37,394 bases of DNA from a virus (lineage: Duplodnaviria; Caudoviricetes): positions 1 through 37,394 of IMG/VR virus record IMGVR_UViG_3300038314_000668. One strand, 5' to 3'. Positions 1 to 37,394 of this stretch are shown here, piece after piece. Position numbers and translations under genes: made by a program. A model generated the notes under the pieces. That model ran no database searches, was not told the DNA's origin, and worked only from the letters and a program-made list of their open reading frames with translations. Every line of letters begins with the position of its first letter. Positions within the stretch are counted from its first letter, which is position 1.

Positions 1-34
1 TAGATATCTTTTGTTTCTGAATTTCACTTATCAT
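1..34 (-). CDS. 5' end of a leftward gene (MISEIQKQKIS...), truncated by the window edge
   Basis: ATG at 34-32 on the minus strand, preceded by CTGAGAAAGGAA (51-40), the same leader motif found before the genes at 328 and 636. Confidence 0.6.
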   Translation of the reverse strand, partial: MISEIQKQKIS

Positions 35-55
35 CGCTGTTCCTTTCTCAGAATG

Positions 56-90
56 TTGTTAGTATCGGTGATCTTAGAACAGAAGTAAAG
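56..90 (-). promoter_or_regulatory. Leftward sigma70-like promoter TTTACT-N17-GATACT
   Basis: Minus strand reads cTTTACT-17 nt-GATACT-AACAA, the same layout as the rightward promoter at 252-286. Confidence 0.6.
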
Positions 91-199
91 TGTTATAGAG
101 GAATATTTCACGAAAAAAAATTCATCGAAAAAAATGGGAATTTGCGGCATCCGGCATCGCAACGTCGTTTTATTAAACAAAAACAATGTGTTATCGCAG

Positions 200-245
200 G
201 TTCCGGTGTTTTTAGGTTACGGAATTAAGTTCCGAACACCGGAAC
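200..245. repeat. Nested inverted repeat in the divergent intergenic region
   Basis: GTTCCGGTGTT (200-210) / AACACCGGAAC (235-245), a perfect 11-bp IR enclosing CGGAA/TTCCG (220-234). Confidence 0.8.
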
Positions 246-251
246 TTTTCG

Positions 252-286
252 CTTTACTTTACTGTAAATATAAGAGATAATAACAA
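252..286 (+). promoter_or_regulatory. Rightward sigma70-like promoter TTTACT-N17-GATAAT
   Basis: TTTACT 253-258, 17-nt spacer, GATAAT 276-281, then AACAA; followed by hairpin GTCAGG/CCTGAC (288-304) and an RBS. Confidence 0.65.
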
Positions 287-327
287 TGTCAGGGAGGTCC
301 TGACGAACTGAGAAAGGAAATTTTGAA

Positions 328-591
328 ATGCAGAGAAATATAGCTCTCGTCGGTGACATCGTTCGTTCTTACGACTTTCAACCAATGCCTGATCGTGGTG
401 AAAGCTACATAGAGGGTATCGTGATCAGCAAGACTGATTATTCATACACCATTGCAGTTCAGAAGCGATTGTTCGCTGGCGAAGTTGAAATGGTTGCAGT
501 TGGTGAGACCGTAGAGACCCCATTCAAAATATTTTTTGGTGATTGGGAAGGCAGAATTGCAAATCTTTCGCCGCATGGTGTCGCAGCTTAA
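328..591 (+). CDS. Hypothetical early protein (87 aa)
   Basis: ORF with AGAAAGGA RBS at 311-318, directly downstream of the promoter. Confidence 0.8.
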   Translation: MQRNIALVGDIVRSYDFQPMPDRGESYIEGIVISKTDYSYTIAVQKRLFAGEVEMVAVGETVETPFKIFFGDWEGRIANLSPHGVAA

Positions 592-635
592 AGGCATCAA
601 AGCAGATCCCAATATTATCTGAGAAAGGAAAAGAG

Positions 636-1472
636 ATGAAGAAATTTGATGTTAAGCAAGATATTTCCGACCGAATCATAAAGCGATTTGAGGATGTTGG
701 TGAATTTGAGATGCCGTTCAAAACTTTTGGAGCACAGAACTTCAAGAGCCATCGCCATTACCGAGGAATTAATGTTTTGTTGTTGGCGATGTCTGGCTAC
801 TCATCTCCATATTGGGGCACGCCAAAGCAATGGATTGAAGCTGGCGCGGATATCTCCGGGGCAAAATGCACTCGGATTGTTTTCTGGAATGTCAAAAAAA
901 TTGAAAGTTATGATTCTGATCAGGATAAAACTGTCGCTTTCGCAAAATACTATAATGTCCTAAATTCAGAACAGGTCACTGGTTGGGAGGCTCCTGTTTT
1001 CGAACACAAGGATGAAACCGAGATTGTTGATAAGGCTGATTCCTTTTTTGCAAATCTTGGTGTGCCGACAAAAATAGTCAGTGGTCGTGCTTGTTATTCT
1101 ATTTCTGAAGATGAAATTAGCATCCCGCCACGTATTGAATTCAATTCAACCAAAACTTCCACAGCCACAGAGACTTATTATTCCACGTTGGCTCATGAGA
1201 ATGTTCATGCCACAATGCACAAATCTCGTTGCGATAGGAAAATGAAGGTTTATGCTGGTGAAGAGCTGGTTGCTGAAATTGGTGCTGCTGTTCTTTGTGA
1301 GCAGCTAGGGGTCAGTTCTGAGATGCGTGATGATCATGTGTCCTATATAAAGGGATGGCTCGAGGCTCTGCGCAATGATAAGCAGTTTATCTTTACGGCT
1401 GCAAGCAACGCTCAAGAGGCAGTTGACTGGATGAATTCCCAAGCAGAAGAAATTGCTTTACTTTCCGCCTGA
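636..1472 (+). CDS. ardC: ArdC-like antirestriction protein (ssDNA-binding domain plus zincin-like metallopeptidase domain)
   Basis: Motifs YRGINVLLL, WGTPKQW, YYSTLAHENVH (HExxH), YAGEELVAEIGAA, HVSYIKGWL; start moved from 543 to ATG 636, which follows CTGAGAAAGGAA (619-630). Confidence 0.88.
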   Translation: MKKFDVKQDISDRIIKRFEDVGEFEMPFKTFGAQNFKSHRHYRGINVLLLAMSGYSSPYWGTPKQWIEAGADISGAKCTRIVFWNVKKIESYDSDQDKTVAFAKYYNVLNSEQVTGWEAPVFEHKDETEIVDKADSFFANLGVPTKIVSGRACYSISEDEISIPPRIEFNSTKTSTATETYYSTLAHENVHATMHKSRCDRKMKVYAGEELVAEIGAAVLCEQLGVSSEMRDDHVSYIKGWLEALRNDKQFIFTAASNAQEAVDWMNSQAEEIALLSA

Positions 1473-1525
1473 TCCCGGTAATACTTCTTGTCTATTTCAC
1501 GGCGCGACACCTCCCTGTTAAAACT

Positions 1526-1559
1526 AGAACCCCAGATTAATTTTTGGGGTTTCTTTTTT
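1526..1559 (+). terminator. Rho-independent terminator ending the early operon
   Basis: AACCCCA/TGGGGTT stem followed by TCTTTTTT. Confidence 0.75.
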
Positions 1560-1626
1560 GATAATTTTCAAATAACCTTATCGCTATGTAATTGTTATAT
1601 GACAATGGTTTGTAGAGAGATTTACA

Positions 1627-2235
1627 TTGCCAGAGACAACTAAAAAGAAACGTGGTCGGCCACGCAAGAAGCCTGAGCCAAAGGTGCAGGTGCAGAGGCC
1701 TATTGATGATAGCCCACACAACTCTCATCTGAAGTGGGATGGCAAGGTTAGTGAGGATGTGAAATTCGATGGTCGGTTTAGCTCTGTTGAGCCACTGAAG
1801 ACGCAGCAGCCCGGTCGCAAGAAGCCATACAAATGGAACCATCGTGCTTTACAAAATTGGATCATGGGTCAGGCTGATCCGGCCGGATTTCTATCGTCTG
1901 TTATGCTTGGCAAAGAGATCTTCCCGGTTTACGCACAGGATGAAGAGGGCAATGTTAGGCATGTTGGTAAAATATCTGCTGATCCGGAACTGCGAATATC
2001 AGCTGCAAAAACGCTATTAGCCAAGTGTGTCCCTGATTTGAAGGCAGTTGAAATAAACCAAACAATTGAAGAGCGTAAAATTATTGACATCAGCGCATTG
2101 AGTGATAATGACCTCACCACAATTGAGCGAGTTCTTGAACACGCTGTCATTGACGGAGATTCGAGCGGAGAAGATGCGCAGATCTCTAAAACAGTTCATT
2201 CAGGAATCTTGGCAGATAATCGAGCCGGGACGTAA
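1627..2235 (+). CDS. terS: Terminase small subunit (putative)
   Basis: Immediately upstream of and overlapping terL; N-terminal KKRGRPRK (AT-hook-like), RISAAKTLLAKCVPDLKAVEI and ISALSDNDL motifs; TTG start uncertain. Confidence 0.7.
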   Translation: MPETTKKKRGRPRKKPEPKVQVQRPIDDSPHNSHLKWDGKVSEDVKFDGRFSSVEPLKTQQPGRKKPYKWNHRALQNWIMGQADPAGFLSSVMLGKEIFPVYAQDEEGNVRHVGKISADPELRISAAKTLLAKCVPDLKAVEINQTIEERKIIDISALSDNDLTTIERVLEHAVIDGDSSGEDAQISKTVHSGILADNRAGT

Positions 2236-3616
2236 TTTTTACGACAACTGGCATATTGACGCTATTTGTGAATATCTTGAAGCAGTGGCTGATGGTGATG
2301 TTCGTCGCCTGATAATCAACATTCCTCCGAGGCACATGAAAAGCATCACATCCTCGGTTGCTTTGCCAGCTTGGCTGTGGACGCGCGATCCCCGGAAAAG
2401 ATTCCTGTTTGCATCGTACGCAAATTCCCTGTCAATAAGGGATTCGGTTAAATGCCGGAGGCTAATTGATTCGCCTTGGTATCAAAACCATTTTGGAGAG
2501 TCGTTCCGCCTAACAACTGATCAAAATCAAAAGCAGCGATTTGATAATGACAAGACAGGTTATCGTATAGCGACATCAGTTGATGGTGCGTTGACTGGTG
2601 AAGGTGGTGATATTATCGTTATAGATGACCCACACAACGTCAGAGAGGCTGAGTCTTCAACTGTTCGTGAGGGTGTGCTTGAGTGGTGGGATCAAGCTAT
2701 GCAAACACGCCTGAATGACCCGAAAACTGGTGCTTTTGTTATAATTATGCAGCGTGTTCATGAGGTTGATTTGACTGGCCATATCTTGGCCAATGATCTT
2801 GATGGAGATTGGCACCATTTATGCTTGCCAGCACGTTATGAGCCAGACCACCCATCAATCTTGACTGGCACTGGTCAAGGGATTGATCCTCGTAAACAGC
2901 GTGGTGAACTACTTTGGCCAGAGAGAATTGACGAAAATACCTTGTCAAGTCTTGAGAGATCACTTGGAGAGTATGCAGCAGCAGGTCAGCTTCAGCAAAG
3001 GCCAATGCCTCGTGGTGGCACAATTCTAAAGACAAAATGGTGGAGCGAATGGGATTCCGATAAGCTGCCAGATGTAGAATATGTTCTCCAGTCATGGGAC
3101 ACAGCTTATTCAGAGAAAGAACGATCAAGTTATTCAGCTCGTACAACATGGGGTGTTTTCAGCAAGGACAATGCTTGGAATGCTATTGTTATTGATTGTT
3201 GGTACGATAGGGTTAGTTATCCTGATTTGAGGCGAGAGGCACAGGATGCTTATCAGGAGTATGAACCTGATGCTGTGCTCATTGAAAAGAAAGCCAGTGG
3301 CCAAAGTTTGATACAGGATTTGCGCATGGCAGGCATTCCTGTGCTAGAATATATGCCCGACAGAGACAAAGAAGCACGTGCTCATGCAGCATCAGCTTTG
3401 CTCGAGGATGGAAGAATTTGGTTTCCTTCAAACAAAAAATGGGCTAAAGATCTAATAAGCATATGCGCAGCCTTTCCAACTGGGGAGAATGACGATATAG
3501 TTGACACATGTACTCAGGCTTGGTTGAGGTTGAGAAAAGGATGGTTCTTGACGCACTCTGAAGACTGGGAGGATGAGCAGGAGCCACCTAAGCAGAAGGC
3601 AGTTTTATATGGCTAG
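2108..3616 (+). CDS. terL: Terminase large subunit
   Basis: INIPPRHMKS (Walker A), IIVIDDPH (Walker B), IIMQR, QQRP, SWDTA and NDDIVD nuclease motifs. Confidence 0.95.
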   Translation: MTSPQLSEFLNTLSLTEIRAEKMRRSLKQFIQESWQIIEPGRNFYDNWHIDAICEYLEAVADGDVRRLIINIPPRHMKSITSSVALPAWLWTRDPRKRFLFASYANSLSIRDSVKCRRLIDSPWYQNHFGESFRLTTDQNQKQRFDNDKTGYRIATSVDGALTGEGGDIIVIDDPHNVREAESSTVREGVLEWWDQAMQTRLNDPKTGAFVIIMQRVHEVDLTGHILANDLDGDWHHLCLPARYEPDHPSILTGTGQGIDPRKQRGELLWPERIDENTLSSLERSLGEYAAAGQLQQRPMPRGGTILKTKWWSEWDSDKLPDVEYVLQSWDTAYSEKERSSYSARTTWGVFSKDNAWNAIVIDCWYDRVSYPDLRREAQDAYQEYEPDAVLIEKKASGQSLIQDLRMAGIPVLEYMPDRDKEARAHAASALLEDGRIWFPSNKKWAKDLISICAAFPTGENDDIVDTCTQAWLRLRKGWFLTHSEDWEDEQEPPKQKAVLYG

Positions 3617-6137
3617 CAGAGACCCAATGACAGTTATTCCTTTCTCTGAAGGGATGCCGGATGACGCTTTGGAAGTTGAAGAATTGCCAGACGGCAATGT
3701 TCTTGTTGGCGCACCAGAGCCAGATGATGATGAGCAGGACAGTCGCTTTGATGAGAATCTGGTAGAGCAAATAAACATAAGAGAATTAAAAAGCGCAGCC
3801 TCTGAGCTGATAAGTTTCTTTGAGTCAGACAAAGCTGGGCGAGCTGAGTGGGACTTGCGCTATAAAGATGGCCTCAAAACATTAGACATAGATGGCAATC
3901 TTGTTGATGATGACGAGGACCGAGCGGTCCGGGGACTGAGTCAAGTTGTTCACCCAATGATTGCCGAGGCAGCAACGCAGTTTCAAGCACGCGCAATCGC
4001 AGAGTTGTTCCCACCGGGAGGACCAGTCCGCACAGTTATAATTGGCGAAACAACTGAAGATCTTGAAGAGCAGGCAACTCGTGTCAAGGAATACATGAAT
4101 TACCAAATCACAGAAAATATGCCCGAGTTCTTCCCTGATTTGGACAAAATGCTCTTCCACTTGCCATTGGTTGGCCAGACTTTCAAAAAGGTTTGGTATG
4201 ACCCAACGATGGAGAGGCTGACGGCACGTTTTGTTCAGGCAGAAGACTTTGTCGTTTCACCGGATAGCACAGATCTCAAGACATCACCACGCTATACCCA
4301 GATAATAAAGCTGTCTCGGAATGACTATAATAGATTCGTTCGTGCTGGTTATTATGAGCCTCTTGATGCAAGAACAGGTGGCACTGAAGATAGCGACCAA
4401 AACACTGTTGAGAGTATTGAGGGAATTTCGTCGTATGATGCTGACAGGGATGATGGCACAGTTGTCCTCCTTGAGATGCATACTTATTATATGTTTGACG
4501 GAATTGATGGTGCTGATTCCTCAGATGACAATGCAGTTGCGTTGCCTTATGTTCTCACAATTGACCAAGAAACGGAAACCATTGTTTCAATTCGCCGTAA
4601 TTGGCATGAGGACGATGAGCGTCAAGAAAAGCGTGATTGGTTTGTTGAGTATAAATTCCTTCCAGGACTTGGTTTCTATGGCTTTGGCCTTTACCACATA
4701 ATTGGTGGCCTTGGCAAAGTTGCAACAGGAACATTGCGTGCTCTCCTAGATTCTGCTGCTTTCTCTAATATGCAAGGTGGCTTTAAATTAAAAGGCAGAA
4801 TTCCCGGTGGCGAAATGGACATCGCTCCTGGAGAATTTATAGATCTTGATGCAACGGTTGACGATGTTAAGAAGGCAGTCATGCCGTTGCCATTCAAAGA
4901 GCCATCAGGAACTTTGTTCCAGTTGCTTGGCTTTATTGTTGATGCCGGACAACGGTTTGCTGCCACGGCAGATTTGAATGTTGGAGATGCTAACAATACT
5001 GCCCCTGTTGGCACAACAATTGCTTTGATTGAGCAAGGATCAAAGATCTTTAGCGCGATTCACAAAAGGCTTCACAATGCCCAAGGCTTAGAATTCAGAT
5101 TGATGATTGAACTGAATTCGCTGCATCTTGATGAAGAAATAGAATTTTCTGTTGCTGGCGTTTCAAGTGTTGTCAGAAGAGAAGACTTTGACGATAGAAT
5201 TGACGTTATTCCAGTTTCAGATCCTAATGTATTTAGCTCAACGCAGCGAATTGCTCAGGCTCAAGCTATTTTGCAAATGGCTAATTCGGCACCACAGCTG
5301 CACGATATGCATGAGGCATACAAACGAATGTATCAAGCCATTCGTGTTCAAAACATTGATGAAATTCTTATTGAGCCAGCAGAAGCAGCCCAAATTGATC
5401 CGGTTGACGAGAACATGGCAGTTCTCCTTGGCAAGCCAATCAAAGCATTTATTGAGCAGAACCATGAGGCCCATATTGCCGTTCACATCCAGTTCATGAA
5501 TGATCCTTCATTGGCAGGAAATCCCGCAGCCCAGCAGTCACTCGGCCCAGTTTTGATTGCCCATATTGCGGAACACGTTGCCTTGCTTTATCGCTTGCGA
5601 ATGGAGAAGGCCATGGGCATTGATATGCCTCAGTTGCCTGATATGAGAGATCCTAAATTTAAATTCGACGACATGCCCCCGGAAATGGATAATGCTATTG
5701 CCCAGCGAGCAGCTCAAATTGTTCAGCAATCTCCGCAAATGAAACCAATCCCAGGATTGTCAGATATTGGTGGCCAGCAGCAAGGTGCTCAAGATCCGTT
5801 AGAATACGCCAAACAACTCGCGCAACTTGAGGCTGAGGCTCTTAAAGCTCGCACTGAGGCAGAAATTCAATCTGATCAGGCCAAGGCACAATCCGACATG
5901 GCTATTGATCAGGCCAAGGCACAGCAGCAACTTCAAGCACAGATGATGAAAGTTCAAGCAGATCTTGAAGCTAAGATTGCTAAATTGCAAGCAGACATTG
6001 AACTTGCGCAACAGAAAGCTGTAATTGACGCACAGATCGAGGAAGTGAAAATTGATGCCGAGATTCAGCGAGATGCTGAAAAGACAAGCGCAGAAATTCA
6101 GCGTGAAAATATCAAAACACAAGGAGATATTCTTTAA
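3609..6137 (+). CDS. Portal protein
   Basis: Follows terL; HPMIAEAATQFQARA, FKKVWYD, FLPGLGFYGFG, PVGTTIALIE, SAIHKRLH, DVIPVSDPN motifs and a long Q/A coiled-coil C-terminus; ATG 3609 preferred over 3573. Confidence 0.9.
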   Translation: MASRDPMTVIPFSEGMPDDALEVEELPDGNVLVGAPEPDDDEQDSRFDENLVEQINIRELKSAASELISFFESDKAGRAEWDLRYKDGLKTLDIDGNLVDDDEDRAVRGLSQVVHPMIAEAATQFQARAIAELFPPGGPVRTVIIGETTEDLEEQATRVKEYMNYQITENMPEFFPDLDKMLFHLPLVGQTFKKVWYDPTMERLTARFVQAEDFVVSPDSTDLKTSPRYTQIIKLSRNDYNRFVRAGYYEPLDARTGGTEDSDQNTVESIEGISSYDADRDDGTVVLLEMHTYYMFDGIDGADSSDDNAVALPYVLTIDQETETIVSIRRNWHEDDERQEKRDWFVEYKFLPGLGFYGFGLYHIIGGLGKVATGTLRALLDSAAFSNMQGGFKLKGRIPGGEMDIAPGEFIDLDATVDDVKKAVMPLPFKEPSGTLFQLLGFIVDAGQRFAATADLNVGDANNTAPVGTTIALIEQGSKIFSAIHKRLHNAQGLEFRLMIELNSLHLDEEIEFSVAGVSSVVRREDFDDRIDVIPVSDPNVFSSTQRIAQAQAILQMANSAPQLHDMHEAYKRMYQAIRVQNIDEILIEPAEAAQIDPVDENMAVLLGKPIKAFIEQNHEAHIAVHIQFMNDPSLAGNPAAQQSLGPVLIAHIAEHVALLYRLRMEKAMGIDMPQLPDMRDPKFKFDDMPPEMDNAIAQRAAQIVQQSPQMKPIPGLSDIGGQQQGAQDPLEYAKQLAQLEAEALKARTEAEIQSDQAKAQSDMAIDQAKAQQQLQAQMMKVQADLEAKIAKLQADIELAQQKAVIDAQIEEVKIDAEIQRDAEKTSAEIQRENIKTQGDIL

Positions 6138-6661
6138 TGGCTAATGAATTTCAAAATTATATTGACTCTTTTAATTTGCCACCAGGATCTCCAACGGTAA
6201 ATGCAGGTCGTAGTGGTGAATTGAAGCAGCGTGCTTATCAAAAATATATTGATGCGCTTGGTCGTTTAAGAGTTGCCGAGGGGCAAACAAAAGGTCCGCC
6301 AATTAATATTGGTGCCACGCCAACAGGAGCCAGTCGTGGCGTTCCTGAGTTTAGTGCGGCAACCACAGCACTTAATGATTACCGATTGCAAGAGTTGATG
6401 AACTCTGTTCGAACTCGTGCCATGTCTCCACGAGAGGCTGCAACAATAGCAACGCAATTAGGTATAGGACCTGCTGGTTCAGGGTCAATTTCCGATGCCG
6501 ATGCATTTGTGCAAATGATACCAGCAGTTGAAGGCAATGTATTGGTTGAGCCAGCAGAGTCAAAGATGAGGGCATATCAATCAGCAACGGGATTGGTACC
6601 ATCACCAAATTTGATGGGTTTCTTCAAGAGTCTCTTTCGTAAACAATCTGGAGGACAATGA
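6137..6661 (+). CDS. Hypothetical protein (174 aa) sharing a peptide with the ejection-like protein at 31043
   Basis: TAATG-coupled to portal; contains ADAFVQMIP, also present in 31043-33019. Confidence 0.75.
   Translation: MANEFQNYIDSFNLPPGSPTVNAGRSGELKQRAYQKYIDALGRLRVAEGQTKGPPINIGATPTGASRGVPEFSAATTALNDYRLQELMNSVRTRAMSPREAATIATQLGIGPAGSGSISDADAFVQMIPAVEGNVLVEPAESKMRAYQSATGLVPSPNLMGFFKSLFRKQSGGQ
6500..6523 (+). repeat. 24-bp exact direct repeat, copy 1
   Basis: GATGCATTTGTGCAAATGATACCA, identical to 32273-32296. Confidence 0.9.
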
Positions 6662-6662
6662 T

Positions 6663-6830
6663 ATGAATTGGATAAAATCAAGGTTGATTGAACCAACTAC
6701 ATGGTTGGCGGTTGGTATTGGAGCAGTTGTGCTTTCAATTATTATACCTCAGGCATCGCTGACATTTCTTGTGATTGCAGCAGTTACTGTCGGTGCTGGC
6801 GTCTTCATGAAGGAAAAGGGCAATGGCTGA
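6663..6830 (+). CDS. Small two-TM membrane protein, holin-like (55 aa; not in ORF track)
   Basis: MNWIKSRLIEPTTWLAVGIGAVVLSIIIPQASLTFLVIAAVTVGAGVFMKEKGNG; GGAGGA upstream; two hydrophobic stretches and a charged tail. Confidence 0.75.
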   Translation: MNWIKSRLIEPTTWLAVGIGAVVLSIIIPQASLTFLVIAAVTVGAGVFMKEKGNG

Positions 6831-7056
6831 TGCGGTAGACATGAAGGCAATGTTTAAGGCTAAGATGGGCTTTTCTTCCGAGGATGTTCCTTTGGATGAT
6901 GAACAGCTTGAAAATTTCTTAATGCTTTGCCACCAGTCAATGCTCGGAATTTCTGATGACGATGGCGAAGAAAATGAAGTCAAAGTCAAAGTCATGAAAA
7001 TTCATGATGGCAATGTTCACGGTATGATGGATAAAATCCTCGGCAACAATTACTAA
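6823..7056 (+). CDS. Small acidic hypothetical protein (77 aa)
   Basis: ORF with AAGGA RBS, overlapping the previous gene. Confidence 0.7.
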   Translation: MADAVDMKAMFKAKMGFSSEDVPLDDEQLENFLMLCHQSMLGISDDDGEENEVKVKVMKIHDGNVHGMMDKILGNNY

Positions 7057-7068
7057 AAGGAGTTGCAA

Positions 7069-7164
7069 ATGCCCTATGGCAAAGGAACATACGGGACGAA
7101 ACGTGGTCGTCCACCCAAGCAAAAGAAGAAGGTCGTTAAGAAAATCAAAAAGCGACGCAAGTAA
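7069..7164 (+). CDS. Very basic microprotein (31 aa) with AT-hook-like KRGRPPK
   Basis: MPYGKGTYGTKRGRPPKQKKKVVKKIKKRRK; AAGGAG RBS at 7057-7062. Confidence 0.75.
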   Translation: MPYGKGTYGTKRGRPPKQKKKVVKKIKKRRK

Positions 7165-7166
7165 TA

Positions 7167-7307
7167 ATGCCTGTCCGCAAGGTCAAAGGTGGATATAGAT
7201 GGGGCAGTTCTGGTAAGGTCTATAAGACCAGAGCAGCAGCTGAACGTCAAGGTCGTGCCATCTATGCATCAGGCTATAAACGAGGAAAGAAGCGTGGCAA
7301 GAGGTAA
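7167..7307 (+). CDS. Basic microprotein (46 aa)
   Basis: MPVRKVKGGYRWGSSGKVYKTRAAAERQGRAIYASGYKRGKKRGKR; fills the gap between neighbours exactly. Confidence 0.75.
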   Translation: MPVRKVKGGYRWGSSGKVYKTRAAAERQGRAIYASGYKRGKKRGKR

Positions 7308-7309
7308 CA

Positions 7310-8065
7310 ATGGCATTAACTGATGGCTATGGAAGCTATATTCCTACGAGGGTGACAGGGGCATTAGGAAATTTGACGGACGACCTCAGCATATTGGGTG
7401 AGGACGAAGCTGCAAATGATCCTGAATTAACACTTGCCTCTTTTCGCCCGGATGAGGCCCAAGCCAAACTTGGTCTTTCTAATGTTACTCCCCACAAGGG
7501 TTGGCTCTCCTCTATCAATCAAGCGATGCCAAATATTTCAGACATCCAACAAAACTTATCGTTAGCCATTCAAGATCCAGGAGCTGCTCTCGACAAGGCT
7601 TTCCAAACAGATACCTCAATAGTTCCTTGGCTTGCTTTGCCAGTTCCTAATACCACTGCGATTACTGCTCTCGCAATGCTTCAATCAAAACTTCTCCAAC
7701 AAAGGCAATTGGCTGATGTGAGAGGATTGCGAGACATGACAGCCGGGGTCCCCGGAGCTTTTGGCTACGCAGGATCTGTTGATGATCCAGACTTTCCTGG
7801 CTCCAAGACTGGCTTTACTGTTGGCCCCGGACTTTTTGGGGGAATGGTTCCAAGCTATGCTGCTCTTCCTGGAAGACTTGATGAGTATCCAGATACTGCT
7901 TGGGCTATGGTAGACGCAGCACAAGCACAAGCACAAGCACAAGCACAAGCACAAGCACAAGCAAATATTGAAGCGGCAAAAGCAGAAGTCGATGACGAAG
8001 GGGGCTATGATCCCGGCCCAGACCCGGACATGGAAGATGAAATGGAAGGTATGGAAATGGATTGA
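7310..8065 (+). CDS. Acidic hypothetical protein with N-terminal GALGNLTD tag and AQ repeat
   Basis: GAGGT RBS; VTGALGNLTDD near the N-terminus; D/E/M-rich C-terminus. Confidence 0.8.
   Translation: MALTDGYGSYIPTRVTGALGNLTDDLSILGEDEAANDPELTLASFRPDEAQAKLGLSNVTPHKGWLSSINQAMPNISDIQQNLSLAIQDPGAALDKAFQTDTSIVPWLALPVPNTTAITALAMLQSKLLQQRQLADVRGLRDMTAGVPGAFGYAGSVDDPDFPGSKTGFTVGPGLFGGMVPSYAALPGRLDEYPDTAWAMVDAAQAQAQAQAQAQAQANIEAAKAEVDDEGGYDPGPDPDMEDEMEGMEMD
7919..7963 (+). repeat. (GCACAA)x7 perfect tandem repeat encoding poly-AQ
   Basis: Seven identical hexamers plus GCA. Confidence 0.95.
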
Positions 8066-8071
8066 TGTGTG

Positions 8072-8737
8072 ATGCCAAGTAAAGGTGACATAGTTCGTGG
8101 CGCATTGGAAGGTTTGTCGGATGCTGCCCAGCGATGGGTCAATTCCATCAATGAAGATCTATTCGAATGGCCAGAATTTGTTGAAAAGGTTAAGAATCTT
8201 GACAAGGAAGCACCATTCGTATTTTCTCAATACGAGCCTAAAGTTTTAAGATCCGCTCTTGCTGAAGCTGCAGATGGTGTGGCAGATTTAGCAGTCATAA
8301 AGCCTGAAGACTTCCGCCTGCTTGCTGCTAGGAACATTGAGATGTGGATGCACGGTGGCAAAAATTTTTCCCCTGACGACCCAATAACTCAAGACATATA
8401 CAGAAAAATAGACGAATATGCTGATATGTACGAAAAGGGCATACAGTTCAATGACATTCCTTATCTTAGGGTTGATCCGACATCCGAGGGAATTGCACAG
8501 GTTGTTGGTCACGAAGGTCGCCACAGAGTTCGTGGTCAGGAAAAGATTGGCGCGGATGGCGCATTGATAAGAATACTTCGCCCAAAGGACTACAAAATTA
8601 AAGGCTCTGATGATGTTCTGTACACACAAAAAACTTCAGCAGAAGGTGGTAAAAAATACAAGCCCACAGCCGATGTCTTAAAGTTCTTGAGTCTTGGTGG
8701 CACAGCTGGTGCTCTCGGCAATTTGGTGGAAGAATAA
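8072..8737 (+). CDS. GAL-tagged protein with a ParB/Srx-like motif
   Basis: VVGHEGRHR resembles the ParB/Srx GxHR motif; N-term SKGDIVRGALEGLSD, C-term AGALGNLVEE. Confidence 0.7.
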   Translation: MPSKGDIVRGALEGLSDAAQRWVNSINEDLFEWPEFVEKVKNLDKEAPFVFSQYEPKVLRSALAEAADGVADLAVIKPEDFRLLAARNIEMWMHGGKNFSPDDPITQDIYRKIDEYADMYEKGIQFNDIPYLRVDPTSEGIAQVVGHEGRHRVRGQEKIGADGALIRILRPKDYKIKGSDDVLYTQKTSAEGGKKYKPTADVLKFLSLGGTAGALGNLVEE

Positions 8738-8773
8738 TGGGCAAAGGCAAATATGTTCGTGGCGCATTGGAAG
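8708..8773 (+). repeat. Gene-junction repeat, copy A (C-tag, TAATG, N-tag)
   Basis: GTGGAAGAATAATG and AAAGGCAAATAT.TTCGTGG.GCATTGG shared with 9433-9501; GTTCGTGGCGCATTGGAAG (8755-8773) identical to 8093-8111. Confidence 0.9.
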
Positions 8774-9468
8774 CATTGACGGATGCCTACAAGAGGACAT
8801 TTGCCCCTGAGACATATTATCATTATTCGGACAGTCCGAATATCAAAGAATTTAATCCCGAAGCAGAAGACTCTTGGGGTCAGGGGACATGGCCAGCAAG
8901 GTTCAAGGAAAGAGGCGCAACATATTTCACCAAAGACCCTAGATATGCTGAGGATATTTTTAGAGAGCAATTATTCATAAAAAATAAATCTGGCGCCATA
9001 CCATTGTCAATTAGAAAAGGGAATATCCCAACACAGTATTTTGAAGAATATCTTAAATTAAATCCTGGGGCTGCTCCATCAACATACCCAGTTAAAATAA
9101 AAACAAAAGATATATTTGATTTTCAAAATCAAAAACAAGTTGATGATCTTATAAGTGAATTGTCCCCAGACCCTGATTTAATTCGTGATGGCACATTAGA
9201 TGATGTTATTTATTTAATTCGACAGGGAAATTGGGAAGTCCTTGAAGAAGAATCAATAAGAAAAATTTTAAAAGACAAAGGATATCGTGGATATAGAACT
9301 AACGAGCAAGGAACAGTTGGCCTTTACTATCCGGACGAAGGTGATGTTCGCTCTGTTCATGCCAAGTTCGATCCAAAGAAATGGAGATCGGGAAACATCC
9401 TTGCCTCAGTCCCAGCTGGCGCATTGGCGACAGGCGCACTCGGAAATTTGGCTGATGTGGAAGAATAA
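8737..9468 (+). CDS. GAL-tagged ADP-ribosyltransferase-like (ART-PolyVal-like) protein
   Basis: Motif order YYH..EF..GATYFT..YA..YPVKI..GYRG..YP..VRSVHAKFDP matches my recollection of ART-PolyVal domains; N-term GKGKYVRGALEALTD, C-term TGALGNLADVEE. Confidence 0.7.
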   Translation: MGKGKYVRGALEALTDAYKRTFAPETYYHYSDSPNIKEFNPEAEDSWGQGTWPARFKERGATYFTKDPRYAEDIFREQLFIKNKSGAIPLSIRKGNIPTQYFEEYLKLNPGAAPSTYPVKIKTKDIFDFQNQKQVDDLISELSPDPDLIRDGTLDDVIYLIRQGNWEVLEEESIRKILKDKGYRGYRTNEQGTVGLYYPDEGDVRSVHAKFDPKKWRSGNILASVPAGALATGALGNLADVEE

Positions 9469-9501
9469 TGAGTAAAGGCAAATATATTCGTGGTGCATTG
9501 G
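9433..9501 (+). repeat. Gene-junction repeat, copy B
   Basis: Near-identical to 8708-8770 apart from a 6-nt indel and scattered substitutions. Confidence 0.9.
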
Positions 9502-9926
9502 GCGCGATAATAAATGCCTCTGATTTATTCAAAGCAAAGACTGAGGCTGATGCGCAAAAGTCTATGAGAGAAACGCAAAAATTCATGGGAGCAAGCGACG
9601 AGTATCTTGATTCAATAGGTAAAGGAGTTCGTTTCCAGGAGAAGCCAAGTTATTGGGAGGATATTGATAAGAGCATCTCCTCTTCCCAATTGAATGATTT
9701 GGAACAGGTTCTTGGAAAAAAATTGAACACGTATGATATTAATTCAGTTCTTGAAGATCCAAATCGGCCATTATCAAACTTGATGCGTGACAACTTGAAA
9801 GAAGAAGATCAGATAAAGGGTTCTTCTTTTATAGTTTGGGACCCAGACAGTCAATCTCGCTATCTTGTAAATACAAGCGGAGCAGACTCATATGTACGGA
9901 TGTGGACTGGCATTGATTATGATTGA
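9468..9926 (+). CDS. GAL-tagged hypothetical protein (152 aa)
   Basis: TAATG-coupled; N-term MSKGKYIRGALGAI; no C-terminal tag. Confidence 0.8.
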   Translation: MSKGKYIRGALGAIINASDLFKAKTEADAQKSMRETQKFMGASDEYLDSIGKGVRFQEKPSYWEDIDKSISSSQLNDLEQVLGKKLNTYDINSVLEDPNRPLSNLMRDNLKEEDQIKGSSFIVWDPDSQSRYLVNTSGADSYVRMWTGIDYD

Positions 9927-9938
9927 GGATAGAAACTG

Positions 9939-10130
9939 ATGGCCAGAGCTAAAATCAAAAAAGTCGCTGCTGCAGAGATCCGAGCTGCCAAGAGTTTTCT
10001 CAAGCGTCGTGGTTTTACAACCAAGGATATCTCTCCGCGTAAATTTGCCCAAGCAGCCAAGGAGCTTGATAAATCATTCATCGAGACGTTGCAAATTCTC
10101 GCACAAGAAATTGAAGGTGGTCAAGGATAA
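9939..10130 (+). CDS. Small basic helical protein (63 aa)
   Basis: GAGGA RBS; K/R/A-rich N-terminal half. Confidence 0.75.
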   Translation: MARAKIKKVAAAEIRAAKSFLKRRGFTTKDISPRKFAQAAKELDKSFIETLQILAQEIEGGQG

Positions 10131-10600
10131 TGGATTTATCTCAATTCATGAATAATTTAAAATTCAAGATGAGTCTTGGGGGATCTGGAATTGTAGAAGG
10201 AGCCTCAGAAGGAGGAGTCAAAAGTCAAAGCTCAAATATTGGCGGAAAGGTCGGCTTGGGCATTGATACAGGTGGCGAGTCAAATCTAGATATTAGTGCC
10301 AGTGGTGGCTATGAAACTGGTGATGTAAGTTTTCCTGGTGCTCTTCAGAGACTTTACAATTTGCCACCAAAGATTAAATTTGGGACACGTGGTGTTCTTG
10401 GTGGGATAAACGAAGTTGAAGGAGTGTGGCGTGGCCCCGGAGGGGCATATGTAAGAGGAAAATTCAACCCGCAAACTGATGATGCGGAGGCTGGCATTGG
10501 TATTCAAATACCATTGGGTGGCCAAAATAAACAGAACCCACTTTGGAAAATTTGGAATTGGCCAAGATATGGCCCCAATAGATACACAATGCCAAGATGA
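10130..10600 (+). CDS. Gly-rich, beta-strand-patterned hypothetical protein
   Basis: TAATG-coupled; alternating strands GGKVGLGI, LDISASGGYE, AYVRGKF, AEAGIGIQIPL. Confidence 0.7.
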   Translation: MDLSQFMNNLKFKMSLGGSGIVEGASEGGVKSQSSNIGGKVGLGIDTGGESNLDISASGGYETGDVSFPGALQRLYNLPPKIKFGTRGVLGGINEVEGVWRGPGGAYVRGKFNPQTDDAEAGIGIQIPLGGQNKQNPLWKIWNWPRYGPNRYTMPR

Positions 10601-10606
10601 TAGATT

Positions 10607-12526
10607 ATGAGTAAAGGCGAATTAATTAGTGGGGCATTGACCCACCTGACAGATCTTTTCGGGAGCTTCTTTTCACCAGCTCAAAAAGGAGCAGATAAGC
10701 TGGTGCAGAGAAGAGGAAGAGCTGAGCAAATGAAGGAGCAATTAATAAAAGGTGGTGGCTCTGGTACAAAGTCTGAACTTGAATGGATCGGTTTTGATGA
10801 TTGGCTAAAGGACAATCCTAATCCTACAAAATCACAGATTCAAAACTTTATTAACGAAAATAAATTTAAACTGACGGAGCAGTTTCGCACCTACGATCCG
10901 GCCGAGCAAATGCTTGGCAAAGAAGGAAGAGTGCGTGATCTCACAACACCTTCCATTAAACGAGCTGAACTCTACAAAGATTTTATAATTAATGCATCAA
11001 GAGATAAATATCTATGGGATAAAATATTCAACAGTCCGGGTGTTGATCCCATAAACCGTCGAGAATTTGACAGCTTTACTTCTGATGCTGACAGACTTGA
11101 TTATATTAAGCGAACCGAAACTGACATTAGCAACAGAACAGGAGAAAGAACTTCACATATTATAGATGATTCCATACGTTATCCAGGTTACAATGTTCCA
11201 TCTCCAGTATTTCCTTTATTTGGCCATCCGGAATATGGAAAAATTGCAGGGCATCTTCTCGGTCCTCAAACAAGGCTTGATCCGGGACATTTTGTTCCCG
11301 GTAGAGTTAGCCCAGCACAACTTGTTGAAAACTATCGTCAACAAGTTATAGACGCAACCCCTCGTTATGCTCACTGGGAGAGCCATTCTCTTCCTGGTGG
11401 TACAAATAAGAGAGAAATTACTTGGTCAATCCCTCATTCTTATGCTGGTAAATTCATGGATCCATCCAGTCATTTTGATTCTATCAAAGAAGGAGAAAGT
11501 TTGTTTGGCTGGGTTCGTTTGGCAGACCATGTTACTGCTGATGGCAAAAGAGTTCTACTTATTGATGAGATGCAAAGTCCTTGGCTCCAACTTGGACAAA
11601 AGCATGGTTTTGCAATGGACCCAGCCAAGAGATTGAGAGAAATAGAGGACGAAATTCCAAAGGCCACTGAAATTCTTGAAAAAAATCACAATAAGGCTAG
11701 GCAAGAAATTTATAACAAGAACATTTATGATTACTCGTATGATTACTCGCAATTGCATAAACCTTTAGAATTTGAAGTTGGATTTGGCTCAGATAATTTT
11801 GAAGCACATGTTGCTTCTAAGTTCCAGGAGCTGCTTTTGGAAACTTATTCGTCATTGGATCTGGATTCGACAAATAAGGCTCTGAGGAAAGTATTGGATG
11901 AGCTTACTGCCATTGATGAAAATTTCCCCAGAAAAAGTTTCAGAGACCTTTTCGATTTTGTGAGAAACATGGATGTATTTCGCGAGGCTCGAAAGGCCAA
12001 TACAAAAATTAATAATTTATATCTTGAAAAAACAAAGGTAAGCAGCCTCTCGAGAGATGAGCTTTATGAACCATCACGCCAGAGTCAGTTGTTGCCTGAT
12101 GCTCCTATGAAAAATACTTGGCACAAAGTAATGTTTAATCGTGTCTTGGGGTTGGCTGCTGAAGGTAATTATGATATGGTAGCTTGGACACCGTCAGGTA
12201 TTCAAATTGATCGTGCAAATCCTGAAACAGCTAAAGGAATGATCCGGTTTTATGATCAGGCATTGCCAAATGCTGCACGACAATCCTTAAGAAAATTTGA
12301 TAAAAAGGCTACTGTTACAAATATTGACCTTAAAATTCCTGAAAGCCAGCAGAAGCAATGGCAGATAGAATCGGATACCCAGCCAGTACGGGGCATGGAA
12401 ATTTCACCAGCAGCAAAGGGCAAGATCTTTAAACAAGGATATCCATCCTTTGCCTCAGGTGTTCCTATTGCTGCTGGCAGTGCAGGTGCTCTTGGAAGTT
12501 TGGTTGGGGAGGATATAGGTTTATGA
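10607..12526 (+). CDS. GAL-tagged large protein with a polyvalent-protein-type (LPGG...ExQS...PDAP...FYD) domain
   Basis: KSELEW, SLPGGTNKRE, RVLLIDEMQSPWLQ, PDAPMKNTW, NYDMVAW, GMIRFYD motifs, recalled from large phage virion proteins; N-term MSKGELISGALTHLTD, C-term AGALGSLVGED. Confidence 0.75.
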   Translation: MSKGELISGALTHLTDLFGSFFSPAQKGADKLVQRRGRAEQMKEQLIKGGGSGTKSELEWIGFDDWLKDNPNPTKSQIQNFINENKFKLTEQFRTYDPAEQMLGKEGRVRDLTTPSIKRAELYKDFIINASRDKYLWDKIFNSPGVDPINRREFDSFTSDADRLDYIKRTETDISNRTGERTSHIIDDSIRYPGYNVPSPVFPLFGHPEYGKIAGHLLGPQTRLDPGHFVPGRVSPAQLVENYRQQVIDATPRYAHWESHSLPGGTNKREITWSIPHSYAGKFMDPSSHFDSIKEGESLFGWVRLADHVTADGKRVLLIDEMQSPWLQLGQKHGFAMDPAKRLREIEDEIPKATEILEKNHNKARQEIYNKNIYDYSYDYSQLHKPLEFEVGFGSDNFEAHVASKFQELLLETYSSLDLDSTNKALRKVLDELTAIDENFPRKSFRDLFDFVRNMDVFREARKANTKINNLYLEKTKVSSLSRDELYEPSRQSQLLPDAPMKNTWHKVMFNRVLGLAAEGNYDMVAWTPSGIQIDRANPETAKGMIRFYDQALPNAARQSLRKFDKKATVTNIDLKIPESQQKQWQIESDTQPVRGMEISPAAKGKIFKQGYPSFASGVPIAAGSAGALGSLVGEDIGL

Positions 12527-12630
12527 ACAGAGCAGGATTTGGTAAACTTTTAAAACCGGGCAACAAAAGGAGAAAGGCAAAAAAGAAAACAATTAAACGT
12601 AAATCGAGAGTTAGCAATGGCAGAAAATAG
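12523..12630 (+). CDS. Basic 35-aa peptide whose N-terminus resembles the MCP N-terminus
   Basis: MNRAGFGKLLKPGNKRRKAKKKTIKRKSRVSNGRK; ATGA overlap with the upstream stop; GGAGGA upstream. Confidence 0.7.
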   Translation: MNRAGFGKLLKPGNKRRKAKKKTIKRKSRVSNGRK

Positions 12631-12763
12631 AAAAGATGTTGTTGTTAATGTAACTGGCGTTTCAATATCAACTGTTATTAAACTGGAGAAAGATGACAAC
12701 CAAAGAAGTCCTTCAGAGGATAAAGCTGGAGCTTCAAAACAGGAAAAGCCAGCTAGCGAGTGA
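12617..12763 (+). CDS. Possible small protein (48 aa)
   Basis: MAENRKDVVVNVTGVSISTVIKLEK...; GAGAG upstream; fills a gap but overlaps the next ORF by 71 nt. Confidence 0.4.
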   Translation: MAENRKDVVVNVTGVSISTVIKLEKDDNQRSPSEDKAGASKQEKPASE

Positions 12764-12890
12764 TATGGTTGATGGTCAATTATCTGATTTCAGCCATTAT
12801 CAAAAGAGCGTCGGAATTGCTGATGGTTTAATGGAAGCTAATGCAATTGTCGATGGAATTATTGAAAAAATGGAAAGCGAGGATGAATAA
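12693..12890 (+). CDS. Small helical protein upstream of GroES
   Basis: GGAG RBS; YQKSVGIADGL pattern; position just before cpn10. Confidence 0.8.
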   Translation: MTTKEVLQRIKLELQNRKSQLASDMVDGQLSDFSHYQKSVGIADGLMEANAIVDGIIEKMESEDE

Positions 12891-12892
12891 TC

Positions 12893-13240
12893 ATGTCTCA
12901 TCAACATGTTCCCCAGCCTGTCGGCTGGAAAGTTTTAGTGAAACCAGTAGAACCAAAAACACAAACGGAAGGTGGTGTTTATCTTCCTACACAAGCTGTC
13001 GATGCAGAGGAATATTTGACAGCTCACGGTCACATTGTAGCTATGGGTGAAATGGCTTATCACGAAAGGGAAAGTGGTAGAGCTTGGAAAGGAAATTGGC
13101 CAAAAGTTGATGACCATGTCACTTTTGGTAAATATGCCGGACAAAAAGTCACTGTTGATAATGAGAGATTCTTATTACTCAATGATGATGAAATAACTTC
13201 AATTTTGCCAAATGGTTGTGAGGTGACAAGTCATGTCTGA
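12893..13240 (+). CDS. groES: Co-chaperonin GroES (Cpn10) homologue
   Basis: PVGWKVLVKP, KTQTEGGVYLP mobile loop, VTFGKYAG, LLNDDEI. Confidence 0.92.
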   Translation: MSHQHVPQPVGWKVLVKPVEPKTQTEGGVYLPTQAVDAEEYLTAHGHIVAMGEMAYHERESGRAWKGNWPKVDDHVTFGKYAGQKVTVDNERFLLLNDDEITSILPNGCEVTSHV

Positions 13241-14156
13241 TGAAAGAAGTTTAGAGGATCAACAGAAGGATCTTGAGGAGCAAATTGCGAATGCTCCATT
13301 GGAAATTGAAATAACAGAGGAAGTTCCTGAGGCCCAAGCTGATGAAGAATCCGATAATAAAGAAGTTGAAGAAGCCAAACAAGTTGAAGACGACAAAGAA
13401 TTTAGCAAACGGGTTCAAAAAAGGATCAGCACTCTCGTTCAACAACGTAACAAAGCTGAACAGGAGCGTGATCAAGCATCATCTGAATTAAATTCATTCA
13501 AAGTTCGTTTGGATCGTTTGGAGCAAGGCAATAGCCAACAGATTCAGAATGATTTTAATTCACGCTATGAGCAAACACGTGTTCATCTTCAAAATGCAAT
13601 TGAAGAAGGTGACACCCAGTCGCAAGTTGCGCTTCAAGAACAACTTGCCGATATGCGTGCAGCAATGCGTGTTGCCGAAATGCAACGTCGAAGTGTATCC
13701 CAACAGCAAATTTCTCCAACTGTTGGTCGTGCAGCGCAAACCTATGAAGAGCCAACACCTGTAAAGGCCATTGATTGGTGGCAACAGAATCGTTGGTTTA
13801 ATTCTGATGGTTATGAAAGAGAAACCGCAGCTGCAAGAGCCATTGATGTCCAGCTTGATCTTGAGGGACATGATAAAAATTCTGATGCTTATTACGAGGC
13901 TCTTAATAATAGGCTAAAAAATATGTTTCCAGATTTAATTTCTGGAGGTAAAGTGCAAAATACAACTGAAAGGCCAAGGGCAAAAAGTAGATCTCCAGTT
14001 GCACCAACTACAGGTGGCCCTAGTCGGAAAGGGAATAGAGTTAAAATGACCAAGGATCAATTGCAAATGGCTCGTGAACTTGGAATTACTGATGAAAAGG
14101 CACTAAAAGCCTATGAAGCAGAAATCCAAGCAACACAGGAGGCAAACAATGCCTGA
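13233..14156 (+). CDS. Putative capsid scaffolding protein
   Basis: Acidic N-terminus, coiled coil (FSKRVQKRISTL), WWQQNRWF, C-terminal helical hairpin (MTKDQLQMARELGI); upstream of MCP. Confidence 0.7.
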   Translation: MSDERSLEDQQKDLEEQIANAPLEIEITEEVPEAQADEESDNKEVEEAKQVEDDKEFSKRVQKRISTLVQQRNKAEQERDQASSELNSFKVRLDRLEQGNSQQIQNDFNSRYEQTRVHLQNAIEEGDTQSQVALQEQLADMRAAMRVAEMQRRSVSQQQISPTVGRAAQTYEEPTPVKAIDWWQQNRWFNSDGYERETAAARAIDVQLDLEGHDKNSDAYYEALNNRLKNMFPDLISGGKVQNTTERPRAKSRSPVAPTTGGPSRKGNRVKMTKDQLQMARELGITDEKALKAYEAEIQATQEANNA

Positions 14157-14634
14157 GAAACGCAATGTCCGAGCAAATGAGACTCGTTCCAACCCTCGTG
14201 AGCAAGAAACTCGCGCAAAAACTTCATGGCAACCTGCATCTGTGCTGGATGCTCCTCCACCTCGACCAGGAATGGTGCAAAGATGGGTTGCGACCTCGAT
14301 TCTGGGGAAAGAAACACCCGACAATGTCTATAAACGACAACGTGAGGGGTGGAATCCGCGTGATGCGGGAACTGTGGGTGATTTTGCTATACCAACGATC
14401 AACCACGGTCAGTGGTCAGGCTGTATTGGTGTTGAAGGTATGATTCTTTGTGAAATGCCAGAAGATATGCATCGGCAGATGAAAGATTATTATGCAGGCA
14501 AATCACAAGAGTTAAATGACGCTGTTGATACTGATCTCCGGAATGCTGAGAGGGCAGGAGGAATTCCAATCAATGCTGAGAGGAATTCAAGTGTGAGTCG
14601 TGGCAGGAGAGAAGTTCCTGTCATGGAAGATTAA
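14149..14634 (+). CDS. Head-module protein of unknown function
   Basis: AGGAGG RBS before ATG 14149; WQPASVLDAP, RWV, REGW motifs. Confidence 0.75.
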   Translation: MPEKRNVRANETRSNPREQETRAKTSWQPASVLDAPPPRPGMVQRWVATSILGKETPDNVYKRQREGWNPRDAGTVGDFAIPTINHGQWSGCIGVEGMILCEMPEDMHRQMKDYYAGKSQELNDAVDTDLRNAERAGGIPINAERNSSVSRGRREVPVMED

Positions 14635-14656
14635 TTTTTAACTTAGCGAGGTAAGA

Positions 14657-15211
14657 ATGGCAAATGCAGATGCAGCCTTTGGCTTTGTCCCTGTTCGTCA
14701 CCTTTCCGGCTCAGGTTCTGTAAGGACCAACAAATACACAATCGTGAGTGGTTTGGCAGAAAACATCTTTAATGGAGATCTTTGCATTATTGATGCCAAT
14801 GGCCAAGTAACACCTCATACTGCTACTGAGGTAAACAATATTGGTGTATTTGGTGGTGTTTCTTACACTGCGTCGGATGGCTCTTATGTCTATAAAGAGT
14901 ATTGGCCATCAGGAACATCAGCCACAGATATCATAGCCTATATATATGATGATCCGTTCATTATATATAAGGTTCAATCGGCAGGTACTCCCGCCCAGAC
15001 TAATATTGGCAACTGTGCTGATGTTGTTGCTGGAGCAGGATCAACCACCACAGGCCAATCAGGCTTCGAAATATCTGGCACAATGGCGGCAGGAACCGCA
15101 ACGTGCAAGATAGTGGCTCTTTGGGATTCCCCAGAGAACTCTTTCGCAGCTAATGCTGTTATGGAGGTTCTTATTAATGAGCACCTCTATAAAGACAGCG
15201 CAGGCATTTAG
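14657..15211 (+). CDS. Putative capsid decoration/cement protein
   Basis: GAGGT RBS; MANADAAFGFVP, DDP, TTGQSG, INEH; directly before MCP. Confidence 0.7.
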   Translation: MANADAAFGFVPVRHLSGSGSVRTNKYTIVSGLAENIFNGDLCIIDANGQVTPHTATEVNNIGVFGGVSYTASDGSYVYKEYWPSGTSATDIIAYIYDDPFIIYKVQSAGTPAQTNIGNCADVVAGAGSTTTGQSGFEISGTMAAGTATCKIVALWDSPENSFAANAVMEVLINEHLYKDSAGI

Positions 15212-15224
15212 GAGGGCTTAAGAA

Positions 15225-16130
15225 ATGGCAATGCACAGAGCACAATTTGCTAAAATGCTCGAGCCAGGACTTAACACCCTGTTTGGCCTCGAGTACGACC
15301 AATACCCTGAAGAGTATAAGCCAGTCTTTGCGGCGAATACTTCTTCAAGAGCATATGAAGAAGATGTCCTGTTGGAAGGATTCGGAAATGCTCCAGTCAA
15401 GACAGAAGGTGCTGCAGTTAGTTATGATGAAGCTACCCAGCAATGGACAGCTCGTTATCAGCACGAAACTGTTGCGCTTGCTTTCTCGATTACGGAAGAA
15501 GCGGAAGAAGATGGCCAATATGGCTCTCTGGCTGCACGTTATACGAAAGCATTAGCTCGCTCAATGGCTTCCACAAAGGAAATCAAGGCAGCTAACATTT
15601 TCAATAACGCCACCTCTAGTAGTTATACTGGTGGTGATTCAGTCGCTCTTTTGAGCACTTCACACCCAACGCGAAATGGCAACCAATCAAATACGTTGTC
15701 AACAGCGGCAGATCTTTCAGAAACTTCTCTTGAGTCGATTCTGATTGACATATCTAATATGAAGGATGACCGAGGATTGCGTGTTGCGGCACAAGGCACT
15801 CGTCTCATCATTCCTACAGCATATGTCTTTACTGCTGAGAGGCTTCTTGAGTCTCAACTTCGCTCCGGGACTGCCGATAACGACATTAACGCGATTCGCT
15901 CTGGCGGTTATCTACCGCAGGGCTATCACGTTATGCGTCGTATTTCTGATTCGGATCGCTGGTTTATCCAAACGGATGTTCCGGATGGATTAAAAATGTT
16001 CCAGCGCTCTGCGATGAAAAAAGGCATGGAAGGCGATTTCGAAACTGGAAATGTTCGCTATAAAGTTCGTGAACGATATTCGTTCGGTTGGACTGATTGG
16101 CGTGGTGTTTTCGGTTCTGAAGGCGCATAA
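15225..16130 (+). CDS. Major capsid protein (Mu gpT-like, HK97 fold)
   Basis: AGGAGG RBS; LEPGLNTLFGLEY, ITEEAEED, DLSETSLE, GDFETGNVRYKVRERYSFGW; followed by a strong terminator. Confidence 0.92.
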   Translation: MAMHRAQFAKMLEPGLNTLFGLEYDQYPEEYKPVFAANTSSRAYEEDVLLEGFGNAPVKTEGAAVSYDEATQQWTARYQHETVALAFSITEEAEEDGQYGSLAARYTKALARSMASTKEIKAANIFNNATSSSYTGGDSVALLSTSHPTRNGNQSNTLSTAADLSETSLESILIDISNMKDDRGLRVAAQGTRLIIPTAYVFTAERLLESQLRSGTADNDINAIRSGGYLPQGYHVMRRISDSDRWFIQTDVPDGLKMFQRSAMKKGMEGDFETGNVRYKVRERYSFGWTDWRGVFGSEGA

Positions 16131-16138
16131 AAAGGATA

Positions 16139-16171
16139 GGAGCCACCAAATTTTGGTGGCTCCGCTCTTTT
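16139..16171 (+). terminator. Rho-independent terminator after MCP
   Basis: GGAGCCACCAAA/TTTGGTGGCTCC inverted repeat followed by GCTCTTTT. Confidence 0.8.
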
Positions 16172-16172
16172 G

Positions 16173-16754
16173 ATGGCAGAGGCAAGAAAAAGAACAGGCG
16201 AGCTTGGAGCACTAAATAATATTGGTGCAAATAACTCACAAATAGACGACGAACGTCTCACAAGGCAGTCACACCCTGAACAATCTATTGTTCCTTTTAT
16301 AGAACAGGCAAAAATCAGCTCTTATGATCCATCGAAAAAAGATGAGATTGCTTATCGGCTCGCTGAAATTGTAGGCTCCGGGGATCGTTCATCTGTTCAA
16401 AGGGCGAGAAAAATTCTCGATTCTGCAGAACATATCTACGACTGGGGGACACTTCCCCTTTACTTTACACAGGCAGCACCTTTTGCTGCTGCCTTTGATA
16501 TAGCCAGAGGTGTTGCTAATAAAGAGCCTTGGGATGTGCTTCTTGGCACTTGGGGAATAAGCAGACCACTTAAATCAATGCCAGAGCTACTTCCCCCTGG
16601 AATGGAGAAGAAACTCGGTCAGGTATTTGGTTCTGGTGCTATTACGCAAGGCTTATTAGATTTCTTTGCAAGTTTAAAGGGCAAATCAGAAACAAAAAAG
16701 CGAAGAGTTACGCCATTGCAAAGGCTTCAGAATATAGATTTATCTGCCTTATGA
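16173..16754 (+). CDS. Hypothetical protein inserted after MCP, with N-terminal LGALNNI
   Basis: 193-codon ORF starting right after the terminator; GAL-like motif near the N-terminus; hydrophobic Ala/Gly helices. Confidence 0.7.
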   Translation: MAEARKRTGELGALNNIGANNSQIDDERLTRQSHPEQSIVPFIEQAKISSYDPSKKDEIAYRLAEIVGSGDRSSVQRARKILDSAEHIYDWGTLPLYFTQAAPFAAAFDIARGVANKEPWDVLLGTWGISRPLKSMPELLPPGMEKKLGQVFGSGAITQGLLDFFASLKGKSETKKRRVTPLQRLQNIDLSAL

Positions 16755-16800
16755 AATTTATTTATACTTTCTGGACAAGGAGATATCAAGTAAGGTAAAT

Positions 16801-16881
16801 CACTGGGATGTAAAATTTCTTTAGAGACTGGCCCAGCAGACGCTATGAAGACTCTAAAGAGCAGTTCTCTCATAGGAGGAG
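16801..16881 (+). ncRNA. Structured RNA element, candidate Mu-gpT-DE (Mu-like gpT downstream element) motif
   Basis: Interleaved pairings CTGGG/CCCAG (16803-07/16832-36), TCTTTAGAG/CTCTAAAGA (16818-26/16852-60), CTATGA/TCATAG (16843-48/16870-75); downstream of a gpT-like MCP; family assignment by context only. Confidence 0.6.
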
Positions 16882-16884
16882 ATT

Positions 16885-17652
16885 ATGGGTACGACAAGAT
16901 TTTCTGGTCCTGTTTTATATAGTGGGAATGGAGCCTCAAATGGCTGGTTCCAAAATCTTCCAATTGGAAATAATCCTGATTATTGCACTTTGATGGATGA
17001 TTTCACTGGTGTTGATATTGACGACACCGACGATTGGACTAAGGCAGTTCTTAACAGTGGTACGTTGACGTTGCTTGCCGATCATGTTGGTGGCTGGGCA
17101 AAGTCTGCGGGCGATGGCTCTACGGACAACTCCGGTGGCTCTATCCAAGGTAATGAAATCTTTATGGCTGAAGCCAGCAAGAATATTTATTTTGAAACTG
17201 TTGTTGCGGTAGCTGATGCTGACGATATGGATATGTTTGTTGGTCTTGCTGAAAACGGCACTTTTGCTACTGGCGTTCCATTCACCGCAAACAATCAAAT
17301 TGGCTTCCTTTTGGTTGAAGGTGCGGCGGATATTTATTTCAATTGTGACAGTGGTGGCACAGAAACCAAAACCGATACTGGGATAGATTTTGCAGATGGT
17401 GCGGAATCAAGTTCAAATATCACCAACACTCGGACACTTGGTTTTATTGTCAAGGGCACAGGTCAAGTTGAAGCATATGTTGATCGCCAGAAAGTTACGA
17501 CAACAACTGCAAATATTCCAACTTCGGCATTGACTCCTTGGTTCTGCGCGATGTCTGGAACAACTACAGCGGACGCAGCTTGGTGCGACTATATTTTTGT
17601 TGCCGCCCAGCGAAAGACCTCTGGCATGACTCAATTTGGTTCTCCTGTTTGA
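16885..17652 (+). CDS. Putative virion structural protein (head fibre/decoration-like)
   Basis: AGGAGGAG RBS; MGTTRFSGPV N-terminus, DDF motif, beta-rich. Confidence 0.7.
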   Translation: MGTTRFSGPVLYSGNGASNGWFQNLPIGNNPDYCTLMDDFTGVDIDDTDDWTKAVLNSGTLTLLADHVGGWAKSAGDGSTDNSGGSIQGNEIFMAEASKNIYFETVVAVADADDMDMFVGLAENGTFATGVPFTANNQIGFLLVEGAADIYFNCDSGGTETKTDTGIDFADGAESSSNITNTRTLGFIVKGTGQVEAYVDRQKVTTTTANIPTSALTPWFCAMSGTTTADAAWCDYIFVAAQRKTSGMTQFGSPV

Positions 17653-17657
17653 GGTGA

Positions 17658-17801
17658 ATGATGGCAACTAAACCAAAAAGAAGGGCAGGAGCCAAAAAGG
17701 CTCCTGCTAAAGTCAGGCAAAAGAAAATTCCTATTCCTGGAAGTGCCATTTACAAATCTATGGTTCTGTCTGGCCAGATAAAGCCTAAGAAGGAGAAGTA
17801 A
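17658..17801 (+). CDS. Basic microprotein (47 aa)
   Basis: MMATKPKRRAGAKKAPAKVRQKKIPIPGSAIYKSMVLSGQIKPKKEK; GAGGTG RBS. Confidence 0.7.
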   Translation: MMATKPKRRAGAKKAPAKVRQKKIPIPGSAIYKSMVLSGQIKPKKEK

Positions 17802-17804
17802 ATT

Positions 17805-18218
17805 ATGGCTGATATCACTACTTCGACCAAAATTAGTGAAAGTGATCGGCAGGTAGTTTACGCATTCCAGTATCAATATATCGATGGTGGAAATGAATCG
17901 GCTGTTTCTAAAGTTGATGTTTCTGCTTTGGCCAAAAATTCAGATGGCTCAAGTTGTGCTGCTGTGCGAATTGTCGAGGCTTGGTGGACAATATATGGCA
18001 TGACTGTTGAAGTTCTTGCAGATGCAGATACCGATGTTATCATGTTGCATCTTGATGAAAATCAATCAGGATACCAAGACTATACCGTTTTTGGTGGCCT
18101 TCCTAAAACAACAACCTATGGAAGCAGCCCAACTGGTGATATAAAATTCACAACCACTGGTGCTGGCGCGACAACAGATGCATACCAAATAGTTTTGAGG
18201 ATGATCAAAGAGTATTGA
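17805..18218 (+). CDS. Putative virion structural protein (137 aa)
   Basis: AAGGAG RBS; VDVSAL, FGGL, TGDIKFTT motifs; structural gene context. Confidence 0.7.
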   Translation: MADITTSTKISESDRQVVYAFQYQYIDGGNESAVSKVDVSALAKNSDGSSCAAVRIVEAWWTIYGMTVEVLADADTDVIMLHLDENQSGYQDYTVFGGLPKTTTYGSSPTGDIKFTTTGAGATTDAYQIVLRMIKEY

Positions 18219-18221
18219 TAA

Positions 18222-18902
18222 ATGGCAACTTCAGGCACTGTAGCTTATAGGCCAAATATTGAAGAGCTTATTGATGAGGCTTTTGAGCGTTGTGGCATTG
18301 ATCCGCAAACGCGAACAGGTGGCCATGCAACAAGTGCCAGAAGAAGTCTAAATCTCTTATTTTCTGAATGGTCAAATCGTGGCTGGAATTATTGGACTTT
18401 GTCTTATAAAACAGTGACTCTTGTTGCTGATCAAGCAACGTATACTCTTGATGCTGGCCTTGTTGATATTATTGATGTTGTTTATCGTAAGGTTTCCGGT
18501 TCAACATCAACAGATCAACCAATGATTAGAGTTTCAATTTCTGAATATAACCAAGTTCCAAATAAGACAGACAATGGCGTTTCATCACAGTATATGATTG
18601 ATCGCCAATACACTCCGACAATGACTGTTTGGCAAGTTCCTGATAATGCAACAGACTCAATTCGCTATTACGGAATATTTCAGCCTGATGATATCACTGC
18701 TTCTAATCAAGATGCTGATATTCCATATCGTTGGACAGATGCTTTGTGTTCTGGCCTTGCAGCAAAGTTATCTGTTAAATTTGCACCAGAGAGATCCCCT
18801 GATTTGATGGCACTTTATGAAAGATCTTTTCAGTTTGCATCCGATGAAGAGGGTCCGAATGTTCGGCTTCGAGTTAAACCAACAGGATTGAATATTTACT
18901 GA
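18222..18902 (+). CDS. Putative head-tail adaptor/neck protein
   Basis: MATSGT..EAFERCG..ARRSLNLLFSEWSNRG..WQVPD..GLAAKL; position after head genes. Confidence 0.65.
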   Translation: MATSGTVAYRPNIEELIDEAFERCGIDPQTRTGGHATSARRSLNLLFSEWSNRGWNYWTLSYKTVTLVADQATYTLDAGLVDIIDVVYRKVSGSTSTDQPMIRVSISEYNQVPNKTDNGVSSQYMIDRQYTPTMTVWQVPDNATDSIRYYGIFQPDDITASNQDADIPYRWTDALCSGLAAKLSVKFAPERSPDLMALYERSFQFASDEEGPNVRLRVKPTGLNIY

Positions 18903-19552
18903 TGCCTGTGTATGCAAAAGGAAGAAAATCTGTTGCGATAAGTGATCGCAGTGGCTTTCGCGTTCCTTACAAAAATTTGCGTACAGAGTGGAATGGATCT
19001 CGGGTTGCCCCGGATGAATATGAAGAAAAGCATCCCCAGTTAACACCTCCTAAGAATGTAATAGATGCAACAACTCTTTTCAAGCCAAGGCCAGATAATG
19101 ATCCTGAAAATATTTCCATTTTTATCGGCTATAACTGGTTTAACACAAATGAAACAACCTTAGATTCAACCAAGTATGAAAAGCCTAATGATTTATCATC
19201 AAGAGGAACTGTTGGTTTTGTAGAAGTTGAAACTCCTGTAGAAGTTGATGTTTCCTCTGTCCACAATCAGGCTTCTGTTGGGACTCCGGTAATTGAGGCT
19301 TCAATTACTGAGACAGGAGTATCGGGAACAGGAGCTGTAGGAACTGAAACATTTGAAGTAACGCTCACTGAGACAGGAGTAGCGGGAACGGGTGCACTTG
19401 GGGCATTTGGTGAAAGCGATGGTGCCAATTTAACTCTTAGCATCACTGAAACAGGAGTAGCGGGAACGGGTGCTACAGGAACTGAAAGTGTTGATGTTGA
19501 TAATCCGTACTGGGGACATGGTACTTGGGGAAATGGCTCTTGGGGACAATAA
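18902..19552 (+). CDS. Structural protein with TETGVxGTGA repeats and WG-rich C-terminus
   Basis: ISDRSGFR..EWNG..KHPQL N-domain; three repeats; ends YWGHGTWGNGSWGQ. Confidence 0.7.
   Translation: MPVYAKGRKSVAISDRSGFRVPYKNLRTEWNGSRVAPDEYEEKHPQLTPPKNVIDATTLFKPRPDNDPENISIFIGYNWFNTNETTLDSTKYEKPNDLSSRGTVGFVEVETPVEVDVSSVHNQASVGTPVIEASITETGVSGTGAVGTETFEVTLTETGVAGTGALGAFGESDGANLTLSITETGVAGTGATGTESVDVDNPYWGHGTWGNGSWGQ
19307..19474 (+). repeat. Three imperfect ~30-bp direct repeats
   Basis: ACTGARACAGGAGTAKCGGGAACRGGWGC at 19307, 19367 and 19445. Confidence 0.85.
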
Positions 19553-20176
19553 ATGAATTACAGTGCACTTGTAACGCAAATTAAAAATTTCTTGGAGGAT
19601 GATTCAACAGAGTTTTCTAACTCTATTGATGCAATCATAGACCAAGCTGAAGCTATTATATTTCAAAGGTTGCCAAATTTACCAGCCTTTCGAAGTAGTG
19701 CAACTGGTAGTCTTGTTGTTGGGACTTCCTCTTATACAATTGCGAGTGCAAGAATAATAAGAAATGTTGCAATTACAGTTTCAAGCAATGTTGTCAATCT
19801 CAATCATCGAGTTGACTCCTATTTAAAGGATTATTGGCCAAATGCAAGTACAACCGCGCAACCAATAATGTATAGCACAGACTCAGCATCAACTTCCGGG
19901 ACGGCTATAACTTTGGCTCCAACGCCAGACTCCACTTATTCTTATGAAGTTGAGTATGCAGCCCCAGCAACAGGATTGTCTTCTTCGACAACTACAACTT
20001 GGCTTGGGGACAATGCTGAAAATGTTCTTCTTAGTGCTTGTCTCTATGAAGCTAGTTCTTTTCTTAAAGCACCAGAAACGGTAACTTTATACAAATCGCA
20101 GTTTGATGAGGCAGTTCAGCTAATGCAACAGGAAATGCTGCGTGATTATGCGTCTGAATACAATGGAGGTATATAA
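19553..20176 (+). CDS. Putative head-tail connector/adaptor protein
   Basis: MNYSAL..IDQAE..LAPTPD..TTTWL..LLSACLYEA..FLK pattern. Confidence 0.65.
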   Translation: MNYSALVTQIKNFLEDDSTEFSNSIDAIIDQAEAIIFQRLPNLPAFRSSATGSLVVGTSSYTIASARIIRNVAITVSSNVVNLNHRVDSYLKDYWPNASTTAQPIMYSTDSASTSGTAITLAPTPDSTYSYEVEYAAPATGLSSSTTTTWLGDNAENVLLSACLYEASSFLKAPETVTLYKSQFDEAVQLMQQEMLRDYASEYNGGI

Positions 20177-20592
20177 TGGCTATAAGTCAAGCAATGTGCA
20201 CATCTTTTAAGGCTGAAATCCTAGATGAGCAGCACGATCTTGCAGCAGATACAATTAAAATTGCTCTTTATACAAGCAGCGCAAGTCTTGGGGCTGGCAC
20301 CACTGCTTATTCAACAAGCAATGAAATTTCAGGAACAGGTTATACAGCAGGAGGAGCAACTCTTTCTAGCAAAACTGTTTCTACAACAGGAACAACAGCA
20401 TATTTTGATGCTGCTGATCCAGAATGGACTTCTGCGAGTTTCACTGCCAATGGTGCTTTGATTTATAATGATACAAATAGCGACAAAGCAATTGCGGTTC
20501 TAGCATTTGGTGGTGATTTTACTGTTTCCGCTGGAACATTTAAAATAGTTTTCCCGGCAGCAGGGGCAAATGCGATTATAAGGATCGACTGA
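20176..20592 (+). CDS. Putative tail structural protein (138 aa)
   Basis: GGAGGT RBS; MCTSFK, KIALYT, NEISGTGYTAGG, GALIYN, AIIRI. Confidence 0.7.
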   Translation: MAISQAMCTSFKAEILDEQHDLAADTIKIALYTSSASLGAGTTAYSTSNEISGTGYTAGGATLSSKTVSTTGTTAYFDAADPEWTSASFTANGALIYNDTNSDKAIAVLAFGGDFTVSAGTFKIVFPAAGANAIIRID

Positions 20593-20593
20593 T

Positions 20594-21976
20594 ATGGCTA
20601 GCTCATATACAACAAACTTTTCCATCGAAAAGATGGGGACTGGTGACCAGTCAGGAACTTGGGGAACTACAACAAATCACAATTTCGATATTATTGATCG
20701 AATTGGTTCTTATAAGGCTGTGGCGATAACAACAAATGCAGATACGCACACCTTAACTGTCCGGGAGGCATCCCCAGGATCGGGAACGGAAAATCTGCAA
20801 GATGGAATGTATCGTGTAATTAAATTCACTGGAGCATTAGACTCAGATTGCACAGTTACAATAGCTCCAAATTCAGCAGCAGCATTTTTCGTTTTTATCA
20901 ATGCAACCACTGACTCTGGTTCAAGTGGTCCATATTCATTAATATTTACACAAGGATCTGGTGCAAATGTAACAATAGTCAATGGCAAATCAGCTGTTGT
21001 TTATGCTGATGGTGCTGGCTCTGGTGCTGCTGTTGTTAATGCTCTTGACAAGCCTCTTTTTGGAACTATTTCGGCAACTTCGGATACTGCTGCTGGTGAT
21101 GATGCTGCTATAGGTTATACCTCAGCAGAGGGGCTTATTCTTACAGGCCAAGGCAGCACGAATGATGTAACCATAAAAAACGACGCTGATGCTGATGTAA
21201 TAACAATCGCAACAGGCGGCACGAACGTCGATATTGTCGGAGACGTGACTGCGTCTACGGTGAATGCTGATGGTGATACATCCGCCAGTGATAATGCAGC
21301 GATGGGTTACACTTCTGCTGAAGGTCTTATCCTCACAGGTCAAGGCAGCACGAATGATGTAACAATCAAGAATGATGCTGACGCTGATGTAATTACGATA
21401 GCAACGGGAGGAACAAATGTTGACATTGTAGGTGACGTTACAGCAGCCACAGTTAATGCCGATGGCGACACCTCGGCCAGCGACAAAGCTGCAATGGGTT
21501 ATACCGCTGCTGAAGGTTTGATTCTCACAGGCCAGGGATCAACCAATGATGTCACGATTAAAAATGATGCTGACGCTGATGTAATTGAAATTCCGACAGG
21601 TGGCACGGATGTTACGGTTGCTGGCAAACTTACTGCTGGAAAAATCTTGTTGGGAAATACGGATACGGATACTTCCAATACGGGTTCTGTTACTCTGGAT
21701 TTCAGTGCCAATCAAAACTTTGTTTTGACTTTTACCGGCAACGTGACTTTGGCAAATCCAAGCACGGAGAGTGTCGGCCAAGCTGGCATTATTGTTTGTA
21801 TTCAGGATGGCACAGGTTCAAGAACATTAAGTCTTGGATCTCAGTATAAGACTGTCGGAGATGCCGGAATAACTCTTAGCACAGCGGCAAATGCCGTTGA
21901 CATTGTGCCTTATTTTGTATCAGCGGCTGATTCAATCCTTATTGGAGCAGTTCAATTGGCACTTTCAGGAGCTTAG
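20594..21976 (+). CDS. Tail fibre protein with three 64-aa repeats
   Basis: GTWGTTTN N-terminal anchor, T/G/A/D-rich repeats, C-terminal GNVTLANP..QDGTGSRTL..LSTAANAVD. Confidence 0.8.
   Translation: MASSYTTNFSIEKMGTGDQSGTWGTTTNHNFDIIDRIGSYKAVAITTNADTHTLTVREASPGSGTENLQDGMYRVIKFTGALDSDCTVTIAPNSAAAFFVFINATTDSGSSGPYSLIFTQGSGANVTIVNGKSAVVYADGAGSGAAVVNALDKPLFGTISATSDTAAGDDAAIGYTSAEGLILTGQGSTNDVTIKNDADADVITIATGGTNVDIVGDVTASTVNADGDTSASDNAAMGYTSAEGLILTGQGSTNDVTIKNDADADVITIATGGTNVDIVGDVTAATVNADGDTSASDKAAMGYTAAEGLILTGQGSTNDVTIKNDADADVIEIPTGGTDVTVAGKLTAGKILLGNTDTDTSNTGSVTLDFSANQNFVLTFTGNVTLANPSTESVGQAGIIVCIQDGTGSRTLSLGSQYKTVGDAGITLSTAANAVDIVPYFVSAADSILIGAVQLALSGA
21080..21635 (+). repeat. Three tandem 192-bp (64-aa) repeats
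   Basis: AEGLILTGQGSTNDVTIKNDADADVI occurs three times at a 192-nt period. Confidence 0.92.
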
Positions 21977-21982
21977 TAGACG

Positions 21983-24358
21983 ATGCCTGTTAGCTCGCAA
22001 TGGTTTGCCAATCCCGGTGTTGCTTACGAGATCGACCAATCTTGTCGATTCAACGACAATGATTCTCCATATCTTTACAGAACCCCAGGATCAGCAGGTA
22101 ATCAAAAGACCAATACGATTAGTTGTTGGGTTAAACGAACTAATCTTGGACTAGGAAACAGCATTGCGATGTTTTCTGCGGCGGCAGGAAGCTACGGTTT
22201 AACATGGTACATTGATAGCTCAGAGACTGATCTTAGTCGTGAACGATTAAGTCTATCAGATGGATCTCAAAATCTTTGGCTAGCAGATGATTATAAACTG
22301 CGTGACCCAGCGAGTTGGTATCATTTTGTTTTTGCAATGGATACAACGCAAGGTACTCAATCCAATAGGATGAAGGTATATATTAACGGCGAATTGATTA
22401 CAGCAGATACGAATGCTTTGAGTGAAAATACAGACTATGCCTTCTTTGATAATGTCGTAAATCGCATTGGAAGCTGGACACCCAGCGGTGGTGCGGCAGG
22501 GCGTTACATGGAAGGCTACATGGCTGAAGTTCATTTCATTGATGGGGCGCAAAAAGCAGCCAGTGATTTTGGTAAAACTGATTCTGCAACAGGCCAATGG
22601 ATACCTATTGAATATGCAGGAAGTTATGGTACGCAGGGTGCTTACTTAGATTTTGCAGCATCTGGCGATTTGGGAAATGATGTCTCCGGAAATAACAATG
22701 ATTGGAGTACGAGTGGATTAGCATCAGCAGATAAGGTAACGGACACTCCAACGACTAACTACTGTACCATTAATCCATTAAGTTACGACAGTTCGCAGAT
22801 AACGCTCCAGGACGGAAATCTAAGGGCGTCGTGGAATACCCCAAATGGGGATGGTGGCACTGCCGCTAATTGCACTTTCAATATTACAGATTTCAAATGT
22901 TATTGGGAATTTCAGGCATCTGGTAGCTCAGTTAATTATGGCCTTGGCATAGCAAATACGCCAAACCAGTGGAGAAAAGCTCATCTTGATTCGACCACAC
23001 CATTTGCACGAATGCGTTATGGAATTTCAGATGCTTCTACAGCAGACATGCAAGTTACCTCTGGTGACGGTTCTGTAACTAGTACAGGTGTTAACGCAGT
23101 AACAGGTTCTGAAGTTGGTATGATGGCTTTTGATCCTGATTCTGGAAAGTTCTGGGTTGGTCAGGATGGCACTTGGTTTAATTCTGGTGATCCTACAGAT
23201 GGGTCAAACCCACAAGGAACATGGACTTATTCTGGTGATACTTTTGTAAACCTGTCAGATTATAGTAGTGCTGAAGCTGGTGATGTTACTTTGAATTTTG
23301 GTCAAACTGGTTTCGCACACACGCCACCAACAGGATATAAGGCATTGAACAGTAGTAATATGACAAACCCAACAACTGCTGATCCAAGTGCATATTTTCA
23401 GACTACGTTGTACACAGGTAATGGTTCAACTCAATCTATTGACCAAGGTGAAAACAAATCGTTCGAACCTGATCTTGTCTGGATAAAGAATCGTGATGCT
23501 GCTGATTCACACATCTTAACTGATGCCGTTCGTGGTGCAACCAAAGTAATTAATAGTGATGCATCTGCTGCTGAAGTCACAGATGCAGATACTCTCACAG
23601 CTTTTGAGTCTAATGGTTTTGCTCTTGGAGATGATGATAAGGTCAACACAAACACAGAAAAGTATGTGGCTTGGCAATGGTTAGAAGGCACAACGCCTGG
23701 ATTTGATATCGTAAGTTTCACAGGTAATGCTACTGCCCGAACAATCTCACATTCCTTGGGCGTAGCTCCAGAAATGATATTTGTTAAAAATCTTGCCGAT
23801 ACTGATAGTTGGGCAGTGTATCATGCTTCTAATACTTCTGCCCCTGCGACGGATTATCTAAGGCTCGATACAGCCGATGTGACTGCCGATGATGCAACAG
23901 TATGGAACGATACTGCACCTACAAGTTCAGTATTTAGCGTTGGAACCTCCAGCTTAACGAATGGTAACACTGAGGCGATGATCGCTTATTTGTGGGCTAG
24001 CGTTGCAGGCTTTAGCAAAATTGGAAAGTATGTGGGAACTGGTACGATCACAAATCATGCGGGTGCTTATGTTTATACTGGATTTAGACCAGCTTTTTTC
24101 TTGTTGAAGAACACAACTTCAGGTGAGTCTTGGTATATATTTGATGATCAGCGACTTGGGTATAACGCAAACAGGACATATCTTATCCCTGACACAAATG
24201 CGGTAGAAACAACCGCTTCTGTTGATGCAAGAGATAATGATTTCCTTTCTAATGGGGTAAAAATACGAACCACTAACGGTGCAATGAATTCAGATGGCGT
24301 AGTTTATGTATATGCGGCGTTTGCCCATGCTCCATTCAAAACTGCCAATGCGAGGTAA
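21983..24358 (+). CDS. Tail fibre/receptor-binding protein with LamG/ConA-like and SPRY-like domains
   Basis: TISCWVKR, RDPASWYHFV, GYMAEVHFIDG, DTPTTNYCT, LNFGQ..PPTGYKAL, PDLVWIKNR, YTGFRPAF. Confidence 0.8.
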   Translation: MPVSSQWFANPGVAYEIDQSCRFNDNDSPYLYRTPGSAGNQKTNTISCWVKRTNLGLGNSIAMFSAAAGSYGLTWYIDSSETDLSRERLSLSDGSQNLWLADDYKLRDPASWYHFVFAMDTTQGTQSNRMKVYINGELITADTNALSENTDYAFFDNVVNRIGSWTPSGGAAGRYMEGYMAEVHFIDGAQKAASDFGKTDSATGQWIPIEYAGSYGTQGAYLDFAASGDLGNDVSGNNNDWSTSGLASADKVTDTPTTNYCTINPLSYDSSQITLQDGNLRASWNTPNGDGGTAANCTFNITDFKCYWEFQASGSSVNYGLGIANTPNQWRKAHLDSTTPFARMRYGISDASTADMQVTSGDGSVTSTGVNAVTGSEVGMMAFDPDSGKFWVGQDGTWFNSGDPTDGSNPQGTWTYSGDTFVNLSDYSSAEAGDVTLNFGQTGFAHTPPTGYKALNSSNMTNPTTADPSAYFQTTLYTGNGSTQSIDQGENKSFEPDLVWIKNRDAADSHILTDAVRGATKVINSDASAAEVTDADTLTAFESNGFALGDDDKVNTNTEKYVAWQWLEGTTPGFDIVSFTGNATARTISHSLGVAPEMIFVKNLADTDSWAVYHASNTSAPATDYLRLDTADVTADDATVWNDTAPTSSVFSVGTSSLTNGNTEAMIAYLWASVAGFSKIGKYVGTGTITNHAGAYVYTGFRPAFFLLKNTTSGESWYIFDDQRLGYNANRTYLIPDTNAVETTASVDARDNDFLSNGVKIRTTNGAMNSDGVVYVYAAFAHAPFKTANAR

Positions 24359-24363
24359 ATTAA

Positions 24364-24885
24364 ATGTTTAAATATAGCGGCAGAACAATTCATCCCGGTC
24401 GATCTTGGACCGATGATAATGGTATAACGCATCCTTCCAATTGGCATATCTGGTCCAATAGTGAAAAAACTGCGGCGGGTGTGACCGAAATCGTAGAGGA
24501 AACACCACCAGATTCACGACTTTATATTTGGTCGCAAAATGCTGATGGCACCATTAATAAAACAGCCAAAAGCCTAACCGACAGTGGTTCCGGGGATACG
24601 CTTGTTTTAGGTGTCAAATCATCTTTAAAAAATACAGTCCAGTCTCAGCAGTATTCGTTATTGGCTGAGACAGATTGGGCGATTATTCGTAAAGCTGACA
24701 AGGGAACGGCTATTCCGAGCAACATCCAGACTTGGCGGGATGCCATTCGCACAAAAGCGACGGCGATGGAAAATGCGATTGACAATGCATCAAATACAGA
24801 TGCTGTTGCTGCTTTATTTGTAACATACGATGCGAGCGGAAATAAATCTGGCATTCTTTACGATTGGCCTGAGTTTGAAGATTGA
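24364..24885 (+). CDS. Tail fibre assembly-like protein
   Basis: Follows the fibre gene; LLAETDW..RK..WRDAIR..WP motif. Confidence 0.65.
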   Translation: MFKYSGRTIHPGRSWTDDNGITHPSNWHIWSNSEKTAAGVTEIVEETPPDSRLYIWSQNADGTINKTAKSLTDSGSGDTLVLGVKSSLKNTVQSQQYSLLAETDWAIIRKADKGTAIPSNIQTWRDAIRTKATAMENAIDNASNTDAVAALFVTYDASGNKSGILYDWPEFED

Positions 24886-24888
24886 TAA

Positions 24889-25053
24889 ATGGTAACAACG
24901 AAAGACGTCGAAGCGCACTTAAATACGCATGAAGCAGTTTGTGCTGAGAGATGGAAAGAGACAATAGAACGCATAAAAAGACTCGAACTGATATTAATAA
25001 GCTCCGCTGGGGCAGTTATTCTTTTGATGGCTGGAATGCTTTGGAAAATATAA
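24889..25053 (+). CDS. Small coiled-coil plus one-TM protein, holin/XhlA-like (54 aa; not in ORF track)
   Basis: MVTTKDVEAHLNTHEAVCAERWKETIERIKRLELILISSAGAVILLMAGMLWKI, directly before the lysozyme. Confidence 0.7.
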   Translation: MVTTKDVEAHLNTHEAVCAERWKETIERIKRLELILISSAGAVILLMAGMLWKI

Positions 25054-25054
25054 A

Positions 25055-25480
25055 ATGAATGTAGATCGACTTATATCACAACTTAAAGTTCACGAGGGGA
25101 CTCGCTCTAAAGTCTATTTAGACACCGAAGGAATTGAAACCATCGGTGTTGGAAGGAATCTTAGAGACAGAGGATTGTCTGACGACGAGATAGAATTTCT
25201 GCTGGCTAATGATATTCGTGATTTCCAGGAAGAAGTTGATCGAACATTTGGCTGGTGGTCTGATTTGGATGATGTAAGGCAAAGAGTAATTGTTGATATG
25301 GCCTTTAATATGGGCCTCGGTTCTCTTAGCAAATTTAAAAATACTTTGGGACACATAGAGGCTGGCAGATATGAAGAGGCTTCTGTTGAAATGTTGGATT
25401 CAAAGTGGGCACGCCAAGTAGGAAATCGGGCGCAGTGCCTCAGCAACATGATGAAAACAGGAGAAGACAATGACCACTAA
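25055..25480 (+). CDS. Endolysin, T4-type lysozyme (GH24)
   Basis: E-x8-D-x5-T triad (HEGTRSKVYLDTEGIETIG), DMAFNMG, SKWARQVGNRA. Confidence 0.92.
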   Translation: MNVDRLISQLKVHEGTRSKVYLDTEGIETIGVGRNLRDRGLSDDEIEFLLANDIRDFQEEVDRTFGWWSDLDDVRQRVIVDMAFNMGLGSLSKFKNTLGHIEAGRYEEASVEMLDSKWARQVGNRAQCLSNMMKTGEDNDH

Positions 25481-25823
25481 GAAGCCAGCCAAAAATAAAA
25501 GTAAAAAGAAATCTCTCCAAGAAGGATCGATATATGACAAGTATGATGTCGATGGTGACGGCGTGGTTACTGACGAGGAATTGGCAGCAATTAAGGCCAT
25601 TACAGAAACTGAAGCTGCTGAAGAAAAGGCGGATGCTCAGAGACGCATGGCGTGGATTTCGTTATTGGCTATGCTTGTATTTACTTGTATGGTATTCATG
25701 CCTATTTTCCCTGATAGTCGCATCAAGGCTTTAGCAGATTTATTTGGGCTTTTTTACATCGGCATGGCTGGTGTTGTTGGAGCTTATATGGGCATGACTG
25801 CTTATATGAGTGCAAAAAAATAA
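25470..25823 (+). CDS. Two-TM holin-like protein with an EF-hand-like loop
   Basis: DVDGDGVVTDEE loop, then RRMAW and two hydrophobic helices; adjacent to the endolysin. Confidence 0.7.
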   Translation: MTTKKPAKNKSKKKSLQEGSIYDKYDVDGDGVVTDEELAAIKAITETEAAEEKADAQRRMAWISLLAMLVFTCMVFMPIFPDSRIKALADLFGLFYIGMAGVVGAYMGMTAYMSAKK

Positions 25824-25838
25824 TGTGAGATTTAAATA

Positions 25839-27686
25839 GTGCCACTGCAGTCTTTAAATATAAAACCTGGAATCGTCACAGATGTTGATGAATACACAGC
25901 TGCAAAAGTTGGGCCATATTGGGTTAATGGTGACAAAGTTCGTTTTGTCAATGGTCTTCCTCAAAAAATAGGTGGATGGCAAAAAGAAACAACAAGCCCA
26001 ACAACAGCAACATCTAGTACAAATTTATCAGCTGGAATTTGCAGAGTCATCAGAAATTGGCGTCTTGTTGATGGCACAGATGTTCTTGCCGCAGGAACAG
26101 AGAAGCAGCTTCTTATCCTTACAGGTGGGACTTGGTATGATATAACGCCAACTCGCGCATCTGCCACGCTTGGTGCCAATCCTATAACAACATCTAGTGG
26201 CTCGTCAACTGTGACGGTGACGCATACAAGCCACGGAGCAGACACTGGCGAGATTGTTTCTTTCAGCGGAGCAGCAGCTGTTAATGGAGTGACTTTGAGT
26301 GGTGCTTATGCATTGACAAAGGTTGATTCTAATTCTTATACTGTTGTTGATTCTGCCACTGCCTCCGGTTCAGGTTCTGGTGGAGGAAGTTCAGTTGTTG
26401 CAGCTTATTTGATTGGATATACAGAGGGTTTGCTTGAGCCAACAGCAGCATTGGCACTTGGTTGGGGGACAGGCACTTGGGGATTGAGTACATGGGGAAC
26501 AGCTCGCAGCAGCTCGAGTGTTACCCTTGAATTGAGCCAGTGGAGCTTTGATCTATGGGGTGAGGACTTAATTGCCACTGTCCATAATTATAACAGCTAT
26601 GTTTGGGATGCGAGTGCAGGTGTTGCAACTAGAGCGACTCTTATAAATGAAGCAGAAATAACAAAAACTAGATTTACGACAGTCTCGTTCCCGGATCGCC
26701 ATTTAATTGCACATGGGACATACAACACATCAACATCATTGCAAGACAATATGCTTGTAAGATGGTCAGACCAAGAGGATTATACGCAATTCACAGCAGC
26801 AACGACAAATTCTGCTGGGAGCCAAAGGCTCCAAGTTGGTACAAAAATAATGTCTGCTGTGGCTACTCGTGAAGCAACATTTATTGGTACTGATGAAGCG
26901 ATGTATGAGATGCAATTTGTTGGTGCGCCATTTATATTCTCTTTCCGGTTGCTTGGAACAGGTTGTGGGCCAATTTCTCAAAGATCTGTGGTAAACGAAT
27001 CAGGCAATGTTTACTGGATGGGAAGGAGTAATTTCTTCACTTTCGATGGCCAAGTTAAAGAACTGCCATGCCCAGTTCAATATTACGTTTTTGATGATTT
27101 GAACCAACAGCAACAGCAAAAAATATTTGGTGCCATAAATCGTAAATTTCAAGAGATATTGTGGTTTTATGCTTCCAATGATGCTGCTGATGATGAGCCT
27201 GACAAATATATTACTTATAATTTTGAAACAGGCACGTGGACAATTGGTTCGTTACAGAGAACTGTTTGGCATGATCAGTTTGGAGTCAGAACTGTTCCAT
27301 ATGCTGTTGACAAGAGTGGATATCTTTATAAGCATGAAACGGGGACGGATGATGATTCGTCTGCGATGACTTCTTTTATTGAAAGTTCAGCGGTTGAATT
27401 TGATGTTCAGAATTCACCAGACGGAACAAATCTGTTCATGATTGATAAGGTTATACCTGCTGGATCAATAACAGGATCCATTGCTTTGCTCGTTAAATCA
27501 AAGAAATATCCTTTTGATGATTCTGAAATAAGCAAAGGTCCGTTTACTATTGAGTCCGATACAACTAAGGTAAGTTTGCGTGCAAAAGGTAGACAAATGA
27601 AGGTCAGGCTAACAAGTTCTGCGATAAGCGATAATTGGGAACTCGGGACATTTAGATTTAATTTAAGACCGGATGGCACAAGATGA
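25839..27686 (+). CDS. Tail nozzle / packaged-DNA stabilization protein (P22 gp10-like, putative)
   Basis: KPGI..W..GDKVRF..PQKIGGW, VRWSDQED, EILWFYAS, YITYN, RPDGTR; just upstream of the ejection-like genes. Confidence 0.7.
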   Translation: MPLQSLNIKPGIVTDVDEYTAAKVGPYWVNGDKVRFVNGLPQKIGGWQKETTSPTTATSSTNLSAGICRVIRNWRLVDGTDVLAAGTEKQLLILTGGTWYDITPTRASATLGANPITTSSGSSTVTVTHTSHGADTGEIVSFSGAAAVNGVTLSGAYALTKVDSNSYTVVDSATASGSGSGGGSSVVAAYLIGYTEGLLEPTAALALGWGTGTWGLSTWGTARSSSSVTLELSQWSFDLWGEDLIATVHNYNSYVWDASAGVATRATLINEAEITKTRFTTVSFPDRHLIAHGTYNTSTSLQDNMLVRWSDQEDYTQFTAATTNSAGSQRLQVGTKIMSAVATREATFIGTDEAMYEMQFVGAPFIFSFRLLGTGCGPISQRSVVNESGNVYWMGRSNFFTFDGQVKELPCPVQYYVFDDLNQQQQQKIFGAINRKFQEILWFYASNDAADDEPDKYITYNFETGTWTIGSLQRTVWHDQFGVRTVPYAVDKSGYLYKHETGTDDDSSAMTSFIESSAVEFDVQNSPDGTNLFMIDKVIPAGSITGSIALLVKSKKYPFDDSEISKGPFTIESDTTKVSLRAKGRQMKVRLTSSAISDNWELGTFRFNLRPDGTR

Positions 27687-27931
27687 CTATTAGGCAAGGA
27701 AGGCTCCCATCTCCACCATCAGAATATGATCAAAGATGGGCAAACCAACTAACCAACCAGCTTGAACAAAATATTTCTGCGACAAATCTTTCTGCATCTT
27801 CAGATCGCTACACAGTAACAAATGTGACAGCAGACAGAACTCTTGATGCAGACTCAACATCAACCGCTGAACTTGCTGATGTTCTTGGCACTCTAATAAA
27901 TGACCTTAGAGATAGAGGAGTTTTGGGATAA
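27683..27931 (+). CDS. Small hypothetical protein (82 aa)
   Basis: ATGA overlap; RLPSPPSEYD N-terminus. Confidence 0.75.
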   Translation: MTIRQGRLPSPPSEYDQRWANQLTNQLEQNISATNLSASSDRYTVTNVTADRTLDADSTSTAELADVLGTLINDLRDRGVLG

Positions 27932-29265
27932 TGGCTTCATTTGACAAGAGTCTTGTTCGCGATGGTTTTGAAGCATTCCCAGTCTTTGGGGAAGAGTTTG
28001 TGTCATCAGAGAATAATCAGGAAGACAGTTCCAATGTCATGCCTGTTTATCAGATAAAGCAAACTCCTCCTGATCTTGGCGAAACAAAGCTCCAGGACGT
28101 ATATGGAACAGGCGCAATGCCAATGTGGGAATTCGTCAGGAAAATTCAAACTGGCGAAGCAACATTTGATCCAGAAAATCAATTCCATCAATCAGCGGCT
28201 GAATATCTTGCAGATGCTTCTGATGAGGAGTTTATATCAAGAGGATTTGATCCAGGAATTAAAGGTGAAATTGCACAGTTGGCTGGAGGCATCACACAAG
28301 CAGCAATAGGCCAAGCTGGCGCACAGATGGCAGCCGAGGGACTCCAAACAGGTCTTGGCTCAATTAAAGAGGCTTTTAGGCCTGAAATTCTTACGAGAAC
28401 ATTTACAGAGGGATTTCCAGGGCTACTTCCAAGTCGCCCAAATGTACAATTAGGTCCTGCTGCAAAGACTCTTGAAGGTGCCACTCAAGTTGGAGCCAGC
28501 CTCCCGGCAAATCATAGCCTTATTAGTCCGGCGACCTATAGAGATTTAGGTGGACTCCAAACATTCGGTCCAGTAAATATGGCAGGTGCTAATGTGGTAG
28601 TGCCTACAAATTCTCTTAAACTTGCCAATATTACTGCCAACAAAAATCCAATGTCTAGCTCTATAGTATCTCGAGCACCAGATCCTCCTGGGATGTTTAG
28701 TACAGAACCCGGTGGTGGTTTGGCTCCTTACACTCCAGGAATTGGACAAGTTGGGTTGAATTTTGGAATCGCATTCGGAGTAAATATGGCAATGGGCATG
28801 AAGCCTAAAAAAGCTGCCAAAGGTGCTGCGGCATCTGCCGCTGGAGGAGCAGTTGGTGCTTTTGCTGGGGGTCCTATTGGTGCTATGGTTGGTAGCACAA
28901 TCGGCGGCATGGTTGGTGGCAGAGTTATTTGCAATGAACTTTGCAGACAGGGCTATTTAACCAGAAAAGAGGTAATTCTTGATTATGCATATACAAGAGA
29001 TTACTTTACTCCGATTCATGTCAATGGGTATCATTTTTGGGCATTGGGTGTTGTAAGGAGCTTAAGAAAAAATAAACGTGTAAAATTTTGGCGACACCTT
29101 GCAAAGCATCGTGCTAATTATGTATCTTATGTCTATGGCAAAAGAGATAAACAGGACTATCTTGGCAAATTCTATAATTTCGTAGGGGCAAATGCTTGTT
29201 ATTTTATAGGTTTGTTCTGTAAGCGAACTGACTGGTCTGTTCTTTATAAACCAAAGGAGATTTAA
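27931..29265 (+). CDS. Putative internal virion protein with Gly-zipper and C-terminal VIC...GYH domain
   Basis: GAVGAFAGGPIGAMVGSTIGG glycine zipper followed by GRVICNEL..GYHFWA. Confidence 0.65.
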   Translation: MASFDKSLVRDGFEAFPVFGEEFVSSENNQEDSSNVMPVYQIKQTPPDLGETKLQDVYGTGAMPMWEFVRKIQTGEATFDPENQFHQSAAEYLADASDEEFISRGFDPGIKGEIAQLAGGITQAAIGQAGAQMAAEGLQTGLGSIKEAFRPEILTRTFTEGFPGLLPSRPNVQLGPAAKTLEGATQVGASLPANHSLISPATYRDLGGLQTFGPVNMAGANVVVPTNSLKLANITANKNPMSSSIVSRAPDPPGMFSTEPGGGLAPYTPGIGQVGLNFGIAFGVNMAMGMKPKKAAKGAAASAAGGAVGAFAGGPIGAMVGSTIGGMVGGRVICNELCRQGYLTRKEVILDYAYTRDYFTPIHVNGYHFWALGVVRSLRKNKRVKFWRHLAKHRANYVSYVYGKRDKQDYLGKFYNFVGANACYFIGLFCKRTDWSVLYKPKEI

Positions 29266-29267
29266 CA

Positions 29268-29582
29268 ATGGCAGATGTTCCACCAATGATGACAGAAGAA
29301 GAAATGATGGCTATGGCAAATGCTCCTGAGCCAACAATAAATCAATCAATTGGCCCGGAAGGTGCGGCTGGTATGTTGCAGCCTGATGAGGACATTCAAG
29401 TTGTTCTTTTGTCAAGGCTTGAATCGCTAACTCCGGAAGAATTGATGATGCTTGATTCTATGATTGATAGCAACACAGCGCAAATTCTTCTTAAGATCTT
29501 ACCGGAACTTCAACAATTGATGGACATGTTTCTTTCTCAAGGAGGAGGTGGACAACCTGCAGGTGCATTATCTGGGATGTAA
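29268..29582 (+). CDS. Acidic Met-rich protein ending in AGALSGM
   Basis: AAGGAG RBS; 104 aa. Confidence 0.75.
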   Translation: MADVPPMMTEEEMMAMANAPEPTINQSIGPEGAAGMLQPDEDIQVVLLSRLESLTPEELMMLDSMIDSNTAQILLKILPELQQLMDMFLSQGGGGQPAGALSGM

Positions 29583-29585
29583 TAA

Positions 29586-30026
29586 ATGAGCGTGAGGCAA
29601 GCAACAATTTTTGATTGTTCTTATATTTGCGCAATGCTTTATAGAATGCATGAAGAGTCTGAATTTGATTTGGATAAAATTAATGCAAAAAAGCTCTCGG
29701 AGACTGTTCTTGGTATTATAAATAATGGAGTTGTTTTTGTCGCTATTGACGAGGATGAACGAATTATTGGGTCTGTCGGAGGATCATTTTTCTTTGAGTG
29801 GTGGTCTGATGAAAAAATTCTCGGAGATTTGTGGTTTTATGTTTATAAATCGAATCGGTCGTCAACAGCAGCAATCGACCTTATTCGGAGATTTATAAAA
29901 GCTGGCAATGGTGTTAAAATGAAACTGGGTCATATTTATAGCGGAGATCTTGAAAGAAAAGACAAGTTTTACGAGAGACTTGGCTTGAAAAAAGCAGGAT
30001 CAACATATGTCATGGAGACAATTTGA
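29586..30026 (+). CDS. GNAT-family acetyltransferase
   Basis: VRQAT..D, VFVA..IIG, WFYVYKSNRSS, FYERLGLKKAG. Confidence 0.8.
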   Translation: MSVRQATIFDCSYICAMLYRMHEESEFDLDKINAKKLSETVLGIINNGVVFVAIDEDERIIGSVGGSFFFEWWSDEKILGDLWFYVYKSNRSSTAAIDLIRRFIKAGNGVKMKLGHIYSGDLERKDKFYERLGLKKAGSTYVMETI

Positions 30027-31039
30027 TGGGTGGTCTTTGCACGAAGAATGTTGAGGTCCTTCCGGATCCAAAATCGGTCTTAAAAGACACAGAGATCCCG
30101 GAATGGGTATCGGCTGGTGGCCAGCAACTTTTCCAGCAAGCAGCCGAGCTTTCCAGCGGTGATTTTCCATTATTCCCCGGTCAAAGAATTTCAACTTATC
30201 AGGACATAGCTGATCCTGACAAACTTTCTAAATTGACGGGTCGTGAACAAAGAGGATTGCAACTTCTTGAGGACAGGTCAGGTGCTTACCAACCTTATGC
30301 TGAAAGGGCGACAGAAGTTGCCTCTGAAATTGGAGGTGAACGGCTCGCAGCAGAAACTCTTGCTCCTGAGGCATTTGGTGCTGCTCAATACAGTCAATAT
30401 GCTCCAATTTATTCAGAAGCAGTTAGACCAGCACTTGAAGATGTTTCCGAAAGCTATGCCAAGCGTCGTCGTGATCTTGAGTTACAGGCAGGACAAAGGG
30501 GTGCGTTTGGTGATAGGATGGGTCTTGAAAGTGCGGAGCTTGCCCGTGGAGAGGCACGCGAAAGAGGAAAACTTTTATCTGAGGCTGGTCGCGGAGGTCT
30601 TGAATTCTCGGCAGCACAATTTGAAAGAGATCGGGCAGCTAGAGAAAGAGCATTTGAGATTAATAGAGCTGGTCGCGAGAAATCATTTGATCTTGCTCAG
30701 GCCAGTCGTAAATTAGAATTAGAAGCCATGGAGCGCATGGGTCCAGCAGTTCAAGGACTCGTTCAGCAAGAAGCCCAAGGACTTATAGGTGCTGGCGAGG
30801 CAGAGAGAACACTTGATCAACAGGCTCTTGAAATGGCATACAGAGATTATGTTGAGCAAAGGGAATATCCTTACACAGCCTTAAATTTTGCACTTGGGGC
30901 ATTGAAGGGGCTGCCATACGAAACTCGCGAATTTACTATGCAACGTGGCGGTAAATTTATAGAAACTCCAAGTGTTTATGGCCAAACTATGGGTGGCCTT
31001 GGCGCACTCGCAACTGCTTATAAACTCATGGGGGGCTAA
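30026..31039 (+). CDS. Putative DNA ejection/pilot protein
   Basis: Q/A/R-rich helices, GAFG, C-terminal GGLGALA; follows the GNAT gene. Confidence 0.65.
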   Translation: MGGLCTKNVEVLPDPKSVLKDTEIPEWVSAGGQQLFQQAAELSSGDFPLFPGQRISTYQDIADPDKLSKLTGREQRGLQLLEDRSGAYQPYAERATEVASEIGGERLAAETLAPEAFGAAQYSQYAPIYSEAVRPALEDVSESYAKRRRDLELQAGQRGAFGDRMGLESAELARGEARERGKLLSEAGRGGLEFSAAQFERDRAARERAFEINRAGREKSFDLAQASRKLELEAMERMGPAVQGLVQQEAQGLIGAGEAERTLDQQALEMAYRDYVEQREYPYTALNFALGALKGLPYETREFTMQRGGKFIETPSVYGQTMGGLGALATAYKLMGG

Positions 31040-31042
31040 ATT

Positions 31043-33019
31043 ATGATAGTACCAAGTCGTCCAGCGCGGTCATTAGCGATTGAACGTGAGCGGATGAGGA
31101 ATAGCCTTATCGCCGATGCTGATCCAAAATGGACTCTAGAGGATCTTCTAAGAAAGGCAACGGGATACCGGGACATCCTTATTCGTAGAGGCCTCCCGAC
31201 AGACAATCTAGAAGATAAGGATGTTCGTCGTTTCTATGATGCTGGATTGCCGCCTAAACAAATAAGTGCCACGTTGGATCAGATTTTAGAACACCATAAA
31301 GCAATTTCTAAAGACCCGAATTATGAAGGCACTGTAACAGATCCTGTTTGGTTTGACCAGCGGATCAAGGATTTGCAAGAATATGGTAAAAAATCTGGTA
31401 CACCATATCCTATGTTTCCTAGAGCTTATGATGATTTACCATATTTCATAGATCCGGATGAAACTCCATTGCCTTTGCCTCTTGGTGAATATTCTGCTCG
31501 TCTTGATCGCGATAGAAGGTTATCCGAAGCAGATCTTCTTGCTCGAAAAAAATTAGATGTTGAGCATCTTCAAAAACAGAAGTTGACACCTGTAAAATAT
31601 GGATATTCTTATCCTGGAAGAGGTGGTCAAACTTATTATCAGCCAGAATCAGAAGAATTCAAATTCCCTCCGGAGAGCAATCAAGTGAATACACAGACGC
31701 CAGCCCTAGCAAAAGTAGGAGGAGCTGTCCCCCCAGCTCCTGCCGCCACCACCCTAAACGCTGCTAGGGCTGGCAACCTCGGGGCTGCTGGAAATATAAA
31801 TGCTGCGCTAATTAACAATAAGTATGGTGCTTTGTTAAATCAAGCTAAGTTAATTGGCCGACATTTAGCTCCGCAAAAGATAGATGATCAAAAAGACAAG
31901 TGGCTGACTGCATTTCAATTTTTTACAAATATGGCAGCAGCAGCAAGCGAGCCAGGAGCCACAGCAATTGGGGCAATGGGCAAGGCTGGAGCTGCAACCG
32001 TTGAGACACTTATTGAAGAGCGTAAACAAAAGCGTGCAGAAGAATTAGCATCAACGAAGATGGGTGTGGGTCTTATAACTGCTTTGGGTAAACCGAGACC
32101 ATTGAAAGTTGGTGCACAGCACGGTGAGCAAGCAAAATATATGAATCCAAAAGAGGCTGAAGAATATTTACTAAACAAGGGTCTAGATCCTAATAGTCCA
32201 AATCTTCCAAGATTGATCAAAGCTCTAAAACCTCCAACTGATAGTATGCTTGGGAAAAATGTTGTAAATGCAGATGCATTTGTGCAAATGATACCAATAG
32301 TTCAAGCCGGTAAAATTGTTGATTTCAATTTGACTTCAATGGTTAACCCAATACCAAGATCCGCTGCCTATTTCAGGAAAAGAATGGCTGATCTTGCAAA
32401 AGACGATAAAATGGTTGACACGCTCACCCAAGTCCTTCCGCAAGTTAAAACAGGTTTGAAAGTCATTCTTAATGGGGAGGTTTCTACTGGTATCTTGCCT
32501 AGCCTTATTCTTCCTTTGGAACAAATGTGGTATGAAGCATTCGGAACTAAAGTTCCAGAAAAAGTAAGTCAAGCTCGAACTCTTGAGTCTTTGTCAAACT
32601 TCCTTGCTCCAAAAATGAGGCCAAAAGGATCAGGTTCAACTTCTGATATGGAATTTGATGCATATAGAAAGGCCATTCTCGCTCTTAAGAATCCAAGACT
32701 TACAAATTACCTTGCCTTATATTCATTTTTGAAAACACAACAAAATTCTGTAAAGGCTAATAGTCTTGAGAAAGAGATTTTGGTTGGAGGTGGAACTCCA
32801 GACGACGTTCGCAAAGCTGTAGAAAAAATGAACTTGTCATTATTTGAATCATATAAAGGTGATCCAAAGGACAACGATGCTTTAAATAAATGGTATAAAA
32901 GCCTTCCCAGAGGAGCAGTGATTTATAATATTGATTCTGAAGGTAAAAAATTATATCCGACAAACAGTGCTAGAAAACCAGTTGGATTATTCATAGTTAA
33001 AGGCTGGAAAGAAATATGA
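31043..33019 (+). CDS. Putative internal virion/ejection protein (658 aa)
   Basis: Position in the ejection cluster; central Ala/Gly-rich helices; C-terminal GSGSTSDMEF motif. Confidence 0.6.
   Translation: MIVPSRPARSLAIERERMRNSLIADADPKWTLEDLLRKATGYRDILIRRGLPTDNLEDKDVRRFYDAGLPPKQISATLDQILEHHKAISKDPNYEGTVTDPVWFDQRIKDLQEYGKKSGTPYPMFPRAYDDLPYFIDPDETPLPLPLGEYSARLDRDRRLSEADLLARKKLDVEHLQKQKLTPVKYGYSYPGRGGQTYYQPESEEFKFPPESNQVNTQTPALAKVGGAVPPAPAATTLNAARAGNLGAAGNINAALINNKYGALLNQAKLIGRHLAPQKIDDQKDKWLTAFQFFTNMAAAASEPGATAIGAMGKAGAATVETLIEERKQKRAEELASTKMGVGLITALGKPRPLKVGAQHGEQAKYMNPKEAEEYLLNKGLDPNSPNLPRLIKALKPPTDSMLGKNVVNADAFVQMIPIVQAGKIVDFNLTSMVNPIPRSAAYFRKRMADLAKDDKMVDTLTQVLPQVKTGLKVILNGEVSTGILPSLILPLEQMWYEAFGTKVPEKVSQARTLESLSNFLAPKMRPKGSGSTSDMEFDAYRKAILALKNPRLTNYLALYSFLKTQQNSVKANSLEKEILVGGGTPDDVRKAVEKMNLSLFESYKGDPKDNDALNKWYKSLPRGAVIYNIDSEGKKLYPTNSARKPVGLFIVKGWKEI
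31699..31774. repeat. Nested inverted repeat inside a CDS
   Basis: GCCAGCCCTAGCA/TGCTAGGGCTGGC (13 bp perfect) enclosing AGGAGCTG/CAGCTCCT (8 bp perfect). Confidence 0.85.
32273..32296 (+). repeat. 24-bp exact direct repeat, copy 2
   Basis: Identical to 6500-6523. Confidence 0.9.
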
Positions 33020-35124
33020 CAAATGTAAACGTTCTTCCTGATGGTGCGATTGATACTGCAGGTGCAAATAGAGATGTTGGTAAAGTAGGCCAACAATCTT
33101 CTGTTGAGGTACAGGAACTTGATTGGTCAGAAAGACTCAACCTTGCATTGGCAGGTGCGCTTTACAATTTCAGTGATGAGGCATGGGCTGCAGTGAGATC
33201 TTTTACTGATTCTGAGCTTTCTTATGATAAGGCTATCGAACAAGAACGTAAGATTTTGGATGAAGCTCGAAAGAAAGATCCAACTGGTGCGTTAATTGCT
33301 GAAATGGGTGGTGCAATTTTGCCATCAATTTTTGCTATGCTATATTCCGGAGGAACGGCAACTCCAGCTCTTGTTGCGAATTTGCAAAGGATTGCAGCTG
33401 CTGGAGCTAAAACAAAATTTGGTCGTGCAGGAAAGTCAATTGCAGTTGGTGCTGCTGAAGGCCTTGTTTCTGGGACAGGTGCTGCAAAAGGAGACCTTAC
33501 AGATCGTGTAACAGACACAGGAACACTTATCTCTACAGGAATGGGTGCTGTGGCCAGACCACTTTTACAGGGTGCTGGTACTCTTCTCAAAAAGGGTGCT
33601 GGTGTTATTGCTGATAGAAATATTATACGAAAAACATTACGAAGTCTCGGCAAAGCAGAATCGGCGGAGCTTAACAGAATAATTGAAGAGACAGGTCTTT
33701 CTATTGATGATATACTTCGTCGTGTTACAGAGGGTGGCACCCTCGGTGATATGTCCGATTCAACAAGACTGGCATTGCGTGTCGCATATTACAATGCGGG
33801 TAAAGGTCGTGAAGCAGTTGCAGATACTGTTGTAAGGCGTGGAACTGAAAAGCCAGCACAAGCAATGGCAGAAATTCAACAGGGTCTGGCACCCTCCGGA
33901 GCAGTTGTTGGAACATCCCCAGGATTGCTTCAAGGTGGTGGCACTGGAAATATATTAAAATATTTCGGCGAAGGAATTAAGAAACTTGAAGCTGATGAAA
34001 GCAAAGCATACAACAAAATATGGGCCAGCGGAATAACCTCCGAAGAACTTAATTCTTCTGCTTTAAAAATTTTAACACAACAGAAAAAAATAAGGGAATA
34101 TATAGATGAATTGTCTGAAGCAGAAGGATTAAAGCAATTTTATAAAATAAACAAAGATACAGGTGTTCTCGAGTTAACAAGAGATGTCGATTTAGAAGTT
34201 GGGGAAGTTATTAGGCGTGCTTTAAGTGACAAATCTAATGCAGCCTATACAAGTTCCCTGCCGAATCTGGGAAAGGCTATTGGCAACCTAGAGAAAGGCT
34301 TAAGAAAAATTCTTGATGATGTCTCTCCAGATCTTAAAAATACTCGTGCTCAGTGGGCGGCGATAAGATCCTCGGCTGATGCTTTTGATCAAGGAAGTAA
34401 AATTTTAAAAAGTTCTGCTGATGAGGCGCAAGTTATATTTGACAATATTGCTGCAAAAGGTGATGATGCAATTGCTGCTTTCCGTCTGGGTTATGCAAGT
34501 TCACTAAGGAACAAAGCAACAGCGAGCAATGTAACAACTCTTTTCCGTACTATGAAAGACCCCACCCGTAAAGAGCAAATAATATTAAACATGATATATC
34601 CTGGCGACTCTCTGGATGAAGCTATCAAAAAGATAAATCTTGCTGATGCAGCAATTCAAACTCGCAATAAAGTTATGGGACAATCTATAACAGCAGCCCA
34701 TCAAGCAGCTGAAAGGAAAATGGGCACATCAAGCGCAATTGTAAATCTTGTTGAAATGATAATATCCCCAATAAGAGCACCGGGTGCTGCATTCAGACTA
34801 ATAAGAGATCTTATTGGAAAACAAACGGACAATTTATCTCCCGATCAACAAACGACAATAGCCAAAATGCTCGTTGAAGAAGATCCTGATGTCCTGCGAA
34901 GAATTCTTCGAAATGAAAATCTTCTTTCTGGACTTGCCAAGAAATACAACCAGATTGCTGATGCGATGATTTCTGGTGTGTCTCGTGGAGTAACAACAAC
35001 AACAGCAGCTGATATTCAAAGGGGAGAATCTCCGAGAGCAATACAATCCATTATTTCTGGGATGAGTCCAAAAGCACAGGAATTGGTTCTCAAAGAAACT
35101 AGCAGGGTGATTCCAAGAAATTGA
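33016..35124 (+). CDS. Putative DNA transfer/ejection protein (702 aa)
   Basis: N-terminal NFSDE..P..AEMGGAI and Gly/Ala-rich segments, long helical body; last large gene of the cluster. Confidence 0.65.
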   Translation: MTNVNVLPDGAIDTAGANRDVGKVGQQSSVEVQELDWSERLNLALAGALYNFSDEAWAAVRSFTDSELSYDKAIEQERKILDEARKKDPTGALIAEMGGAILPSIFAMLYSGGTATPALVANLQRIAAAGAKTKFGRAGKSIAVGAAEGLVSGTGAAKGDLTDRVTDTGTLISTGMGAVARPLLQGAGTLLKKGAGVIADRNIIRKTLRSLGKAESAELNRIIEETGLSIDDILRRVTEGGTLGDMSDSTRLALRVAYYNAGKGREAVADTVVRRGTEKPAQAMAEIQQGLAPSGAVVGTSPGLLQGGGTGNILKYFGEGIKKLEADESKAYNKIWASGITSEELNSSALKILTQQKKIREYIDELSEAEGLKQFYKINKDTGVLELTRDVDLEVGEVIRRALSDKSNAAYTSSLPNLGKAIGNLEKGLRKILDDVSPDLKNTRAQWAAIRSSADAFDQGSKILKSSADEAQVIFDNIAAKGDDAIAAFRLGYASSLRNKATASNVTTLFRTMKDPTRKEQIILNMIYPGDSLDEAIKKINLADAAIQTRNKVMGQSITAAHQAAERKMGTSSAIVNLVEMIISPIRAPGAAFRLIRDLIGKQTDNLSPDQQTTIAKMLVEEDPDVLRRILRNENLLSGLAKKYNQIADAMISGVSRGVTTTTAADIQRGESPRAIQSIISGMSPKAQELVLKETSRVIPRN

Positions 35125-35552
35125 TCAAAGTATATTTGTTCATTGTTGTTCTCGGATTAGTTGGAGGTGCTGTTTATGGAGGATACTATTACTATAAAGA
35201 TACTCAGCATCGCATACAAATTTTAACAACGAATAATGCTAAACTTGAAACCGCAAAACAACTGCAAGATGAAACAATACAAACGCTAGTTGAGGATGCC
35301 ACAAAATATCGGAAGCTAAACAAGGATCTTGGCAAAAAATTACAAGCTGCTGATGAATATCGTAGTAAGCTAATTGGCAAATTGCGTAAGCACAATTTGA
35401 CCAAGCTGAGTCAGCAAAAACCAATGCTTGTGGAGAAGAAAATTAATCGTGGTACAAAGAAACTTTTTGACAGCTTTAAAAGGATTACCTCTTCTGCTGA
35501 TGCTCCTAAGCCTAAGCAGCTGCGGAGGGTGGAATCCTCTAAAAAAAATTGA
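35121..35552 (+). CDS. Inner-membrane spanin (Rz-like), putative
   Basis: N-terminal TM anchor followed by a coiled coil; overlaps a lipoprotein gene. Confidence 0.7.
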   Translation: MIKVYLFIVVLGLVGGAVYGGYYYYKDTQHRIQILTTNNAKLETAKQLQDETIQTLVEDATKYRKLNKDLGKKLQAADEYRSKLIGKLRKHNLTKLSQQKPMLVEKKINRGTKKLFDSFKRITSSADAPKPKQLRRVESSKKN

Positions 35553-35850
35553 AGTGAAAACAGTTCAAGTTGATCGTGTAATTCCAACTCAGAATAGACC
35601 ACGTTCTCTAGATCTTCACAACATAACTTGGTTCGTGGTCACTGATCAAAATTTTGAGCAATTTAAGAAACGATATATCAAGCAAAGCGGTTCATTTTTA
35701 TTCTATGCCATTAGTGTTCGTGATTACGAGACACTTGCCATCAATATGGCAGACATCAAACGCTATATAGAGCAGCAAAAACAAATCATAATTTATTACG
35801 AAAAAGCTGTCGCTCCCAAGCCAAAGCCTGTTAAGGCTAAAAAGAAATAA
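35428..35850 (+). CDS. Outer-membrane lipoprotein spanin (Rz1-like), putative
   Basis: Lipobox-like LLLMLLSLSS-C (Cys codon at 35521), in another frame within the 3' end of the Rz-like gene; true start may be TTG 35467. Confidence 0.7.
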   Translation: MWRRKLIVVQRNFLTALKGLPLLLMLLSLSSCGGWNPLKKIEVKTVQVDRVIPTQNRPRSLDLHNITWFVVTDQNFEQFKKRYIKQSGSFLFYAISVRDYETLAINMADIKRYIEQQKQIIIYYEKAVAPKPKPVKAKKK

Positions 35851-36402
35851 GTGAGTGTCATGCGGCCAAGTGCTCTTTTTATTATTATTCTGGTTCTGGC
35901 AATTGTCATCAGCATATCCTATCCATTTAAAGTTTGGAGTGCTGATACAAATACTGTCTCATCAACAGTGGTGACAGACAAAACGCCACCAACGGCCAAT
36001 GCGCCCAGTGTGGTGGTCAATAACAACGATGTTTGTCGATCTGGCATGTCGGTCGGAGCGCAAACAGGCTTTGTTGGTCTTTCAACTGGCCTCACTGTGA
36101 TCGACAAAAATTGTGAGAGGATCAAATTAGCTCGAAGTTTGTTTTTCATGGGCATGAAAGTTGCTGCTGTTTCTATACTTTGTCAGGATCCAAGAGTATT
36201 TGATGCTATGAGTATGTCTGGCACACCATGCCCATATAAGGGCAAAATTGGAGCAGATGCTAAAAAGCAGTGGGAGAAAAATTGGAAAGAAGCTCCGGAG
36301 GGGAATAGCACATATAAGAATAAAATGGACAAACCTTCCTCTGGTCCGAGTGACAAGCCTCCTGTTGACTTGTTACAATACAAGTATCTTGACGATGATT
36401 AA
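35851..36402 (+). CDS. Exported Cys-containing phage protein of unknown function
   Basis: Signal/TM N-terminus; TPPTANAP, DVC, NCERIKLAR, GMKVAAVSILCQD, GTPCP; start may be ATG 35860. Confidence 0.75.
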   Translation: MSVMRPSALFIIILVLAIVISISYPFKVWSADTNTVSSTVVTDKTPPTANAPSVVVNNNDVCRSGMSVGAQTGFVGLSTGLTVIDKNCERIKLARSLFFMGMKVAAVSILCQDPRVFDAMSMSGTPCPYKGKIGADAKKQWEKNWKEAPEGNSTYKNKMDKPSSGPSDKPPVDLLQYKYLDDD

Positions 36403-37394
36403 ATACCTTGTCCTTGTAGTTTGTTTGCTGGTGTCTCCGGCAATGGCTGAGACAGAAGTTGTAACAGGGCAAGAGACCACGATTAATCAACTACCGGGAA
36501 TGACCGGATTTACGGCGTCCAGTGGAACCAGCGTTGGCACGGGTCGTGGGTGTGCCATTGGCGAATATTGCACGTCTGGAAAGAACGAGGGTGGTGGCAC
36601 ATATAGTTCCAGCTTCAATTTGCAAAATAACATGACCATTAATCAGATCAACCGTGGATTTGCGATGAATTACGGAATGGATGTCAAGTCACATCCAAGT
36701 AATACCACTGTACCGACCTGTGCTGGCAATACGATGGCGGCTTTTGACTGTAAGGATATCTTCAAACTGACGGTTTCCCTGTTTGATGAAAATACAGTCT
36801 TGCAACACAAGTTTGAGCATCAGGTTGAGTTGACTTATTCAGGCACACAAACGTATTCGTACTCCCAGACGATTCCAGAGAATACTTATGCAGCTTTGAC
36901 TGGCAATTTCGAGATGTATGGTATCGATGCGGGATACCCAACGGGATATTATGGCCCTTCCTTCAGCAACCCAGCCCTAACGGCAACATATGATTTGATT
37001 ACGCTGATCGAGACTGAAATAATCGACATCATTGATCTGGTGGATGTGACACCTCCCGACACGAACATAGACACTGCCATTGTGGACCTTGCACCACCGC
37101 CACCTGATCCTGAAGTGCAAAATACAGAGGCAGAAGTTGAAGCTGAGATGGAACAGGACATGGCTCCTTCTGCGCCAGATGGTATGGGTGGCATGACTTC
37201 ACCTCCTGCTGATCAATCAGCCTCAGATTCTTCTTATGAGGCACCTCCCACTAGTCCAGAACAACAGCAACAACAAGAAGTTCAGCAGGAAGTTGAAACA
37301 GAAATGGAACAGGAGATTCAACAGGAAACGGTGGAGCCAGAAACAACTGTCGAGAGCAACGAAACCGAAACAGAGCCCGAACCAGAGACAACTG
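36395..37394 (+). CDS. Exported protein with acidic Pro/Glu/Gln-rich region, truncated at the window end (not in ORF track)
   Basis: MIKYLVLVVCLLVSPAMA-ETE signal peptide; frame stays open to the window end. Confidence 0.8.
   Translation, partial: MIKYLVLVVCLLVSPAMAETEVVTGQETTINQLPGMTGFTASSGTSVGTGRGCAIGEYCTSGKNEGGGTYSSSFNLQNNMTINQINRGFAMNYGMDVKSHPSNTTVPTCAGNTMAAFDCKDIFKLTVSLFDENTVLQHKFEHQVELTYSGTQTYSYSQTIPENTYAALTGNFEMYGIDAGYPTGYYGPSFSNPALTATYDLITLIETEIIDIIDLVDVTPPDTNIDTAIVDLAPPPPDPEVQNTEAEVEAEMEQDMAPSAPDGMGGMTSPPADQSASDSSYEAPPTSPEQQQQQEVQQEVETEMEQEIQQETVEPETTVESNETETEPEPETT

Follow-up and report, generated by a model that had tools for sequence, protein, structure and literature searches.

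Tagged proteins between portal and GroES

The window, meaning the whole stretch of 37,394 nucleotides analysed here, is by its genes a CRP-901-type marine podovirus. Its head/tail module (the part covered by the comparison; the replication module lies outside the window) is homologous to that of CRP-901 and CRP-902, the closest cultured phages, with the same gene order and identities of 82% for the coat and 62% for the portal. On the portal tree the window forms a separate subclade. The genes point to a podovirus head module with a separate scaffold and to an ejection cluster after the tail genes (portal phrog_1216, SU10 adaptors, phrog_4287). A search of solved structures by sequence gave no match for the coat, the portal or the 8737 profile.

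Table 1. Features of the portal–GroES interval, neighbouring head genes and ejection module. Genes are named in the text by their first position in the window.
Feature	Position	Strand	Basis
Portal protein bounding the cargo interval on the left	3609..6137 (start may be 3573)	+	phrog_1216, E 1.7e-44; 62% to CRP-901 gp75
Small acidic protein without tag	6823..7056	+	constant companion of GAL intervals
251-aa acidic protein, AQ repeat, GAL at residue 17 (7358-7366)	7310..8065	+	singleton family
Predicted ParB/sulfiredoxin-like cargo, HEGRHR motif; N-tag GAL 8099-8107, C-tag GAL 8708-8716	8072..8737	+	predicted fold
63-nt repeat spanning the stop, ribosome site, start and N-tag of a gene junction, reference copy; other copies at 8064, 9457, 10596	8726..8788	+
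Predicted ART-PolyVal-like ADP-ribosyltransferase cargo; N-tag GAL 8761-8769, C-tags 9418-9426 and 9433-9441	8737..9468	+	relatives' PF18760 matches below cut-off
152-aa cargo, N-tag GAL 9492-9500	9468..9926	+	no longer homologue found
Basic conserved 63-aa protein without tag, candidate adaptor	9939..10130	+	occurrence in near-clade intervals
156-aa Gly-rich protein, GAL internal only (residue 70), not counted as tagged	10130..10600	+	sequence
639-aa cargo with polyvalent-protein domain; N-tag GAL 10631-10639, C-tag 12485-12493	10607..12526	+	longer homologues
GroES co-chaperonin bounding the interval on the right; follows gene 12693	12893..13240	+	PF00166, E 1e-15
Putative scaffold	13233..14156	+	position, coiled coil, C-terminal helix pair; phrog_28737; alignment
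HK97-fold major capsid protein	15225..16130	+	PF25209, E 1e-14; 81.7% to CRP-901
Small ejection-module protein, invariant C-terminal GAL (29562-29570) after variable linker	29268..29582	+	homologues
Probable second large ejection-module protein, GAL at 31826 after N-terminal extension	31043..33019	+	downstream of gene 30023

Among the interval proteins of at least 100 residues (n=6), the tripeptide GAL lies in 8 of the 12 thirty-residue ends; when residues were shuffled within these ends, the highest count was 6, and none of 200,000 shuffles reached 7. All eight termini quoted by the sequence-only reading were found in the sequence at the genes it named. Its description of positions 7310-12526 as a tagged array holds, but genes 9939 and 10130 lie within that block without a terminal tag, and the tag also ends gene 29268. 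The proteins are not full-length paralogues. After trimming of 25 residues per end a single 25-aa match was left (E 0.006 in a 7-protein database), the five tagged proteins of the window form five separate core families, and the 8072 and 8737 family profiles align with an hhalign probability of 0.7.

Two untagged genes accompany the array. Gene 6823 is present in 10/10 complete near-clade intervals versus 0/21 in the far clade, and gene 9939 in 10/10 versus 1/21, with a mean column identity of 76%. The five matches of 9939 in genome collections are MAG contigs of mixed taxa with no host indicated.

Distribution of the tag among relatives

The sequence-only reading had suggested that the motif should be enriched at termini and at this position in related phages, and this is what we find. 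Terminal GAL occurs on 53/115 near-clade interval proteins (non-redundant at 80% and including the five window proteins), compared with 5.9 expected by shuffling (maximum 17), and in a held-out set on 27/75 versus 2.7 (maximum 9). Core proteins, those of shell and tail, lack it at their ends in both sets (0/188 and 0/72), as do early replication proteins (0/40). The tagged proteins spread over 23 of 44 core families; among the 115, the tag is placed at the N-terminus only in 22, at the C-terminus only in 19 and at both ends in 14. CRP-901 and CRP-902 carry it on interval genes, gp66 and gp68 among them, and on ejection genes. The GAL observation is thus confirmed and is wider than first noted; a literature search found no description of the tag.

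Across the family the tag reads G-A-L-x-x-[L/I/M]-x-[D/E]. Only GAL is near-fixed in this consensus, so the proposed core GALxxL was too strict: leucine at +5 is found in 16/36 N-tags and 14/33 C-tags. The 70 tags comprise 32 different 9-mers and use every synonymous codon. The variants GSL, GVL and GTL occur on 8, 5 and 7 of the 115 interval proteins, GSL being found on none of the 188 core proteins.

The tag recurs in the ejection module. All 15 BLAST-labelled homologues of gene 29268 (15/15) end in GAL, as do CRP-901 gp35 and CRP-902 gp36. Gene 30023 matches phrog_4287, 'DNA ejection protein'. For ejB (gene 31043), GAL lies within the first 40 residues in 6/10 labelled homologues and is N-terminal in most relatives, and homologues of gene 27931 are tagged in 6/16 cases. 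The C-terminal GAL of ejA (9/16) was not counted as evidence because it sits in a Gly-rich segment which far-clade ejA also has. The tag is present in only 1/7 of ejC, is absent from the GNAT (0/17) and nozzle (0/7) proteins used for comparison, and does not occur terminally in the window's own 27931 and 33016 proteins.

In the sister clade a different tag, xGG, is found on homologous cargo. Comparison shows this far clade to be HTVC023P-type, and its assignment as HTVC010P-like was rejected. With the pattern chosen after the data had been seen, terminal xGG is found on 13/32 pre-portal proteins versus 0.6 expected, and on 6/9 held-out fusions versus 0.5 expected. A de novo scan of the far-clade portal–GroES intervals returned no motif; the cargo of this clade sits before the portal. 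The domains of 10607 and 8072 have GAL ends in one clade and xGG ends in the other. On the portal tree 24/27 near rows are GAL-dominant and none is GG-dominant; the exceptions are 3/17 far rows that are GAL-dominant, each on single matches, and L295, which carries both motifs. The type of tag follows the head-gene clade, not the cargo.

Gene junctions and exchangeable cargo

The gene-junction repeat is found in four copies of 60-81% identity. A strain 96-99.5% identical to the window diverges just past two N-tags and rejoins ahead of the next conserved segment: the tags stay while the cargo behind them is exchanged. Together with the enrichment and the spread over families, this exchange bears out the proposal of a portable, terminal tag on unrelated, interchangeable proteins. 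A joint from 8092 to 8755 in run X5, supported by a side of 32 letters and a repeat of 19, was rejected as a deletion.

The leaders around the tags follow the genome, not the cargo, with an identity of 0.30 for different families in one genome, 0.11 between genomes and 0.19 when one family is compared with its members in other genomes. Codons are shared in 139/226 cases versus 87 expected, so part of the leader similarity reflects copying rather than selection. One might go further and regard the tags as by-products, a recombination and translation-start cassette duplicated before new genes and without any protein function; the four repeat copies, the codon sharing within genomes and the exchange of cargo at the tags would all fit. 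We consider this the least probable of the explanations discussed here, since synonymous freedom is full across the clade, GAL is kept although the leader around it is wholly different from genome to genome, the C-tags lie outside the start cassette, and in gene 29268 GAL is invariant after a variable linker, at a distance of 28 kb from any series of such junctions.

The cargo is predicted to consist of early-infection effectors, namely an ADP-ribosyltransferase, a ParB-like nuclease/NTPase, a PBECR RNase and polyvalent-protein domains. Homology to polyvalent-protein domains supports the earlier suggestion of effector-like cargo, and domains of this kind have been described as packaged and injected (PMC5512222). 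PBECR5 is above the cut-off in 3/95 scanned interval proteins. PF18760 (ART-PolyVal) is matched below the cut-off by 7/95, all of them 8737-type (E 1.5e-5 to 1.4e-3; 20-26 bits against a curated cut-off of 31.2), and the product of gene 8737 itself has no Pfam match. The 8072 family has an invariant H-x-G-R-H-R-x-R. In the 8072 model (pLDDT 75.5) the C-tag is disordered and the N-tag lies within a helical subdomain and is not a free peptide; the top Foldseek rows, Osa, PadC, Srx and ParB, are consistent with each other and weak (all E > 0.001), and the superposition on Srx gives VIA Z 5.4 and rmsd 4.4 over 87 aligned residues.

The domain of gene 10607 occurs inside polyvalent proteins of 2-3 kaa. 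It has 11 longer homologues, in 7 of which Pfam marks LPD22, ART-PolyVal, SLT, InPase, LPD1/5 or zeta-toxin, and in P0012-P0015 the 8072 and 10607 domains are joined in one protein. In the window the cargo is encoded by separate genes of 152-639 aa, not by multi-domain fusions. For the interval genes of the window, no match in Pfam, PHROGs or NCBIfam exceeded the cut-off, and in the ESM Atlas genes 10607 and 9939 match only unnamed viral clusters, below 0.9. Against cultured phages, tblastn found one weak match for 10607 and none for 8737. The search for longer homologues of 9468 found none, a weak negative.

A putative head-loading peptide

We think it reasonably probable that GAL serves as a peptide for loading into the head, with the scaffold or the coat as its probable reader. 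During prohead assembly the tag would dock the tagged proteins on the scaffold or on the inner coat wall. These proteins would then travel inside the particle and would likely pass into the host when the DNA is ejected, with release perhaps at head expansion and exit through the portal. Copying of the 63-nt junction may have carried tags to further genes, and each effector domain would here be a protein of its own rather than part of one giant fusion. Loading is best supported by two observations absent from the sequence-only reading, the tagging of ejection proteins and the use of xGG in the sister clade. Counting against it are the 60/115 interval proteins without terminal GAL, even if some of these have GSL, GVL or GTL, the ejection-module proteins that have no terminal tag, the helical setting of the N-tag in the 8072 model and the share of copying in leader similarity.

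As for the receptor, the scaffold is the foremost candidate, at a little under even chances. The coat is a less likely one, and an adaptor formed by 9939/6823 seems improbable, as does the portal or another protein. The scaffold gene has no terminal GAL, and the clade-specific residues, 22 in the scaffold and 29 in the coat, do not single out the receptor. A fold search with the coat placed an encapsulin at rank 1 (E 4e-3), the weak rows being encapsulins and phage capsids alike; this rank was not used as evidence because the coat model is poor (pLDDT 56.9).

The context of the tags raises the question whether they are instead exit or membrane-crossing signals, the cargo being packaged otherwise and the Gly/Ala-rich tail with GAL engaging the portal or ejection channel or crossing the host inner membrane. 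The Gly/Ala stretch ahead of the C-tags is moderately hydrophobic (mean KD 0.99, above 1.0 in 22/33), ten cargo proteins have a Tat-like RRxFLK with a Gly/Ala segment, and ejection proteins are tagged. Yet only 5/33 C-tags exceed KD 1.6, and the C-tags end in acidic residues, with net acidic sequence downstream. Hydrophobicity is not the shared property, because neither the N-tag context (KD 0.18) nor the C-terminal xGG tags of the sister clade (-0.39, n=31) are hydrophobic. We therefore regard an exit signal as unlikely.

Less likely again, it seems, is docking in the infected cell: the tag would bind a chaperonin, such as GroEL with the phage GroES, or some other factor of host or phage, and the proteins would act late in the cell and not from the virion. 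The loop of GroES binds GroEL, the xGG pattern also matches this loop, and GroES adjoins the interval in all these phages. But GAL is unlike the loop although GroES is conserved across both clades, the expected major GroES clients, coat and portal, have no terminal tag (0/188), and ejection-module proteins carry it.

The sequence-only reading had also considered a processing signal, for which we see little support. Gly-Ala-Leu with acidic residues downstream might be a site at which a phage or host peptidase cuts during maturation, and the T4 targeting sequence permits proteolytic processing, according to the title of a reference in PMC8402733. However, the prohead protease PF04586, the one HK97-type family sought, is absent from the one complete relative searched (0/1), and none is annotated in the CRP-901/902 head modules. 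The tag occurs at either end, and cuts at N- and C-tags would remove 3-30 residues and leave no common product end. Cleavage thus ranks a shade below the chaperonin and well below head loading.

The head-loading reading has several partial precedents. The targeting signal of T4 is linked to processing by the prohead protease. Like the capsid targeting sequence of T4 IPI-III, the GAL tag is a short terminal peptide on what would be non-essential head cargo, and for IpIII the N-terminal ten residues suffice to package fusions (PMC8402733). The T4 signal is N-terminal, whereas GAL is found at the N-, the C- or both ends, on members of 23 unrelated families as well as on ejection proteins, and no such protease was found for this podovirus; the comparison is not one of sequence. 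P22 is also a podovirus with a scaffold and a long portal, and the packaging information of gp7, gp16 and gp20 lies in terminal segments. These ejection proteins need the scaffold and use N-terminal parts, but they are three fixed proteins and not a variable array, and the accessible part of PMC8402733 argues for individual binding sites, one per protein, and mentions no motif common to them. In P1 the N-terminal 30 residues of DarB, an anti-defence enzyme, suffice to package a reporter; its authors found no consensus among the Dar N-termini (PMC9024508), whereas a consensus is precisely what the present analysis finds.

Family 1 encapsulin targeting peptides (GSLxIGSLK) are usually C-terminal on a flexible tail and bind inside an HK97-fold shell (PMC10960027). 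The likeness lies in a short Gly-small-Leu peptide and an HK97-fold shell (PF25209), and GSL variants occur here. Encapsulins are, however, cellular compartments whose cargo is not ejected, their peptides end basic where GAL tags end acidic, and the consensus differs. Packaging and injection have also been proposed for polyvalent proteins (Iyer et al. 2017, PMC5512222), which share the late-gene context and the domain stock seen here (ART-PolyVal, PBECR5, ParB-like, LPD neighbours). Those are fusions, whereas here we find mostly single-domain proteins with a tag each, fused homologues existing elsewhere; the accessible part of that paper mentions no targeting motif. The description of CRP-901 and CRP-902 (PMC10149686) contains neither proteomics or mass spectrometry nor mention of a motif, and the literature search found no virion proteomics for any member of the group.

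No settled rule accounts for the choice of head proteins by podoviruses, and no shared motif is named even for P22 and P1 in the accessible parts of the sources. One motif would predict the cargo list from sequence and mark anonymous genes of hypervariable islands as likely injected effectors. The same domain with another tag in another head clade amounts to a natural swap experiment, and the idea is testable, as two cultured phages (CRP-901/902) carry the tag. If true, it explains the gene-by-gene turnover of the anti-host arsenal and offers a very short packaging tag. More tentatively, one conserved scaffold or coat pocket might read a three-residue terminal address, junction copying would make a gene an injected effector, and the addresses of the sister lineages (GAL in CRP-901-type, xGG in HTVC023P-type pelagiphages) would be mutually exclusive, as in an encapsulin-like cargo code. 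With such a code, phages that are among the most abundant in the ocean would carry an injection payload of the plug-and-play kind, and their packaging tag would be minimal, orthogonal and two-ended.

Terminal GAL tags in the window and its relatives

The window, which is the entire record of 37,394 bases, represents a podovirus late region. It encodes terminase, portal, GroES, an HK97-type coat (gene 15225; genes are named by their start), SU10-type adaptors, an ejection cluster and a probable scaffold (13233). Its closest cultured phages are the Roseobacter phages CRP-901 and CRP-902 (82% identity in the coat, 62% in the portal), followed by the HTVC023P-type pelagiphages (57-60% in the coat). 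Between portal and GroES lies an interval whose tagged proteins we call cargo. The sequence-only reading had described an array of unrelated proteins with short GAL tags at their termini. All the termini that it quoted are found in the sequence, and the tagged interval proteins are indeed not paralogues. Six interval proteins have at least 100 aa, and 8 of their 12 ends (30 residues each) contain GAL, against a maximum of 6 in 200,000 within-end shuffles; genes 9939 and 10130, inside the block, have no terminal tag.

For comparison, 160 viral loci were retrieved via portal and coat, with a simple gene caller and hence some wrong starts. Including the window, a coat identity of at least 75% or a portal identity of at least 54% places 87 records in the near, CRP-901-type clade; 60 fall in the far, HTVC023P-type sister clade and 14 were left unassigned. 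Proteins shorter than 100 aa, containing X or at a locus edge were excluded before counting, and the rest were collapsed at 80% identity. Terminal enrichment in relatives, which the earlier reading had proposed as a check, is evident, since 53 of 115 near interval proteins (5 from the window itself) carry GAL in their first or last 30 residues, while end shuffles give 5.9 with a maximum of 17. Elsewhere, terminal GAL is found in 0/188 core structural proteins, 5/101 other near proteins, 4/53 far interval proteins and, in six near genomes, 0/40 early genes. GAL ranked first in an unbiased 3-mer scan, and permuted control 3-mers were low unless they overlapped GAL (LAG 7, AGL 2, GLA 3). A held-out set of 78 more loci was fetched with the 8072 family; this family, and proteins 80% identical to any in the first set, were then removed. 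Of the 75 interval proteins that remained, 27 bear the tag (expected 2.7, maximum 9); none of 72 core proteins does. Because the proteins are not independent of one another, counting families is safer: 23 of 44 core families have a tagged member. In the cultured phages, gp66 and gp68 of CRP-901 and gp65 and gp68 of CRP-902 are tagged interval proteins.

The density of GAL per 1,000 residues is 19.8 in the outer 15 residues, 1.0-6.8 in the intermediate bins and 1.2 past residue 90. The tag has the consensus GAL-x-x-[LIM]-x-[DE], with acidic downstream residues. The 70 tags comprise 32 different nine-mers and use every synonymous codon; the constraint therefore acts on the protein. The pattern is real, strong and lineage-wide. 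Just over half of the near interval proteins (60/115) are without a terminal GAL; such proteins may have variant tags, enter together with a partner or simply not belong to the cargo.

GAL is also found in the ejection module, where we labelled homologues by BLAST in 19 near-clade stretches. All 15 labelled homologues of gene 29268, as well as the CRP-901 (gp35) and CRP-902 (gp36) copies, end in GAL, which forms an invariant island behind a variable linker. In ejB, GAL lies at most 40 residues from the start in 6 of 10 homologues; the tag is present in 6/16 homologues of gene 27931, 1/7 of ejC, 0/17 of GNAT and 0/7 of the nozzle. This pattern links the tag to proteins expected inside the head, with a putative ejection role based on position and on one PHROG match (gene 30023 to phrog_4287, 'DNA ejection protein'). 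In some genomes, homologues of 27931 also occur in the interval, and genes therefore move between both tagged regions.

Features of the window and of related loci (L numbers; locus:gene start)
Location	Feature	Observation
543-1472	ArdC-like anti-restriction gene (ArdcN + MPTase-PolyVal)	directly before terminase genes; kept in L006-L009
3609-6137	portal	
6823-7056	small untagged protein	conserved amid an otherwise hypervariable island
7069-7164, 7167-7307	ORFs below 50 aa, very Lys/Arg-rich, upstream of gene 7310	comparable basic peptides occupy the interval of every relative; candidate DNA-condensing head proteins
7918-7963	perfect 6-nt tandem repeat in gene 7310	codes for an AQ run; region differs in a close strain (run X5)
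9939-10130	small untagged protein	conserved as 6823-7056; second half of 9939, by eye, like the C-terminal helix pair of the scaffold; L116 has a 9939 homologue and an interval without cargo
12893-13240	GroES	
16173-16754	variable gene right behind the coat gene	GAL at residue 12 (31-102 in relatives); possibly cargo outside the interval
31043-33019	ejB	about 230 additional N-terminal residues ahead of the segment homologous to relatives, which puts GAL in the interior; resembles an N-terminally fused cargo domain
L252:4598, L264:2763; by eye L265:1862, L272:3723	27931 homologues in the interval	two with N-terminal GAL
L025, L031, L033, L048, L052, L058, L270, L279; psg01 in L223	far-clade genes before the portal	xGG examples
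L295:4413, L301	far-clade 1,596-aa fusion	GAL near start, xGG at end; only clear mixed case
L001:6101, L007:15306, L007:15884, L017:4072, L020:528, L023:5923, L031:7226, L033:2571, L225:7480, L226:935	cargo with Tat-like motif	

A second motif in the sister clade

In far-clade phages large cargo is positioned ahead of the portal. There, a terminal [KREDNA]-G-G-hydrophobic motif (xGG), a pattern picked after inspection, is found in 13 of 32 pre-portal proteins against 0.6 in shuffles, and GAL in 2. A broadened pattern finds 6 of 9 held-out far fusions (0.5 expected) and 2 of 75 near interval proteins (3.3 expected). The HTVC023P-type tag is seen on both large cargo and ejection-module proteins. 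Far homologues of 10607 outside the profile-building set (E below 1e-54) share the domain terminus with near copies but continue into xGG instead of GAL, and 8072 homologues are split between the clades in the same way. In a quickly built tree with 45 portal rows, 24 of 27 near-clade members are GAL-dominant and none GG-dominant, while 10 of 17 far-clade members are GG-dominant and 3 GAL-dominant, each of these on single hits; L295 carries both motifs. The tag tracks the head genes rather than the cargo. As only two clades are compared, the difference counts as one switch and not as independent repeated events.

Likely head loading and candidate readers of the tag

We think it reasonably likely that the GAL tag serves head loading, and it probably works like a capsid targeting sequence. 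That of T4 is N-terminal only, whereas the GAL tag occurs at either end and so lies outside the T4 definition; it also departs from the encapsulin consensus GSLxIGSLK. The P1 sequence is N-terminal, the Dar proteins being without a consensus according to the authors (PMC9024508, in part), and crAss001 cargo binds the portal via a folded domain (PMC10172136, in part). No such motif is mentioned in the main-text portions of the CRP-901/CRP-902 paper (PMC10149686) or among term matches in those of an HTVC023P-type genome paper (PMC9599517). Among listings from the open-access literature, neither the GAL nor the xGG tag turned up as already described.

The simplest account would be a docking motif recognised while the prohead assembles. 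A membrane-crossing signal would fit the hydrophobic run that precedes C-tags, but N-tags and xGG tags are without it. Speaking against a processing site, a PF04586 protease was looked for in one complete relative and not found. For a docking motif, the scaffold would be the first candidate reader, because loading of P22 ejection proteins requires scaffold, N-terminal fragments being sufficient (PMC8402733, in part). The coat would come second, because encapsulins recognise the GSLxIGSLK peptide within an HK97 shell (PMC10960027, in part). The 9939 and 6823 proteins are candidate adaptors; in complete intervals both genes are present in 10/10 near loci, and in 1/21 and 0/21 far loci respectively.

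Cargo exchange and predicted identities

We compared the first eight residues (leaders) of 53 proteins, taken from 22 loci picked by hand. Within a genome, leaders of different families have an identity of 0.30; the value is 0.11 between genomes (permutation maximum 0.19) and 0.19 when a family is compared with its own members in other genomes. Of 226 shared leader residues, 139 have the codon in common as well; pooled codon usage predicts 87. The window contains a 63-nt junction repeat in four copies. Contigs of run X5, a sequence set with a strain close to the window (96-99.5% identical to the flanks), depart from it at 8823 and 9517, just past N-tags, and match it again from 9352 and 9933 onwards. 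By eye, the loose ends at 9517 and 9933 look like a cargo family of L007, L217, L225 and L226 that is absent from the window. The leader has several mapping positions, which leaves the exact pairing uncertain, but near-identical strains do differ in their cargo sets.

Ten cargo proteins from both clades carry a Tat-like twin-arginine motif, RRxF[LMI]K, then a Gly/Ala-rich stretch, often directly behind the GAL tag; one matches PF10518 above cut-off. This is possibly a mimic for host-membrane anchoring or export.

Among 95 near interval proteins scanned, PBECR5 is above cut-off in 3 and ART-PolyVal below cut-off in 7, with which gene 8737 aligns. In the predicted model of gene 8072 (pLDDT 75.5) the C-tag is disordered, and the core best resembles Osa, PadC, sulfiredoxin and ParB, with modest scores. 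Eleven proteins of 2.0-3.1 kaa contain the 10607 domain, several of them together with LPD22, ART-PolyVal, InPase or SLT, and in four proteins of 1.4-1.8 kaa it is fused to the 8072 domain. Such domain types of polyvalent proteins are described as packaged and injected (PMC5512222, in part). Because its domains match these types, the interval reads as a polyvalent arsenal split into single genes, with predicted activities.
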